Shown: positions 1 to 64,000 of the stretch, in pieces | Layout of the letters: the number at the start of each line of letters is the position of its first letter | How positions within the stretch are numbered: position 1 is the first letter of the stretch | Sequence record: DRR378314_656 | Length of the DNA stretch: 64,000 nt | Reading direction: 5' to 3' (one strand) | Notes under the pieces: model-generated | Database searches by the model: none | Told to the model about the DNA's origin: nothing | The model's input: only the letters and a program-made list of their open reading frames with translations | Position numbers and translations under genes: made by a program

Positions 1-717
<717 letters not shown>

Positions 718-763
718 CTACTTGCTCCGCTGGAAGATTGATTGTGGGGGATAAGACTTCAGA

Positions 764-1411
764 TCAATTGGATTGGCATACCCAGTCATCTGAAAAATTG
801 GCGACGCCGATGACGCTGCGGTTCAGTTCGGCAATGGGATCTGTGGCTTCGGCATGGCGGGAGAACTGGCGCAGGCCGCTGGTTGTCTCGATGCTTGTAA
901 CGATGTCGTGCGATGACAGCAGCAGTTCAAAACTGCGCGAACCATCTGCGTTCGTGATCATCTTTTCGCGGGCGCCATAGGCTGGCAATTCTGCATCGCT
1001 GGCCGTGAGCAATGACAACGCAACCTGATTGGCGACATTGGCTGGCAGTTGAGTTTGCACGCGGCACATCGGGATGCGGACGTTTTCTGCAACCGGAACG
1101 GTGCGCGCGTCCAGCATCATCGTTCCGGACCAGTCAACAATGTCATAGATGTAGGACGCGCCGCTCGGCGCAGCGGTATCCACGATCCGAAGCAGGGGAG
1201 CCGGATCGGCATCAAAGATGGTGCTGGCGCGTGCAACCAGACGCTCAGCACGGTCTATGTCGCACTGAAGGTCAGCCTTGGCGGCTTCGTCAGGTGCCAT
1301 ATAGGCCGCCGATGAAACATTCCCGCGGCACGATTCCGGCAGGTTCTCTTGCGCGATAGCAGTGCCACCAAGACAGAAGGCGGCGATGGCAAGCAGGCTT
1401 GCTTTTCTCAT
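764..1411 (-). CDS. Hypothetical exported protein
   Basis: 215-aa ORF with signal-peptide-like N-terminus (MRKASLLAIAAFCLGGTAIA); start overlaps the ilvN stop. Confidence 0.7.
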   Translation of the reverse strand: MRKASLLAIAAFCLGGTAIAQENLPESCRGNVSSAAYMAPDEAAKADLQCDIDRAERLVARASTIFDADPAPLLRIVDTAAPSGASYIYDIVDWSGTMMLDARTVPVAENVRIPMCRVQTQLPANVANQVALSLLTASDAELPAYGAREKMITNADGSRSFELLLSSHDIVTSIETTSGLRQFSRHAEATDPIAELNRSVIGVANFSDDWVCQSN

Positions 1412-1983
1412 CCTTTCACCTTTCCGCGCTTGATCGACAGGACACCTGTCCGGCTGACTTCGACAAGGCCCAGAGGCCGCATGAGGTCGACAAATTGCGA
1501 GATCTTGTCGGAGGCACCCGTCAGCTCGAAAATGAAGCTCTCATTGGTTGTGTCTATCACATTTGCCCGGAAAATCTGAGAGATGCGCAGCGCTTCGACG
1601 CGGGCCTCTCCGATTCCGGCGACTTTTACCAGGGCGAGTTCGCGCTCAATGCCGCGTTTCGACTTGGTGATATCGATCACCTGATCAACGGGCACAATGC
1701 GCAGAAGCTGGGCTTCGATCTGTTCGAGGATATGAGGCGTGCCCTGGGTCACGATCGTGATGCGTGAGCGGTGTTCGTTTGCATCCACCTCGGCCACGGT
1801 GAGGCTGTCGATGTTGTAGCCACGGCCCGAGAACAGGCCTACGACCCGCGCGAGCACGCCGGGTTCGTTGTCCACCATAACGGCCAGCGTACGGCGTTCG
1901 ACTTCCTGATCCTCATGGGACAGGAAATAGGCCGATTTCGGATTGCCGCCGCCGGGCGGTGTGCCTGTCGATCCGTCGCTCAT
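1408..1983 (-). CDS. ilvN: Acetolactate synthase small (regulatory) subunit
   Basis: ACT motif LAVMVDNEPGVLARVVGLFSGRGYNIDSL; ERELALVKV. Confidence 0.95.
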   Translation of the reverse strand: MSDGSTGTPPGGGNPKSAYFLSHEDQEVERRTLAVMVDNEPGVLARVVGLFSGRGYNIDSLTVAEVDANEHRSRITIVTQGTPHILEQIEAQLLRIVPVDQVIDITKSKRGIERELALVKVAGIGEARVEALRISQIFRANVIDTTNESFIFELTGASDKISQFVDLMRPLGLVEVSRTGVLSIKRGKVKG

Positions 1984-2112
1984 GCCTGTGTCTCCGTCCG
2001 ATTAACCCCGATCATGCCGCCTTTTAAAGGCAGAATGGACCCGTGCAAAAGATGTTTTGCTGCATGGCTCATGATCAAACCCCGTATTCGACGGGCCCCA
2101 TTCCCCTGACCG

Positions 2113-3891
2113 TCAGACCAGCGTCTTGCCGGCCTCTCCGATTTCGTCACCTGTGATCTCGCCGAGGATCATCTCATTGTGGGCAGAACCCGACGGGATC
2201 ATCGGCAGGCAATTCTCTGCCTTCTCGACACGGCAGTCGAACAGGACAGGGCCGGGATGGTCAATCATTTCGCGGATCTTGTCGTCCAGCTCAGCCGGAT
2301 TGTCGCATCGGATGCCATGTCCGCCCATTGCTTCAGCAAGTTTCACGAAGTCCGGCAGGCTCTCCGAATAGGTGTGGGAATAACGCTCGCCATGAAGCAA
2401 TTCCTGCCACTGGCGCACCATGCCCATCCATTCATTGTTCAGGATGAAGACCTTCACCGGCAGGCGGTGCTGCAGCGCGGTGGAGAATTCCTGCATCATC
2501 ATCTGGATGGAGGCTTCGCCGGCAACGTCAATCACGAGACCATTCGGGTGCGCGGCCTGAACGCCAACGGCGGCGGGCAGGCCATAGCCCATCGTTCCAA
2601 GCCCACCCGATGTCATCCAGCGGTTCGGTTCCTCGAAGTGCAGGAATTGCGCGGCCCACATCTGGTGCTGGCCAACTTCGGTGGTGAAATAGGTTTCCCG
2701 GTCGCGGGTCAGCGCGTGCAGGCGTTCCAGCGCATATTGCGGTTTGATCACCTCGTCGGAATTTATGTAGGCGAAGCAATTCCGCGCGCGCCAGATGTCG
2801 ATTTCCTGTTTCCAGGGCTTCAGGTCCGGCTTCTTCTCCTTGCGGGATTTGAACTCCTTCAGGAGTGCGGCCAGCGCCTCGGCGCAGTCTGCGATTACCG
2901 GAATGTCGACGCGAACGATCTTGTTGATCGAAGACGGATCGATGTCGATGTGGACCTTCTTAGAGTTCGGGGAGAAGGCATCAATGCGGCCGGTCACCCG
3001 GTCGTCAAAGCGCGCGCCGACGCAGATCATCAGGTCACAGTCGTGCATGGCATTATTGGCCTCGAAACTGCCATGCATGCCGACCATGCCCAGCCAGTCC
3101 TTGTGAGAGGCCGGGAAGGCGCCCAGCCCCATCAGGGTGGAGGTCACCGGATACCCGGTGGCCTTCTGCAATTCGCGCAGCAGGCGGGAGGCTTCCGGCC
3201 CGGAATTGATGACGCCGCCACCCGTATAGAAGACCGGCCGCCGCGCATGGAGCATCAAATCCACGATTGCGGAGATGGCTTCTGGCTGGGGCGTGGTGTT
3301 CGGGTGGTAGGTCGGCTTGTGGACGCCATCCTTGCCGATATAGGTGCCGGTGGCGAACTGGATATCTTTCGGAATGTCGACCACGACCGGACCGGGACGA
3401 CCGGACTTCGCAATCAGAAAAGCCTCGTGGATCGTGCGCGCCAGATCGTTCACATCGGTGACGAGGTAGTTGTGCTTGGCGCAGGTGCGGGTAATGCCAG
3501 TCGTGTCGCACTCCTGGAACGCGTCCGTGCCGATCAGATGTGTCGGCACCTGACCTGTCAGGACAACCATCGGAATGGAGTCCATCATCGCATCGGCGAT
3601 AGGCGTGACCATGTTTGTCGCGCCGGGGCCGGAAGTAACGAGGCAAACGCCAGGCCGGCCGGTCGAGCGGGCATAGCCCTCGGCGGCATGGCCTGCGCCC
3701 TGTTCGTGGCGCACCAGAATGTGGCTGAGCCCTTCAGTGCTGTAGAGCGCATCATAGATGGGTAGCACCGCGCCGCCCGGATACCCGAACATGACTTCTA
3801 CGCCTTGCTCCTTGAGGGCCGTGATGACGATCTCGGCGCCAGTCATGGTCAAGGTTTCAGCGGTGGGCTTGGTCTTGGTTTCGGTTGTCAT
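2113..3891 (-). CDS. ilvB: Acetolactate synthase large subunit
   Basis: [43 protein letters not shown], ThDP-enzyme architecture. Confidence 0.96.
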
Positions 3892-3930
3892 GGGAATGTC
3901 TCTGGTCGGGCTGGGTCTGGACTGTATCGG

Positions 3931-3960
3931 AAAAGAAAAAGGGCCCCGATGGAGCCCCTT
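3931..3960 (-). terminator. Attenuator terminator hairpin of ilvB leader
   Basis: Minus strand AAGGGGCTCC-ATC-GGGGCCCTTTTTCTTTT, between leader peptide and ilvB start. Confidence 0.85.
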
Positions 3961-3998
3961 GATGTGCGCGCACCCGCAATTGGCTTACTCAAAGCCAA

Positions 3999-4037
3999 TC
4001 ACGGGTGCTTAATAACGAGTACCACATTCGTGCGCAC
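3999..4037 (-). CDS. ilv operon leader peptide MRTNVVLVIKHP
   Basis: GTG start 9 nt after GGAGG; run of Val-Val-Leu-Val-Ile codons; followed by a long hairpin and a terminator. Confidence 0.85.
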   Translation of the reverse strand: MRTNVVLVIKHP

Positions 4038-4062
4038 GGTGCGTTTCCTCCAACGTCGGGGA

Positions 4063-5019
4063 TCAGGAATAATCTGCCTCAACCGGGCTGTCAATCTCCC
4101 TATACAAGGCAAGAATAACCCTCAAACGGTCTTCCGGTTCGGGTGAAGGAATGCGCGGCCAGAAGGGAAATTGGCGACCAATCCACGTGAATTGGCGCTT
4201 TGCGTAGCGTCTTGTGTCGCGTTTGGCGTTTTCTGCGGCAAATTCTGCCGTTATCTCTCCGCGCGCAAAGGCGGCCAGCCACGGCATTCCATGTGCTTTC
4301 ATTGCAGGAAGTTCGGGATCGAGATCGCGTTTTATGAGCTGGCGGGCCTCTTCCATCGCCCCTTGCATCAGCATGCCTTCAAAGCGGCGATCGATCTTCT
4401 GATAGAGTTTTGCCCGAGGTGGGGTGAGCGCAAAGCCGATCCATTCGCCATCCTTCAGGACCGGCGGCTGGCGGTTCTTCTGGAAATCGGTGATCGGCTT
4501 GCCGGTGGCCAGATAGACCTCATAGGCGCGGGCAAGCCGCTGGCGGTCTCCCGTGCCGAGCCGCGCAGCTGTTTCCGGGTCCACGGGGGTGAGGCGGTCG
4601 CGCAGGCCTTCTGCCCCCTCGGCATCTGCGATAGCCCGGACATCCGCGCGCACATCTTCCGGCACGGGCGGAATGTTGGACAGGCCCTGCGTCATGGCCA
4701 GCAGGTAGAGTCCAGTGCCGCCGACAAGGATGGCGCGCTTGCCCCTCAGTTCCAGGTTGCGGATTGTGGCGCGCACCTCTTCCAGCCAGTCGCCGGTGGA
4801 ATAACGATGCGCTGCATCGACATGACCGAACAAATGGTGAGGCACACCGTCCATCTCTTCCTCGGTTGGGCGGGCCGAGATCACTTGCAGGTCCCGGTAG
4901 ACCTGCATCGAGTCTGCGTTGACCACTTCGCCGCCCAGGCGACGTGCAACATCTATGGCGAGCGCGGTTTTTCCGCTGGCTGTTGGCCCGTGAATAAGGA
5001 TGGCTGGTGTCATCTTCAT
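4063..5019 (-). CDS. miaA: tRNA dimethylallyltransferase
   Basis: GPTASGKT, NADSMQVY, VGGTGLY, TRRYAKRQFTW. Confidence 0.96.
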   Translation of the reverse strand: MKMTPAILIHGPTASGKTALAIDVARRLGGEVVNADSMQVYRDLQVISARPTEEEMDGVPHHLFGHVDAAHRYSTGDWLEEVRATIRNLELRGKRAILVGGTGLYLLAMTQGLSNIPPVPEDVRADVRAIADAEGAEGLRDRLTPVDPETAARLGTGDRQRLARAYEVYLATGKPITDFQKNRQPPVLKDGEWIGFALTPPRAKLYQKIDRRFEGMLMQGAMEEARQLIKRDLDPELPAMKAHGMPWLAAFARGEITAEFAAENAKRDTRRYAKRQFTWIGRQFPFWPRIPSPEPEDRLRVILALYREIDSPVEADYS

Positions 5020-5066
5020 AACGGTAAGGGCTTGTCAGCGGCTAGGAAACCCGTGATGAGGCGGGA

Positions 5067-5987
5067 ATGAACGAGAAAGCAGTGAATTCGATGATCCTTG
5101 TTGCCGCCGCAAATGCCCCTGAGGACAATATCGCCTCGCGTCTCAGCATGATCTTGCGCGACATTGCACCCGCAACCCGCGTGGAGGCGATCACAAGTCT
5201 TGGCCAGATGGGAGATGTTGCGGCCGTCGAGGCCATTATACCCACTCTGCCGTCAGAAATGCTTCAGCCTGTGCTCTCAGCATTGCATGACGCCGAGATG
5301 GACGCAGCGTTCTTGCCTGGCGAAAACCGGCGCAAGCGCCTGCTGATTTCGGACATGGATTCCACGATCATTGGCCAGGAATGCCTGGACGAACTGGCAG
5401 ACTTCGCCGGTCTGAAAGCCGAAGTGTCGGCGATCACCGAGCGCGCGATGCGTGGAGAGCTGGACTTCGAAGGCGCCCTGACGACCCGTGTTGCGATGCT
5501 CAAGGGGCTGGACCTCAAAGCGCTGCAGGATGCTTATGATGCGCGCATCACGCTGAATACGGGCGCGAAGACGCTGGTTGAGACGATGAAGGCGAACGGC
5601 GCTGTCACGGTGCTGGTGTCTGGCGGGTTCACTTTCTTCACTGGCCGCGTGGCGGAAGAGGCGGGCTTTGTCGCCCATCGCGGCAACACGCTGATTGATG
5701 ACGGCGCCGCCCTGACAGGGGAGGTTGGCCTGCCAATCCTTGGCCGTGAGGCGAAGCTGTCGGCGCTGGACGAAGTGTCAGCCGAGAACGGGCTTGGCCG
5801 CGCGGATGCGATTGCGCTGGGCGATGGCGCCAATGATCTTGCCATGATCAAGGCAGCGGGACTGGGTATTGCCTACAAGGCCAAGCCCATTGTTGCGGCG
5901 GAGGCGCACGCCGCCATCACGCACACAGATTTGCACACGGCCCTGTTCTTCCAAGGCTATCATGTTGATGAGTTCGTAACCGGCTGA
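5067..5987 (+). CDS. serB: Phosphoserine phosphatase
   Basis: HAD motifs DMDSTII, VSGGF, GDGANDL; start may be 5091. Confidence 0.93.
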   Translation: MNEKAVNSMILVAAANAPEDNIASRLSMILRDIAPATRVEAITSLGQMGDVAAVEAIIPTLPSEMLQPVLSALHDAEMDAAFLPGENRRKRLLISDMDSTIIGQECLDELADFAGLKAEVSAITERAMRGELDFEGALTTRVAMLKGLDLKALQDAYDARITLNTGAKTLVETMKANGAVTVLVSGGFTFFTGRVAEEAGFVAHRGNTLIDDGAALTGEVGLPILGREAKLSALDEVSAENGLGRADAIALGDGANDLAMIKAAGLGIAYKAKPIVAAEAHAAITHTDLHTALFFQGYHVDEFVTG

Positions 5988-7445
5988 TCAGGAATTGGTC
6001 AGGTCGATAGAGATGAACTGATCGAACCAGCCGGCCTCGCCGCGACGCTTCACACGCAGCAACAAGGGCTGGTGCGGTGTGGTCATGGCTGTTTCGACCT
6101 TGCTGATCGTATCGGATACAGTCGAGACGCGCTCAAAGTTCACTTCCATCACAACATCGCCGCGGCGCAGTTTGCCGAAGGAACGGCCACGTGCAGACAC
6201 AGTGGTCACCGCAACGCCATCAACATCATTCGGAATGCCGTAGCGCCGGCGGACATCATCATCGAGGCTGGTAAGCTCTGCGCCGAGATCGTTTGAGCTG
6301 GCCGGGGCGTCGAGCGCCGCATTCAGTTCTTCCGTCGTGTCATCATCTTCCAGCTCTCCGAGCGTGACATTGACGGTTCGCGCCTTGCCATCGCGGACGA
6401 GCGCGATTGGCACGGTCCGGCCAATTTCGGTGTCAGAGATGAGGCGGGTAAGTTCGCGCACGCTGGTGACGGTCTGGCCGTCGAAGCGCAGCACGAGATC
6501 CCCTACTTCCATATCGGAGTTTGCAGCGGGGCCGTCATCAGTGATCCTTGTGATGATCACGCCGCCCTTGCCAGTGGCCTTGTAAGCGCGAACCAGCGTT
6601 TCATCTGCGTCCTGCACATTCACGCCCAGCCAGGCGCGGCGGACGCGGCCTTCCTTGATCAGCTGGTCGGAGATGCGCTTCACCAGATTGGCCGGCACCG
6701 AGAAGCCGATACCGACAGAGCCACCTGTTGGTGAGATGATGGCCGTGTTCACGCCAACAACTTCGCCACCAAGATTGAACAATGGACCGCCGGAATTCCC
6801 GCGGTTGATGGCTGCGTCGGTCTGAATGAAGTCGTCTGAGCGACCTGCATTGAGGTCACGGTTGCGCGCGGAGATAATGCCGGCAGAAACCGATCCGCCA
6901 AAGCCGAACGGATTGCCGATTGCGATCACCCAGTCGCCAACTTCGGCCTTGTCGCTGTCTGCAAGGTCCACAAAGGGAAGGGGGGTCGATGACTCGACCT
7001 TGAGAACCGCAAGGTCTGTATCGCTGTCGCGGCCGATCAGTTCAGCCTTCAGCACGCGGCCATTCGAGAAATTGATGTCGATCTCGTCGGCGTTCTCGAT
7101 CACATGATTGTTCGTGATGATGATGCCGTCTGGCGAAATGACAAAGCCGGACCCGAGTGAGCCCTCACGGCGGAACCCTTCTTCGTCGCGTCCAAAGAAC
7201 TCATTGAAGCGCTCCATTGGCGACCCTTCCGGGAAGGTCGGCATGCCGTCAGGCGCAATGGTTTGCGAGGTGGAAATGTTCACCACGGCGGGCATCAGTC
7301 GTTTTGACAGATCCCGGAAACTTTGCGGCTGGACCTTCTGGTCAATTCCATCAACGCGTTCAGACAGGCTCGCCTGTGCATGGGCAGGCAGGGCGGCGGA
7401 CGCCGAACTCATCAGGATCAAGGCAGCAAGGGCCGAAATGCGCAT
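5988..7445 (-). CDS. degP: DegP/DegQ (HtrA) periplasmic serine endoprotease
   Basis: GSGFVIS, TNNHVI, QTDAAINRGNSGGPL, two PDZ-like domains, signal peptide. Confidence 0.9.
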   Translation of the reverse strand: MRISALAALILMSSASAALPAHAQASLSERVDGIDQKVQPQSFRDLSKRLMPAVVNISTSQTIAPDGMPTFPEGSPMERFNEFFGRDEEGFRREGSLGSGFVISPDGIIITNNHVIENADEIDINFSNGRVLKAELIGRDSDTDLAVLKVESSTPLPFVDLADSDKAEVGDWVIAIGNPFGFGGSVSAGIISARNRDLNAGRSDDFIQTDAAINRGNSGGPLFNLGGEVVGVNTAIISPTGGSVGIGFSVPANLVKRISDQLIKEGRVRRAWLGVNVQDADETLVRAYKATGKGGVIITRITDDGPAANSDMEVGDLVLRFDGQTVTSVRELTRLISDTEIGRTVPIALVRDGKARTVNVTLGELEDDDTTEELNAALDAPASSNDLGAELTSLDDDVRRRYGIPNDVDGVAVTTVSARGRSFGKLRRGDVVMEVNFERVSTVSDTISKVETAMTTPHQPLLLRVKRRGEAGWFDQFISIDLTNS

Positions 7446-7526
7446 AGGCCGCTGAGCCTCCTTTCGAAGCACAATCTACAGCAATATTTTTAAACTATGG
7501 CGCTTTGCGGGCGTGTTGCAACAGGT

Positions 7527-7724
7527 TCAGAGGACGCGGACTGCAATGACAATGAGGATCGCGCCCACAGCGGCCGATCCGATGCCGGCCAAAGCGATCT
7601 CCCGCGGGGGCATGCGGGAGAGATATTCTGCCAGACGCCGCATGAAGTCGGGGGCGGCCGCATAGGCCACCCCCTCCAAAAACAACCACATGCCGATCCC
7701 GAGCAGGATCAGTTGCAGGCTCAT
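7527..7724 (-). CDS. DUF2065-like small membrane protein
   Basis: 65-aa hydrophobic ORF (LFLEGVAYAAAP) in the usual position after hflC. Confidence 0.8.
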   Translation of the reverse strand: MSLQLILLGIGMWLFLEGVAYAAAPDFMRRLAEYLSRMPPREIALAGIGSAAVGAILIVIAVRVL

Positions 7725-7736
7725 CTTCGCCGGGCC

Positions 7737-8633
7737 CTAACGGGAGCCGCCATTTGCACGGGCCCGATTGATGAACTCGTCGCACAGGCCGAGAGAATCC
7801 GGGCCAACCACGATACGTGTGCCTTCACGGAGAGACTGCTCGCAGGCGATGAGGGCTCTCTGGAAGCGGAAGAATTCCGGGTCCTTGCCATAGGCGTTGG
7901 CGTAAATCTCGGTGGAGAGGGCGTCGCCTTCACCCCGGATGATTTCCGACTGTTCGCGGGCCTGGGCTTCAATCACGGTCTTTTCACGTTCAGCCTGGGC
8001 GCGGATCAGGCGGGCACGTTCTTCGCCCTCGGCGCGGATACGTTCGGCTTCCTGCTTACGCGCTGTCTGCATCCGGCTGTAGACACCGTTTGCCACTTCG
8101 CGCGGCAAGTCTGCCTGACGAATTCGTACGTCTACGATGGAAATACCATCATCGGCGAGTTCAGCGGCCACTTTCGAGCGGATATTGTCCATCAGTTCGG
8201 CACGCTGACCGGAGATGATTTCCGGCACCGGCACGTCACCCATGACTTCACGGATAGATGCTTTGGTCACATCATTCAGCTGGGTCGAGGCGCGGCGAAT
8301 GTCGCGAAGGCTCTGATAGAATTTCAGCGGATCGCTGATGCGCCACCGGACGAAAGCATCAACATCCAAACGGCGCTGGTCCGACGCCAGGACTTCGATG
8401 TTCTCGATGTCGAGGCCGAGATTCTTGCGGTCCAGCTTCTCGACGGTCTGGATGACCGGGATCTTGAAGTAGAGACCGGCTTCATCCGTGCCGGGTGGGT
8501 TGATGACTGCGCGCGGTTCACCGACCTGAAGGATCAGGGCCTGCTCATCCTGGCGCACGACATAGAAAGAGTTCACGATGGCGACCACGACAATCGCGAT
8601 CAGGGCAAGTGCCAGCCAGCTAAGGTTACGCAT
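7737..8633 (-). CDS. hflC: FtsH protease modulator HflC
   Basis: SPFH domain, GLYFKIP, VDVRIRQADLP, YGKDPEFFRFQR. Confidence 0.92.
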   Translation of the reverse strand: MRNLSWLALALIAIVVVAIVNSFYVVRQDEQALILQVGEPRAVINPPGTDEAGLYFKIPVIQTVEKLDRKNLGLDIENIEVLASDQRRLDVDAFVRWRISDPLKFYQSLRDIRRASTQLNDVTKASIREVMGDVPVPEIISGQRAELMDNIRSKVAAELADDGISIVDVRIRQADLPREVANGVYSRMQTARKQEAERIRAEGEERARLIRAQAEREKTVIEAQAREQSEIIRGEGDALSTEIYANAYGKDPEFFRFQRALIACEQSLREGTRIVVGPDSLGLCDEFINRARANGGSR

Positions 8634-9760
8634 CAGTTCTGTCCTCCGCGGTTACCGGACTGCACCCGATCCAGTGGCAGGTAGGGCACTGCGCCGGACT
8701 GGCTGTCGAGAATGGTTTTGTCGGTGCGCTCAAGCACGCGTTCCATGGTTTCGAGATACATCCGCTCCCGCGTGACGCGTGGCGCCTTGCGGTACTCCTC
8801 ATAGATCTGTTCGAAGCGAGACGCTTCACCCTGAGCGTCTGCGACGATCTGGTCACGATAGCCTTCAGCTTCCTGGAGCAGGCGCTGGGCCGTACCCCGC
8901 GCCTGGGGCACGATCTGGTTCGCGTACTGCGTGGCCTGGTTGATGTTGGTCTCGGCGTCCTGTTCGGCGACGTTCACATCGTTGAAGGCCTCGATGACCT
9001 GCTGGGGCGGGTCAGCCTTGTCGATCTGGATACTCAGGATGCGAATCCCGGCGCGATAGTCATCCAGCAGGGTCTGAACCTGTTGGGCGACCTCGTTCTG
9101 AACCACATCCCGCTCTGTGGTGATCACGCTTTGCAGTTTCGTCTTGCCGACGACTTCGCGCATCACCGATTCCGCGACCATTTCGACGGCAATGTCCGGT
9201 TGGCGCACGTTCAGAATGTAGTCCTGAGGCGCATCCGGGCGCACGCGCCAGAAGACGGAGAATTGCAGGTCGACGATGTTCTCGTCTTCGGTCAGCATCA
9301 GGCTTTCGTCGATGGTCTGGCCGATTTCGGTTTTCCGGCGTGCCTCAACTTCTACCAGTTCGTGCTGTTCGAACGGGGCAGGCAGGTGGAAGTGCAGGCC
9401 CGGGCCGAAATTTGTCTGCCATTTTCCGAAACGGAACACGGCGGCCTGCTGGCCCGGATCCACCATCACGACGCTGGTGGACAGCCATGCGAGCAGGGCG
9501 ATACCGGCAATGACGAGAAAGCCTAGCGGACCGAAATTGGTCCCGCCACCGCCTCCGCCGCCACGGCGATTTCCACCGCCACCGCCGCGCTGGCGAAAGC
9601 GTTCCTGCATGCGCCGCATCTGTTCTTCGAGGTCATTGCCCCCACTGCCGCCAGAGCCGCCAGGCCGGTTCCATGGAGAGTCGCCATCCTTGCCGCCTCC
9701 ATTGTTTCCACCCTCGCCGCCCCAAGGGCCGCTGGATTTAGTCTTGTCATCCCAGGGCAT
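8633..9760 (-). CDS. hflK: FtsH protease modulator HflK
   Basis: MPW/GPWG Gly-rich N-terminus, MLTEDENIVD, APRVTRERMYLETME. Confidence 0.93.
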   Translation of the reverse strand: MPWDDKTKSSGPWGGEGGNNGGGKDGDSPWNRPGGSGGSGGNDLEEQMRRMQERFRQRGGGGGNRRGGGGGGGTNFGPLGFLVIAGIALLAWLSTSVVMVDPGQQAAVFRFGKWQTNFGPGLHFHLPAPFEQHELVEVEARRKTEIGQTIDESLMLTEDENIVDLQFSVFWRVRPDAPQDYILNVRQPDIAVEMVAESVMREVVGKTKLQSVITTERDVVQNEVAQQVQTLLDDYRAGIRILSIQIDKADPPQQVIEAFNDVNVAEQDAETNINQATQYANQIVPQARGTAQRLLQEAEGYRDQIVADAQGEASRFEQIYEEYRKAPRVTRERMYLETMERVLERTDKTILDSQSGAVPYLPLDRVQSGNRGGQN

Positions 9761-9858
9761 GTGCCCTCCCTGTATTGCTGTGCATGGGTTCTATATAGGC
9801 GCTTTGATGATAAGTGCATGCCTGTTTGCAGGCATCAAGAGCAGCGGAGTCGCAGATT

Positions 9859-11034
9859 TTGTTCGGATCAAAGGATAAATCACGCCGGAAACTCGAGGAA
9901 AAGATCATCCAGGCCCTCGGGCAGCCCGATTGGCTGGAATCGGTGACCATTGGTGAGGACGGCCGGGTGGTGCTGGTGATCAAGGCCGATCCGACTCAGC
10001 CAGAGGCCGCCGAGGCGCGCCGGATCGAAGCCGAGGGCAAGGTTGAACTGATCTCGGGTGTGAGCTCTGTCAGCAGCGTCCTGACGGCTGAGCGCGCCGC
10101 CAGTGCCCCTGCAAAGGAAGTTCACCTGTCTCACACACCCGCCTCGAAACGCGTGCGGAAAGGCGCCCGGCTGTCTGACGACGCCCTGCAGCAGGGCAAG
10201 GTGCCGTCTGCCGCGCCAAAATCTTCCATTCCCGGCATTTCCCGCATTCTGGTCGTCGCCAGTGCCAAGGGCGGTGTGGGCAAGTCCACAGTCTCGGTCA
10301 ATCTGGCCGTGGCCATGGCGAAGGCGGGCATGAAGGTCGGGCTGATGGATGCCGACATCTATGGGCCGTCCATTCCCACCATGCTGGGCACGGTTTCAAG
10401 CGAGCCAACCACGTCTCAGGAGAGCGGAAAACTGCTGCCCGTCGAGGCGGCTGGCCTGAAAACCCTGTCGATCGGCTATTTGTCCGACCCGGACGCACCG
10501 ATGATCTGGCGCGGACCTATTGTCATGTCAGCGATCACGCAGATGCTGAACGATGCCGAATGGGGCACTCCGGAAGACCCGCTGGACATACTCATCATCG
10601 ACACCCCGCCGGGCACGGGCGATGCACAGTTGACCATAGCCCAACGCATTCCGGTGACCGCGGCGCTGATCGTCACGACACCGCAGGAAGTTGCCCTGGC
10701 TGATGTCCGGCGCGGCGCTGCCATGTTCGCGAAAACCGAAGTGCCGGTGCTGGGTATTGTCGAGACGATGAGCTGGTTTGAAGATCCGGCCGGCAACCGG
10801 CATTACCTGATGGGGCAGGGCGGCGGTTCGGCCACGGCCAACGCCCTCGGCTTGCCTCTGCTGGCTGAACTGCCGATGCTTCAGGCGGTCCGCGAAGGCG
10901 GCGATTCCGGCCAGCCAGCGGCGTTGACCGACGAAACAGCTGGCCAGCTGTTTCACGAACTGGCCCGCAAGGTTGCCATCGAACTGGACGGACTGGCGAC
11001 CAAGCCGACACCCGACATTGTGTTCGAAGACTAG
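9859..11034 (+). CDS. mrp: Mrp/ApbC (NBP35 family) Fe-S cluster carrier ATPase
   Basis: SAKGGVGKST, DADIYGPSIP, WRGP, DTPPGTGD; TTG start at 9859 chosen from upstream GGAG. Confidence 0.9.
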   Translation: MFGSKDKSRRKLEEKIIQALGQPDWLESVTIGEDGRVVLVIKADPTQPEAAEARRIEAEGKVELISGVSSVSSVLTAERAASAPAKEVHLSHTPASKRVRKGARLSDDALQQGKVPSAAPKSSIPGISRILVVASAKGGVGKSTVSVNLAVAMAKAGMKVGLMDADIYGPSIPTMLGTVSSEPTTSQESGKLLPVEAAGLKTLSIGYLSDPDAPMIWRGPIVMSAITQMLNDAEWGTPEDPLDILIIDTPPGTGDAQLTIAQRIPVTAALIVTTPQEVALADVRRGAAMFAKTEVPVLGIVETMSWFEDPAGNRHYLMGQGGGSATANALGLPLLAELPMLQAVREGGDSGQPAALTDETAGQLFHELARKVAIELDGLATKPTPDIVFED

Positions 11035-12128
11035 TTCTCGTTGCCGAAATAATTTGTAGCCAATGTCGCAGCCAGACCGATCATGTTCTCGTAGCCGACT
11101 GTGTTGTTGTTCAGGATGACGATTACGCCATCCTCATCCGGGACCAGCATGATCAAGCTGAGATATCCGATCAGACGTCCATTATAATAGGTGACACTAA
11201 CGCTCTGTTCTTCAGAGACGGGGAGCTCCGCAACGGTCCAGGCCATTGGCGTGTCGGTATGGAACGCTTCTGCTTCCGCCGCCTCCGAATAGATCTTGCC
11301 ATCGATGACAGCGTGTCCCCATGTGTTCAGGTCGTCCGCAGTGGATACCATGGAGGCAGTGCCGCGAAACAGAACCGGGTTCACGACGGGGATAATTTCG
11401 TAAGTGCCGTCACTATGCTTGAGGTAGTTTACGGCAAGTCCGTCTGGATCCTGATAGAGTTGACCGGTTGCCGTCATGCCGAGCGGATCCAGGATCTGCT
11501 TCTGCAGACTGGCCTCGTAGTCCATGCCCGAATAGCGATCAATGATGAGCGCCAACAAGAAGTAATTGACGTTGGAGTACAGATAATCGCTGCCGGGTGT
11601 GAACTTCAGATCCAGCCCTTCGACTGCTTTCATGAAGGACTTGTCTGTGAAGGCGCGCTTCACATCATTGTCGAACCAGCCGGGTATGTCGATGTAGTGT
11701 GGAATGCCAGACCGGTTTTGCAGCAGGTGGCGGACCGTGACCTTGTCAGCGTAGGGCGCGTCAAAGTCCGGCAGCAATTCAGCCAGCGTCTGATCTAAAC
11801 CGAGCTTGCCCTCGTCAACCAGCGTCAGAACCAGCGCCGCCGTGAAGCTCTTTGTCATGGAGGCGATGGGAAAACGGGTTTCCAAAGTGATATCTGTGGT
11901 GTCTTCTATCGAAGACGTATTTACAGCTTCACGCAGCAGGGTGTCGTCACCCTTGCTGACGATGAGCGTGCCAGAGAAGGAGAGCTCCTCCAATAGCGTG
12001 GAGAGTTCGCTCGAGTCGGCAAACTCGACGCCGTGCGTAGTGGCGTGCGTGTCTGGCGCAGGGAGTTCGGCGGTGCAGCCGGACGCCAGCAGGGCTGCGG
12101 CGATTGTCGCGATCAGTCTGTGTTTCAT
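11031..12128 (-). CDS. Serine hydrolase, beta-lactamase/AmpC-like lipoprotein
   Basis: SxxK (ASMTKSF), YSN motif, lipobox LASGC; start set at MKHRLIAT. Confidence 0.85.
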   Translation of the reverse strand: MKHRLIATIAAALLASGCTAELPAPDTHATTHGVEFADSSELSTLLEELSFSGTLIVSKGDDTLLREAVNTSSIEDTTDITLETRFPIASMTKSFTAALVLTLVDEGKLGLDQTLAELLPDFDAPYADKVTVRHLLQNRSGIPHYIDIPGWFDNDVKRAFTDKSFMKAVEGLDLKFTPGSDYLYSNVNYFLLALIIDRYSGMDYEASLQKQILDPLGMTATGQLYQDPDGLAVNYLKHSDGTYEIIPVVNPVLFRGTASMVSTADDLNTWGHAVIDGKIYSEAAEAEAFHTDTPMAWTVAELPVSEEQSVSVTYYNGRLIGYLSLIMLVPDEDGVIVILNNNTVGYENMIGLAATLATNYFGNEN

Positions 12129-12276
12129 GACGGTTGCAACTAGGGAATGCTCGCGGCCTAGTCCAGCCCCTGGCGTTCGGATTGCCGCTGTTTGCCGGTG
12201 GGGGCATTGAGGGCCGGGGGCCGATCCTCGGATATGGAGCAACTAACCACATTTGAGAACCGGCCCCTGGGGCGGC

Positions 12277-13017
12277 TTAAACTTGTGCGAGGCCGCCATC
12301 CACGAAGACTTCGCCGCCCGTCATGTAGCTGCTGTCCTCCGACGCCAGGAAGGCGGCAACAGCAGCCGTTTCTGTCGGATAGCCCAGCCGGCCAAGGGGG
12401 CTGGAGGCACCAATCTGGTTCATGGCATCGGCCCCGATGTCACGCATGACAGTTTCGGTTTCGGTTCCGCCGGGCACGAGGACGTTGACGCGAATGCCGG
12501 ATCCCCGAAGATCCTGTGCCCAACTGCGAGCGAAATTCCGAATAGCGGCTTTCGACGCACTGTAGACACTGAAGGCTGGGGTTCCCATCACGCCGGTGGT
12601 CGACCCTGTCAGGATGATTGAGCTGCCAGCTTTCAAGAGCGGTAGCGCTTTCTGAACCGTGAACAGCGTTCCTTTCACATTGACGCCGAAGGTGAGGTCG
12701 AACTGTTCCGGCGTGATATCGCCCAGCGCCGCCAGATCGCCCAGCCCGGCATTCGCAAACAGAATATCAATCTGGCCGTGCTCCTTCTCGACCTGAGCAT
12801 AAAGATGATCGAGATCCTCCTGCCGGGTAACGTCGCCGGGGATGGCACGTGCATTGGGCCCCAATTGCTGAACTGCGTTCTCAAGCACGTCTATCCGACG
12901 TCCGAAAAGGTAAACGATTGCGCCGTCATCTATGAAGCGCTTTGCCGTGGCGAGTCCGATGCCGGACCCTCCGCCCGTAATGACTGCGACTTTTCCTTCA
13001 AGCTTTCCCATGTCCAA
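12277..13017 (-). CDS. SDR family oxidoreductase
   Basis: TGGGSGIG, NAG, YSASK, VDGG. Confidence 0.92.
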   Translation of the reverse strand: MDMGKLEGKVAVITGGGSGIGLATAKRFIDDGAIVYLFGRRIDVLENAVQQLGPNARAIPGDVTRQEDLDHLYAQVEKEHGQIDILFANAGLGDLAALGDITPEQFDLTFGVNVKGTLFTVQKALPLLKAGSSIILTGSTTGVMGTPAFSVYSASKAAIRNFARSWAQDLRGSGIRVNVLVPGGTETETVMRDIGADAMNQIGASSPLGRLGYPTETAAVAAFLASEDSSYMTGGEVFVDGGLAQV

Positions 13018-13120
13018 TCTCCTTTTCCGCGTTGGAGATGGCTAGCTGGGGAGCAGCTTACTTTTGGACAAGTATGCACTATTTGGTAAGTATCAAAGAA
13101 ACTTCGGGAGGCAGTACTCG

Positions 13121-13456
13121 ATGAGACCCTTTATTTGCGGACTGGACGCTGCACTCCGTCTGATTGGCGGCAAATGGAAACCGCTGATCCTGTTTTTTCT
13201 TGCGCGCCAGCCCATGCGGTATGGCGAACTGAAACGCAGTATCGACGGGGTCAGTGACAAGATGCTGATCCAGCAACTCAAGGAGATGGAACGCCATGGC
13301 ATTGTCAGCCGCACGGACCATGGCGAAGTGCCGCCGCGCGTAGATTATGCCCTGACCGATTTTGGAAGAGGTCTCAGTGCGGCGTTCGTTTCTTTGTGCG
13401 AGTGGGGCGAAGCGCACCAGACCGAGATCACGGAAGCCTTGTTGGAAACAAGCTAG
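13121..13456 (+). CDS. HxlR family winged-helix transcriptional regulator
   Basis: IGGKWKPLIL, PPRVDYALT; divergent from SDR. Confidence 0.9.
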   Translation: MRPFICGLDAALRLIGGKWKPLILFFLARQPMRYGELKRSIDGVSDKMLIQQLKEMERHGIVSRTDHGEVPPRVDYALTDFGRGLSAAFVSLCEWGEAHQTEITEALLETS

Positions 13457-13510
13457 TCTGGCGCTTGTGAAATTGAGACGTCGCAAAGGATGAGCGCGTC
13501 CCGGTGGCGT

Positions 13511-14587
13511 TCAATTCAATCGCCTGCGTTCAATCTTGTCAGATCCCGCTGGCAGCGTGAACATCATTCCGTCTTCGCCCATGATGATCGGCCCGTTATA
13601 GGCTTTGGACGTGCCTTTCAGATAGGCGGGATAAAGTAGGCGGCTCGGCTGGGCGGGCACGATATGGCTGAGTGACAGCATGCGAACATTGGCGGCGTGA
13701 GCGACTTCTGCGGCTTCAACTGGCGTCGTGTGATAGTCCAGAATGTCGTTCATGATCGCCGCCAGCCGCGTCTCTCCATTGGCCGAGAGTTCGTCGCGAA
13801 CCACACTGACCATGTCGGCGTTCAGGGCTTCGTGGATCAGAAGGTCCGTGCTGTTCGCCAGCGTCACCAGACGATCATCTTTCACTGTATCGCCCGAAAT
13901 CGTGACGGATCGACCCCGATAATCAAAGCGGTAGGCAACTGCAGGCTCAATCGGACTGTGATCCACCGAGACGGCTGAGACGGTCAGCCCATCTTTTTCG
14001 TAGACGATTTCCGGTCGGCCTGAAGGCGTGAAGGCGACGGCCTCAGCGCCCTGGCCAGAGGGTGAGATCACTTCGGCGCCATGATGCGCGATCCGATAAG
14101 TCGTATCCTGAGCATAGGCGTGCGTGAATCCAGCGGCGATCCGCTCGACCCCGTTCGGGCCATGCAGCGCCAAAGGTGTCTTGGCGCCGCCTGCTGCCCA
14201 ATGCTGCAGCATAACTTCACCGAGTCCGTCGATATGGTCGGAATGGAAATGCGTCAGGAAGACGGCTTCCACATTGCCCCATGGCAGACGAAGTTCTCCA
14301 AACCGCCGGGCCGAGCCGGAGCCAGCATCTATGATGAAGACGCGGTCACCGGCTGCAACCACAGTCATCGGGCCGACGCGTCCCGGATCCGGCAGGGGAG
14401 AGCCGGTGCCTACCAGAATGGCGCTCAATCCATCAGGTGCATCGGCCAGCGCGCTCTGCCCGAGATTGGCCTTTACGGCTGAACGGAACAGGGCTTCGCC
14501 GATCTGCACGCTGAACAAGGCGCGCGCACCGAGCAGCAAGGCGATCAGAATGCCTGTGCCGATCAGAATGTACTTCACGATTTTCAT
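13511..14587 (-). CDS. MBL-fold metallo-hydrolase (RNase Z/arylsulfatase-like) with N-terminal membrane anchor
   Basis: LVGTGSP, THFHSDHIDG, ISGDT, HEA. Confidence 0.88.
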   Translation of the reverse strand: MKIVKYILIGTGILIALLLGARALFSVQIGEALFRSAVKANLGQSALADAPDGLSAILVGTGSPLPDPGRVGPMTVVAAGDRVFIIDAGSGSARRFGELRLPWGNVEAVFLTHFHSDHIDGLGEVMLQHWAAGGAKTPLALHGPNGVERIAAGFTHAYAQDTTYRIAHHGAEVISPSGQGAEAVAFTPSGRPEIVYEKDGLTVSAVSVDHSPIEPAVAYRFDYRGRSVTISGDTVKDDRLVTLANSTDLLIHEALNADMVSVVRDELSANGETRLAAIMNDILDYHTTPVEAAEVAHAANVRMLSLSHIVPAQPSRLLYPAYLKGTSKAYNGPIIMGEDGMMFTLPAGSDKIERRRLN

Positions 14588-14611
14588 GACCTTTCCTCCC
14601 CATTTGTCATA

Positions 14612-15520
14612 TCAGGCATTGAAGTTCAGCTTCAAGCCCGGCTCTGGCCAACGACATTTCGCCAGCTGTCCGGTGCTGGAGAATGTGACATAGGCATCCT
14701 GCACATCATCGCCGCCAAACGCGATATTGGTGACGATCAGGTCGGGAAAGGCCGTATGGTGATAGTCTCCGCCGGGCGTGATGGTGGTGATGCCACCATT
14801 CAGGATGGTCGCGACACAGACATTTCCTGCGGCGGTCATCGCAAGGCTGTCAAAGTATTGCAGGCCGGGCATCGTGGCCACGACACGGCCGCCATTGAAA
14901 GGCGAAGCAGGCTTGATCACACCAGGACTTTCCAGATCGAAAGCCCACATGCGACCAGTTAGCGTATCGGCCATGTAGACCGTCTGTTCGTCAGGGGAGA
15001 GGCCGACACCGTTGGGGCTTGTATAGTGAAAGTCGAGTTCCTTTGCCTCGCTCGCACCCCTGGCAAGGAAGAACAGGCCGCCAAAATCCCGGTGCCGGGA
15101 ATAGGTCTTGCCGTGATCGGTGAAATAGAGATTCCCAGCCTTGTCGAAGACAAGATCGTTCGGGCCCTTCAGCTTGTGGCCATCGACCGTGTCGAGCACG
15201 CGCTCGACCTTGCCGGTGGACAGATCGATCCGCTCGATCCGACCGCCATCATAATCATCCGGGCAATTGCCGGGGATGAGAAGCCCGTCCATTTCGGTGT
15301 AGATGAAGCCGCCATTGTTGCAGACCCAAAGCGCACCATCCGGCCCGATGGCCAGCCCGTTCGGGCCGCCCCCGGTGTGCGCGATGATCTCTGTCCTGCC
15401 GTCTCCCCAGCAGCGGGTGACGCATTTCTTCTCGATTTCAACGACGATGACGCTGCCATCCGCCATGACAACCGGACCTTCCGGAAAGCGCAGGCCGGTG
15501 GTGATGATCTCGAATTCCAT
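14612..15520 (-). CDS. SMP-30/gluconolactonase family protein
   Basis: GLRFPEGP, GPNG, PNDL repeats; start MEFEII after GGAGG. Confidence 0.88.
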   Translation of the reverse strand: MEFEIITTGLRFPEGPVVMADGSVIVVEIEKKCVTRCWGDGRTEIIAHTGGGPNGLAIGPDGALWVCNNGGFIYTEMDGLLIPGNCPDDYDGGRIERIDLSTGKVERVLDTVDGHKLKGPNDLVFDKAGNLYFTDHGKTYSRHRDFGGLFFLARGASEAKELDFHYTSPNGVGLSPDEQTVYMADTLTGRMWAFDLESPGVIKPASPFNGGRVVATMPGLQYFDSLAMTAAGNVCVATILNGGITTITPGGDYHHTAFPDLIVTNIAFGGDDVQDAYVTFSSTGQLAKCRWPEPGLKLNFNA

Positions 15521-15589
15521 TGGCTGTTTCCTCCTCGCCATTTTTTGGGAGAAGGTTAGGCGTCTGATTTTCGAAGAACAATGATTGTC

Positions 15590-16126
15590 CTAGCGGGAAG
15601 TGAAAACGCTTACCCGGTCGAGCTGGCGGATCTTGAAGGCGAAATCATTGCCATTGCCGGCGTCATACTGCTCGGCGCTGGTCTCCCGCCAGTCATTGGC
15701 ATCGAGTTCCGGGAAATAGGCATCGCCGTCTGGTTCTGCATCGACTTCAGTCAGGTAGATGCGGTCGGCCAACGGCAGGGCGAGCTTGTAGATGGCTTCC
15801 CCGCCAATCACGAAGACCTTGTCGGCATCTGTACGGGCAGCGACTGCGCGCGCGGAATTGGTGGCGGCGGCAAAGCTGGAATACACGCGGGCGCCATCGG
15901 CATTGTAGGCCCAATCGCGCGTCATCACGATATTCTCGCGGCCTTTCAGCGGGCGCACAGGCAGGCTTTCCCATGTCTTGCGGCCCATGATGATCGGACA
16001 GCCCAGCGTCGCCGTCTTGAAGAACGACAAGTCGCTCTTCAGTTTCCACGGCAAGTCACCTCCGGAGCCGATCACATTGTTACGAGCTCGAGCGGCAATC
16101 AGGCATAGTTTCACATCTGCCGACAT
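15590..16126 (-). CDS. folA: Dihydrofolate reductase
   Basis: NNVIG, LPW, IMGRKTWESL, RPLKGRENIV, VIGG, GDAYFP. Confidence 0.95.
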   Translation of the reverse strand: MSADVKLCLIAARARNNVIGSGGDLPWKLKSDLSFFKTATLGCPIIMGRKTWESLPVRPLKGRENIVMTRDWAYNADGARVYSSFAAATNSARAVAARTDADKVFVIGGEAIYKLALPLADRIYLTEVDAEPDGDAYFPELDANDWRETSAEQYDAGNGNDFAFKIRQLDRVSVFTSR

Positions 16127-16258
16127 ACTGATCGGTTCCAATCTACTTGCATGTAATTTGGCGGCCAGCTCTTGTGACCCCATACGTCTTTGTGACTACA
16201 TGCAGAGCCGAGTTTGTAGGGTGAATGCAACCTTATTTCTTCAGTTTTCAGGCAGGGA

Positions 16259-16954
16259 ATGACAGTTCCGTTGGGGATGGTTTGGATGCAAACGTTTGTA
16301 GGAATTTTAACCAACGGGAACCCTGGTCAAATCGGCTGGGCGTTGCCTGCCATCCTGTTGTCATTATTGGCGATCTGGATGCTGAGAGGACGCGGGTGGG
16401 CGCTGATCTATGTCGCCCTGATTCCCTTCCTGAACTGGTCGTTCGGCATCATTCCGGAGTTCCAGATCATCGAGCCAACAGGTAGCGGCCTGACGGCGCA
16501 GGGGGTCTCGCTACATCCGATGACGATGGTGACCGGCATGGTGTTCGTGATCCGGGATTTCGTACAGCGGGAAATGGGCCACCGCGTGCTGATCGTGATG
16601 GCAATGGCGATTGCCTGGTCATTCTATTATGCGTGGCCGGTCATTGCGCTGGCCAGCGGGATCGCCTTTGCGATTTCTGAAGGCGTGGACTGGCTGCTCT
16701 TCACTTTCACCAAGTATCGCCTCTCCACGCGTATCCTTCTGTCCAGCGCGCTTGCGGCGCCTGTGGATACAACTGTGTTCCTGTATGGCGCGGACCTCGC
16801 CAAGCAGATGGAGTTGGGTATGGATCCCGGAAACTCGCTGCACGTCTGGAACTGGGTCGTGTTCGTGATCGGCAAGATGGTTGGCGCGGTGATCGTCTCG
16901 GCCATCATCCGACGGCGGGAAGATCTGGGAAAGGTCGACCCGGCGGCCGCCTGA
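16259..16954 (+). CDS. VUT-family (putative queuosine-precursor/vitamin uptake) membrane protein
   Basis: Multi-TM; FVIRDFVQR, AFAISEGVDW, APVDTTVF motifs. Confidence 0.65.
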   Translation: MTVPLGMVWMQTFVGILTNGNPGQIGWALPAILLSLLAIWMLRGRGWALIYVALIPFLNWSFGIIPEFQIIEPTGSGLTAQGVSLHPMTMVTGMVFVIRDFVQREMGHRVLIVMAMAIAWSFYYAWPVIALASGIAFAISEGVDWLLFTFTKYRLSTRILLSSALAAPVDTTVFLYGADLAKQMELGMDPGNSLHVWNWVVFVIGKMVGAVIVSAIIRRREDLGKVDPAAA

Positions 16955-17002
16955 CTGCGCTATCCGGTAATCTCCATATTGCATGAGCCGATAGAGTTCG
17001 CA

Positions 17003-17024
17003 TATTTGCGCAAGTATGCAAATA
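17003..17024. promoter_or_regulatory. Inverted-repeat operator candidate upstream of CMD gene
   Basis: TATTTGC-N8-GCAAATA immediately before the AAGGAG RBS. Confidence 0.45.
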
Positions 17025-17035
17025 AGGAGTCGAGC

Positions 17036-17392
17036 ATGGCAGACGGCAAAAAGGACTATGGCGCGATAACGGGCGCGATCAATTCAGGCATTACCGGGCT
17101 TCGCAATACAGGCGCGAAGGAAACGCTCAATCAGTTCAGCGCCATGTCCAAGGCCGCCTTGGCGGATGGCGCGCTGGATACCAAGACCAAGGAACTGATT
17201 GCCTTGGCCATTGGTATCGCGAAACAGTGTGATGGCTGTATCGGCTTTCACACCAAGGCGCTGAAACGGCTTGGCGCAACCGATGAGGAAGTTGCCGAAA
17301 CGCTCGGCATGACGGTTTACATGGGCGGTGGCCCAAGCCTCATGTATGCAGGCGATGCGTGGACAGCCTGGGAGGCGCTGAAAGACGCCTAG
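17036..17392 (+). CDS. Carboxymuconolactone decarboxylase/AhpD-like protein
   Basis: [30 protein letters not shown]. Confidence 0.88.
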
Positions 17393-18183
17393 ACCGCGAC
17401 CGGCGCCTTGATATGGGCGTGCGGCTCATAGCCCTCGATCGTGAAGTCTGAATATTCCCAGCCAAACAAATCAGTTTTGTCTGGGTTGAGGACAATGCGG
17501 GGCAGGGCGCGAGGGGCGCGCGAGAGCTGCAGCTGTGCCTGTTCCATATGGTTCAGGTACAGGTGCGCGTCGCCGAATGTATGTACGAACTCGCCCGGCT
17601 CCAGTCCGGTTGCGCGCGCCATCATCATGGTCAGCAACGCATAGGAAGCGATGTTGAACGGCACGCCAAGGAACACGTCTGCAGAGCGCTGGTAGAGCTG
17701 GCAGTTCAGTTTGCCGTCCATCACGTTGAACTGGAACAGACAGTGGCAGGGCGGCAGCGCCATCTCATTCACATCGGCCGGGTTCCAGGCCGACACGATC
17801 AGGCGGCGGGAATTCGGATTGGTGCGGATCTCGTCCAGCACCCATTGGATCTGGTCGATCACGCGGCCGTCTGGCGCGGCCCAGCTGCGCCATTGCTTGC
17901 CATAGACCGGACCAAGGTCGCCATTCTCGTCGGCCCACTCATCCCAGATCGAGACCTTGTTGTCCTTCAGGTATTTGATGTTGGTATCGCCCTTCAGGAA
18001 CCAGAGCAGTTCGATGATGATCGAGCGCAGGTGCAGCTTTTTCGTGGTGACCATCGGGAACCCGTCGGACAGATCGAACCGCATCTGGCGGCCAAACACG
18101 GCGCGTGTGCCTGTCCCTGTTCGGTCGGCGCGCTCATGGCCATTGTCCAGAATGTCCTGAAGGAGATCGAGATATTGCTGCAT
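17389..18183 (-). CDS. thyA: Thymidylate synthase
   Basis: [37 protein letters not shown]. Confidence 0.97.
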
Positions 18184-18408
18184 GTCAGCCTCTGTCGGGA
18201 ATCGGTCTTCGGCGTCCATCGTATCACGAAATGGTCCCCGACAGGCAAGTCGGCGCAGCTTGATTGCCCGGGTTCGCGGGCATGTTCATGGTAAACGCAG
18301 TCTTGTTCTGCAGGGAGCATTTAACGTCTGAACCTGAAGGCACCGGAAATCAGTTCTGCCCACTATCAGCAAAAGGCCACACCGGGCTGGTGACCATGAG
18401 GCTGGGCA

Positions 18409-19950
18409 GTGAAAACCGGGCGTTTCGAGACACTCTTCAATCGCTTCGCGCGCGATGTGCATGGCAATCTGACCATGCTGACGGCGTTCATCCTGACGTC
18501 GTTGATGGTGCTTGTCGGACTGGCAGTCGACCTGGAATTCATTTTTCGCCAGAAAGCCCGCGTGCAATATGCGATGGATTCTGCCGTCCTCGCAGGCGCT
18601 CTTTCCCGTCAGGCGGGCGCAACAAATGCAGAAGTCGTCTCCGATATACGGCAATATGTGTCGCCCCTGATCGACTCGGCAGGGGGTGGAATGAGTTGTA
18701 CGACCGTTTCGGTCACATTCAGCGATGACAGCGAAGACATTCTCGGCCGCATGAGGTGTACTCAGCCGACCTTCCTGTCGAACCTGATCGGGAATGACGA
18801 TATGAGCTTCACCGTCAGCTCAACCTCGACTTTCTCGGTAGGGCGGATCGACGTGTCTTTCGTGTTCGACGTGTCAGGGTCGATGAACAGCAACAATCGG
18901 CTGTCATCTCTGAAGACCGCCGCGATCACGGCGTTCGACGAGTTGCTGCCCGACGATCAGGTAAGAGACGGAACGGTTCGTCTCGGCATCGTCACCTACA
19001 ACAATGCAGTCAATGCGGGGGCCTATTTTGACAAGGTCACCCGCGGCGTGACCATTCCGGCTGACGCCACGAACAGCGGGGGCACCAGCAACTACAATTC
19101 CTATAACAGTGCCCGAATGTACGATCAGGCGACGGGCAAGCGTTTCATGTATTATCAGGACGGAACCTGCACAGAGTCCGATCCTGACGAGTGTGACCAG
19201 CATGGTGACTATGATTGGGATGTGGCGCGCTGGTTCTGGGAAGATTCAACAGCGAGAGACACCTGCGTTTACGAGCGCACCGGAACCTATGCAGACAGCG
19301 ACGCGGCTCCGGGCAGTTTCGCCTGGATTGGGGCGGGCAATCCACGCTGGAACTTCTATGATAGCGACCGCGACAAGTATCGCGGCGAAAACGAGATCGA
19401 GAATGGCGGTGCGAACAGCTCGACCGGCGCGCTGGATTTCTACTACGCCACGTGCCGGGAGTCCGGACCCGTTCCTCTCACGGAAGACAAGGACGCGTTG
19501 AAGGCACATGTTCAGGCCATGACAGCAAATGGCGGCACGGCGGGTCATCTGGGTGTGGCCTGGGGCTGGTATCTGTTGTCGCCGAATTGGCAAAGCGTGT
19601 GGCCGGAAGTTTCAAAACCGTGGGATTATGACGAAGTGAATGTCACCAAGGCGGTCATCCTGATGACGGATGGTGACTTCAACGTGAACCATCCGACTGC
19701 CAGCAAGAATTCGTTCCGCCAGGCGATGGACCTCTGTGATGCGATGAAAGCGGAGCCCGCAAATGTGCAGGTATACACGGTTGGGTTTCAGGTGCCGTCC
19801 TATGTCCAGAAGACATCCGATGGGCGCACGATCATGGAGTATTGCGCGACCAGCCCATCCTTCGCCTTTGATGCCTCGAACGGGGAGGAGCTGAAGGATG
19901 TGTATCGGGAAATTGCTCAGTCGATCTCCGATCTCCGGATCAAGAACTAG
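18409..19950 (+). CDS. TadG/TadE-like pilus-associated protein with vWA domain
   Basis: Prepilin-like N-terminus (RFARDVHGNLTML), GLAVD, DSAVLAGA, MIDAS-like FDVSGSM, LMTDG. Confidence 0.8.
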   Translation: MKTGRFETLFNRFARDVHGNLTMLTAFILTSLMVLVGLAVDLEFIFRQKARVQYAMDSAVLAGALSRQAGATNAEVVSDIRQYVSPLIDSAGGGMSCTTVSVTFSDDSEDILGRMRCTQPTFLSNLIGNDDMSFTVSSTSTFSVGRIDVSFVFDVSGSMNSNNRLSSLKTAAITAFDELLPDDQVRDGTVRLGIVTYNNAVNAGAYFDKVTRGVTIPADATNSGGTSNYNSYNSARMYDQATGKRFMYYQDGTCTESDPDECDQHGDYDWDVARWFWEDSTARDTCVYERTGTYADSDAAPGSFAWIGAGNPRWNFYDSDRDKYRGENEIENGGANSSTGALDFYYATCRESGPVPLTEDKDALKAHVQAMTANGGTAGHLGVAWGWYLLSPNWQSVWPEVSKPWDYDEVNVTKAVILMTDGDFNVNHPTASKNSFRQAMDLCDAMKAEPANVQVYTVGFQVPSYVQKTSDGRTIMEYCATSPSFAFDASNGEELKDVYREIAQSISDLRIKN

Positions 19951-21059
19951 GCGTCACTCACCGCCTGGCCGTCCTCGACGCGCACCTTCTGCGCGCGGTC
20001 GCCAAAGGCTTCGAAGAGGAAGGCTTCCGTGCCAGTCAGCCAGGCCTGACCGCCAAGAGCGGACAATTCATCAAACAGCGCCGCCCGCCGGTCTGCATCG
20101 AGATGCGCCGCTGCTTCGTCGAGCAGGAGCAGGGGAGATGGCCCGGTACCATCCGCGCGAAGCGCTGAGGCCGAGGCGAGGATCAGGCCGATCAGCAACG
20201 CCTTTTGTTGCCCGGTCGACGCATCCTTCGCGGGCGCACCTGTCGGACGGTGGATCACGGTCAGGTCGGACCGGTGTGGGCCATCGATTGTTCTACCGGC
20301 GGCGATGTCGCGGCGACGGGTTGTGCGGAATGTATCGATCAGCGCTTCGAAAATGGATTTGAAATCCTCGCCGCGCAGGGCCGCTTCTTCAGTCTTGCCC
20401 TCAAGGGCGAGGTCAGCCTTCGGGAAATAGCCTTCAGGCCGAGCATTGATGGCGTCTTGCAGCGCTTCGAGAACGTGCGCCCGGTTGATAGCCATTTCGG
20501 CGCCGGCTTCGGCCATACGCGCCTCGATGGCATCAGCCCAGGCCGGGTCCACATGGCCCCGTTCGAGCAGGGCGTTGCGCTCACGCATCGCCTTTTCATA
20601 CCGGCTGGCGGCGGTGCCATGTGTCGGCATATGCGCCATGACCTGCCGATCAAAGAAGCGGCGTCGGTCTGACGTGCTACCCCGGAACACTCCGTCCATC
20701 GCCGGGGTCAGCCAGACGATGCGGACAAGTTCTGCGAGATCTGAAGCCGTGGCGGATGCGCCGTCGATACGAACAGTACGCTTCGTACTTGGGCTGAGCT
20801 CAAGGCCAACGCCGATGCGCTGCTCGTCCGCCAGCATCGCCGAAACTGTCCACCCTGCTGGCGCATCCTTGCGGACCATGTCCTGCAGGGTAGCCGAGCG
20901 CAGGCCGCGACCGGGGCCGAGCTGGCTGACGGCTTCAAGCAGATTGGTCTTGCCTGCGCCGTTCGCGCCATACAGGCAAACATGACGCCCATCCAGCGGC
21001 AGGCTGAGCGACGCATAATTGCGAAAGTCAGTCAGGGTCAGGCGGGTGAGGGCGGTCAT
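19947..21059 (-). CDS. recF: DNA replication/repair protein RecF
   Basis: FRNY, GANGAGKTNLLEA, GPHRSDL, STGQQK, LLLDE. Confidence 0.96.
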   Translation of the reverse strand: MTALTRLTLTDFRNYASLSLPLDGRHVCLYGANGAGKTNLLEAVSQLGPGRGLRSATLQDMVRKDAPAGWTVSAMLADEQRIGVGLELSPSTKRTVRIDGASATASDLAELVRIVWLTPAMDGVFRGSTSDRRRFFDRQVMAHMPTHGTAASRYEKAMRERNALLERGHVDPAWADAIEARMAEAGAEMAINRAHVLEALQDAINARPEGYFPKADLALEGKTEEAALRGEDFKSIFEALIDTFRTTRRRDIAAGRTIDGPHRSDLTVIHRPTGAPAKDASTGQQKALLIGLILASASALRADGTGPSPLLLLDEAAAHLDADRRAALFDELSALGGQAWLTGTEAFLFEAFGDRAQKVRVEDGQAVSDA

Positions 21060-21128
21060 TCAGGCTGTATGGCGTGGCCGGGTGTCAGGAGTCGAGACCG
21101 GCGTGCCGCCGGAAACGCCGTTGTTCCT

Positions 21129-22250
21129 TTAGACGCGCAGCGGCATCAGAACGTAGCGCGCGCTGTCATCGGACGGGTCCAGCACGAGGGCAGGCGATGC
21201 CGGATCGCTGAACATGAATTCCGCTTCGACCGCTTCGATCTGACCCGCAATATCGAGCAGGTACTTCGCGTTGAAGCCGATCTCCATTGCGTCCGAACCA
21301 TATTCTGCTTCGAGCTCTTCATTGCCGACGCCGGTTTCGGCATGGTTCACCGCGAGGACCAGCTTGCCATCAGACAGAGACATCTTCACGGACCGCGAGC
21401 GCTCTGCCGATACGGTGGACACGCGGTCCACTGCCGCTTCGAAGGCCTTGTTGTCGATGGTCAGCTTCTTGTCGTTCCCTTTCGGGATCACGCGGCTGTA
21501 GTCAGGGAAGGAGCCATCGATGAGTTTTGAGGTCAGCACCGCGCGACCGGCGCGCACGACGATCTTCGTGTCGGACACTTCCACATCGATGTCGTCCTCG
21601 ACCCCATCTACCAGGCGGCGCGCTTCCGCGATCGCCTTGCGGGGCACGATGATGCCTTCCAGGTTTTCAGATCCGGCCGGGGCAGGCAGCTCAGCCAGCG
21701 CGAGGCGGTGACCATCTGTGGCAACGGTTCGCAGCACGGCGCTGCCATCATCGGTTTTGGCGCCATGCAGGTACACGCCATTCAGATAGTAGCGGGTCTC
21801 TTCGGTGGAGATCGCGAAACGTGTCTTGTCGATCAGACGCGCAAACTCCTTGGCGCCGAGCGAGAATTTCGTCGGCGTGTCGTCAGAGCTCATTGTCTGA
21901 AAGTCTGAGGCGGGCAGGGTTGGCAATTCGAAGTGAGACCGGCCCGCCGTGATGGCGAGGCGCTGGCCTTCAGGCTGGACTTCCAGCTCGACTTCGGAAC
22001 CTGCAGGCAGCTTGCGCACGACATCGAACAGCGTTCCGGCCGGGGCGGTCACGGCACCTTCGCGCGACACGCTTGCATCGGCGCTGTCGACGGCTTCGAT
22101 ATCGAGATCGGTCGCGGTGAGCTTCAACTCTCCATTGCCTGCCTGGAGCAGTACGTTTGAGAGGATCGGGATCGTGTTGCGGCGCTCCACCACATTCTGC
22201 ACATGAGACAGTGCGTTCAGCAGGTCGCCGCGTTCAATCGTCAGTTTCAT
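21129..22250 (-). CDS. dnaN: DNA polymerase III beta sliding clamp
   Basis: VERRNTIPILSN, ATDLD, ETRYYLNG, ATDGHRLA, YVLMPLRV. Confidence 0.97.
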   Translation of the reverse strand: MKLTIERGDLLNALSHVQNVVERRNTIPILSNVLLQAGNGELKLTATDLDIEAVDSADASVSREGAVTAPAGTLFDVVRKLPAGSEVELEVQPEGQRLAITAGRSHFELPTLPASDFQTMSSDDTPTKFSLGAKEFARLIDKTRFAISTEETRYYLNGVYLHGAKTDDGSAVLRTVATDGHRLALAELPAPAGSENLEGIIVPRKAIAEARRLVDGVEDDIDVEVSDTKIVVRAGRAVLTSKLIDGSFPDYSRVIPKGNDKKLTIDNKAFEAAVDRVSTVSAERSRSVKMSLSDGKLVLAVNHAETGVGNEELEAEYGSDAMEIGFNAKYLLDIAGQIEAVEAEFMFSDPASPALVLDPSDDSARYVLMPLRV

Positions 22251-22441
22251 CGTCCGTTCCGTTCGTGGCAGGCCGCCAGAAGCGGCCCTGAATTCTTCAT
22301 ACTTGCTCCCGGCTCCGCCCGGAACAGCCATCCGGAACGGAATCGGCCCGCTCTGCAGGGAGAGCGGGCCGAGCACACTTACTCAAACAGGGGCAAAAGC
22401 CAAGCGCTGATCATGTTTTCAGCGTGATTGGCCTCACCTGC

Positions 22442-23917
22442 CTAGTTCATACCCGCTGCCTGCAGCTCGAGGATCGCTTCGCTGACGGCTTTGATGTGGG
22501 CCTTGAGCTCGACATTGTCCTTCAGGGCCTTGGTCACCTTGCGGTGCGCATAAAGGATGGTTGTGTGATCGCGCTTGCCGAAGCTGTAGCCGATCTGTGG
22601 GAAGGATTTCCCGGTCATCTCGCGGCACAGATACATGGCGATCTGGCGTGGGTACACTACAGCGCGCGCCTTGCTCGGGCTTTCCATGTCAGTCTTGCTC
22701 ACGTCGAAGACTTTCATCGTCGCCTTCTTGACCAGCTCGATAGACGGCTGGCGCACGTCGCCTTCTGTCCGGCGCACGATCTTGCGAACCATGTCCAGCG
22801 TAGGCGTGCGGATACCGAAGGCTGCCTCTGTGTAGAGGTTCCAGATCGCGCCGGTCATTTCACGGGCCTGACCGCGGATGCCGGCATTGAACTCGGCGAT
22901 CATCTCGTCTGTGACAACAAAGTTCGGATGGCCTGACTGAATATGGTCAGCAAGGTCGCGCATGATCTGGTAGCGCATGTTTGCGTCCGGCTCGCCAACC
23001 TCGACGGTGGTCGCGCCTTTCAGCTCACTGATCATGCGGGGGCTGAACCCGGTGACGTCACCAGGGGCCTTGTCACCCGCCAGAACGACATGGCCGCCAT
23101 TCGCGGTGACCTCACGGATGTTCTGGAACAGCTCCGTCTCTGTGCCCGGCTTGCCGCTGATGCGGTGCAGGTCGTCGATCATCAGGATGGTGGCGGCACG
23201 CAGACGCTTCTTCAGGGCGCTGGTGTCCTTCACCTTCACGCCGTCTGTGTAAGAGGAGAGAAATTCTTCCGCAGTGAGGTAGACGACATTGCACTCGCCA
23301 TCCCGCGCTTCAGCGGCAGATTTCAGCGCGTGAAGGATGTGCGTCTTGCCGGTGCCCTGCAGGCCATAGAACAAGGTTGTCAGCGTGCCGACTGGCAGGC
23401 CGGCCGCAATACGCTTCGCCATCTCGACGGCCAGCTCGTTTGCCTCACCCGTGACGAGGGTGCCAAACGACATGACAGGGGCGCCTGTGCTCGCAGTGGA
23501 GGTCTCGGTCTCTGCCTTTGGCGCTGTATCGGCGGCCGCCTCAGTCGTTGCCCAAGGATCGTCGACGATCTCCAGCAGTTCGGCAGGCGCAGTGCGCCAG
23601 CAGACCAGCTTGATCGCGCGGCGGGCCGGGTCATGCTCGCGCCAGATGCGCTGGATGGCATGGCGGTGGGCCCCATAGACGCGGTCGAATGACAGCGGAT
23701 CCCGCGCCGCAATGATCATCTCATTGTTGTACTCGGCAACCAGGCGCAGACCATCGATCCAGCGATCATAGTCAGCCGTGTTGAGGATGGTCGCGAGATG
23801 CGCCTTTACGGTCAGCCAGATCTCCTTGCCCGGAGCATTCTTGCCGCCCTGTTTTTTAGTGAAGTCTACGCCAGTTTCTGAATCAAAGAGTCTGTTCCCG
23901 TCCATGCCGAGCCCCAT
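22442..23917 (-). CDS. dnaA: Chromosomal replication initiator DnaA (divergent)
   Basis: Walker A GLQGTGKT, Walker B LMIDD, domain IV PRQIAMYL and KRDHTT; between rpsT and dnaN. Confidence 0.88.
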   Translation of the reverse strand: MGLGMDGNRLFDSETGVDFTKKQGGKNAPGKEIWLTVKAHLATILNTADYDRWIDGLRLVAEYNNEMIIAARDPLSFDRVYGAHRHAIQRIWREHDPARRAIKLVCWRTAPAELLEIVDDPWATTEAAADTAPKAETETSTASTGAPVMSFGTLVTGEANELAVEMAKRIAAGLPVGTLTTLFYGLQGTGKTHILHALKSAAEARDGECNVVYLTAEEFLSSYTDGVKVKDTSALKKRLRAATILMIDDLHRISGKPGTETELFQNIREVTANGGHVVLAGDKAPGDVTGFSPRMISELKGATTVEVGEPDANMRYQIMRDLADHIQSGHPNFVVTDEMIAEFNAGIRGQAREMTGAIWNLYTEAAFGIRTPTLDMVRKIVRRTEGDVRQPSIELVKKATMKVFDVSKTDMESPSKARAVVYPRQIAMYLCREMTGKSFPQIGYSFGKRDHTTILYAHRKVTKALKDNVELKAHIKAVSEAILELQAAGMN

Positions 23918-24390
23918 TTTCTAGTTATATTTCACCCTGACCAACTGGCACGCAGTCCCCGCCCGAACCGTAGTCCGGTTACACATAAATACTCCGTGTC
24001 GGGAGAACTTTTCTGTTGGTGAATTCAAATTACTCAAAGGGGGTTTTGCTGACAAGTGCAACTTTTATGCGACAACAGGTTTTGCTCGCTTGACTCTTAA
24101 TCCTCTTCCTCAAATCGCAATCAAATCAGGCGTTTGAGAACTGATCTTTTTTTGTGAGTGAGTCGCTCCACACTTTTGTTCGCGCCTGTTCTGTCAACAG
24201 GGGGCGGGGCATAAGCCTGTGAAATTCCTCTGAATAAGTGCGAGTTTTTTTCTTCCTCTGACAAGCCCTAACATTACTGCAACTCGGACCCTCACAGTCA
24301 GGTCAATTTCGCAATCCTTACGAGAAACCTCCAAGTGCAATGAACTTGTTTTTTAGCGGGCTACATTTTGTTGTATTGAGTAGTTGACAT
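23880..24390. promoter_or_regulatory. AT-rich dnaA upstream regulatory region with GANTC (CcrM) sites
   Basis: GANTC at 23880, 23888, 24092 and 24160; visibly AT-richer than flanks. Confidence 0.5.
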
Positions 24391-24391
24391 G

Positions 24392-24423
24392 AAAAAAACC
24401 CGCCTGAGCAGTCAGGCGGGTTT
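24392..24423 (-). terminator. Intrinsic terminator after rpsT
   Basis: Minus strand AAACCCGCCTGA-CTGC-TCAGGCGGGTTTTTTT. Confidence 0.88.
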
Positions 24424-24449
24424 CAAATTTTTACGCAAGAAAGTGTCGC

Positions 24450-24713
24450 TTAGCCCATTGCCTTGACGCGGGCTGACAGGCGGGAAACTTTCCGGGCAGA
24501 TGTGTTCTTGTGCATCACGCCCTTGGTAACCGCGCGCATCAGTTCCGGCTGAGCAAAGCGCAGCGCTTCCTGAGCAGCAGACTTGTCGCCAGCCGCGATT
24601 GCTTCCTCAACCTTGCGGACAAAGGTGCGCACGCGTGAGCGGCGAGCTTTGTTCACTTCGGTGCGGCGCGCAATCTTGCGGACCATTTTCTTGGCAGAAC
24701 GAGTATTAGCCAT
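24450..24713 (-). CDS. rpsT: 30S ribosomal protein S20
   Basis: MANTRSAKK...[16 protein letters not shown]. Confidence 0.97.
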
Positions 24714-24842
24714 ATTAAACTCCTGTGGCCCGAAGGGCTCCCTTCAGGCTGAAGGCGGGGGAATACATAAACGGCGCCGGGGCGTCAACAGCCCAGATGG
24801 GCCCCGGCGCAGGAAAATGCAGGTATGATCGGGTGTCCTGCA

Positions 24843-25625
24843 TCACTTGTCTTTGAAGTGGGCCGAGCGTTTCTCGACATAGGCCGCCATGCCTTCCTTC
24901 TGGTCGTCTGTCGAAAACAGCGACTGGAACATGCGGCGTTCGAACTGGATGCCCTGGGAAAGGGGGGTCTCGTAGGCGATCTTCACTGCTTCCTTGGTCA
25001 GCATTGCAGCGGCCAGAGGCATGGAGGCGATGGTGCGCGCCAGTTCCCGCGCGGCGTCCAGCAGGTCGTCTGCAGGCACGACGCGGCTGACCAGTCCGCA
25101 ACGTTCGGCTTCTTCGGCGTCCATCATCCGGCCCGTCAGGCACAATTCCATCGTCTTTGACTTGCCGATAACGCGGGCAAGGCGCTGCGTGCCGCCTGCA
25201 CCGGGCATCACGCCAAGGCGCACTTCAGGCTGGCCGAACCGGGCTGTATCAGCCGCCAGGATAATGTCGCACATCAGGGCCAGCTCACAGCCGCCACCAA
25301 TTGCATAGCCTGAGACGGCCGCCACAATGGGCTTCCGGGCCCGCGCGGCGCGTTCCCAATTCCGGCTGATAAAGTCTTCATAATAGGATTCAGGATAGGT
25401 CTTCTCCTGAATCTCCTTGATATCGGCCCCTCCGGAGAAAGCCTTCTTGCTGCCGGTCAGGACGATGCAGCCAATATCCGTGTCACTCTCGAACCGGTCG
25501 AGGGCGTCGGTCAACTCGTTCATCATCTCTTCGCAGAGGGCGTTCAGGCTCTCCGCACGATTGAGCGTGATGATGGCAAAGCCAGCCTCGGCATCAATCT
25601 CGGTGAGCAGCGTATTGTAAGACAT
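24843..25625 (-). CDS. Enoyl-CoA hydratase
   Basis: AFSGGADIKE, GGGCELALMCD, FGQPEVRLG, GGTQRL. Confidence 0.92.
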   Translation of the reverse strand: MSYNTLLTEIDAEAGFAIITLNRAESLNALCEEMMNELTDALDRFESDTDIGCIVLTGSKKAFSGGADIKEIQEKTYPESYYEDFISRNWERAARARKPIVAAVSGYAIGGGCELALMCDIILAADTARFGQPEVRLGVMPGAGGTQRLARVIGKSKTMELCLTGRMMDAEEAERCGLVSRVVPADDLLDAARELARTIASMPLAAAMLTKEAVKIAYETPLSQGIQFERRMFQSLFSTDDQKEGMAAYVEKRSAHFKDK

Positions 25626-25882
25626 TCAAAAAAATTCCTGCTGGTCGCGGTTCGGCGCTGGCATTTCTGTTGCCGCAGCCTGTAATAACAAGGACACTCT
25701 ACACCCCGTGCCCATGACCGGGAAACCTCCGGGCGTTGTTCCTTTTTCGTCGCGGATATCTCGCGAAGGCGGGCCTATACATCAATCATGACGCATTTGT
25801 CATCCATTGCGAGTCATATCGGGCTGACACCTGCGACAAGTGCGGATTGGCTGTTTTCAAGGCAGAGACCTATATCTTGCCC

Positions 25883-27247
25883 ATGACAGATGGCAGCCAA
25901 ACATCGCGAGACCCGGAACGCAACCGCCTGTCGGGTCGTCTCGCACGAACCGCCAGGGTCGGGGCCAATTTGTCCGGCGCCGGTCTGACCTTTGCCACGC
26001 AGAGCCTGTTTGGAGGGGATCAGGGCGATGAGAAGATCGCACGCGCGCTGGCGGCGGCGCTTGGCAAATCCAAGGGGCCACTCATGAAAGTGGCGCAGAT
26101 GGTGTCGACCATTCCGGATTTCCTGCCGCCGGAATATGCCAACGAACTCAGCCAGCTGCAGGCCGAGGCCCCGGCCATGGGCTGGCCATTCGTCAAGCGG
26201 CGCATGCGGGCTGAACTTGGCGCGGGATGGCTGGAGAAGTTTGCCGAGTTCGAGAAGGAGGCCGCCCATGCTGCCTCGCTCGGCCAGGTTCATCGGGCCA
26301 CACCGCATGATGGTCGCCAGGTCGCCTGCAAGCTGCAGTATCCTGACATGGCGAGCGCCGTGGAGTCGGATGTCGGGCAGCTCAAGACCATGCTCGGCCT
26401 GTTCAAGCGGATGGACGGATCGATCGACCCAAGCGCCATGGTCGACGAGATCACAGACCGGCTTCGCGAAGAACTCGACTATGCCCGCGAGGCGAAGCAC
26501 ATGGCGCTTTATGCTCATATGCTGGCAGATCGGGACTTTGTGACAGTGCCGGACCCGGTCCCTGACCTTTCCACTGACCGGCTGCTCACCATGAGCTGGG
26601 TATCGGGGCAGCGGCTCGATGCGTTTGAGGATGCGCCACAAGAGGTGCGCAACCGGATTGCGGAAATGCTGTTCTGGACATGGTGGGGGCCGTTTAACGC
26701 CTATGCCGTCATTCATGGCGACCCGCATCTGGGCAATTATCAGGTGACGGGGGAGGGCACCGGCCTCAACCTTCTGGACTTTGGCTGCATCCGCATCTTC
26801 CCGCCGCAATTCGTCAGCGGTGTCGTGGACCTCTATCGCGCCATCCTCGCGGATGATTTCGACGCAGCCTATGCCGCCTATGAAAAATGGGGCTTCAGCG
26901 GCCTGTCGAAGGAATTGGTCGAGGTGCTCAATATCTGGGCGCGCTTCATTTATGGTCCATTGCTGGATGACCGCGTGCGCTCTGTTGCCGATGGAGTTAG
27001 CCCCGGCGAGTATGGCCGCAAGGAAGCCTTTCAGGTGCGCAGGCTGCTGAAGGAGAAAGGGCCGGTGAAGATCCCGCGGGAGTTTGTCTTCATGGACCGC
27101 GCGGCCATTGGCCTCGGCGCGGCGTACCTCCGGCTGGGGGCAGAGCTCAATTTCTACCGATTGTTCAATGAAAGCCTTGAAGGGTTTGAGGTGGATGCGG
27201 TGGCCGCGCGCCAGGCAAGCGCCAAGACGGCGGTCGGCCTCGACTGA
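25883..27247 (+). CDS. ABC1/UbiB (AarF) family atypical kinase
   Basis: AASLGQVH, KLQYP, EELDY, HGDPHLGN, LDFG. Confidence 0.9.
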   Translation: MTDGSQTSRDPERNRLSGRLARTARVGANLSGAGLTFATQSLFGGDQGDEKIARALAAALGKSKGPLMKVAQMVSTIPDFLPPEYANELSQLQAEAPAMGWPFVKRRMRAELGAGWLEKFAEFEKEAAHAASLGQVHRATPHDGRQVACKLQYPDMASAVESDVGQLKTMLGLFKRMDGSIDPSAMVDEITDRLREELDYAREAKHMALYAHMLADRDFVTVPDPVPDLSTDRLLTMSWVSGQRLDAFEDAPQEVRNRIAEMLFWTWWGPFNAYAVIHGDPHLGNYQVTGEGTGLNLLDFGCIRIFPPQFVSGVVDLYRAILADDFDAAYAAYEKWGFSGLSKELVEVLNIWARFIYGPLLDDRVRSVADGVSPGEYGRKEAFQVRRLLKEKGPVKIPREFVFMDRAAIGLGAAYLRLGAELNFYRLFNESLEGFEVDAVAARQASAKTAVGLD

Positions 27248-27297
27248 CGCATGGTTAGTTCTGGCCCTCGCGCAAACTTGGCGCTAATCCGCACTGC

Positions 27298-27771
27298 ATG
27301 AGCGACGACCTTACCAGAAACCAGACTTTCGAGACGCCGGAAGGCTATTCCATTCTCCCCTGGCATCGCGGCTTCGGGCGCCAGATTGGCCCGCTGTTCG
27401 AAAAGCGGGACGAAACCGGCGTTTACCGCGCGTTCCGCGTGGAAGAATACCACACCAATGGCATGATGAACGCGCATGGCGGCATGGTCATGACCTTTGC
27501 CGACATGGCCTGGGGCGCGGCCGTCGAGAAGGATGAGGACACCTGGTGGGTCACCGTTCGTCTTCTGTGTGACTTTCTCTCCGGTGCGCCGATGGGCAGC
27601 TTTGTCGAGGGCAAAGGCGAAGTCGTCGGCCGTCAGGATGATGTCTTCACCGTTGAGGGGCGCATCTGGACGGGCGACAAATTGCTGATGCGCGGTACGG
27701 GCATCTTCAAGGTGATCGAGCGCCGCGATGGCGCGCAGAAGCCTTTCACGCGACCGACGGAAAAAGCCTGA
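27298..27771 (+). CDS. PaaI family thioesterase
   Basis: N...[10 protein letters not shown] hot-dog motif. Confidence 0.85.
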
Positions 27772-27786
27772 CGCCCGCCTGAAAGG

Positions 27787-27815
27787 TTGACTCTGTCGGG
27801 GCGTCTCAGTATCCG
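27787..27815 (+). promoter_or_regulatory. Putative sigma70 promoter for His leader/hisS operon
   Basis: TTGACT-N17-TATCCG, ending 8 nt before the leader ATG. Confidence 0.5.
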
Positions 27816-27823
27816 CCAACGCG

Positions 27824-27862
27824 ATGAACATTGCACTGCACCACCATCACCATCATTCGTGA
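27824..27862 (+). CDS. His leader peptide MNIALHHHHHHS
   Basis: ATG AAC ATT GCA CTG CAC CAC CAT CAC CAT CAT TCG TGA; six consecutive His codons upstream of hisS. Confidence 0.9.
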   Translation: MNIALHHHHHHS

Positions 27863-28037
27863 CGCGCCGACGAGGCGCGAACCGGTCCGGCTGCGCCTCC
27901 TGCAAGTGTTCAATCTTCCGAACCAGATCAGATGAGGCAGGCCGACCTCCGGTCCGCGCTGCGTTGACGTGTTGCCTTTCCAATTCTGGCGTCTCCGTCT
28001 ATGCGGGGCGCGTCGGCAACCAGGACCAGAGACGACC

Positions 28038-29519
28038 ATGAGCGACAAGGACACACCGCCCCTCACAGGCAAGGACCTCGCCCGCAAGCCGCGCGGCTTC
28101 CCGGACAAGCGCGAAAGCCTCATCCATGCGCAGGCCGGACTGGTCGAGACCATTACTGGCGTCTACCGCCAATGGGGGTTCGAGGCGCTGGAGACTGGCG
28201 CGTTCGAATATGCCGATGCGCTGGGCAAATTCCTGCCAGATGATGATCGCCCGAATGCAGGCGTCTTCGCCATTCAGGATGACGATGAGCAATGGATGGC
28301 GCTGCGCTACGATCTGACGGCCCCGCTCGCGCGGTTCGTGGCGGAGGCGGGCCAGTCACTGGGCAAGCCGTTCCGTCGCTATGCCGCCGGGCCGGTCTGG
28401 CGCAATGAAAAGCCGGGACCGGGCCGCTTCCGTGAGTTCTGGCAATGCGATGCCGACACGATTGGCGCGCCGGGCTTTCACGCTGATGCGGAAATGATCG
28501 CGATGGGCGCTGAGGCGCTGCGCGCGGTCGGGATGGAGACGGGCGAGTTCGTGATCCGCGTGAATACGCGCCGCCTGCTGAACGGTGTGCTGGACGGCGT
28601 GGGTGCGACACAGGGCGAAACCCGTCTCGCCATCCTGCGCGCCCTGGACAAGCTGGACCGACTGGGCGTCGAAGGCGTTGCCGATCTGCTCGGCGAAGGC
28701 CGTATGGATGAAAGCGGTGACTATACAAAAGGCGCGGGCCTCGGCGCAGCTGAAGTGAAGCGCGTGCTCGCCTTCGCGCAGGCGGGCGCGGACACACGTG
28801 CCGAAACGCTCGAGAATCTGGCGACGGCTACCGGCGACACAGAGGACGGCAAAACCGGCCTTGCCGAACTGGAAGCCATTGCAAAGGCGCTCGAAGCGCT
28901 TGGCGCACCTGAGGGCGATGTCGTGATCGACCCGTCCGTGGTCCGCGGCCTCGAATATTATACCGGCCCTGTCTATGAGGCCGAGTTGCTCCGTGAAGTG
29001 ACGGGAGAAGATGGCAAGACGTACCGCATCGGCTCCATTGGTGGGGGCGGCCGCTATGATGATTTGGTCGCCCGCTTCACTGGCGAGACGGTTCCGGCGA
29101 CTGGTTTCTCCATCGGAATCTCCCGGCTTGCTGCCGCGATGCAGATCATGGGCGAGACCGAGAAGCTGGACGGGCCGGTGGTTGTTCTGAATTTCGACAA
29201 GGAAGACCCGTCCGTCGCGCTGCAGATCGCAACAGAGCTGCGCCGCGCCGGTATCCGGGCTGAGGCCTATATGGGGTCCTCCGGCATGCGGCCGCAGATG
29301 AAATATACCGACCGCAGATCGTCTCCGGCCGCCATCATGGTGGGCGAAGATGAACTCGCCAAGGGCACGGTCACGATCAAGGATCTTGAGATGGGCGCTT
29401 TGAAGGCGAAGGCCATCAAGTCCAATGAAGAATACCGCGAAGCCCGCCCCGGACAGTTTGAGGTCCCGCGTGCAGAAATGGTCGAGGCCATTCGCAAGAT
29501 CGTCGAGGCCCAGAAATGA
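28038..29519 (+). CDS. hisS: Histidine--tRNA ligase
   Basis: PRGFPD, LRYDLTAPLAR, GRFREFWQCD, VRGLEYYTG, GGGRYD. Confidence 0.96.
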   Translation: MSDKDTPPLTGKDLARKPRGFPDKRESLIHAQAGLVETITGVYRQWGFEALETGAFEYADALGKFLPDDDRPNAGVFAIQDDDEQWMALRYDLTAPLARFVAEAGQSLGKPFRRYAAGPVWRNEKPGPGRFREFWQCDADTIGAPGFHADAEMIAMGAEALRAVGMETGEFVIRVNTRRLLNGVLDGVGATQGETRLAILRALDKLDRLGVEGVADLLGEGRMDESGDYTKGAGLGAAEVKRVLAFAQAGADTRAETLENLATATGDTEDGKTGLAELEAIAKALEALGAPEGDVVIDPSVVRGLEYYTGPVYEAELLREVTGEDGKTYRIGSIGGGGRYDDLVARFTGETVPATGFSIGISRLAAAMQIMGETEKLDGPVVVLNFDKEDPSVALQIATELRRAGIRAEAYMGSSGMRPQMKYTDRRSSPAAIMVGEDELAKGTVTIKDLEMGALKAKAIKSNEEYREARPGQFEVPRAEMVEAIRKIVEAQK

Positions 29520-30646
29520 CACATGATGCACTCGTCGCGGCAGCGCGCGGCGTGTTCGAAGCGACCGGGGCAGAGCGCGTAGATCCGGCCTATATTCTGC
29601 CGTCTGATATTCCGCTGGAACTGTCGGGTGAAGCCGTGCGCGCGCGTCTGTGCGTATTCTCCGATCATCGCGGGAATGAGATGGTCATGCGGCCGGACCT
29701 GACCCTGCCTGTCGCCGGGCAGGAGGCTGGACGCCGGGCCGCAGGTGGTGATGGCGCCAAAGCCTATACTTACGCGGCCCGAGCATTTCGACTGCCCGCC
29801 GCTGAAAACGACCCGATGGAGTTCACACAGGTCGGCTTTGAATGGTTCGGCAAGGACAGTAGCGCTAATTCAGATGCCGAGGCATTCGCGCTTGTCCGTG
29901 AGGCCGTTGCCGCGTGTGACGTCACGCCAACCGCGACCGAGATGGGGGACCTGTCGATCTTCCCTGCTTTTGTGGATGCGCTTGGTTTGGCCCGGATCAC
30001 AACCGACCTCTTGAAGCGGGCATTCCGGCAGGAGGGCGGGGTGAGCGATTTGCTGGCTGCCGCGCCTGAGGCTCCCGCTGATGACTTGCAACCTGTGTTG
30101 GAGGCTCCCAGCTCGAAAGAGGCCGAGGCCGCCTTCCTGAACGTCTTGTCCGAACGCGGCATTCCCATGATCGGTACACGCAGCGTCGGGGAGATCGTGG
30201 CGGGCTTGCGCGGCAAGGCCGCGGTTCATGCCGCTGGCGGTGTTCCCGAGGCTGCGCGGGCCGCATTGTCTGATCTTGCCGGCGTAAACTGCCCGGCAGG
30301 GGAGGCAGCAGATGTGCTTGGCGCGATAGCGGGCAAACATGGGCTCGACAGGATGAGCAGCGCAATCGAGCGCGTTGCAAAGCGCATGGATGCCATTCTC
30401 GCTGCCATGCCGGGTGTCGCGACAGAGGCGCGGTTCCGGTCGGGCTTCGGGCGTCGGTTCACCTATTATGATGGCTTCGTCTTCGAGACGTTCGGGCAGA
30501 ATTTGACATCCCGACAGCCCATTGCCTCGGGTGGCCGGTATGACGGGCTGATCGAAGGCTTGTCCCGGTCCAGGGCCGCTGCATCCGGCATTGGCGGTGT
30601 CGTCCGCCCGGACCGCATCCTGCGCGCAAAAGGAGAGACGGCATGA
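29516..30646 (+). CDS. hisZ: ATP phosphoribosyltransferase regulatory subunit
   Basis: MRPDLTLPVA, EFTQVGFE, YYDGFVFE, GGRYD; between hisS and hisG. Confidence 0.9.
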   Translation: MTHDALVAAARGVFEATGAERVDPAYILPSDIPLELSGEAVRARLCVFSDHRGNEMVMRPDLTLPVAGQEAGRRAAGGDGAKAYTYAARAFRLPAAENDPMEFTQVGFEWFGKDSSANSDAEAFALVREAVAACDVTPTATEMGDLSIFPAFVDALGLARITTDLLKRAFRQEGGVSDLLAAAPEAPADDLQPVLEAPSSKEAEAAFLNVLSERGIPMIGTRSVGEIVAGLRGKAAVHAAGGVPEAARAALSDLAGVNCPAGEAADVLGAIAGKHGLDRMSSAIERVAKRMDAILAAMPGVATEARFRSGFGRRFTYYDGFVFETFGQNLTSRQPIASGGRYDGLIEGLSRSRAAASGIGGVVRPDRILRAKGETA

Positions 30647-31377
30647 GCGTCCTGTCACTGGCGATTCCGTCCAAGGGGCGGCTGAAGGAAAAGTCCGAAG
30701 CGTTCCTGATGGAGCAGGGCTTCGAAGTGCGCCAGATCGGCGGCGAACGGGGGTATCAGGCGGAGATCACCGGCCTCGGCGAAGTCGACATGCGGCTCCT
30801 GTCAGCGCGAGAAATTGCGCAGGGCATCATCGACGGCACGATCCATGCGGGCGTGACAGGGGAAGACCTGCTGCACGATCTCGCGCCGACCGGGCCGGAA
30901 GATTTTCACGTGGCAGAGCGGCTCGGCTTTGGCGGGGCAGATGTCATTGTGGCCGTGCCACAGGCCTGGATCGATGTGGACACGATGTCGGACCTGGAGG
31001 CTGCGGGCGCGGCCTTCCGGAAGGCCCATCATCGGCGTTTGCGCGTTGCGACCAAGTATATGCGGCTGACGCGGCGCTTCTTCGCGGCGAAATCGGTGGG
31101 CGAATACCGGCTCGTCGAAAGTGCTGGCGCCACCGAAGCCGCACCGGCGACCGGGGCCGCAGACGTCATCGTGGACATCACCTCCACAGGGGCCACGCTG
31201 AAGGCGAACGGGCTCAAAATTGTTTCAGATGGAATAATTTTGAAAAGCGAGGCCGTTTTGGCAGTGTCTGCGAATGCCTCCTGGAGCCCGGCGGCGCTGA
31301 AGTCCCTGTCGTTATTGCGCGGTGCAGCAAAAATTGAAAAACTGCTCACATTGAAAAATTTGAATTCACATTCTTGA
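30643..31377 (+). CDS. hisG: ATP phosphoribosyltransferase (short form)
   Basis: LAIPSKGRL, GVTGEDL, RVATKY, GATEAAP, DITSTGATLKANGL. Confidence 0.95.
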   Translation: MSVLSLAIPSKGRLKEKSEAFLMEQGFEVRQIGGERGYQAEITGLGEVDMRLLSAREIAQGIIDGTIHAGVTGEDLLHDLAPTGPEDFHVAERLGFGGADVIVAVPQAWIDVDTMSDLEAAGAAFRKAHHRRLRVATKYMRLTRRFFAAKSVGEYRLVESAGATEAAPATGAADVIVDITSTGATLKANGLKIVSDGIILKSEAVLAVSANASWSPAALKSLSLLRGAAKIEKLLTLKNLNSHS

Positions 31378-31407
31378 CACACGCCTAAAAGCGCGGCCTT
31401 ATGACAC

Positions 31408-31481
31408 GGCAAGTTTCTGGGAGGAAACGCTGCAAACGGTGGAAGGCGCGGAAGCTGGTGGAAGCTCTCCGCGCCTTTTTT
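31408..31481 (+). ncRNA. Candidate sRNA with GGGAGGAAACG motif and intrinsic terminator
   Basis: TTGACA at 31374-31379 with A/T-rich upstream tract; stem AAGGCGCGGA/TCCGCGCCTT plus T run ending 31481; 5' end approximate. Confidence 0.6.
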
Positions 31482-31484
31482 CAT

Positions 31485-31583
31485 TTCCGGTAATCAAGAG
31501 AGTCCACCGAGGCGACCCAGAGCAACGGCTCAGGTGAGGTAGGGGGCGTTTTAGACATTGACCCCGGGCCGCCTCGGCTTCTT
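31485..31583 (-). ncRNA. Candidate hairpin sRNA with CU-rich loop
   Basis: Minus-strand promoter TTGACG-N16-TATTGT (-35 at 31611-31616); about 21-bp stem with G-U pairs valid only on minus strand; loop CCCCCUACCUCACCU; ends approximate. Confidence 0.5.
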
Positions 31584-31601
31584 GAATAACAATATGCATT
31601 T

Positions 31602-31637
31602 ATCGAAAAACGTCAATCAAAATTATCGTTTTTCGAT
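31602..31637. promoter_or_regulatory. Perfect 11-bp inverted repeat (operator candidate)
   Basis: ATCGAAAAACG-N14-CGTTTTTCGAT overlapping the minus-strand -35 element. Confidence 0.55.
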
Positions 31638-31777
31638 TAAATAATTTTCATGGTTCAAGATAGCTTCACTCAAGTCCGTTTCGGAAAGGGGGCTGCTGCC
31701 AGCCCGTGTGTTGACTTCGCCAGGCGGCGCGGCCAAGCGTTGACCAAATCAGATTTTGCGAACGCATGGGAGTTATC

Positions 31778-32965
31778 ATGAGCGATCCGCGCCAGCACAT
31801 CATGCCTGTCTACCGGCCACCGGAAGAAGTTTTCGAGAAGGGAGAGGGTCCATACCTCTTCACCGAAAGCGGTACGCGATATCTCGACTTCATTGCAGGC
31901 ATTGCTGTCAACGCCCTTGGTCATTCGCATCCGGCCATGGTCGACGCGCTGAAAGGTCAGGCGGAAAAGCTGTGGCACACCTCCAACATGTTCCGCGTGC
32001 GGGGGGCCGAAGAACTGGCCGACAAGATTTGCCGGGACACGTTCGCAGACCGGGTCTTTTTCACCAATTCCGGCACTGAAGCGGTTGAGTGCGCCATCAA
32101 GTCTGCCCGGAAATATCATTGGGCGAACGGCAATGAAGAGCGCATCGACATCATCACCTTCACCGGTGCATTTCACGGTCGTTCACTCGGCGCCATCAAT
32201 GCTGGTGGTAACCCGAATTACCTTCAGGGCTTTGGTCCGAAGCTGCCGGGCTTTGTGCATTTGGAATGGGGTGACCATGACGCGCTGAAAGCCGCAGCGG
32301 CGCAGCCGACGACAGCGGCGGTGTTCGTCGAACCGGTACAGGGTGAGGGCGGTGTCCGCGCCATGCCGGATGCCTGCCTGAAGGGCCTTCGTGAACTGTG
32401 CGACGAACACGGCATCCTGCTGATTTATGATGAAGTCCAGTGTGGCATGGGGCGGACCGGAAAACTGTTCGCTCACGAATGGGTAGACGGCGCCGCGCCC
32501 GACATTCTCTGCTCGGCCAAGGGCATCGGTGGAGGCTTCCCGTTCGGCGCCTGCCTGACAACGGAAACCGTCGGCGAACACATGCAACCGGGCAGCCACG
32601 GCTCCACCTATGGCGGCAACCCGCTGGCGATGGCGGTTGGCAATGTCGTTTGGGATATTATTTCTGATGAAGATTTCCTCGCCGAAGTACGCCGCGTTTC
32701 GGCTACGTTGACCCAGGGGCTGAAGAGCCTGGCCGACAGTCATCCGGACAAGGTCGAGGCCGTAACCGGCAAGGGCTTGCTTACCGGCCTGAAGATGAAG
32801 GCGAACCCGAAAAGCTTGCAAGGTGTCTGCCGCGACAAGAATCTGCTTGTCGGCGTGGCTGGCAATAACGTGCTGCGCTTGGCCCCACCGCTTGTCATTA
32901 CGGATGAACATGTCCGCGAAGCCACCCAGATCATGGATGCCGCGCTTTCCGAATGGGATATGTAG
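31778..32965 (+). CDS. argD: Acetylornithine aminotransferase
   Basis: YLDFIAGIAVNALGH, FFTNSGTEA, FHGRS, EPVQGEGG, DEVQCGMGRTG, HGSTYGGNPLA. Confidence 0.92.
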   Translation: MSDPRQHIMPVYRPPEEVFEKGEGPYLFTESGTRYLDFIAGIAVNALGHSHPAMVDALKGQAEKLWHTSNMFRVRGAEELADKICRDTFADRVFFTNSGTEAVECAIKSARKYHWANGNEERIDIITFTGAFHGRSLGAINAGGNPNYLQGFGPKLPGFVHLEWGDHDALKAAAAQPTTAAVFVEPVQGEGGVRAMPDACLKGLRELCDEHGILLIYDEVQCGMGRTGKLFAHEWVDGAAPDILCSAKGIGGGFPFGACLTTETVGEHMQPGSHGSTYGGNPLAMAVGNVVWDIISDEDFLAEVRRVSATLTQGLKSLADSHPDKVEAVTGKGLLTGLKMKANPKSLQGVCRDKNLLVGVAGNNVLRLAPPLVITDEHVREATQIMDAALSEWDM

Positions 32966-34170
32966 GTCTTCGATACAGCCTCGCGGCAATCCTTCTGTCA
33001 GGATGCGCACATGTTGCACCCCTGACGCCTGTTCAGCAGGAAACGCTGGCAGACGCGACCGAGCTGTGCGCACTCGTCCGTGAGGAATACATATATTTTG
33101 CGGAACGTAAGACCGGTTGGGATGCCGCTTGTGGCAACCTGTCCGCGATGATCGCGCCGGTCACCGATAGGGCGGAGCAATTGAGCGCGCTCGAGACGCT
33201 GACAGATGCCCTGTTTGATCCGCACATATCCTTTGGCACCAATTCGGCCGTGTCACCGCGTCTCGTTCCGTCTGGCTCGGACTATTGGCTGGATGGCACA
33301 CGTGTTGTGGCGGTGCGACAGGGCAGTGCGGCTGCCAAGGCTGACTTGCGCATAGGCGATATTGTTGTCGCCGTGAATGGCATGGTGCCTGAGGACGCCC
33401 TGCGAGCCCGGCTTCAACCGGCGGGAGTCCCCTATAGTGCTGAACAGGAATCCTGGGCGCTGAACGCTGCGGCCGCAGGATACTGGAACGTGCCGCGATC
33501 CGTAACTGTGTCCCGTGCGGACGGTTTGGAAACGCTCTCTCTGACAGACGAGCCTTCGGGTGAAGAGATTGCGCCCCTGTCGGCGACGATGCTCGGCAGT
33601 TCCATCGGATACATCCGGTTTCACGATTCTCTCGGCGATTCTGACACTGTGGCAGCGTTCGATACCGCGATGAACACGTTGAAAAACGCACAATTCTGGA
33701 TCATCGATTTGCGCGACACGCCCGGCGGGGGCAGTACGGATGTCGCTGAGCCAATCCTCGGGCGGTTTCTCGCTGAGCCTGCTGAGTATCAGCGAATACG
33801 GCCTGCGGATGCGCCGGAATGGACCAAGATATCCGAGCCATATGGCGACTGGACCGCTGAGGGACCCGTCGCGGTTCTTGTGGGACGCTGGACCGGAAGC
33901 ATGGGAGAAGGGCTCGCGATCGGGTTCGATGGCACGGGGCGCGGAGATGTGTTCGGCAGCGATATGGCGCGGCTGGCGGGCGGTGTTGACGAGTTCAAAT
34001 TGAGCCAGACTGGTTTCTCTATCCGAATACCGACTTACGACCTCGCACACATGAACGGAACGCCCCGTCACGAATGGTCTCCACCGTATCCGGTATTGGC
34101 GGACAATGGTGAGGGACCGGATCTGGCCCTCTTGGCTGCAAGAGACTGGTTCACCACATTCGAGCAGTGA
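32953..34170 (+). CDS. S41 family peptidase, probable lipoprotein
   Basis: Lipobox LSGC, PDZ-like segment, IIDLRDTPGGG, TGSMGE. Confidence 0.8.
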   Translation: MGYVGLRYSLAAILLSGCAHVAPLTPVQQETLADATELCALVREEYIYFAERKTGWDAACGNLSAMIAPVTDRAEQLSALETLTDALFDPHISFGTNSAVSPRLVPSGSDYWLDGTRVVAVRQGSAAAKADLRIGDIVVAVNGMVPEDALRARLQPAGVPYSAEQESWALNAAAAGYWNVPRSVTVSRADGLETLSLTDEPSGEEIAPLSATMLGSSIGYIRFHDSLGDSDTVAAFDTAMNTLKNAQFWIIDLRDTPGGGSTDVAEPILGRFLAEPAEYQRIRPADAPEWTKISEPYGDWTAEGPVAVLVGRWTGSMGEGLAIGFDGTGRGDVFGSDMARLAGGVDEFKLSQTGFSIRIPTYDLAHMNGTPRHEWSPPYPVLADNGEGPDLALLAARDWFTTFEQ

Positions 34171-34197
34171 AACGGGCGGGGCATCCAGAAAGAGGAC

Positions 34198-35022
34198 ATG
34201 GACATGACAAAGCTTCGCGTAGGGTGCGCCCAGCTTCGGACGGGCGTTGAGATTGAGGCGAACATTGATCACGCCTCGGCCCTGATCCGTGAGGCGGCGG
34301 GGAAGGGTGCGCGTTTCATCGCAACGCCGGAGATGACCAATCTTCTGGACATTCGCCCCGGCATGGCGCGGCCCAAGATCATTGCCGAGTCAGATGACAA
34401 GACGCTGGCAGCGCTCCGTGCGCTGGCGGATGAATTGGGTATATGGCTGTTGATCGGGTCCATTGCCGTGACGGTGGAGGGCGAAGAACGGCTGGCCAAC
34501 CGGTCATTCCTGATCGCGCCCGATGGCACCATCCGCGCGCGCTATGACAAGATCCACATGTTCGATGTCGATGTGGATGACGGGCAGAGCTATCGCGAAA
34601 GCCGGTCCTATCGTCCGGGCGAGCGCGCCGTGCTGGCGGAGACAGAGTTTGGCAAGCTTGGCATGACAATCTGCTATGACGTCCGCTTCCCACATCTCTA
34701 TCGCAAGCTTGCGCAGGCGGGCGCGGAAATCCTCACCATCCCGGCCGCATTCACGCGCGTGACGGGCGAGGCGCACTGGCACACGCTGGTTCGGGCGCGC
34801 GCCATAGAGACCGGCAGTTTTGTCCTCGCGCCTGCGCAGGGCGGGAAGCACGAGGATGGCCGCGAGACCTTCGGCCACTCCCTGATCGTTTCGCCTTGGG
34901 GAGACGTGCTGGCGGAGAAGGCAGATGATGAGCCGGGTGTGATCGTGGCGGACATCGATCTGGATGCCGTGGCGAAAGCGCGGGCGCGCATCCCTTCGCT
35001 CGGGAATGATCGGAAACTCTGA
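34198..35022 (+). CDS. Carbon-nitrogen hydrolase (Nit1/deaminated glutathione amidase-like)
   Basis: TPE, YDKIHMFDV, ICYDVRFP, RARAIET, GHSLIVSPWG. Confidence 0.9.
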   Translation: MDMTKLRVGCAQLRTGVEIEANIDHASALIREAAGKGARFIATPEMTNLLDIRPGMARPKIIAESDDKTLAALRALADELGIWLLIGSIAVTVEGEERLANRSFLIAPDGTIRARYDKIHMFDVDVDDGQSYRESRSYRPGERAVLAETEFGKLGMTICYDVRFPHLYRKLAQAGAEILTIPAAFTRVTGEAHWHTLVRARAIETGSFVLAPAQGGKHEDGRETFGHSLIVSPWGDVLAEKADDEPGVIVADIDLDAVAKARARIPSLGNDRKL

Positions 35023-35052
35023 CGGCATCACACCTTACTACTGAAGAGTATA

Positions 35053-35382
35053 TTACTCACAGCCAATTCCATCATTGTCTCGGTCAAGGTGAGGGCCATA
35101 GCCTGGATCACCCCGACGTACGGGGGCCGCACCTGCGGCGCGTGCTTCCGAGCAATTGCGGAAGGCCCTAACCTGTGGGGCGGGCGGCAAAGTATTCGTG
35201 GTCGCGCGTTGAGGTCTGGGCGCTGGGGTGGCTGAGGATGAGGATGTTTTGCCATGACAATGGTAGTCACCTGTTTTGCGATTTGAGTGACATCCTTGCG
35301 CATTGAGCCCGCCACCATGAGCAAGGGCCTCTCCCGCGGTTGGCAGTAGCATCAACAGAATTGCAGGTAACAGTCTACGCAT
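35053..35382 (-). CDS. Secreted YHYH-type plus excalibur Ca-binding domain protein
   Basis: Signal peptide, HGGGLNAQGCH...YHCH, FRNCSEARAAG...DRDNDGIGCE. Confidence 0.85.
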   Translation of the reverse strand: MRRLLPAILLMLLPTAGEALAHGGGLNAQGCHSNRKTGDYHCHGKTSSSSATPAPRPQRATTNTLPPAPQVRAFRNCSEARAAGAAPVRRGDPGYGPHLDRDNDGIGCE

Positions 35383-35463
35383 CAGTCTATTCCTCCGAAA
35401 ACGGAGAATACCTCATCGTGCGCAATCATCGGTTAAAAGTGAACCGCAAATTTTTGGTGCAGG

Positions 35464-36612
35464 TTAGCGCCCCAGCCGCCGCCGGAACTCCTCATAGCCG
35501 AAATCGGACAGGCTCTCGATGATGCCGTCTTCCCAGCGCACCGCGAGGTTTGCCAGCGGCGTGCCGTTGAACGTGTTCGTCTTGACGAAGGAGTAATGCA
35601 TCTGGTCGGTGAAGATGATCGTGTCGCCGGGTTTCAGCGGGGCGTCGAAGGAATATTCTCCGATCACGTCACCCGTCATGCAGGTCTTGCCGCCGAAACG
35701 ATAAGTGTGTGCCTTCTGGCCGGGCTGGCCCGCGCCGATCACGTCTGGCCGGTAGGGCACTTCCAGCACGTCCGGCATATGGGTCGAGGCGGACGCGTCG
35801 AGGATTGCCAGATCGACTTCGTTCCAGTGCAGGGCGAGGACGGTGGCGTAAAGTTCACCCGTATTGACGACAAGGCCGGCGCCCGGCTCCAGAACAACCT
35901 CGACGCCAAAGCGCGCCTTAAACGCCTTGATGGCCGCAATCAGGGCGTCAACATCATAGCCATCCTTGTTGAGGAAGTGTCCTCCGCCGAAATTCACGGT
36001 ACTGACCTGTTCAATGTATTGCCCGAAATTGTCGGCCACGAATTCGATCAGTCCGACAGAGCCTTCGTGCAGGCTCTCGCACAGGGCGTGGACGTGGAAG
36101 ATGTCGATGCCGGACCAGTCAACCTGGTCCAGCTTTGAAGGCACTTCGCCGAACCGGCTTCCGGGCGCACACGGATTGTACAGGTCGCCGCCGAGCGTCG
36201 CATTGGAATAGCCGGGATTGACGCGTAGGCCGACTTTGGCGCCGGCATTGCGGGCAATGTCCGCGAACCGGTCCAACTGTTCGAGGGAGTTGAAATAGAT
36301 GTGCTCGGCCACTTCGGTCAGGCGTTCCACCTCGGCCTGCGTGTAGGCCGGCGAGTAGACATGCACTTCCTTGCCGAAGCTCTCATGCCCCATGATGGCT
36401 TCCTGCTCTCCGCTCGCCGTGGTGCCGTCCAGATAGTCGGTCATCATCGGGAAGGCGGCGGGCAGGGAGAACGCTTTCGTTGCCAGCAGGATCTTGCACC
36501 CGGCTTCCTCGCGCACACGTTTCGCCGTTTCCAGGTTCGCGCGCAGGCGCGCCGCGTCCAGCACGAAAACTGGCGTCGGAATATGCTCGGGAAGGGGGGC
36601 AGGTTGGGTCAT
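35464..36612 (-). CDS. nspC: Carboxy(nor)spermidine decarboxylase
   Basis: ILLATKAF, HVYSPAY, YNPCAPGSRFG, HMPDVLEVPY, CMTGDVIG, KTNTFNG. Confidence 0.92.
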   Translation of the reverse strand: MTQPAPLPEHIPTPVFVLDAARLRANLETAKRVREEAGCKILLATKAFSLPAAFPMMTDYLDGTTASGEQEAIMGHESFGKEVHVYSPAYTQAEVERLTEVAEHIYFNSLEQLDRFADIARNAGAKVGLRVNPGYSNATLGGDLYNPCAPGSRFGEVPSKLDQVDWSGIDIFHVHALCESLHEGSVGLIEFVADNFGQYIEQVSTVNFGGGHFLNKDGYDVDALIAAIKAFKARFGVEVVLEPGAGLVVNTGELYATVLALHWNEVDLAILDASASTHMPDVLEVPYRPDVIGAGQPGQKAHTYRFGGKTCMTGDVIGEYSFDAPLKPGDTIIFTDQMHYSFVKTNTFNGTPLANLAVRWEDGIIESLSDFGYEEFRRRLGR

Positions 36613-37014
36613 TCAGTCTGATCCTGAGGATGGCGGGTCCACCGGCCGGGGGCGGCCATCCTCATCGACAGCCACCATGGTGAAGCGCGCTTCAGTCACC
36701 TTTTCTCGGACGGCCGTCAAGGCACGACGCGCCCATGTTTCGATGCGGATGACCATAGAGGTTCGCCCGACTTTTTCCACTTCTGTGTAGACGCAGAGTG
36801 TATCGCCGATCTGGACCGGTTTCTTGAAGATGATTTCATTCGCCGCAATCGTGACGGTGCGCCCATTGCAACGCTCATTGGCGCGCACGGCGGCGGCCAA
36901 ATCCATCTGTGACATCACCCAGCCGCCGAAGATGTCACCCGCGGCATTGGCGTCGGCGGGCATGGCGAGTGTGCGCAGGGTCAGTTCCATGCCGGGCGGT
37001 GTATGCGATTCCAT
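36613..37014 (-). CDS. Acyl-CoA thioesterase (YciA-like)
   Basis: MPADANAAGDIFGGWVMSQMD, VGRTSM. Confidence 0.9.
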   Translation of the reverse strand: MESHTPPGMELTLRTLAMPADANAAGDIFGGWVMSQMDLAAAVRANERCNGRTVTIAANEIIFKKPVQIGDTLCVYTEVEKVGRTSMVIRIETWARRALTAVREKVTEARFTMVAVDEDGRPRPVDPPSSGSD

Positions 37015-37130
37015 GAGGGTGTCCTTGTGTCGGCGTTTTGCTGCCGGGACAGATAGGACACCCAAAGGCATGCAAAAACACATGATTACGCATACGCGCG
37101 TTGCGGGGATGCGTGGGTCAGCGAACTTAG

Positions 37131-37146
37131 TTCAACAGGTCTTGAA
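37131..37146. promoter_or_regulatory. Probable ArsR operator
   Basis: TTCAA-N6-TTGAA inverted repeat about 30 nt upstream of ArsR gene. Confidence 0.45.
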
Positions 37147-37176
37147 ATAACTAAAAAACTAGATATATAGATCCGT

Positions 37177-37506
37177 ATGAACGACGAGATAGCCTCTTCT
37201 GCCTTCGCGGCCCTTGGCCACCCCAATCGCATTCGCGTGCTGCGTATGTTGGTGCGAGCGGGGCCGGATGGACTGACCGTAACCTCTCTACGGGAGCGGC
37301 TCGGCGTTCCGGCCACAACCTTTGCCCATCATTTGAAAGCCTTGGCAGAGGCAAAGCTGGTCATTCAGGACAAGCGTGGACGGGAGCTTTATTCCACCGC
37401 GAACTATCCGCTCATTCGCGATCTGGCGTCCTTCCTGATGGTGGAATGCTGCGTTGATTCTGCCTGTCCCCCTCAAATCATGGAAACCGAAAAGAACCTC
37501 TCATGA
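37177..37506 (+). CDS. arsR: ArsR/SmtB family regulator (C-terminal CC type)
   Basis: FAALGHPNRIRV, HHLKAL, ECC...C. Confidence 0.85.
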   Translation: MNDEIASSAFAALGHPNRIRVLRMLVRAGPDGLTVTSLRERLGVPATTFAHHLKALAEAKLVIQDKRGRELYSTANYPLIRDLASFLMVECCVDSACPPQIMETEKNLS

Positions 37507-37946
37507 AACGCCTTCATATCCACGTCCGTGCGGCGGATCTCCTTGCCAGCAAGCAATTCTACACAGCGCTGTTTGGCGCGGCGCCCATCGTGTCAAAGCC
37601 TGACTATGTCAAATGGATGCTCGATGATCCGCGGATCAATTTCGCCGTCAGTTCAATGGAGGGCAATGCGCCCGGCATTGACCATCTTGGCATTCAGGTC
37701 GAAAGCGACGACGAACTCTCCGAGGTTAATGACAGCCTGCGCGCGGCGGAACAATCCACCGTGGCGGAGCCGGGTGCGCATTGTTGTTATGCGAATGGCA
37801 ACAAACACTGGGCACGTGACCCACAAGGTGTGGTCTGGGAAATGTTCCACACGATGGGCGCCGCCACGACATATGGCGACACACGGGTCGAGTTGGACGC
37901 GGCAGCGATGGATGCCGCGCCCAAATCAGATGCGTGCTGTGGCTAA
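37503..37946 (+). CDS. ArsI/CadI family VOC metalloenzyme
   Basis: RLHIHV, KWMLDDPRINFA, HLGIQV, CCYA, DPQGVVWE, C-terminal CC. Confidence 0.88.
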   Translation: MKRLHIHVRAADLLASKQFYTALFGAAPIVSKPDYVKWMLDDPRINFAVSSMEGNAPGIDHLGIQVESDDELSEVNDSLRAAEQSTVAEPGAHCCYANGNKHWARDPQGVVWEMFHTMGAATTYGDTRVELDAAAMDAAPKSDACCG

Positions 37947-39160
37947 GTCTCGACTGCGAACAGGTCTTCCTGGTCGCCGCCGTCCACATCAATGACGTGC
38001 CAGGGCAGGCCGCGCTGGGCGACATCTTCCAGGAAGGGCTTGGCCGGGAATTGTTCGACATTGAACACGCCGTGACCGCTCCATTCGCCACGGAAGAACA
38101 TGGCTGCGCCGGAAACCGGCGGCACACCCGTCGTGTACGATACCGCCTGCGCTGAGACCTCATCATTGGTCTTGGCGTGGTCGGAGACGTTGTAGATCAT
38201 CTTGGAGACCGGCTGGCCGTCTTTCGTGCCCCGCAGGATGACGCCGATCGACGTCTTGCCGGTATAGTTCTCGGCCAGCGAGGAAGGCGGCGGCAGCAAG
38301 TCCTTCAGGAATTCCATCGGGATGATGTCCATGCCCTTGTGCTTGATCGGCTCCAGACCGATCAGGCCGATGGATTTGAACACTTCAAGGTGCTTGATGT
38401 AGGCCTCGCCAAAGGTCATCCAGAAGCGGATCTGCTTCAGGCCCTTGATGTGCTTGACCAGGCTTTCCTCTTCCTCGTGATAGATCAGGTAAGAGGCTTT
38501 CGGGCCAACTTCCGGATAGTCGATCATCGTCTTGATCGACAGGGCAGGGATCTCGATCCACTCGCCATCTTTCCAGTATTTGCCGTCCTGCGTCACTTCG
38601 CGGAGATTGATCTCCGGATTGAAGTTGGTCGCAAACGTCTTGCCGTGGTCGCCGGCGTTGCAGTCCACAATGTCGATGAATTCGATCTCGTCGAACAGGC
38701 CTTCCTGCTGGGCATAGGCACAATAGATATTGGTCACGCCCGGATCGAACCCGCAGCCGAGGATGGCGGTCAGGCCAGCCTCCTTGAAACGGTCCTGATA
38801 GGCCCACTGCCAGGAGTATTCGAATTTGGCGACATCGCGCGGCTCATAGTTCGCGGTGTCCATGTAATTGCAGCCGGCTTCGAGACAGGCATCCATGATC
38901 GGCAGGTCCTGGTAAGGCAGGGCCATGTTGATCAGCAGGTCCGGCTTCACCTTGTTGATGAGCGCGACAACCTCTTCAACATTGTCGGCATCAACCTGGC
39001 TGATCTCGATCGGTGTCTGGCAGAGCTTGGCCACTTTCTCGCAGCTCTCGATACGGCGCGAGGCAAGATGGATGTGTTTGAACGTGTCGCGGTCCATCGC
39101 GCATTTCTGGGCGACGACGGATCCGGCGGCACCGGCACCGATGATGAGAACATTGTCCAT
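37943..39160 (-). CDS. Saccharopine dehydrogenase family / carboxy(nor)spermidine dehydrogenase
   Basis: IIGAGAAG, ALPYQDLPIMDAC, DTANYE, GCGFDPG, FATNFNPEINLRE; near nspC. Confidence 0.9.
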   Translation of the reverse strand: MDNVLIIGAGAAGSVVAQKCAMDRDTFKHIHLASRRIESCEKVAKLCQTPIEISQVDADNVEEVVALINKVKPDLLINMALPYQDLPIMDACLEAGCNYMDTANYEPRDVAKFEYSWQWAYQDRFKEAGLTAILGCGFDPGVTNIYCAYAQQEGLFDEIEFIDIVDCNAGDHGKTFATNFNPEINLREVTQDGKYWKDGEWIEIPALSIKTMIDYPEVGPKASYLIYHEEEESLVKHIKGLKQIRFWMTFGEAYIKHLEVFKSIGLIGLEPIKHKGMDIIPMEFLKDLLPPPSSLAENYTGKTSIGVILRGTKDGQPVSKMIYNVSDHAKTNDEVSAQAVSYTTGVPPVSGAAMFFRGEWSGHGVFNVEQFPAKPFLEDVAQRGLPWHVIDVDGGDQEDLFAVET

Positions 39161-39244
39161 GAGTGATGAGACTCCCTGTCTGGATGGGCACTGATCTGCC
39201 CGTCACATAGGGCAAACAGCGTGTGTTCGCCAGTACAGATCTGC

Positions 39245-39335
39245 GGGGAGCCGGGGGAGGGGAATGCCGCAGCGCAGGAGAGCGAAGGGGGGAGGAAACG
39301 AGGTGGGCAAACCTCGCCCCGCGCTGCGGCAAAGC
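39245..39335 (-). ncRNA. Candidate 3'-UTR structured RNA with CU-rich seed
   Basis: Stem GCCGCAGCGC/GCGCUGCGGC enclosing CGUUUCCUCCCCCC, followed by AUUCCCCUCCCCC; directly after small-ORF stop. Confidence 0.5.
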
Positions 39336-39339
39336 AGGA

Positions 39340-39531
39340 TCAGGCGGCTTGCCTGTGAACGTCGAGGCGAGAGATTTCCTCGCTGAGCCAGGTATAGTGC
39401 TGCTCAACGCGATTGATCATCGTGTCGGTTGTGTCCGGTCGCTCCGTTAACTCGTTCCGCCACGCTTCCAGCACGCTCTTCTGGCTTTTCAGCCAGCACA
39501 GCATGGCGGCATCATCGATCGGCAGGCACAT
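39340..39531 (-). CDS. Small hypothetical protein (63 aa; 67 aa if started at 39543)
   Basis: MCLPIDDAAMLCWLKSQ...HRQAA; GGAG 6 nt before ATG at 39531. Confidence 0.7.
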   Translation of the reverse strand: MCLPIDDAAMLCWLKSQKSVLEAWRNELTERPDTTDTMINRVEQHYTWLSEEISRLDVHRQAA

Positions 39532-39550
39532 GGGACGCTCCATCAGTTAT

Positions 39551-39611
39551 TTGCGAGTCGTTCTCAAAACTCTTGTTTCACACCTTGCGGCCTCTTGCAA
39601 GTCATTCTCAA
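39551..39611. promoter_or_regulatory. Two Fur-type boxes
   Basis: TTGCGAGTCGTTCTCAA (39551-39567) and TTGCAAGTCATTCTCAA (39595-39611); resemble the Caulobacter-type alphaproteobacterial Fur box as recalled. Confidence 0.72.
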
Positions 39612-39721
39612 TTAGATTTCGTCCATGTTTGAGGATTCAGGGTGAAATCCCCCGCCGTCACTGGAATAATTGTTCAAAACGGAGTATCTGGCCCGCTTTC
39701 CCGTTTCAGGAGTTTCTCTGA

Positions 39722-40660
39722 ATGACCTCATCCGCCACCCCGCGCCATTTCATTGACCTCTGGCATCTGGAATCCGCAGAATTGCGCGAAATCCTGGACA
39801 TGGCCCATGCGATGAAGAAGGCGCGACAAGGCTGGCCGAAGGGACGGGTCGACACGGGCGCCCCGCTGGAAGGGCACACGCTGGCGATGATTTTCGAGAA
39901 ATCATCGACGCGGACTCGCTTTTCCTTCGACATGGCCATGCGTCAGCTTGGCGGGTCGTCCATTACGGCGACATCCAACGACATGCAGCTTGGCCGCGGC
40001 GAAACCGTTGAGGACACAGCGCGTGTTCTGTCGCGTTTTGTCGACGCGGTGATGATCCGCGCCAATGATCATTCAGACGTTGAGGCCTTTGCCGAGAATG
40101 CCAGCGTACCTGTGATCAACGGCCTGACGGATCGGTCTCACCCCTGCCAGATCATGGCGGACCTGCAGACGCTGGAAGAGCATGGCCTGACCCTCAATGG
40201 CGCGCGCCTCGCATGGGTGGGTGACGGCAACAATGTTTGCGCCAGCTTCATTCATGCGGCGGCGAAGTTCGGGTTCTCACTGGCCGTTGGCACGCCGCCA
40301 CGCTTTGCGCCGGATGACGAGGATATCGAGATCGCCCGCGACCTGCAGGGGCGCATCGATTTGTACGACACGGCGGAAGAGGCTGTCGCTGGCGCGGATG
40401 TGGTGATTGCGGACACATTCGTGTCGATGGGTGACGCAGATGCCGAACGCCGTCTGGAAATCCTCGAGCCATATGCCGTGACCGAGGAGCTGATGGAGCT
40501 GGCTGCTGGCGGTGCGAAGTTCCTGCACTGCCTGCCCGCGCACCGGGGCGAGGAGGTCGACGCCGAAGTGATCGACGGGCCGCAAAGCCTTGTCTTTGAC
40601 GAAGCCGAAAACCGTATGCATGCCCAGAAAGCCGTGCTGCGCTGGTGCCTCGGCAAATAG
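39722..40660 (+). CDS. argF: Ornithine carbamoyltransferase
   Basis: [41 protein letters not shown]. Confidence 0.96.
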
Positions 40661-40661
40661 C

Positions 40662-41978
40662 CTAGCTGTCCTGCACTTCTTCAAGGCCGATGGCGACCGG
40701 AATGGCCAGAGCGCTCATCAGAGCGAGCAAACCGATTACGACCGCCTCTCCCGCCATGTGCGCCACAACACTGAAGCCGCCGCCAAGTATCAGCAGCGTT
40801 CCGATGATCGTGTTCGACAGCGCCGTATACGCCGCGCGGTTGTCCTTGCTGGCCATGTCGACCAGATGGGTTGAACGTCCCAGGCGCACGCCCTGATAGG
40901 CGATCATCAGCACGAACAGGACCAGCGGCAGCGCCCAGACATCCTGCAGCAATCCTGCGGCGTTGAGGCCGAGTGTTGCGAGCAAGGCGAGCGTGGCCGC
41001 CGCAGCCGTCAGGATCAGCACTTTCCGGCTCGACCGGTCTGCCAGCCGTCCCCAGACATAGGAGCTGAGTAGGCCCGCTCCGGCTGAGGCGATGACGAGC
41101 AGTCCCAGACCCCCAAACATCTGGCTGGCCTTTTCAGTGTCCGTGCCGAGCGCCACCATGAACGGCGGGGCCAGCGCCGTGGAGATCAGCAGGCCGCGCG
41201 TCAGGATGAACCGGCGCAGCTGCTTGTCCTCGGCGAGCAGCTGGAAATTGTCCCGGAAGGATTTGATCGGGTTGCCGCCGCCTTCGGTAGAGCCCGGCTC
41301 CTCATTCAGCGTCGTGAACAGGGCCGCGCCCGTCATCCAGAGGCCGCCGGCGAGCAGCAAGCCGCCAATGACGAGGCTCATCCGGTCGATCCAGCCGACG
41401 GTGAGCAGGCCGCCATAGATCAGAACGGCAGCGGCGCCGACCGTGCTGGCCGTTCCCGTGGCCGTGCCCCGACGCGATTTCGAGACGGTCTTTCCGAGCA
41501 CATCCTTGTAGGTCACCGAGCAGACCGAGCGCGCGAGCGCCAGCACGGCCAGTGCGATCAGGATGACATAGCCTGCCGCTGCCCCATCGAGAAAGAAGGC
41601 GGCGATGCCCATGCTGGCCGCCGCGATGCCCTGTACCGCAGAGCCCGCAGCCCAGGCCCATTTGCGCTGAGGCAACTCGCGCAGGGCGGCGGCGGTGAAC
41701 AATTGCGGCAACAGCGCGCCAGCCTCCCTGACCGGCACGAGCAGGCCGATCAACCAGGTTGGGGCGCCAATGGTGGTCAGCAGCCAGCTGAGCACGAGCT
41801 TGGGATCAATCAGCCCGTCGGAGATCTTGCTGGTCGACAGGCTGGTGACATGCGTGAAGAAATTGCCCGCTTCTTCCTTGCAGGCGCTGTCAGGGATGTC
41901 CTTGCAAACGCGCCCCTCATCTCCAGAGGTGAGCATTTCAAAGACAAGTTCCTGAGTGTTTTCAGCCATGAAGCGCAA
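40662..41978 (-). CDS. MFS-type permease
   Basis: Many TM segments, WGRLADRSSRK motif. Confidence 0.8.
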   Translation of the reverse strand: MRFMAENTQELVFEMLTSGDEGRVCKDIPDSACKEEAGNFFTHVTSLSTSKISDGLIDPKLVLSWLLTTIGAPTWLIGLLVPVREAGALLPQLFTAAALRELPQRKWAWAAGSAVQGIAAASMGIAAFFLDGAAAGYVILIALAVLALARSVCSVTYKDVLGKTVSKSRRGTATGTASTVGAAAVLIYGGLLTVGWIDRMSLVIGGLLLAGGLWMTGAALFTTLNEEPGSTEGGGNPIKSFRDNFQLLAEDKQLRRFILTRGLLISTALAPPFMVALGTDTEKASQMFGGLGLLVIASAGAGLLSSYVWGRLADRSSRKVLILTAAAATLALLATLGLNAAGLLQDVWALPLVLFVLMIAYQGVRLGRSTHLVDMASKDNRAAYTALSNTIIGTLLILGGGFSVVAHMAGEAVVIGLLALMSALAIPVAIGLEEVQDS

Positions 41979-42072
41979 AATAGCGCGGCCCTGTCAGGTG
42001 GCAACATTCACGATTGAGTGTGTTCAGACAAAACTGCTGGAAGGGCGCGCAGATCACGCTACACATGGAAGC

Positions 42073-43008
42073 ATGGCCGATAGCGAATTTCACCCCGCCA
42101 AATTCTCTGATCCCGATGTCACCGCCAAGGGCGTGACGCGCGCCAGCGTCGGCTGGACAGGTTTGAAAACGCTGTGGCTGAACACAGGCACGCTCTGCAA
42201 TATCGAATGCGTGAATTGCTACATCGAGAGTTCACCGCGCAACGACCGGCTCGTCTATCTCACCCGCGCGGATGTACGGCCGTTTCTGGATGAAATCGAC
42301 AAGCCCATAGAAATCGGCATCACGGGCGGTGAGCCCTTCATGTGCCCGGAGATATTGGGCATCATGGAAGACGTGCTGGCAGACGGGCACAGCCTCCTGC
42401 TGCTGACCAATGCGATGCGTCCGATGATGCGTCCTCGTATACAGCAGGGCCTGAAGCGTTTGGCCGAGACCTATGGCTCCAGAATGATCCTGCGCGTGTC
42501 CCTCGATTCCCACGAGGCGGTTGTTCATGATGAGGAGCGCGGGTCGGGGGCTTTTGAAGAGGCGTGCAAAGGCCTCCGATGGCTTGGTGAACGCGGCGTA
42601 CAGGTGGCGATTGCCGGACGCCAGGCCCTGACAGAGGATGATGCAACCGCCCGCGCCGCCTATGGCGCGCTGGCCCAATCTCTGGGGCTGCGCCTCGACC
42701 CGTCCGACACCAAACAGCTTGTTTTGTTCCCGGAGATGATCGCGCGCGATGATCCGCCCGAGATCACGACAGATTGCTGGGGCATCCTGAACAAGTCACC
42801 AGACGACATCATGTGCGCCAACCAGCGCATGGTGATCCGCCGCAAGGGCGCGGGCAAGGCCACGGTGACCGCCTGTACGCTCTTGGTGGACGACCCTGCG
42901 TTCGAGCTTGGCGATACGCTGTCGGATGCGACGGCTGATCCGGTCAAGCTGAACCATCCCTGGTGCGCCAGTTTCTGCGTGCTGGGCGGCGGCAGTTGCT
43001 CGGCCTGA
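42073..43008 (+). CDS. Radical SAM protein
   Basis: CNIECVNC, TGGEP, extra C-terminal Cys (HPWCASFCVLGGGSCSA). Confidence 0.88.
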   Translation: MADSEFHPAKFSDPDVTAKGVTRASVGWTGLKTLWLNTGTLCNIECVNCYIESSPRNDRLVYLTRADVRPFLDEIDKPIEIGITGGEPFMCPEILGIMEDVLADGHSLLLLTNAMRPMMRPRIQQGLKRLAETYGSRMILRVSLDSHEAVVHDEERGSGAFEEACKGLRWLGERGVQVAIAGRQALTEDDATARAAYGALAQSLGLRLDPSDTKQLVLFPEMIARDDPPEITTDCWGILNKSPDDIMCANQRMVIRRKGAGKATVTACTLLVDDPAFELGDTLSDATADPVKLNHPWCASFCVLGGGSCSA

Positions 43009-43086
43009 TCGGGCTCGCGCAGGCGTGCCTCTTGCGATAGGGGCGGGGCGCTGCCACATGGGGACACCAATTCGAGGTGTCCTCCC

Positions 43087-44019
43087 ATGACTGACGCAAC
43101 CTACGCCGTCACCGATTTCGTCACGAACTTCCAGATCGTGGACCGTCCCATTCGCGGGCGCGCCGTTCGCATGGGCGAGGGCAGCCTGTCGGGTATCCTG
43201 CATCGGCATGACTATCCGAAGAATTTGGCCCGCATACTTGGCGAAGCCGTGACGCTTGCGACGCTGGTCGGCGCGTCCCTGAAATTCGAGGGGCGCCTTC
43301 TGGTGCAGGCCGAAGGCGATGGCCCGGTGTCCATGCTGGTCGGCGAGTATCGCTCTGATGGCGGTGTGCGCGGCTATGCCAAATTCGATGCCGAGGCCTG
43401 GGCCCATCTGGACAAGGTGAACAAGGGCGATGCCCCGCACATGCCCCAGCTGTTCGGCCCGAACGGACGGCTTGGCCTGATCATCATTCAGGATAATCCG
43501 GCGATCCAGCCCTATCAGGGCATCGTGCCGCTGTCGAAGGGCACGCTGAGCGAGTGCGCAGAAGACTATTTTGCCATGTCAGAACAGGTTCCGACGCGCC
43601 TGAAACTGTCCGTCGCCGAGCTGGACCGCAAGGATGGAAATCCGGTCTGGGTATCCGGCGGCATGATGGTGCAGCGGATCGCAGCAGATGAAACGCGCGG
43701 TGAAACCGAAGAGGCGTGGCGCGAAGCCGAAGCCCTGTTTGCAACGCTGACCGATGGTGAACTGGCCGATGCGGATCTGCCGATGGAGCAGCTGCTCTAC
43801 CGTTTGTTCCACGAACAGGGCGTCACGATGGAAACGCCGCAGGCGCTGGATGACCGTTGTACCTGCAATCAGGAACGGCTGGTCGAGACGCTGAAACAGA
43901 TGCCGGATGACTCTCTGCGAGAGATGACCGAAGCGGATGGTACTCTGGGCATCGATTGCCAGTTCTGCAACCGGCACTACGACATCGCGATTGAGGATGT
44001 GACCGGCAATACGAATTAG
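43087..44019 (+). CDS. hslO: Hsp33 redox-regulated chaperone
   Basis: YQGIVPL, SEQVPT, CTC...CQFC zinc motif. Confidence 0.93.
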   Translation: MTDATYAVTDFVTNFQIVDRPIRGRAVRMGEGSLSGILHRHDYPKNLARILGEAVTLATLVGASLKFEGRLLVQAEGDGPVSMLVGEYRSDGGVRGYAKFDAEAWAHLDKVNKGDAPHMPQLFGPNGRLGLIIIQDNPAIQPYQGIVPLSKGTLSECAEDYFAMSEQVPTRLKLSVAELDRKDGNPVWVSGGMMVQRIAADETRGETEEAWREAEALFATLTDGELADADLPMEQLLYRLFHEQGVTMETPQALDDRCTCNQERLVETLKQMPDDSLREMTEADGTLGIDCQFCNRHYDIAIEDVTGNTN

Positions 44020-44077
44020 GCTGGGAGGGCAACCTCCACAGTTTCGTGATTGCGAAGGCGCGCGGGCACTGGCAGAG

Positions 44078-44743
44078 GTGGCAGCCATGACTTTCAAATG
44101 GCTCCCCAATGCGCTGACCATTGCCCGCTGCGTCTTTGCTGGTTTCGTTCTGGTCGGCTTCTGGCAGGCGGGCAGCCTGGACCTGACACTGACCGGCCTG
44201 TCGCCAGAGGAATTGTCTCGGCGGGCAACCCTGCAACAGCTTTGGTACCAGTTTGCGTTCCTGGCATTCCTCGCTGGAGCCATCACCGACTTCCTGGATG
44301 GCTGGCTGGCCCGGAAACTGGAGGCGCACAGCCGGTTCGGTGTGTGGCTGGACCCGATTGCCGACAAATTGCTGATCGCCGCAGCGCTGTTCGGGCTCGC
44401 GCTCGAATTCAAGTCCTGGTTGATTTATGTGCCTGCGGCGATGATTATCGCGCGGGATGTGTTCATGACATGGTTCCGGGCAACGCCGCGCGGGCGCTCC
44501 GCGATTGTGCCGTCCAATCTGGCAAAGTGGAAAACCGGATTCGAGTTCGCGGCGATCATCGGCCTGATGCTGCCTCTGGCCACGCTGCGCCCGAGCCTCG
44601 ATGGCGATGCGGTGACAGGGTCCGATGTGCTTGCGATCGTGGCGATTGTGACCGTGGTTGGCCTGCTCTGGGTTGCGGCGGCGCTGTCCTGGTGGACGGC
44701 TGGGCAATACATGAAAGCTGCCGGATCGGGCTCACCTGACTAG
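44078..44743 (+). CDS. CDP-alcohol phosphatidyltransferase (PgsA-like)
   Basis: PNALTIAR, TDFLDGWLAR, LDPIADK, AKWKT. Confidence 0.88.
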   Translation: MAAMTFKWLPNALTIARCVFAGFVLVGFWQAGSLDLTLTGLSPEELSRRATLQQLWYQFAFLAFLAGAITDFLDGWLARKLEAHSRFGVWLDPIADKLLIAAALFGLALEFKSWLIYVPAAMIIARDVFMTWFRATPRGRSAIVPSNLAKWKTGFEFAAIIGLMLPLATLRPSLDGDAVTGSDVLAIVAIVTVVGLLWVAAALSWWTAGQYMKAAGSGSPD

Positions 44744-44751
44744 ACCCAAGG

Positions 44752-44850
44752 AAAAGGAACGCTGACTCAAGGGGGAGAAAGCCAGCGTTCCACACTCGGT
44801 CCGGAGCGGGAAGAGGGGGGACCCTGCTCCGACACGGGGCTCGTCTTGTA
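44752..44850 (-). ncRNA. Candidate two-hairpin sRNA with CU-rich loops
   Basis: Minus strand CGGAGCAGGG[UCCCCCCUCUU]CCCGCUCCG then GGAACGCUGGCU[UUCUCCCCCUUG]AGUCAGCGUUCC-UUUU; 5' end approximate. Confidence 0.6.
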
Positions 44851-45006
44851 GTGGAATGCTCTGCGTTCCCATCCCACCACGATCAAGCAATAGGCGACGC
44901 GAGCAAAGGTTCCCTCAATCTGCGAATCTTTCCGCTGAACTGCAATTCCACGAAGTTTCCGACAATCTGCCTGCATTGAGACTCAATCCGCGCCGACAAG
45001 GTGCGC

Positions 45007-45108
45007 ATGAGATCACGGCTCTCCCCCACGACCCGCCTGGTCATTGTTGCGCTGGCCGCGCTGGCTTTCCTGTGCCTGCCAGCGCTGTTGGCAATGGCGG
45101 GGGCGTGA
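45007..45108 (+). CDS. Small single-TM protein (33 aa)
   Basis: MRSRLSPTTRLVIVALAALAFLCLPALLAMAGA; AAGG upstream; GC-rich third positions. Confidence 0.5.
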   Translation: MRSRLSPTTRLVIVALAALAFLCLPALLAMAGA

Positions 45109-45111
45109 CGG

Positions 45112-45585
45112 CTAAGGGGCCTTGCCCGACCAATACGGTGACCGGGTCTGCCCCAGATAGAATTCTGCCAGCCTGAGCCGTGTGCCATTGGTCGTGCCGT
45201 CAGGGACATCATCAGGCGGGCACCAGCGGATTTCCGCGATCTCGGCCAGCGCCGTTGCCTTGCCTTGTGTCCAGATACCTGGCGGCACGTGATACAGCAT
45301 GACGTGATCGTTCGGGAATGAGGCGTGATTGGAATAAACGCCTGCCAGCACCGGCGCGCCATTCATCAGGATACCCGCTTCTTCCTCGATTTCGCGCCGC
45401 AAGGCCTCGACACAGGGCTCGTTCCGCTCGACCCCGCCGCCGGGCATGTGCCAGCCGGAAATGTAGGTATGGCGCACCAGAAGGATATGCCCGTCCTCAT
45501 TCTCGACCAGTCCCCGCACACCCATCGTCATGGGGCGGCGCAGGCGGGCATAGGCATGAAAAAGCCGGGTTCTGAGCCAGGACAT
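45112..45585 (-). CDS. NUDIX hydrolase
   Basis: PGGGVERNEPCVEALRREIEEEAG Nudix box. Confidence 0.9.
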   Translation of the reverse strand: MSWLRTRLFHAYARLRRPMTMGVRGLVENEDGHILLVRHTYISGWHMPGGGVERNEPCVEALRREIEEEAGILMNGAPVLAGVYSNHASFPNDHVMLYHVPPGIWTQGKATALAEIAEIRWCPPDDVPDGTTNGTRLRLAEFYLGQTRSPYWSGKAP

Positions 45586-45745
45586 GAGGTCTCCTTACGC
45601 CGTGGGAATTACAGGGCTAATGTGAAAAAACTCGCAAAGGGAATGCAAACTTCCTGAGAATTCGGGCTCGCCAAGCCCGGCAACGCACGCTAAGAGCGGT
45701 GCGAAAGCATGGAAATGCTCAAGAAAACAACAGCGAGACGGCGCC

Positions 45746-45835
45746 ATGATCATCCATCCCTCTCTGATTGCCATTGCCGCAATTGTAGTCGTATTCGGCA
45801 TCCTGAACTTCATTGAATACAAGCGTCTCGACTAG
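45746..45835 (+). CDS. Small membrane protein (29 aa)
   Basis: MIIHPSLIAIAAIVVVFGILNFIEYKRLD; ends 15 nt before antiporter start. Confidence 0.65.
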   Translation: MIIHPSLIAIAAIVVVFGILNFIEYKRLD

Positions 45836-45850
45836 GAGCGAGCCCGGCGC

Positions 45851-46840
45851 ATGCCTGATTTTTCCCTGATCGCCGCCCTGATCGGGGGGCTCGTCATATT
45901 GGCGTTTGCGGGGGATTTCCTGGTAAGCGGCGCAGTGGCCGTGGCCGAACGGTTTGGCGTCTCCAAGCTGATCGCAGGTATCTTCATTGTCGGGTTCGGC
46001 ACATCGGCCCCGGAAATGGTCGTGTCCCTGAATGCTGCGCTGGAAGACCGGGCCGGTCTCGCGCTGGGCAATATTGTCGGCTCCAACATTGCAAACATCT
46101 TCCTGGTGCTGGGCATCCCGGCGCTGATCATGCCATTTGTTGCCGGCGGTCACGGGCAGGGACGCGCGCTGACGGCCATGCTGGTGGCGACGGTTGTCTG
46201 GATGTTGCTGACGGCGATGGGACCGCTGACCTTCCTCGGGGGCGTCCTGTTCCTGACCATTCTCGTGGCGTATTGTGTCATCACCTTCTACATGGCGCGC
46301 AAGGCCGTGGCGTCGGGCGAAGATCCCGGCATTGAGATTGAGGAACACGACCCGCTCAGCCTTGGCCGGTCGCTGGCCTATATCGTGCTCGGCATTGGGG
46401 GGCTCGTCCTCGGCGCGCATCTGATCATCGCGGGCGGTGTGGGCATCGCCGAATTCTATCACGTGCCTCAGGAATGGATCGGCCTGACCCTGCTGGCGTT
46501 CGGAACCTCCCTGCCTGAAATCGGCGCGGCCATCGCGGCGGCGCTGCGCCGGCATGGCGAAGTGGCCATCGGCAACGTGCTTGGTTCCAACGTGTTCAAC
46601 ATTCTCGGAGCGGGTGGAATCATCTCTCTCTTCGGGCCGATTGAGATTGCGCCGACTTTCACGCAATATGATCATTGGGTCATGGCCTTTGCGGCGCTGC
46701 TGATCGGCGGGTTCATCCTGACGCGCGCGCGCCTTGGCCGCCTGATGGGAGTGTTGATGCTGCTGATCTATGCCGCCTATATCTACGGCCTGATTCACGG
46801 GGTAAACCTGCTCGGCCTGTTCCAGAGCGCGCCGGCATGA
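45851..46840 (+). CDS. Calcium/sodium antiporter (CaCA, YrbG-like)
   Basis: GTSAPE...GNIVGSN and GTSLPE...GNVLGSN alpha repeats. Confidence 0.92.
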   Translation: MPDFSLIAALIGGLVILAFAGDFLVSGAVAVAERFGVSKLIAGIFIVGFGTSAPEMVVSLNAALEDRAGLALGNIVGSNIANIFLVLGIPALIMPFVAGGHGQGRALTAMLVATVVWMLLTAMGPLTFLGGVLFLTILVAYCVITFYMARKAVASGEDPGIEIEEHDPLSLGRSLAYIVLGIGGLVLGAHLIIAGGVGIAEFYHVPQEWIGLTLLAFGTSLPEIGAAIAAALRRHGEVAIGNVLGSNVFNILGAGGIISLFGPIEIAPTFTQYDHWVMAFAALLIGGFILTRARLGRLMGVLMLLIYAAYIYGLIHGVNLLGLFQSAPA

Positions 46841-47589
46841 AGCCGGGCGCGGCGCTGGTCACGGGCGCCGGGGCGCGGCTGGGCCGGGCCATGGCCGAAG
46901 CGCTGGGCGCTGATGGCTGGCAGGTAATCGTCCACTACAATTCCTCCGCTGACGGCGCAGAGGAAACCGCCCAGGCCATTCGTTCGGCCGGCGGGGACGC
47001 CGTCACAATGCAGGCTGACCTGTCGGATGAGGTGGCCACTGCCGAGCTGATCCTGCACGCTGCGGAGAAGGTCGGACAGCCCGTGTCCCTGCTTGTGAAT
47101 TCGGCCTCGGTCTTCGATGAGGACACGGTCTCCAGCCATACGCGGGAGAACTGGGACAAGCACATGAACGCGAACCTCCGCGCGCCGATCCATCTGGCCC
47201 AGACCTTTGCGGATGCCCTGCCGAAAGGCGCGCCGGGCCTGATTGTCAATCTGATCGATCAGCGGGTCTGGAAGCTGACCCCGAATTTCTTCACCTACAC
47301 ACTGTCCAAGGCCGCGCTCTGGCAGGCGACGAAAACCATGGCGCAGGCCCTGGCGCCAAACATCCGCGTCAACGCCATCGGGCCGGGGCCGACGCTGAAG
47401 TCGAAACATCAGAGTGAAGACGAGTTTGCAGCCGAGACCGCGGCCACGCTGACAGGGCAGGGCTCCAGCCCGGACGAGATCGTCAATGCGCTGCGATACC
47501 TGGTTTCAGCCAGCAGCGTCACCGGACAGATGATCGCCAGTGATGGCGGCCAGCACCTGATGTGGCAAACGCCGGACACGCAGATCTGA
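46837..47589 (+). CDS. SDR oxidoreductase (pteridine reductase-like)
   Basis: TGAGARLG, HYNSS, YTLSKAAL, RVNAIGPG; ATG overlaps antiporter stop. Confidence 0.85.
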   Translation: MKPGAALVTGAGARLGRAMAEALGADGWQVIVHYNSSADGAEETAQAIRSAGGDAVTMQADLSDEVATAELILHAAEKVGQPVSLLVNSASVFDEDTVSSHTRENWDKHMNANLRAPIHLAQTFADALPKGAPGLIVNLIDQRVWKLTPNFFTYTLSKAALWQATKTMAQALAPNIRVNAIGPGPTLKSKHQSEDEFAAETAATLTGQGSSPDEIVNALRYLVSASSVTGQMIASDGGQHLMWQTPDTQI

Positions 47590-48611
47590 TGAATTTCTCC
47601 TCTGACACGTCTGCGCCCGCGCATCCGAAAGTGCTGGAAGCGGTGCTCGCCGCGAATTCCGGCCTCGAGTCGAGCTATGGCAATGACCGGGTGACAAGAT
47701 GTTTGCGGGGCCAGTTGGCGACTGTGTTCGGTACAGACGATTTCGACTATTGGCTGACGGCGTCCGGCACGGCGTCGAATGCGCTGGCCTTGTCCTGCTT
47801 CTGTCCGCCGACGGGCGCAGTACTGTGCCATGCCGGGGCCCATATCGCCGTGGATGAGCGCGGCGCGCCGGAATTCTTTTCCGGCGGAGGCAAGCTGCAC
47901 CTGCTTCGCGGGCCGGATGGAAAGATCGGCTCTGCGCAACTTGATGAAGCCCTGGCGCGCATCAATCATGACTTCGTGCATGAAACCCCAGCGCATGTCC
48001 TGTCCCTGACGAACCTCACCGAGAACGGTACGGCCTATAGCGTGTCAGAGGTGACGGATTATGCGGCCAGGGCGCATGCGTCGGATTTGATCGTGCATCT
48101 GGATGGCGCGCGTCTGGGCAATGCACTGGTCTCAACCGGAGCGAGCGCGGCGGAGATGAGCTGGCAAGCTGGCGTGGACGTGCTGACCTTTGGCCTGACC
48201 AAGACCGGGGCGATGGGGTGCGAGATCATCCTGTTGTTCGGCAAGGCGCGGGAAAAGAAACGCGAGCTGGAGGCGCGGGCGAAGCGGTCCGGCCACATGC
48301 CGCCCAAGATGCGGTACCTTTCCGCGCAGGCCGAGGCGATGCTGGCAGACGGCCTCTGGCTGGATCTGGCGGCGCAGGCAAACGGCATGGCCCGGAAGCT
48401 GGCCGATGGCCTGGTGGCGCGCGGTGTGTCTCTGGCGTTCGAGCCGCAGGGCAATGAAGTCTTCGCGATGCTGCCCGACGATCAGGTCACGGCGCTGCGC
48501 GCGGCGGGCGCGGTGTTCTATCCCTGGATGGGTGGCAGCCAGCGCTTCGTCTGTTCCTGGGCCACCGAGGACACAGAGATCGAGCGTTTCCTGAGCGTTC
48601 TGGACGCCTGA
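47589..48611 (+). CDS. Low-specificity L-threonine aldolase (beta-eliminating lyase family)
   Basis: NFSSD, SYGND, GTASNAL, HLDGAR, GLTK. Confidence 0.88.
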   Translation: MNFSSDTSAPAHPKVLEAVLAANSGLESSYGNDRVTRCLRGQLATVFGTDDFDYWLTASGTASNALALSCFCPPTGAVLCHAGAHIAVDERGAPEFFSGGGKLHLLRGPDGKIGSAQLDEALARINHDFVHETPAHVLSLTNLTENGTAYSVSEVTDYAARAHASDLIVHLDGARLGNALVSTGASAAEMSWQAGVDVLTFGLTKTGAMGCEIILLFGKAREKKRELEARAKRSGHMPPKMRYLSAQAEAMLADGLWLDLAAQANGMARKLADGLVARGVSLAFEPQGNEVFAMLPDDQVTALRAAGAVFYPWMGGSQRFVCSWATEDTEIERFLSVLDA

Positions 48612-48701
48612 CCCCCGCTTTTCCTGTCCGGACTGGACGGATGGTGCGACGCACGGCAAAGAGAGCCGGCTGGAATCTTCGGGAAGGGGTTTTTGTTCAT
48701 C

Positions 48702-49364
48702 ATGTCCAATCGCATCCGCGCGGCCATGCTCGCCGCTGTTTTCGCCACCACGACACTCTCTGCCTGTTCGACGGCCTATTACGGCGCGATGGAGCAGTTC
48801 GGATACCAGAAGCGGGATCTGCTGGTGTCGCGCGTGAACGAAGCATCGGACGCGCAGGCGGAGGCCAAGCAGGAATTCACCAATGCGCTGGCAGCGTTCC
48901 GCGATGTCGTGAATTTCGATGGCGGCGAACTCGAAGCCTCCTATGATTCCCTGAACCGGGCCTATGAACGGTCTGAAGCGAAGGCCGACCGGGTGCGTGA
49001 CCGGATCAAGGACATGAAGGCCGTCTCCCGCGACTTGTTCGTGGAATGGCGCAAGGAGCTGGAAGAATATTCCGATCCCGGCCTGCGCCGCGCCTCGGCG
49101 GACCAGCTGGAAGCCACGCGAGAGCGCTATTCCGTACTGGTCGACAAGATGGACCGGGCGGCGGCTTCGATGGACCCGGTCCTGGCCGTGTTCAAGGATC
49201 GTGTCCTGTTCCTGAAGCACAATCTGAACGCCCGGGCGATTGCGGCGCTGGGGGATGAGACGCGCGACATTGAAACCGATGTGGCGGCCCTGATTGCCGA
49301 AATGGAGCGCTCGATTGCCGAGGCGGATGCCTTCATCGCGGAGATGCAGGCAGGAACCGTGTAA
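48702..49364 (+). CDS. DUF2959-like lipoprotein
   Basis: Lipobox LSAC, YYGAMEQFGYQKRDLLVSRV, LFLKHNLNARAI. Confidence 0.8.
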   Translation: MSNRIRAAMLAAVFATTTLSACSTAYYGAMEQFGYQKRDLLVSRVNEASDAQAEAKQEFTNALAAFRDVVNFDGGELEASYDSLNRAYERSEAKADRVRDRIKDMKAVSRDLFVEWRKELEEYSDPGLRRASADQLEATRERYSVLVDKMDRAAASMDPVLAVFKDRVLFLKHNLNARAIAALGDETRDIETDVAALIAEMERSIAEADAFIAEMQAGTV

Positions 49365-49431
49365 CAAGCTGCACGTTTGACGCCAATCAAGGCGCTTTTC
49401 CGGGAACCGAATTTCAGAACACGCGTTTCTG

Positions 49432-49839
49432 TCACGTCTCTGGCAGGGGCAGATTTGCCGTGTTCTGCTCATTCCGGCTTAGCCCGGGATTCGGGATTGA
49501 GGGGACCATGAAGTCAATCCCGGGCTTCGTCTTCGGACGGGGCGAGCAGATCCCCACTGCCACATCCTCATCTTCGGACATGGCCATGCGAAACGCTTTT
49601 GACGGCGTGAAGCGCCACGGCGCAGCGCGGCGCTCTGCCAGGGTGTCGCCAATCGCGACGATGTGGACATTTCCGTTCCTGTCAATTCCGGTCAGGAAAG
49701 ATGCCCGCGCCCCTTTCACAGCGCACACATAAAGGCGCAGCATGACCAGCTGCAGCCAGATCCAGACGCGAAAGCGCTGGAGGTGCGGTGGCAATTGCGC
49801 AGGAGGGGCAAGCAGGCCAGTCATGCGGTCATGATACAC
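49432..49839 (-). CDS. Hypothetical protein
   Basis: Most plausible ORF filling the gap; no recognised motif. Confidence 0.45.
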   Translation of the reverse strand: MYHDRMTGLLAPPAQLPPHLQRFRVWIWLQLVMLRLYVCAVKGARASFLTGIDRNGNVHIVAIGDTLAERRAAPWRFTPSKAFRMAMSEDEDVAVGICSPRPKTKPGIDFMVPSIPNPGLSRNEQNTANLPLPET

Positions 49840-50018
49840 CGGATTGGCAGGAGGGGGACAAAGTTCCTGTCCGGATCAATGCGCGCTGCAGGATGCAAGC
49901 AGAATTCAGGGGGACAAGGCGTGTATGGACCGGGGAGCGACACAATCGTCGCCTGTCGCCAGATGTTGCGCTATGGTGTCGTCCGTGGTGCTGGGGTGCG
50001 CCTTGAGGAGGAAATGAG

Positions 50019-50366
50019 ATGACATTTGTCGATGGGTTTCTGGCGGCGGTGCCAGTGGCGAACAAGGCGGCCTATCTAGAACAGGCGAAGATGATGTCGG
50101 GCATGATGAAAGAGCTTGGCGCGCTGAGCGTGATGGAATGCTGGGGCGTCGATGTGCCGGAGGGCAAGAAGACGTCCATGCATCTGGCTGTTGCGCGCGA
50201 GGAGGGGGAGGGCATCGTCCTGTCCTTCGTGACATGGCCCTCGAAAGAGGTGCGGGATGCGGCCTGGGCGAAGATGGAAGCAGACGAACGCATGCAGGGC
50301 ATGTCCATGCCGTTTGATGGCTCGCGGCTGATTCATGGCGGGTTCGAGGCGATGCTGGAGGCTTAG
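50019..50366 (+). CDS. DUF1428 family protein
   Basis: FVDGFLAAVP, ECWGVDVPEGK, MPFDGSRLIHGGF. Confidence 0.88.
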   Translation: MTFVDGFLAAVPVANKAAYLEQAKMMSGMMKELGALSVMECWGVDVPEGKKTSMHLAVAREEGEGIVLSFVTWPSKEVRDAAWAKMEADERMQGMSMPFDGSRLIHGGFEAMLEA

Positions 50367-50382
50367 GGGCCGGCGGTTTGAA

Positions 50383-50573
50383 ATCGTATCGAGCGCCGTA
50401 TGGCGGCGCCGGGAGCAGCCTTCGCTTGCGCTTCAGGCCTTTTCTTCCAACATTCGATCCTCGATCGAATGATGACGCGAAGCGTCATCGGGGTGTAGCC
50501 CTTGCTTACGCTGCGGGCCTTTTTCCCCTCAACTCGATCCTCGATCGAATTGTCGCGCTTTGCGCGACCGGGG
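50383..50573 (-). repeat. 80-nt-period structured tandem repeat downstream of rnpB (about 2.4 copies)
   Basis: TCGATCCTCGATCGAAT at 50454 and 50534; GGCCTTTT at 50436 and 50516; hairpins in register. Confidence 0.85.
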
Positions 50574-50578
50574 AAAAA

Positions 50579-50970
50579 GACCAGACGGCCTGTAAGCCGG
50601 GTTCTGTTCGCCTGATTGCTCAGGTCTGGCAGCCATTCCTCTGGGATGCCTGTTGCCAGGCACCTCACGCGACACACCCGGGGCGCGGGCGGAAAACGGC
50701 CCATGCGCGCCCCCTATTCGGTCTTGCTCCGGGCGGGGTTTACCGTGCCGGTCCTGTCGCCAGTCCCGCGGTGGGCTCTTACCCCACCCTTTCACCCTTA
50801 CCGCGGCGTCCTTCGACAAGCTCAGGATGAGCCGCGGCGGTTTGCTTTCTGTGGCACTTTCCCTCGGCTCGCGCCGGGCGGCCATTAGCCGTCGCCCTGT
50901 TTCCCTGGAGCCCGGACTTTCCTCCAACAGGCCGTTACCAACCTGCCAGCGGCTGCCCGGCCGTCTGGTC
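50579..50970 (-). ncRNA. rnpB: RNase P RNA (type A)
   Basis: GAGGAAAGUCCGGGCUCC, AGUGCCACAGAAA, GGUAAACCCC, ACAGAACCCGGCUUA; P1 from CCAGACGGCC/GGCCGTCTGG. Confidence 0.97.
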
Positions 50971-51036
50971 AAGACGCGGTGTATAGGCGGAAATGCGGCC
51001 CGGCGCCAGTCGGGGAAGCTGCGCCGGGCCGACTGA

Positions 51037-52041
51037 CTAGGCCTTGATAAAGGCCAGGAGGTCCGGATTGAGGGTGTCGGCGTTGACCGTCAGCATGCCA
51101 TGGGACAGGCCGGGATAGACCTTGAGTGTGCCATTGGGCAGTAGTTCGACCGCCTTCAGGGCCGAGTTGGCAATGGGAACGATCTGGTCGTCATCGCCAT
51201 GCAGGACGAGCGTTGGCACGGTCATCGCCTTGAGATCCTCGGTCTGGTCGGTCTCGGAAAAGGCCTTGATGCCGTCATAGTGCGCCTTGGCGCTGCCCGT
51301 CATGCCCTGGCGCCACCAATTCTGGATCACGCCCTCCTGCGGGGCTGTGCCGTCCCGGTTGAATCCATAGAAGGGACCGGAGGGCACATCTCGGAAGAAT
51401 TGCGCGCGATTGGCGGCCAGCGCGGCCCGGAAGCCGTCAAACACTTCAAGAGGCAAGCCATCCGGATTGGCCGGGGTTTTCAGCATCAGGGGCGGTACGG
51501 CCGCCACGAGCACGGCTTTGGCTACGCGCCCACTAGGCAGGCCGTGTCGTGCGACATAGCGGGCCACTTCGCCGCCGCCGGTGGAGTGGCCGATATGGAC
51601 GACATTGTTCAGGTCGAGATGCTCGACCACGGCAAAGGCGTCGCTGGCATAATGGTCCATGTCGTGGCCGCTGCTGACTTGATCCGACCGGCCGTGGCCC
51701 CGGCGATCATGCGCGACAACGCGGTAGCCCTTGTCGACGAAATAGAGCATCTGGGCGTCCCAGTCGTCGGATGACAGGGGCCAACCATGATGGAACATGA
51801 TCGGCTGGGCGTCGCGCGGGCCCCAGTCCTTGAAGAATATCCGTGTGCCGTCCTTGGCGATGGCGAAAGAGTCAGAGGTCATTGTGGGGTCTCCGGATGG
51901 GTGGGAAAGGGCTGCGGGCAGGGTCTGGCAGCCGGACGTCATGACGAGCGGCGACAGGAGGGTGGCGCCGGTGAGGGCCACGCTGCCCGACAGGGCGTCC
52001 CGGCGCGAAATTCCGGCAGGCGGATGTTTTGGACGGGTCAT
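51037..52041 (-). CDS. Non-heme haloperoxidase/perhydrolase (alpha/beta hydrolase), with possible Tat extension
   Basis: HHGWPLSSDDW, HDRRGHGRS, GHSTGGGE, HGDDDQIVP; second in-frame start at 51882. Confidence 0.92.
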   Translation of the reverse strand: MTRPKHPPAGISRRDALSGSVALTGATLLSPLVMTSGCQTLPAALSHPSGDPTMTSDSFAIAKDGTRIFFKDWGPRDAQPIMFHHGWPLSSDDWDAQMLYFVDKGYRVVAHDRRGHGRSDQVSSGHDMDHYASDAFAVVEHLDLNNVVHIGHSTGGGEVARYVARHGLPSGRVAKAVLVAAVPPLMLKTPANPDGLPLEVFDGFRAALAANRAQFFRDVPSGPFYGFNRDGTAPQEGVIQNWWRQGMTGSAKAHYDGIKAFSETDQTEDLKAMTVPTLVLHGDDDQIVPIANSALKAVELLPNGTLKVYPGLSHGMLTVNADTLNPDLLAFIKA

Positions 52042-52149
52042 GTTCAGTCACCTCGCGGGAAAGTCTCGAGCCGGGCCAGAGTCTAGTTTGCAAAGGCATC
52101 CTGCTGTAGTCTGATGAAGTGATAGGCCGGCATATAGGAATCCGATACA

Positions 52150-53034
52150 ATGCATCTGGGAGATGTTGCTGTCTTCGTTCTCGCGCATGACCGGGGCAGT
52201 CTGGCCTCGGCTGCGCGGCATCTCGGCGTTTCGCCTATGATTGCCTCTCGACGCCTGTCCTCTCTGGAAGAGGAACTGAATGTGCGGCTGATCCATCGGA
52301 CGACGCGGGCTCTATCCCTCACGCCGGAAGGAGAGGCTTTTCTGCCTCACGCACAAGCGATGCTTGAGGGTGAGGCGCATGCCCGTGCTGCGGTCGCCCC
52401 AGCTTCGGCCACAGCCACGGGATTGCTGCGGGTGACCACGTCGGCCCCCTTCGGGCGCAAAGTCATTTCGCCCATGCTGCCGGGATTCCTGGAGGCGCAT
52501 CCTGAGCTGCGTGTGGACCTGCTGTTGACCGACAGTCTGATCGATATTGTCGCGAACGGTCTGGACCTCGCGATCCGGATTGCGAACTTGCATGACAGTA
52601 CGCTGGTGGCGCGCAGGCTGGCCGACAGTCCACGCATCCTGTGCGCCTCGCCGGACTACATCGCCCGAAAAGGCCGGGTGGGGACGATCGCGGACCTCGC
52701 CGGGCACGATTGTCTCGTCCTGACCGGTACGTCGCACTGGGACTTTGTCGGGCTGGAGGGCCGTTTCCGGCAGCGCGTATCGGGGCGGCTGACTTCAAAC
52801 ACGCTGGAGGCCCTTCATCAGGCCTGTCTTGACGGGATGGGCGTAGCAGTTCTGTCGGGTTGGAACATTCGCGATGATCTCGACGCAGGACGCCTGATAG
52901 CGATGGCGTGCGAAACAGCCCATCCCGTGCCGCTTGATATCTGGGCAGTCTATCCGACCAATCGCCTTGTTCCGCCCAAGGTACATTTGTTCATTGCAGC
53001 ACTCAAACAGGCGCTTGCGCCGATCGCAGCCTGA
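52150..53034 (+). CDS. LysR family regulator (CrgA/DmlR-like)
   Basis: SLASAARHLG, RTTRALSLTPEG, DLAIRI; divergent from hydrolase. Confidence 0.92.
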   Translation: MHLGDVAVFVLAHDRGSLASAARHLGVSPMIASRRLSSLEEELNVRLIHRTTRALSLTPEGEAFLPHAQAMLEGEAHARAAVAPASATATGLLRVTTSAPFGRKVISPMLPGFLEAHPELRVDLLLTDSLIDIVANGLDLAIRIANLHDSTLVARRLADSPRILCASPDYIARKGRVGTIADLAGHDCLVLTGTSHWDFVGLEGRFRQRVSGRLTSNTLEALHQACLDGMGVAVLSGWNIRDDLDAGRLIAMACETAHPVPLDIWAVYPTNRLVPPKVHLFIAALKQALAPIAA

Positions 53035-53055
53035 CACCCGCGCGCCAGTGATGCG

Positions 53056-53871
53056 TCAGTCGCCGGCGAAATCGGGGGTGCGTTTTTCGAGGAAGGCGCG
53101 GATGGCTTCGGCCTGGTCATGGGACTGGCTGGTCAGCAGGAACTGGTCGCGGTCCATATAGCTGGTCGCGTGGGCCAGTGGCTGGGCGGCTGTGTCGATG
53201 GCCTGTTTCGTCATGCGCAGCGCGATCGGGGGCAGGGCGGCATAATCGCGGGCAAGGTCTGTCGCGGTGCTGAGCGCTTTGCCGGGTGGGGTCATTTCGT
53301 CCACAAGGCCCCAGTCCAGCGCAGTCTTCGCGGTCAGCTTGCGGCCCAGCAGGATCAGCTGTTTCGCGCGCGACGGCCCCATCAGCGCAACAAGGCGCGG
53401 CACGGACCGCCAGCTCATATTCATGCCGAGCGGCACTTCCGGCAGGCGAAAATAGGCCGTGTCCGCACAGATGCGATGGTCGCAGGCGGCGACAAGGGCA
53501 AGGCCGCCGCCAATGCAGAAGCCTTCAATGGCGGCCACGGTCACCTGTTCAAGATCGGCCCAGGCCTGGCACATGTCCGGGCCGAGCTTCAGGGCGCTGC
53601 GTTGTTCCAGCAGGGTCATCTCGCCCCGGTCCTTGCGGTCGGGGTCTTTCAGGTCTGCGCCGGCGGAAAAGACGGCCGCGCCGGTCAGCACAATGGCAGA
53701 GCTCGTATCGTCATCGGCCAGCGCGCGGGCAACATCGCGAAGTTCGGTCATGCCCTGAACGGAGAGCGCGTTCAGCCCGTCGCCGCGATCATAAGTGACG
53801 GTGACGAGGCGGCCTGCGCGCTCCAGCGTGATGAAGTCGCTGAAGCGTTCTGTAATTGGTGAGTCCGGCAT
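53056..53871 (-). CDS. Enoyl-CoA hydratase/isomerase family protein
   Basis: FSAGADL, IGGG, LPEVPLG. Confidence 0.88.
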   Translation of the reverse strand: MPDSPITERFSDFITLERAGRLVTVTYDRGDGLNALSVQGMTELRDVARALADDDTSSAIVLTGAAVFSAGADLKDPDRKDRGEMTLLEQRSALKLGPDMCQAWADLEQVTVAAIEGFCIGGGLALVAACDHRICADTAYFRLPEVPLGMNMSWRSVPRLVALMGPSRAKQLILLGRKLTAKTALDWGLVDEMTPPGKALSTATDLARDYAALPPIALRMTKQAIDTAAQPLAHATSYMDRDQFLLTSQSHDQAEAIRAFLEKRTPDFAGD

Positions 53872-53939
53872 GTTCCCTCCCGTCCGGTGTCTAGTTGGAG
53901 GCAGGATCAGGCGGCGAGCGGCGTGAAGTCAACCATGCG

Positions 53940-54578
53940 TCAGGAGAGCAGCTGCCGGCCCATCATTTCTGACAACAGGGCATCGCGCTCTTTCTTGGAG
54001 AGATTGCTGAAATTCAGGGGGCGTTCGGCCCGGCCAGAAACGATGAGGTCGGCCAGCCCGTGCGCCGTCGCCCAGGACGCCATGATGAGTTTCATCGCGC
54101 CCGGATCATCCGGCGGGTTCTCTCCGACAACGCTGCGCACACCGGATTGCAGCTTTTCGTAAGCGGCGATGGAGGCGTCTCCCAGATCCGGCACGGTGCG
54201 GTCAGGTTTCTCCGACGTGAACATCAATCGGAACAGGGCCGGGTTTTCCAGCGCGAAGTCGATATAGCCGAGGCCTGCCGCGATCTGCTGCGCATGCGCG
54301 TCGCTGCCTGCCTCAGCCTGGCGGCTCTCCTGCGCTTCGACCAGACGCCGGAATCCGGAGGCGGCCAGGGCGGTGAGCAGGCCTTTCGCATCCTTGAAAT
54401 GGTGCGCGGGCGCGCCGTGGCTGACGCCGGCCCGTTTGGCAACGGCGCGCAGGGAGAAGGATTCGATGCCATTCTCCGCCAGCTCTGCCTCAGCAGCGCG
54501 CAAGAGCGCCATTTTCAGGTCGCCATGATGGTAGCGGTCTTTCGAGGCGCGGCGCGAAGCGGTCTTTGATGCGGTCAT
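53940..54578 (-). CDS. TetR family regulator (WHG-like C-terminus)
   Basis: YHHGDL, SLRAVAKRAGVSHGAPAHHF, WATAHG. Confidence 0.92.
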   Translation of the reverse strand: MTASKTASRRASKDRYHHGDLKMALLRAAEAELAENGIESFSLRAVAKRAGVSHGAPAHHFKDAKGLLTALAASGFRRLVEAQESRQAEAGSDAHAQQIAAGLGYIDFALENPALFRLMFTSEKPDRTVPDLGDASIAAYEKLQSGVRSVVGENPPDDPGAMKLIMASWATAHGLADLIVSGRAERPLNFSNLSKKERDALLSEMMGRQLLS

Positions 54579-54598
54579 GTGCTTACCATAATTCATAA

Positions 54599-54649
54599 CT
54601 TGACACTGTCTAGATGTTTTGACTAAAGGAAAATCTAGACAGTGACAAG
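54599..54649. promoter_or_regulatory. Paired TetR-type operators
   Basis: CTTGACACTGTCTAG (54599-54613) and CTAGACAGTGACAAG (54635-54649) between divergent TetR and amidohydrolase. Confidence 0.75.
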
Positions 54650-54661
54650 ATAGATGGATCT

Positions 54662-56182
54662 GTGATGTTGAAATGGATTGTTCGAATTGGTCTGGCGCTT
54701 TGCGCGATTGCTCTCGTGGGCATGGTGTCGACCTATGTCTTCATCGATCGCGAGCTGAACCGGATGTATGGGGCCTTTGTCAAAGTGGCCGAGCCGGACC
54801 TGCCGCCACCGGGGCCGGATGCCTATGCGCTGGTGGATGTGAACGTGCTGTCGCCGGAGGGGGATGCCTTCGTGCCGGGGCAGGCGGTCGTGGTGGATGC
54901 AGGCCTGATCCGGTCTGTCATGCCCGCAGATTCCGTGCCGGCGGGGCTGGAGACGGTCGACGGGCAGGGGCGCTATCTGATCCCCGGCCTGACGGATTCC
55001 CATATCCATCTCTGGCAAAGCGAGAATGACCTTCTGGTATATGTCGCCAATGGCGTGACACAGGTGCGCGACATGAACACGGTGCCGGTCAATCTGCGCT
55101 GGCGGGCGGAGATTGAAGACGGCCGGATCGGGCCGGACATCTTCGCTGTCGCGCCGCAATTTGCGACCTTCGGACCGATGGAGGGCGCCTTTGTCGGCTG
55201 GACCCAGCGCAAAACCATCGTGCGTACGGACGACCAAGTGCACGATGCCGTGAAGGATTTCGCGGCCAAGGGATATGACGCGCTGAAGGCGAGCAGCTTT
55301 CTCGACAAGGCCGGCTATGAGGCGATGAGCGAGGCGACCCGCGCGCAGGGCATCAAACTGGTCGGGCATTTGCCGATTGCCGTCGGTCTGAATGACCTCT
55401 GGGCGTCGAACCAGAGCGAAGTGGCGCATGTTGAAGAGTTCGTGAAGGCTCTGGACCGGGAATTTGGCGGATACGGGCCTGATGAGGCGGAGGCGTTCCT
55501 CGAATATGTCCGGGAGCGGAGCGACGAGGTGGCAGGCCGCATGATCGAACATGGCATCTCCGTGACCTCCACGATGGAACTGGTTGACAGTTTCCAGCGC
55601 CAGAAGCTGGACTTGCACACGGAACTCGATGCCGCGGAGCTGGCCTATGAGAATCCCGGCATTGCCGAAGGCACGGTGATTACCTCGCGCGGGATGGGGT
55701 GGATGCCGGAGGTGAACATCTATCGCTGGCCTGACCAGTGGGATGATGATCGCAAGGCCCGCAGCCGGATTTATTGGCAGGCCTATGCCGAAGCGCAGCA
55801 CATCCTGTTCGACACATTCCGTGAGGCGGGTGTACCGATCATGGCGGGGACGGATGCCAATGTGCCGGTGCGTGTGCCGGGCTTCTCCCTGCATGAGGAA
55901 TTCCTCGCACTGCAGGAGGCCGGGATGAGCCCGGCGCAAATCCTGGCGTCGGCAACGTCCGTGCCGTCTGACTATATGGGCACGAATGCCGGGCGTATCC
56001 AAGCCGGGCGAGAGGCAGATCTTGTTCTGCTGCGCGACAATCCCCTTGAGGACATTGCTGCGACGCAGGGCATCGACATGGTCGTGTTGGATGGCCGCCG
56101 TCTGGATCGCGCCGCGCTGGACGGGCTGCTGGAGTCGGTGAAAGCCGCCAATGATGAGAGCCGGAAGGTGGCATTGAACTGA
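54662..56182 (+). CDS. Amidohydrolase family protein with N-terminal membrane anchor
   Basis: IPGLTDSHIH, AGTDA, GREADLVLLRDNPL. Confidence 0.88.
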   Translation: MMLKWIVRIGLALCAIALVGMVSTYVFIDRELNRMYGAFVKVAEPDLPPPGPDAYALVDVNVLSPEGDAFVPGQAVVVDAGLIRSVMPADSVPAGLETVDGQGRYLIPGLTDSHIHLWQSENDLLVYVANGVTQVRDMNTVPVNLRWRAEIEDGRIGPDIFAVAPQFATFGPMEGAFVGWTQRKTIVRTDDQVHDAVKDFAAKGYDALKASSFLDKAGYEAMSEATRAQGIKLVGHLPIAVGLNDLWASNQSEVAHVEEFVKALDREFGGYGPDEAEAFLEYVRERSDEVAGRMIEHGISVTSTMELVDSFQRQKLDLHTELDAAELAYENPGIAEGTVITSRGMGWMPEVNIYRWPDQWDDDRKARSRIYWQAYAEAQHILFDTFREAGVPIMAGTDANVPVRVPGFSLHEEFLALQEAGMSPAQILASATSVPSDYMGTNAGRIQAGREADLVLLRDNPLEDIAATQGIDMVVLDGRRLDRAALDGLLESVKAANDESRKVALN

Positions 56183-56275
56183 TGAGGACGGGGAAGGGGC
56201 GGTGCCGAACCTGACTGGCAATAAGCCCCTGCCACCCTAAATGAAGGGCAATCTGACGGCAGAGGAGCCAGCCCC

Positions 56276-57073
56276 ATGAAAACCATACTTGTGACCGGCG
56301 CGACGGACGGGATCGGGCTGGAGACCGCCGAGAAGTTGCTCGCAAAGGGCCAGCGGGTCCTGCTGCATGGGCGCAATCCGGACAAGCTGGAGGCGGTGCG
56401 CGCCAGCCTTTCCGAACGCTTCGACGCCGACCGTTTCGAGTCATTTGAAGCGGATCTGTCGAGCCTTCCTGCCGTGGAGGTGCTGGCAGATGCTGTCGCG
56501 GCAAAGCATGAATCACTGGACGTGCTCATCAACAACGCAGGCGTATTCAAGACACCCAATCCGGTGCTGGAAAATGGGCAGGATGTGCGCTTCGTCGTCA
56601 ACACGCTGGCCCCGGCGCTGCTGACAGAGCGGCTGTTGCCTCTGCTTGGGGCGTCGGCGCGGGTGGTGAATTTGTCCTCTGCCGCGCAAGCGCCGGTCGA
56701 TCTGAACGCGCTGGCGGGAACGGGCCGACTGGCCGACAATGCCGCCTATGCGCAGAGCAAGCTGGCGCTGACCATGTGGACGATGGACCAGGCCGAGCGG
56801 CTGGGGCCGGACGGGCCGATGGTGGTCGCCGTCAATCCGGGGTCGCTTCTGGCGACCAAGATGGTGCGGGATGCCTATGGTATGTCCGGCAAGGATGTCG
56901 GCATCGGATCGGACATTCTGGTGCGTGCGGCGCTTTCGGACGAATTTGCGGATGCATCCGGCAAGTATTTCGACAATGACAGCGGCGCATTTGCTCCGCC
57001 ACATCCTGATGCGCTGGACACAGCGAAGCGCGGGAAGGTGGTGCAGGTCATTCGCGACCTGTTGCCAGCCTGA
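56276..57073 (+). CDS. SDR family oxidoreductase
   Basis: TGATDGIG, NNAG, YAQSK. Confidence 0.9.
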   Translation: MKTILVTGATDGIGLETAEKLLAKGQRVLLHGRNPDKLEAVRASLSERFDADRFESFEADLSSLPAVEVLADAVAAKHESLDVLINNAGVFKTPNPVLENGQDVRFVVNTLAPALLTERLLPLLGASARVVNLSSAAQAPVDLNALAGTGRLADNAAYAQSKLALTMWTMDQAERLGPDGPMVVAVNPGSLLATKMVRDAYGMSGKDVGIGSDILVRAALSDEFADASGKYFDNDSGAFAPPHPDALDTAKRGKVVQVIRDLLPA

Positions 57074-57136
57074 TCCTTCGCCCATCGCCCAACGTCAGGG
57101 CTGTGCAGAACAAGGGCGGCTGGTATAGCTGTCCCT

Positions 57137-58315
57137 ATGTTCGATATTGAAAGTTACGACTCGATGATGGCAGCGCTGGACGCGCTGGCACCGGAATTGG
57201 CCGAGCGGGCCGCCGAGATGGAAGAGGTGCGCCGCCTGCCGGCAGACCTAGCGGAAAAGATGGCGCGGGCCGGGGCGTTCCGCATGATGACGCCAAAAAC
57301 CTATGGCGGGCTGGAGCTGTCGGCGCGGGAATTCGTTGAGGGCGTGGAGCGGATCGCGCGGGCCAATGCGAGCGCGGGATGGTGTTCCATGATCGCCTGC
57401 ACAACGTCCATGAATGCGGCCTACATGGCGCCGGACATGGCGGCGGAGATCTATGCCTCGCCCATGACGATCACAGGCGGCGTGTTCGCGCCGATGGGCC
57501 GGGCCGAGGTGGAAGGCGATGGCTATCGCGTCACCGGCCGTTGGCAGTGGGGCTCCGGATCGGCCAATTGCAGCTGGCTGGCCGGGGGCTGCATGGTGTT
57601 CGAGAAAGGCGAGATGAAGCGGCTGCCCTCCGGCGCGCCGGACCAGCGGATGATGGTCTTCCCGGCAAGCGATGCGACGCTGCACGATACCTGGCATGTC
57701 ATGGGCCTGAAGGGGACGGGCAGCGGTGACCTGTCCGTAGACGGTATTTTTGTGCCGAAGGCGCGCTCAGTGTCCCTTGTCACCGATACGCCGCACGAGA
57801 CCGGGCCACTTTATACATTCCCGCCCTTTGGCTTGTTGTCACTGGGCGTGTCTGCGGTGGCGATGGGCAATGCGCGGGCCAGCCTTGATGCGTTCAAGGA
57901 GCTGGCCGCCGGAAAGAAAAGCCAGGGCAGCAAGAAGACGCTGGCCGAGCGCCAGACCATTCAGGCCGCGTTTGCGGAGGCCGAAGCGAAATGGCGAGCG
58001 GCCCGCGCCTACATGATGGCAGAGCTGGACGAGACCTGGACTGTGGCGCGTGACGTGAAGCCCGGCGAGGGCATTCCGGTCGAGCGCCGGGCAGCGCTGC
58101 GCATGGCGTGTACGCACATGACGCGCACCGGCGCGGACATCTGCCGCGCGCTGTATGACCTTGGCGGCGGCGCAGCCCTGTTTGAAGCCTCTGACCTTCA
58201 GCGCCGGTTCCGGGACTCCCACGCCATGACGCAGCATATTGTGACTGCGCCTGCGACGTGGGAGCTGACCGGCCGTTTGCTGCTGGACCTGCCGACCGAA
58301 GCCGGAATGGTGTGA
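57137..58315 (+). CDS. Flavin-dependent monooxygenase oxygenase subunit (acyl-CoA dehydrogenase fold, HsaA-like)
   Basis: PKTYGGLE, ASAGW, GRWQWGSG, DTWHVMGLKGTGS, LQRRFRD. Confidence 0.82.
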   Translation: MFDIESYDSMMAALDALAPELAERAAEMEEVRRLPADLAEKMARAGAFRMMTPKTYGGLELSAREFVEGVERIARANASAGWCSMIACTTSMNAAYMAPDMAAEIYASPMTITGGVFAPMGRAEVEGDGYRVTGRWQWGSGSANCSWLAGGCMVFEKGEMKRLPSGAPDQRMMVFPASDATLHDTWHVMGLKGTGSGDLSVDGIFVPKARSVSLVTDTPHETGPLYTFPPFGLLSLGVSAVAMGNARASLDAFKELAAGKKSQGSKKTLAERQTIQAAFAEAEAKWRAARAYMMAELDETWTVARDVKPGEGIPVERRAALRMACTHMTRTGADICRALYDLGGGAALFEASDLQRRFRDSHAMTQHIVTAPATWELTGRLLLDLPTEAGMV

Positions 58316-58332
58316 GGACGGCGCATACGTCC

Positions 58333-58866
58333 TCAGCCATTCGGGAAGATCAGCGGCTCTGATTTTTCACGGATCAGGTCGACCAGGTCTTCATCCATAT
58401 ACTGATAATCGTCCGGAATATCGAGCACGTGCAGCCGCTTGTAGGCGACTTCCTGGCGGAAGTCTGCGCGCAGGCGGTTGGCATGCTTGTCTTCCATGAC
58501 AAGGATCACCTCAGCCCAGCGGATATCGACCACTGAAACCTGCCGACGGGCGGATTTCGCCGTGCCGGCAGACCGGGTGGCCACGCCGTCCACGCGCGCG
58601 AAAACGGCCTCGCCCGTGGGGCTGCGCCATTGGTTCTTCGAGCAGATGAAGAGCACGTTGACCGGTTCGATGTCTGCCATCAGTTTCTTCCATTCCTTTG
58701 GCGGCCAGATTTTTCCGAGCTGGCGTGCACGATGCAGCTTGTTATGCCGCAGATACAGCAGTTTCCAGTTCTTTTCCTCAAAGCCACGATGGGTCGGCGC
58801 GCGCTTGCGGTCGCCATGCTTGCGAGCGGCCACGCGTCGCGCAGCCCGGTTTTCGGGGTGTGTCAT
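58333..58866 (-). CDS. Low-molecular-weight PTP-like phosphatase with basic N-terminal extension
   Basis: VLFICSKNQWRSPT (CX5R), SAGT, LDIPDDY; alternative start 58680. Confidence 0.8.
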   Translation of the reverse strand: MTHPENRAARRVAARKHGDRKRAPTHRGFEEKNWKLLYLRHNKLHRARQLGKIWPPKEWKKLMADIEPVNVLFICSKNQWRSPTGEAVFARVDGVATRSAGTAKSARRQVSVVDIRWAEVILVMEDKHANRLRADFRQEVAYKRLHVLDIPDDYQYMDEDLVDLIREKSEPLIFPNG

Positions 58867-59032
58867 TTGCTTGTCCTCGATTGTGCGGGTCAGCAGCCGC
58901 GGCAATACGAGGGACAGGCGCGTCATAGCCCGGAACAGGGCATTTCGGCAAGATGGTCGGCCGAAATCACCCATGCAGGCTGGGAGCGGCCGGCAAATTG
59001 CCCCATATAGAAAGCGTCGCGAAGGAGGCCGC

Positions 59033-59977
59033 ATGCTGAATTGGATCAAATCCCTGCCAGTGCCCGCGCCGATCCGGCATTGGGTGTTTGCGCCGCTCTG
59101 GTGCGCCATTGTCCGCCTGTCCAAGCCGGAAGTGCGGATCGTGACCGGGGGCATCAGCTTTTACGCGCTGTTCTCCATCTTTCCGATTGTCTATCTGACG
59201 CTGACCTTGCTGTTCGCGCTGTTGCCAGCGGATCTCAGCCGCCAGTTGGGCGATACGGTGGACCAGGTTCTGGTGTCGGCGGTTGCGCCGCTGAGCAAGG
59301 CTGATCTCGACGTGATCCATGAGTCCACGCCGCAGGGCGTCACCTTCCGGGCGTTGCTGGCAGTGATCGTCGTGTTCTACACGGCCAGCTCCGGGGCGAA
59401 GGCGGCCATCACTGGTATCCGTATGGTGGCGGGCAGCGAGCGACGGACACGGATCATCCGCTTTCAGGGCGTGTCGATCCTGATGACCGCTCTGCTCATC
59501 CTGTCCGTCTGGATCCTTGGCGCGTTGCAGCTGATCCTGTCCCTGATCACCGAGCGTGATGGGTACATTGCCTATGATGTGGCGCAGACGATTTCTGACA
59601 TTGCCTCAACGCTGTGGCTGGGGAAGGGGCTCGCCTGTTTCGCGGTCTTCTACCTGATCATCGCCCTGTCCCTGCATGGGCGTATCTCCGGCAACCGGGC
59701 CAAGGCGATGGGCGCGGCGGCAGGCGCTCTGGCCTGGCTGATCGCGACCTGGGGGTATCACCTCTATCTGAAGTTCAGTTCGCTGGACACATTCTATGGC
59801 GCGCTGGCCTCGGTCATCCTCGGCTTTATCTGGCTGTCGGTTTCGGTGTCATCGCTCTTGTTCGGCGCGGCATTAGCGGTTGAGTGGGCTGCACGCATGC
59901 AACGGGAAGAGGTGATTGCGGAGCCAGACGAGGAAGACCTCGATGCGCCAGCCGATCAGGCCGCAAACAGCGCGTGA
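59033..59977 (+). CDS. YihY/virulence factor BrkB family membrane protein
   Basis: SFYALFSIFP, YGALASVILGFIW, LFGA. Confidence 0.85.
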   Translation: MLNWIKSLPVPAPIRHWVFAPLWCAIVRLSKPEVRIVTGGISFYALFSIFPIVYLTLTLLFALLPADLSRQLGDTVDQVLVSAVAPLSKADLDVIHESTPQGVTFRALLAVIVVFYTASSGAKAAITGIRMVAGSERRTRIIRFQGVSILMTALLILSVWILGALQLILSLITERDGYIAYDVAQTISDIASTLWLGKGLACFAVFYLIIALSLHGRISGNRAKAMGAAAGALAWLIATWGYHLYLKFSSLDTFYGALASVILGFIWLSVSVSSLLFGAALAVEWAARMQREEVIAEPDEEDLDAPADQAANSA

Positions 59978-60705
59978 ATGACGCCGATGCGGCGCAGCGT
60001 GGTCAAATCCGCCTGTCCGGTGACCTGCTCTGGCAGCCAGCGGCGCTGGAATGCGGTGACCACTTTCTCGCAGGTCTCGCCATAGATGTCTGTCACGTCG
60101 AAGCCATAGCCGATTTCTGACAGCATGGTCTGGAGACGCCAGACGCTGGAGCCGGACGCGCCGCGTTCGAGCCCCTTGCCGATGACCTCCTTCGTCGTGC
60201 CGTCGAAATCCGGCCAGAGGCTGATGCCGGCGCGGGCGAGGCGCTCCCACGGGAAGTGTTCGCCGGGATCCTGCTTGCGCAGGGGGGCGATGTCGGAATG
60301 GCCGAGAATGCGCGTGGCGGGGATGGCATGGCGGCCGAGAATGTCGTGGACGAGATCCAGCACGGCATGGATCTGTGGTCGGGGATAGGGCGGCAGGCTG
60401 CCATCCGGCGCGCGGAAATCATGCCCGCCATTGACGATCTCTATGCCGATGGAGCGGGAGTTCAGATCCTGCTGTCCCTGCCAGCTGGCGACGCCTGCAT
60501 GCCAGGCGCGCTTGTCCTCTTCGACGAGCTGCGTGATGCGGCCATCTTCCCAGACCATGTAGTGCGCAGAGACTTCTGCCTTCGAATCGCACATGCGCTC
60601 CAGCGCGTCTTCCCCCGTCGCCATGCCGGTATAGTGCAGCACCAGCATGTCGAGCGGGTGCTTGCGCTCGTTGAAGTTCGGGCTGGCGACGTGTTCGATC
60701 TGCAT
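59956..60705 (-). CDS. N-acetylmuramoyl-L-alanine amidase (AmpD/AmiD type, C-terminal PG-binding domain)
   Basis: SPNFNER, VLHYT, SAHY, RAWHAG, SIGIE, GHSDIAPLRKQDPG, AFQRRW. Confidence 0.92.
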   Translation of the reverse strand: MQIEHVASPNFNERKHPLDMLVLHYTGMATGEDALERMCDSKAEVSAHYMVWEDGRITQLVEEDKRAWHAGVASWQGQQDLNSRSIGIEIVNGGHDFRAPDGSLPPYPRPQIHAVLDLVHDILGRHAIPATRILGHSDIAPLRKQDPGEHFPWERLARAGISLWPDFDGTTKEVIGKGLERGASGSSVWRLQTMLSEIGYGFDVTDIYGETCEKVVTAFQRRWLPEQVTGQADLTTLRRIGVIHALFAA

Positions 60706-61607
60706 CAGCTGCCTCCGGAGCCGAGCTTCTTGATAATGGCCGCGTCCGGCAGGGTCTTGTTCTGGCGGACTGCGATGACGAGCACACCGCTCAGCGAAAT
60801 GACCGATCCGAGCACCAGCCGGGCGGAAATCGGCTCGTTCAGCAGGATGATGCCGAAGACCACACCCCAAATTGGCGTCATCAGGGTCAATGGGGTCAGG
60901 AGGGAAATGTCGTACTTCTTGATGAGGGAATAGAACCCGCCATGCCCGAAGATCGACACGCCGACCACAGCGAACAGCCAAGCAAGCCCGAATTGCCAGC
61001 CGCCGCGCATAACGGATTCCAGCTGACCAGTCTCCAGCAGGCCGGACGTGATGAAGAGCGGTGCAAAGCTGAACAGGCCCACCCAAGCCTGCAGGCGAAG
61101 CGCCTTGATCGGGGGGAGCCGCTTCATCAGGATTCCGCCCACCGAGCCCACAAAGGCCGCAACGACGATGTAGATGAGGCCGATCGAGATTGAGAAACTG
61201 GACGGATCAAAGGCGATCAGCACGACGCCTGCAAAGGACAGCATGATGCCGAGCCCCCTGCGCCAGCCAATTTTTTCGCCAAGGAATGCCATGCTCATCA
61301 GGGTCGAGAAGGGCGCGCCGAGCTGTCCTGTGATGGACGCCGCGGACGCCTCTGCGCTCTGCAGGCCGATAAACAACAGGGAAAAATGCACCGCGCCGAT
61401 GAACATGGCGATGAGGAACAACATTTTCAGGTCTTCAGGCTTTGGCCGCAGGAACATGACCAGAAGCGCGGCGACGCCTGCAAAACGCGTGGCCGCAAAG
61501 AAGATGGGCGGCACGCCGACATCGGCGACGACCCAGCGTGTGAAGACGATATTTAGGCCCCAGACGAGGCAGACGGCAAAGAGAAGTACGAAATCGCGAA
61601 ATGACAT
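60705..61607 (-). CDS. DMT/EamA family transporter
   Basis: About 10 TM segments, VWGLN, LGEKIGWRR. Confidence 0.88.
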   Translation of the reverse strand: MSFRDFVLLFAVCLVWGLNIVFTRWVVADVGVPPIFFAATRFAGVAALLVMFLRPKPEDLKMLFLIAMFIGAVHFSLLFIGLQSAEASAASITGQLGAPFSTLMSMAFLGEKIGWRRGLGIMLSFAGVVLIAFDPSSFSISIGLIYIVVAAFVGSVGGILMKRLPPIKALRLQAWVGLFSFAPLFITSGLLETGQLESVMRGGWQFGLAWLFAVVGVSIFGHGGFYSLIKKYDISLLTPLTLMTPIWGVVFGIILLNEPISARLVLGSVISLSGVLVIAVRQNKTLPDAAIIKKLGSGGS

Positions 61608-61750
61608 ATTCTGGGCGTTAGCAGGATTTATCCGGACTGGGCAGGGGAAATAGAACTTTCCTTTGCGTCGTTTTCGACTGCTTCAAAAATGACCATGTTC
61701 AGCTTTCAGTCAGGTGGGGACTGCGAGGGAACGGAAGGCTGCGCGATGCG

Positions 61751-61776
61751 CTAAACAAACGTTAAGAAGCTGTTAT
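61751..61776. promoter_or_regulatory. CtrA-like tandem site
   Basis: CTAA-N7-TTAA-N7-TTAT upstream of the 61836 gene. Confidence 0.4.
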
Positions 61777-61835
61777 AGTCATTGGCAGGTGGAAGGCGGG
61801 GCCGATCCGGACCTGTTATCAGGAGGTGTGGTTGA

Positions 61836-62555
61836 ATGGGACTGATCTGGTGGATATTGCCAGCAATCGCGGCCGTGATTGGCCTGATGCTGCTGTTTGC
61901 GGGCTTCGGAAAACTGGCAAAACTGAAAGCGGGTTCCGGGGCGTTCCGGCTGACCTTCGGGGTCGCATTTCTGGCGCTGGCGGGCGTCGTGGCCTTTGCG
62001 GGCTTGAATCTGCAGACTTATCAGCGCCTGACCAAGGAACGCTATGCAGCGAACATCAAGTTCGAAGCCGTTGAAGGCGAAGAGAACGCCTATGTGCTGG
62101 ACCTGACCTTCTCGGATGGCCGCAAGCTGCTGGAAGAGAATGGCGCCCAGCCGATCCTGCGTGGCAATGAATTCGAAATCGGCGCGCAGGTGATCAAGTT
62201 CAAACCCATGGCCAATATGCTTGGCTATGACTCGATCTACCGCCTCGACTTCATCGAAGGTCGCCTGTCGCGCCGGTTCACGCCGGAAGCGGTGACCGAG
62301 GCGACGACGAATGGAATCGCGCTGGCCGCCAATCCCGGCTTTGACGTGCACCGCATGGCGCAGGAGCAGGGAGGGCGGTTTGGCATTGATGCGCAATACG
62401 GCTCAGCCACCTACCAGCCGATGGGCGACGGGTTCGAGTATGTGGTGAACATCTCTCAGGACGCATTGATTGCGCGCCCCAGCGAAGCGACGAAGGTGTT
62501 GATCCAGAAACAGCGCTATCCGGGTTACAGCTCGACGCAGGAGTCTTCCCAGTGA
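61836..62555 (+). CDS. Hypothetical membrane protein
   Basis: Two N-terminal TM helices, strong AGGAGGT RBS. Confidence 0.75.
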   Translation: MGLIWWILPAIAAVIGLMLLFAGFGKLAKLKAGSGAFRLTFGVAFLALAGVVAFAGLNLQTYQRLTKERYAANIKFEAVEGEENAYVLDLTFSDGRKLLEENGAQPILRGNEFEIGAQVIKFKPMANMLGYDSIYRLDFIEGRLSRRFTPEAVTEATTNGIALAANPGFDVHRMAQEQGGRFGIDAQYGSATYQPMGDGFEYVVNISQDALIARPSEATKVLIQKQRYPGYSSTQESSQ

Positions 62556-63178
62556 ACCCGTGGGACCGTTACGTTGTCCCGCACCTGGTCTCGTGCGCCT
62601 GCCAGACGAAGCCGATCATGAAGCAGCGTGAGAAGGTGGTGCCGCAGGCAAGCGGCCGCGTTCTGGAGATCGGATCAGGGTCCGGCACGAATTTCGCGCT
62701 GTATGATGCCAGCAAGATTGACCATCTTTACGCGCTGGAGCCATCCGAAGTGATGTTGGACAAGGCGCGGCGAGCGGCTGGCAGCCTTGGCATTGGACAC
62801 CATATTGACTTTCTCCAGACCGGCGCGGAAGCCATTCCGCTCGAAGACAATTCGATCGACACAGTCGTGATCACCTTTGTGCTCTGCACCATCCCGGATT
62901 GGGAAGCGGCGCTGAAGGAAGTCCGCCGTGTGCTGAAGCCCGGCGGGAAGATCCTGTTCTCTGAACACGGCCTCGCGCCAGATGAAGGCGTCGCGAAATG
63001 GCAGCGCCGGATCGAGCCGATCTGGAAGCCCCTGGCGGGGGGCTGTCACCTGACGCGCGATACTGAGGCCATGCTGGCGACGGCGGGGTTCCGACTGCAC
63101 GAAGCTGAAACCATGTATCTGCCATCGACGCCCAAGATTGCTGGCTTTGTCAGCTGGGGCAGCGCCGTCGCGGTGTAG
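62552..63178 (+). CDS. Class I SAM-dependent methyltransferase
   Basis: VLEIGSGSG, RRVLKPGG, SEHG, GGCHLTRD. Confidence 0.9.
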   Translation: MNPWDRYVVPHLVSCACQTKPIMKQREKVVPQASGRVLEIGSGSGTNFALYDASKIDHLYALEPSEVMLDKARRAAGSLGIGHHIDFLQTGAEAIPLEDNSIDTVVITFVLCTIPDWEAALKEVRRVLKPGGKILFSEHGLAPDEGVAKWQRRIEPIWKPLAGGCHLTRDTEAMLATAGFRLHEAETMYLPSTPKIAGFVSWGSAVAV

Positions 63179-63187
63179 AACACGGGC

Positions 63188-64000
63188 GTGCGACAGCCTC
63201 CCTATCTGCCTTTCCTGGATGGTCCACCCGGTATTGCGCCGGGGCTGAAGCCAATCGCGCCAGAGGCTTGGTTGCTGCCGGATACAGAGGCCGGGTCATG
63301 GCTCACCGACAAGCGCGCCCTGATGCGGGAGCAGCGCGATGCCGTGTTCGCGGCGCGCGATGCGGATGCGGAGATGGCAGAAGTGGCGGAGGCCGTGCTG
63401 GCCGTGGCCGGCCCTGCGCGCGGTGACTGGCCCACGGCGCTGGAGGCGGCGTCGTCCACCGTGTCAGATGATCTCTGCGTGATGATCCGCGACCAAGACG
63501 GGCTGTGGCGATTGAGAGCCGCCAGCCTGTGCGCGCCGACCTATTGGCGCTTGTCTGAAAAGTTCGAGCAGCCGCTCGGCGGCCTGCACAGCCCGGTGCC
63601 CGGCGGCGATCCTGGACTGGCAAAGCGCATCTCCCGCATCTTTGACGGCCTGCGCCCGGATTTCATCCTTGAGCGGTGCAATTGGTCGGTCCAGCCAGGC
63701 AATGCGCGGTTCACGCCCAGCTCTGCGCCCCTGAAGGAAATGGCGGCGGAGATGGCCGAGGCGGATGCGCTGGACCAGCTTCACCTGCGGGTGGAGCGCC
63801 AGACGATCCGCAAGATGCCGGAGACAGGCGCGGTGCTGTTCACCATTCGCGTGGTGAATGATCCGCTGCGGGCCGCGCTGGCCACGCCGGGCCATATCGA
63901 CGCCTTTGCCGATGCGTGGGCGCGGGTTGATCCTGGCATGTATCGCTACAAGGGCTGGCAGGTGTATGACCGGCTGATCGGCGCAGCACTGGACGCTGCC
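63188..64000 (+). CDS. DUF3445-like protein (partial)
   Basis: Manual translation MRQPPYLPFLDGPPGIAPGLKPI...DDLCVM...LCAPTYW...LHSPVPG...LRVERQTIRKMPETGAVLFTIR; open to window end. Confidence 0.82.
   Translation, partial: MRQPPYLPFLDGPPGIAPGLKPIAPEAWLLPDTEAGSWLTDKRALMREQRDAVFAARDADAEMAEVAEAVLAVAGPARGDWPTALEAASSTVSDDLCVMIRDQDGLWRLRAASLCAPTYWRLSEKFEQPLGGLHSPVPGGDPGLAKRISRIFDGLRPDFILERCNWSVQPGNARFTPSSAPLKEMAAEMAEADALDQLHLRVERQTIRKMPETGAVLFTIRVVNDPLRAALATPGHIDAFADAWARVDPGMYRYKGWQVYDRLIGAALDAA

Follow-up and report, generated by a model that had tools for sequence, protein, structure and literature searches.

Fur-repressed sRNAs, including RyhB, PrrF, NrrF, FsrA, and IsrR, are central to the iron economy of bacteria. 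Hfq-dependent sRNAs usually carry a U-rich 3′ end, and the FsrA helper proteins FbpA-C are basic, going by name. Small cytoplasmic proteins of the HemP/HmuP type are encoded beside TonB-dependent heme receptor genes and are under iron control. In the ocean, where Hyphomonas lives, iron is in limiting supply, so sparing it at the post-transcriptional level would be ecologically important for these bacteria. For IsrR, the part of PMC9410917 consulted here describes a Fur box in the promoter and a second one after the transcription start site, together with single-stranded C-rich regions that target Shine-Dalgarno (SD) sequences. A small protein and regulatory RNAs are combined in CcaF1-CcsR, where the 3′ UTR of the small protein gene gives rise to anti-SD sRNAs, and CcaF1 and the CcsR RNAs are cotranscribed from one stress-regulated promoter (PMC8034643, sections consulted). 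For Caulobacter, the consulted portion of the RusT paper (PMC11005374) reports that the Fur regulon has so far yielded no sRNA and considers that the role of Fur as a direct activator may make a Fur-dependent sRNA needless.

The window analyzed here is a 64-kb stretch of Hyphomonas atlantica DNA (record DRR378314_656), and the unit of interest lies on its minus strand; a literature search returned no prior description of this unit. It comprises, in 5′ to 3′ order, two Fur-type boxes, an SD sequence, an ORF for a 63-residue protein, a 3′ hairpin, and a C/U-rich tail. These features, and the one that borders them, are located as follows.

39595..39611, minus strand: distal Fur-alpha-type box TTGAGAATGACTTGCAA, with 1 mismatch to TTGMGAANNNNTCKCAA
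39551..39567, minus strand: proximal Fur-alpha-type box TTGAGAACGACTCGCAA, with 0 mismatches to TTGMGAANNNNTCKCAA
39538..39541, minus strand: Shine-Dalgarno sequence GGAG, 6 nt before the ATG at 39531; GGAG or GGAGG stands at the same place in the orthologues
39340..39531, minus strand: coding sequence of the 63-residue acidic protein, modeled as two helices; the stop codon TGA at 39342-39340 is included
39266..39330, minus strand: conserved 3′ hairpin with a 14-bp outer stem (arms 39330-39317 and 39279-39266), from minimum free energy folds
39291..39300, minus strand: invariant loop word CGUUUCCUCC (anti-Shine-Dalgarno), found in 19 of the 20 distinct orthologous rows
39253..39265, minus strand: C/U-rich tail AUUCCCCUCCCCC, at the place where other lineages have the U-run of a terminator
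39197..39232, minus strand: promoter-like leader of the carboxynorspermidine synthase gene (TGGCG, 16 nt, CCTATG, then a short hairpin)

An earlier note on this DNA had claimed a pair of boxes, a 63-residue orphan ORF, and a GC stem, and this layout is present in the window on the minus strand. The note had also proposed a comparison with orthologous loci, which was carried out on 23 such loci (20 distinct sequences among them): the boxes, the ORF, and the hairpin occur together across the set, and the stem covaries around the anti-SD word. We regard this conservation over 23 orthologous loci as the strongest evidence against a chance origin of the features. Our reading of the whole is that of a Fur-regulon unit of Hyphomonadaceae in which a small protein is combined with an anti-SD 3′ element that represses other mRNAs, and we judge the chances of its being right or wrong to be evenly balanced.

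The unit is a variation on known designs, those of CcaF1-CcsR and IsrR/RyhB. As far as the consulted descriptions go, it shares with CcaF1 (a DUF1127 protein) and the CcsR1-4 "cuckoo" sRNAs of Rhodobacter sphaeroides, and with NfeR/alpha-r14 of Sinorhizobium, an alphaproteobacterial host, a small protein gene, a 3′-UTR hairpin bearing a CCUCC-type anti-SD word, and, as proposed here, a single stress-regulated promoter for protein and RNA. Here, one large hairpin holds a single UUUCCUCC(C), whereas CcsR consists of four RNAs in tandem with two stem-loops per RNA, each carrying CCUCCUCCC (PMC8034643, sections consulted). The promoter has Fur boxes in the Hyphomonas unit but is RpoHI/HII-dependent in CcsR.

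Fur-type boxes, promoter region, and heme-receptor arrangement

Both boxes are palindromic 9-1-9 motifs of the type ATTGMGAA...TCKCAAT. Their likeness to the Caulobacter-type Fur box, which the earlier note had pointed out, was borne out by the mismatch counts given above against TTGMGAANNNNTCKCAA, a search pattern built from published Caulobacter Fur sites; the sites in Table 3 of PMC2724300, as far as that source was consulted, show the same 9-1-9 motif, and the consulted part of PMC1698941 defines a Fur-alpha box for Caulobacter, Oceanicaulis, and Parvularcula. When ≤1 mismatch was allowed, the Caulobacter-derived pattern matched the window 3 times, with 0.26 matches expected, a count that none of 100 shuffles reached; when loosened to ≤2 mismatches it gave 4 against 4.99 expected, with no excess over chance. 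A pattern derived from the boxes of the window itself (≤3 mismatches) returned just these two sites against 0.51 expected, and 9 of 100 shuffles reached 2.

The box pair is located upstream of the unit in 23 of 23 loci, at the ORF in 17 (within ≤100 nt) and before a heme receptor gene in 6. The position of the distal box is kept in the 17 loci with boxes abutting the ORF, and the proximal box has a counterpart at ≤1 mismatch in 20 of the 23; in the loci of the heme-receptor type, the distal box is degenerate and differs from the consensus used here at 3-4 positions. On the basis of these two arrangements, the Fur boxes stay with the transcription unit, whether directly at the ORF or before the receptor gene that precedes it. 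The proximal box lies 9 nt upstream of the SD sequence and probably overlaps the transcription start or the early 5′ UTR. The final six bases of the distal box, TTGCAA (39600-39595), may be a −35-like element, an assignment made by eye; a consensus scan of the Escherichia coli sigma-70 type gave no minus-strand promoter in this region of the window.

In the 6 loci of the second arrangement, the gene between the boxes and the ORF encodes a TonB-dependent receptor that matches TIGR01785 (heme/hemoglobin TonB-dependent receptor) at 441-470 bits in 6 of 6 cases, against a cutoff of 316.85. The receptor stop codon is positioned 10-11 nt before the ATG of the ORF and overlaps the AGGAG of the ORF. 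In Henriciella-type genomes, the unit closes a Fur-boxed heme-receptor operon, as its last cistron and 3′ end; in Hyphomonas it is free-standing behind the same type of promoter. Loci L020 and L021 have more boxes, before a gene for a PiuC/YbiX-type Fe(II) dioxygenase and one for a siderophore receptor. The unit appears to be linked to heme acquisition.

The association with heme receptors would also fit heme-responsive control. The boxes might serve another regulator of the Fur family (Mur, Zur, Irr, or PerR) that responds to manganese, zinc, heme, or peroxide instead of to iron via Fur, an explanation that we consider improbable. According to the consulted part of PMC1698941, the Fur-alpha box is similar to the Mur-responsive sequence, and the Irr ICE consensus TTTRGAAYNRTTCYAAA resembles it as well. 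The boxes of the unit, however, have G at position 3 and C at position 15, as do the Caulobacter Fur sites (TTGMGA...TCKCAA), where the ICE consensus has T and A. In the loci, the same motif precedes genes for heme and siderophore receptors and for a PiuC-type dioxygenase, and Rodionov et al. (PMC1698941, same part) attribute iron control in the related Oceanicaulis, Caulobacter, and Parvularcula to the Fur-alpha box. Control of the unit by Fur is well supported by these sequence comparisons, and the gene for the 63-residue protein is probably iron-repressed.

The 63-residue protein

The ORF listing for the window gives 67 residues from an ATG at 39543. The relatives begin at the MC... ATG at 39531, with GGAG (39541-39538) before it, and for this reason we take the ORF to encode 63 residues, as the earlier note did. 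Among the 17 ungapped ORFs, the variable columns at codon positions 1, 2, and 3 numbered 38, 26, and 58 of 63, respectively, and the pairwise differences were 1810, 1361, and 4142, a strong third-position bias; the other reading frames are interrupted by stops. The ORF evolves under coding constraint and is a real orphan protein gene. An AlphaFold2 model (pLDDT 90.3) places helices at residues 7-28 and 36-62, so that, as modeled, the protein is an acidic two-helix hairpin. The net charge is −4 for the protein of the window; the family mean is −3.2, and 37 of the 43 members have a negative value. All of the named members are hypothetical proteins of the Hyphomonadaceae type or from unclassified marine bacteria (metagenome-assembled genomes), and the protein would represent a conserved, acidic, cytoplasmic, and uncharacterized family.

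Searches with the protein assigned it to no described family or fold in the resources queried. Pfam yielded no family at E ≤ 0.1, the sole line being Sipho_Gp157 (E 0.062, 13.7 bits), under its cutoff of 28.6, and NCBIfam gave 0 families. The PDB sequence-profile search gave no match (best E 0.24), and Foldseek against the PDB gave 0 matches at E ≤ 0.001, the best (E 1.1) being helical hairpins of a generic kind, Rop and ZraP among them. The best ESM Atlas value, 0.88 for a "hypothetical protein" cluster, was under the 0.9 level. That the earlier note did not recognize the protein as HemP agrees with these results, as no hemP profile line was obtained from Pfam at E ≤ 0.1 and no family from NCBIfam. 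The protein is like HemP/HmuP in being small (∼60 residues) and cytoplasmic and in having its gene beside one for a TonB-dependent heme receptor; it differs in lacking the hemP profile match, in being predicted to be all-helical, and in the position of its gene downstream of the receptor gene. The note had further referred to FsrA with its small Fbp proteins, and the analogy to a Fur-regulated basic chaperone had to be given up: the FbpA-C helpers of FsrA are, going by their name, small and strongly basic, whereas the Hyphomonas protein and most of its family are acidic. The protein also differs from CcaF1, having no DUF1127 match, so the hairpin is without the adjacent DUF1127 ORF of the CIN1 context.

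The 3′ hairpin and its surroundings

The hairpin begins 9 nt past the stop codon in the window (9-25 nt across the loci) and was found 3′ of the ORF in 23 of 23 loci and in the window with covariance model R1. Its outer stem encloses a lineage-specific inner hairpin (39316-39299 in the window) and a large unpaired tract; the bases at 39298-39280 are predicted to be unpaired, and CGUUUCCUCCCCCC is found inside the hairpin of the window. The 3′ region folds better than 200 of 200 shuffles (z = −3.30). In the outer stem, 95.8% of the cells are paired and 10 of 14 pairs are changed on both sides, a result reached by 0 of 500 shuffles, and controls with the stem slid along the alignment gave 33.5-57.7%. 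A covariance model trained on 13 Hyphomonas rows only found the element again directly after the ORF in 7 divergent loci on which it had not been trained, with 22.0-26.7 bits and E values of 0.0046-0.043 over 203,527 bases. One weak extra match in the 64-kb window, at 61461-61500 (19.4 bits, E 0.15), was considered as a second copy of the element and rejected; it is without the loop word.

The loop word is the sole stretch of unpaired columns conserved at 90% or more. The exceptions are L010, which is one U short, and L023, which is without the word. It is unpaired in the individual folds, save that in several loci CCUCCC is displayed by a small inner stem closed by the CGUUU part of the word. 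All 10 nt are unchanged in lineages in which the protein is just 51-54% identical, and the hairpin is retained whichever gene lies 3′ of it. Rfam models, including that of alpha-r14, gave no family in the region of the unit (E ≤ 10) or in 7 orthologous loci (E ≤ 1), and the whole window yielded RNase P only. We conclude that the 3′ hairpin is well supported, by its pattern of conservation, as a functional RNA element. It combines a conserved structure with a conserved single-stranded seed, the structural criterion for a 3′-UTR-derived or dual-function sRNA.

The sequence immediately 3′ of the stem is less constant. The AUUCCCCUCCCCC tail is conserved in L001 only and in part in L002-L005, and in 8 of 23 loci the stem is followed within 12 nt by a T-run of at least 4; in the window and in 14 further loci, the tail is C/U-rich and lacks such a run, and a consensus scan gave no canonical terminator in this region of the window. 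The second CU tract mentioned in the earlier note is a trait of the closest relatives only, its place being taken in other lineages by the U-run of a terminator. Because a T-run of at least 4 follows just 8 of the 23 hairpins, a U-rich 3′ end of the Hfq type is missing in most Hyphomonas.

Farther downstream, the window encodes carboxynorspermidine synthase (37943-39160) and a decarboxylase (35464-36612). The synthase gene comes next on the same strand in 12 of 23 loci, and the hairpin of the window has no U-run, which makes read-through plausible; the hairpin could then be a leader or attenuator for transcription into the norspermidine-synthesis genes that couples polyamine synthesis to iron. 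We hold this to be very improbable. The other 11 of 23 loci have different, often convergent, genes downstream and still retain the hairpin, and in L009 another gene is inserted between it and the polyamine gene. The polyamine gene, moreover, is preceded by a conserved promoter-like element of its own, which follows the hairpin: the leader at 39197..39232 is kept in the 12 loci where the synthase gene comes next. We take this leader as a boundary feature outside the unit that would have a promoter-like function.

A second alternative confines the hairpin to action in cis, within a Fur-regulated small-protein gene and without a trans-acting sRNA. The hairpin would be a terminator or 3′ stabilizer, and the loop word would pair with the GGAG(G) of its own mRNA or be bound by the encoded protein or another RNA-binding protein. 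The short distance from the stop codon and the T-run in 8 of 23 loci are in line with this explanation, as are the SD sequence of the ORF itself, GGAG or GGAGG in all loci read, and the binding by CcaF1 of RNA from its own 3′ UTR (PMC8034643, sections consulted). The window, in addition, contains 8 sites complementary to the loop where 4.43 are expected, a count that 9 of 100 shuffles reached and that amounts to no enrichment. A plain terminator, however, needs no interior of 20-45 nt with an invariant 10-mer, the complementarity to the 5′ UTR of the ORF stops at the 4-5-nt SD core in the sequences read, and an acidic protein would be atypical as an RNA binder. Within the loci, no conserved cis partner of the loop word was found at a fixed position. 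We consider action in cis only to be possible but unlikely.

Proposed action of the unit and relation to known iron-sparing RNAs

For the reading that we prefer, a Fur-regulated small protein with an anti-SD element acting on other mRNAs, we propose the following mechanism. The two Fur-alpha boxes would cover the promoter, one over the −35 element and one at the transcript start, so that Fe-Fur should switch the unit off and iron starvation should switch it on. The long GC stem would hold the invariant UUUCCUCC(C) anti-SD word single-stranded, and the 3′ element would act either within the mRNA of ∼330 nt, as a dual-function RNA, or after its release by processing. Pairing with GGAGG-containing ribosome-binding sites of other mRNAs would reduce their translation under iron scarcity. 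Fur binding, iron induction, a stable RNA species, action in trans, and the targets are steps that we infer from the features described above. The 5-nt CCUCC core can pair with almost any SD sequence, a question of specificity that we count against the trans reading.

The proposed logic, with repression by Fe-Fur, expression on starvation, and repression of other mRNAs, is that of RyhB, PrrF, and NrrF of gamma- and beta-proteobacteria; the element differs from these RNAs in being derived from the 3′ end of an mRNA, and it shows no similarity to them in sequence or structure and no Rfam match. The two-box layout, as we interpret it here, is like that of IsrR of Staphylococcus, and a C-rich single-stranded region directed against SD sequences is shared with IsrR and also with FsrA of Bacillus subtilis, as far as the consulted sources describe them. 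Both of these are free-standing noncoding genes of Firmicutes without sequence relation to the unit, whereas the element here is the 3′ end of a protein-coding mRNA. A further RNA to compare is RusT of Caulobacter crescentus, an sRNA of a related alphaproteobacterium that is induced by iron starvation, as is proposed here. RusT differs in being intergenic, 118 nt long, folded into four stem-loops, controlled by NtrYX and not Fur, limited to Caulobacteraceae, and without an associated ORF (both statements from the consulted portion of PMC11005374).

The locus is a good candidate for an iron-sparing regulatory RNA of a kind not yet found in this bacterial group. It is also a concrete candidate that can be tested cheaply in culturable, nonpathogenic marine bacteria, and it offers 20 distinct natural variants along with a seed and a defined promoter. 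An uncharacterized small-protein family would be added to the iron/heme regulon, and the design of a small protein plus an anti-SD RNA from the 3′ UTR, represented hitherto by CcaF1-CcsR, would gain a second, independent case. More tentatively, and with the chances in our view against it, the unit may be the first Fur-controlled iron-sparing riboregulator of the RyhB type in Alphaproteobacteria, with no gene of its own: its source would be an mRNA 3′ end, and the same mRNA would encode a new small helical protein. In this scenario, a heme-receptor operon would first have carried the unit at its end, and in Hyphomonas the unit would have come to stand alone as a dual-function RNA, the protein and RNA jointly reprogramming the translation of iron-rich proteins of marine Hyphomonadaceae in the manner of CcaF1 with CcsR.

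As a separate observation, the only loop-complementary site that recurred is at the ribosome-binding site of a convergent YeaQ/GlsB-like gene; it is present in one clade (L009, L011, L015, and L018) and amounts to a single event.

Organization and coding capacity of the unit

The window was assigned to Hyphomonas atlantica because L001, the orthologous locus of strain 22II1-22F38, encodes a protein identical to its 63-aa protein. The earlier note had described two boxes directly upstream of a 63-aa orphan ORF, and this arrangement was located on the minus strand.

Features of the unit and its flanks in the window
39722-40660, divergent from the unit: argF
39611-39595, minus: distal 17-bp box
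39567-39551, minus: proximal box
39541-39538, minus: GGAG (Shine-Dalgarno, SD)
39531, minus: ATG start of the ORF
39342-39340, minus: TGA stop of the ORF (63 codons)
39330-39317 paired with 39279-39266, minus: 14-bp outer stem of the hairpin, beginning nine bases past the TGA
39300-39291, minus: loop word CGUUUCCUCC, opening a long unpaired tract within the stem
39265-39253, minus: C/U-rich tail
39232-39206, minus: promoter-like element TGGCG, 16 nt, CCTATG, followed by a 6-bp hairpin (TTGCCC...GGGCAA); whole element 39197-39232

The ORF listing of the window starts the ORF at an upstream ATG, for a length of 67 aa; the start yielding MC... is common to 12 of 13 related protein clusters and to all loci, and the GGAG fits the same start. 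Among the 17 ungapped 63-codon ORFs, 38, 26, and 58 of 63 columns were variable at codon positions 1, 2, and 3, the pairwise differences were 1810, 1361, and 4142, respectively, and the other reading frames contained stops. On this comparison, the ORF is almost certainly protein-coding. An exhaustive profile search returned 103 representatives at E ≤ 1e-3 (27 of them at ≤1e-10), nearly all of 41-133 aa, with three long outliers that were multi-stretch, coiled-coil-like matches; the named members are all annotated "hypothetical protein" and come from Hyphomonas, Hyphococcus, Hyphomonadaceae, or unclassified marine MAGs. Trp13, Gln17, Trp48, and Leu49 are invariant in the family, Met1, Leu14, Trp24, His45, and Leu56 are nearly so, and Cys2 and Cys12 are conserved among close relatives. 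AlphaFold2 predicts, with confidence, a hairpin of two helices (pLDDT 90.3; residues 7-28 and 36-62), and no significant match to the protein was obtained in the PDB by profile, by Foldseek versus the PDB, or in the ESM Atlas. Neither Pfam nor NCBIfam yielded a family for the protein, which therefore is not HemP, in agreement with the earlier note, where it was not recognized as HemP or any other known family. This is an acidic family, 37 of 43 members having a negative net charge (−4 for the protein in the window), which argues against a basic, Fbp-like RNA chaperone and against the analogy with FsrA and its small helper proteins that had been drawn. A role related to heme, to metal, or to partner binding is speculative, suggested by the heme-receptor operon found in some loci and by the conservation of Cys, His, and Trp.

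The neighbors of the unit are ordinary housekeeping genes, with carboxynorspermidine synthase and decarboxylase genes downstream on the same strand and dnaA, dnaN, and recF approximately 16 kb away; no further iron-uptake genes were found in the window. Between the hairpin and the start of the carboxynorspermidine synthase gene is the promoter-like element, which occupies the same place in L001-L008, L010, and L012-L014 and fits the Caulobacter sigma-70 spacing quoted in the available portion of PMC2724300; probably it serves as the promoter or leader of this gene. Its first part alone, CACTGGCGAAGG, also occurs ahead of a different gene in L011 and L015. On the plus strand, the sole sigma-70-like promoter match in the intergenic region (39642-39670; GTGAAA, 17 nt, AATAAT, with an upstream TG) is directed at argF, which is probably not controlled by the two boxes because this match stands outside them.

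The boxes and their candidate regulator

The evidence against chance from the window alone is moderate, and the comparative evidence is decisive. A pattern derived from the boxes themselves (≤3 mismatches) matched only the two known sites in the window, with 0.51 expected and 9 of 100 shuffles reaching two. The pattern from published Caulobacter sites matched three times at ≤1 mismatch versus 0.26 expected (0 of 100 shuffles reached three), in keeping with the noted resemblance to the Caulobacter-type Fur box; at ≤2 mismatches, its four window matches (4.99 expected) were no better than chance.

The profile of the ORF's 13 relatives was used to fetch 23 loci from species-representative genomes, comprising Hyphomonas, Henriciella, and unclassified marine alphaproteobacterial MAGs. 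Seventeen loci (L001-L015, L018, and L023) carry a box pair, 40-44 bp apart, <100 nt from the ATG. The other six (L016, L017, and L019-L022) have no boxes near the ORF itself; a pair 49-51 bp apart, its distal box degenerate (3-4 mismatches to our box consensus), is situated ∼2.2 kb upstream, before a gene that ends 10-11 nt short of the ORF ATG, its stop overlapping the ORF's AGGAG. This gene encodes a TonB-dependent heme/hemoglobin receptor in all six (TIGR01785, 441-470 bits, cut-off 316.85). Given their position either directly at the ORF or before the preceding receptor gene, the boxes are predicted to be part of the promoter of whichever transcript carries the small ORF. Additional Fur-type boxes are found in the ∼4100-5230 region of three loci: in L020 and L021 at 4114, before a gene for a PiuC/YbiX-type Fe(II) dioxygenase, and at 5166 and 5198, before one for a siderophore receptor, and in L016 at 4109. 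In the six loci (positions 1-720), the heme-receptor gene is divergent from a DUF6607 gene. Taken together, these features make up a small iron island around the unit.

Table 3 of PMC2724300, in the portion available, presents Caulobacter crescentus Fur sites as 19-mers (ATTGMGAA-N-TCKCAAT, termed a 9-1-9 palindrome), several of which differ from the window boxes at only a few positions. The accessible text of Rodionov et al. (PMC1698941) defines a Fur-alpha box, similar to the Mur site, for Caulobacter, Parvularcula, and the related Oceanicaulis; the main text, to that extent, does not mention Hyphomonas. Fur is the best candidate regulator because the boxes carry G and C where the Irr ICE consensus of the same source has T and A, together with the heme and siderophore context, and control of the unit by Fur and iron is judged likely with good confidence from the motifs and their context. 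As read by eye, a −35-like TTGCAA forms the end of the distal box, and the proximal box precedes the SD by ∼10-30 nt; a scan for E. coli-type promoters did not detect this layout. The same two-box layout occurs in isrR, a Fur-repressed sRNA gene, for which experiments placed one box in the promoter and the other just after the TSS (excerpts of PMC9410917).

The 3' hairpin and its loop word

In the window, the 3' region of the unit folds better than 200 of 200 shuffles (z = −3.3), and the outer stem also encloses a small inner hairpin. The long GC stem that the earlier note saw right after the stop codon is present in every one of the 23 loci, and the test proposed there, whether boxes and hairpin co-occur and covary, showed co-occurrence and a covarying stem, with the box pair found at the ORF in 17 loci and before the receptor gene in 6. 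In a MAFFT alignment of 20 distinct forward sequences, 95.8% of 260 outer-stem cells were standard pairs, falling to 33.5-57.7% when the 3' partner was slid by 1-3 columns; both sides had changed in 10 of 14 pairs (27 cells), and 0 of 500 shuffles equalled the alignment in either pairing or covariation score. When a covariance model was trained on 13 Hyphomonas rows with the outer stem as sole structure, it recovered the element at the expected place in seven loci that were outside the training set and not close to it (L016, L017, and L019-L023; 22.0-26.7 bits, E 0.0046-0.043 in a 203,527-base search). Its only other match in the window (61461-61500, E 0.15) was weak, lacked the loop word, and was rejected as a second copy.

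The 10-mer CGTTTCCTCC within the stem is the sole unpaired stretch with ≥90% conservation. Of 20 distinct rows, 18 carry it unchanged, and it persists in lineages whose proteins are only 51-54% identical, with third codon positions saturated. L010 is missing one T of the word; L023 lacks the word yet has TCCTCCTCC directly after its stop codon. The CCUCC core was never paired in single-sequence folds, and in several lineages it occupies a hexaloop closed by CGUUU/AAACG. The results indicate that the conserved RNA structure is very probably real and the loop word under selection. In L023 and the six heme-receptor-type loci, the 3' end is terminator-like, with a U-run after the stem; L009 likewise has a U-run, and the window and 14 other loci have a C/U-rich tail and no U-run. 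Compared with the deposited 22II1-22F38 contig, the window has six rather than five C residues directly after the loop word (window 39287-39292; L001 3240-3245) and one further base difference in the 5' UTR (∼39547), reflecting variation between strains or assemblies, or else slippage at the homopolymer in the loop.

Possible function and relation to known systems

In the proposed mechanism, Fe-Fur would occupy both boxes and block the promoter when iron is present; under iron starvation the unit would be transcribed and the small protein made, and the 3' element, within the ∼330-nt mRNA or after being cut off, would expose UUUCCUCC(C) for pairing with GGAGG-type ribosome-binding sites (RBSs). 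Pairing of this kind is also how the C-rich regions of IsrR act (PMC9410917, excerpts). A trans-acting, iron-sparing RNA is nonetheless only a tentative reading. Sites complementary to the loop word were not enriched in the 64-kb window (8 versus 4.43 expected), the CCUCC core has no specificity by itself, and the word is missing from L023, all of which count against it; the RusT study (PMC11005374, 2024), in the portion available, argues that a Fur-dependent sRNA may be dispensable in Caulobacter, as Fur activates genes directly. The main rival, a purely cis role of the loop, for example in self-regulation or as a protein-binding site, is only somewhat less probable.

Two exact complements of the loop word occur in the window beyond the hairpin, at 4042-4051 (minus) and 31420-31429 (plus), neither at an obvious RBS: one precedes the start of the gene for the acetolactate synthase large subunit by ∼150 nt, and the other is in a ∼390-nt gap between a hisG-like gene and argD, with no convincing small ORF after this second site. 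A convergent gene for an 84-aa YeaQ/GlsB-like membrane protein is inserted after the hairpin in L009 (3272-3540) and at the same places in L011, L015, and L018. Nine nucleotides of the loop word are complementary to the RBS of this gene (GAGGAAACG, 4 nt, ATG), which is a possible target, although the match is an SD-like word and stands for a single evolutionary event in one clade.

The unit resembles CcaF1-CcsR in architecture and IsrR, FsrA, and RyhB in regulatory logic, but it is a member of none of them because it has no DUF1127, no double CCUCCUCCC stem-loop, no Rfam match (window region and seven orthologous loci), and an acidic protein. CcaF1 contains DUF1127, CcsR has the double stem-loop, and the Fbp proteins are basic. 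Our literature search found no description of the small-protein family, an alphaproteobacterial Fur-dependent sRNA, or any Hyphomonas sRNA, and the available part of PMC11005374 reports that no sRNA was identified in the Caulobacter Fur regulon. The comparative support for the unit is unusually clean.

Elsewhere, a strong palindromic hairpin between genes in L017 (4680-4751) matched the mir-1538 microRNA model (44.6 bits, E 5.6e-06), but the family name is certainly spurious, as the hairpin is bacterial. At the gathering threshold, the class A bacterial RNase P RNA (50577-50968, minus, 306 bits) was the only Rfam family in the window; the mechanical ORF at 50378-50830 is spurious because it overlaps this RNA. 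The recF, dnaN, and dnaA genes lie together on the minus strand (19947-23917), followed upstream of dnaA by a gene-free gap of ∼0.9 kb (23918-24842), and the region of the chromosomal replication origin may fall within the window.
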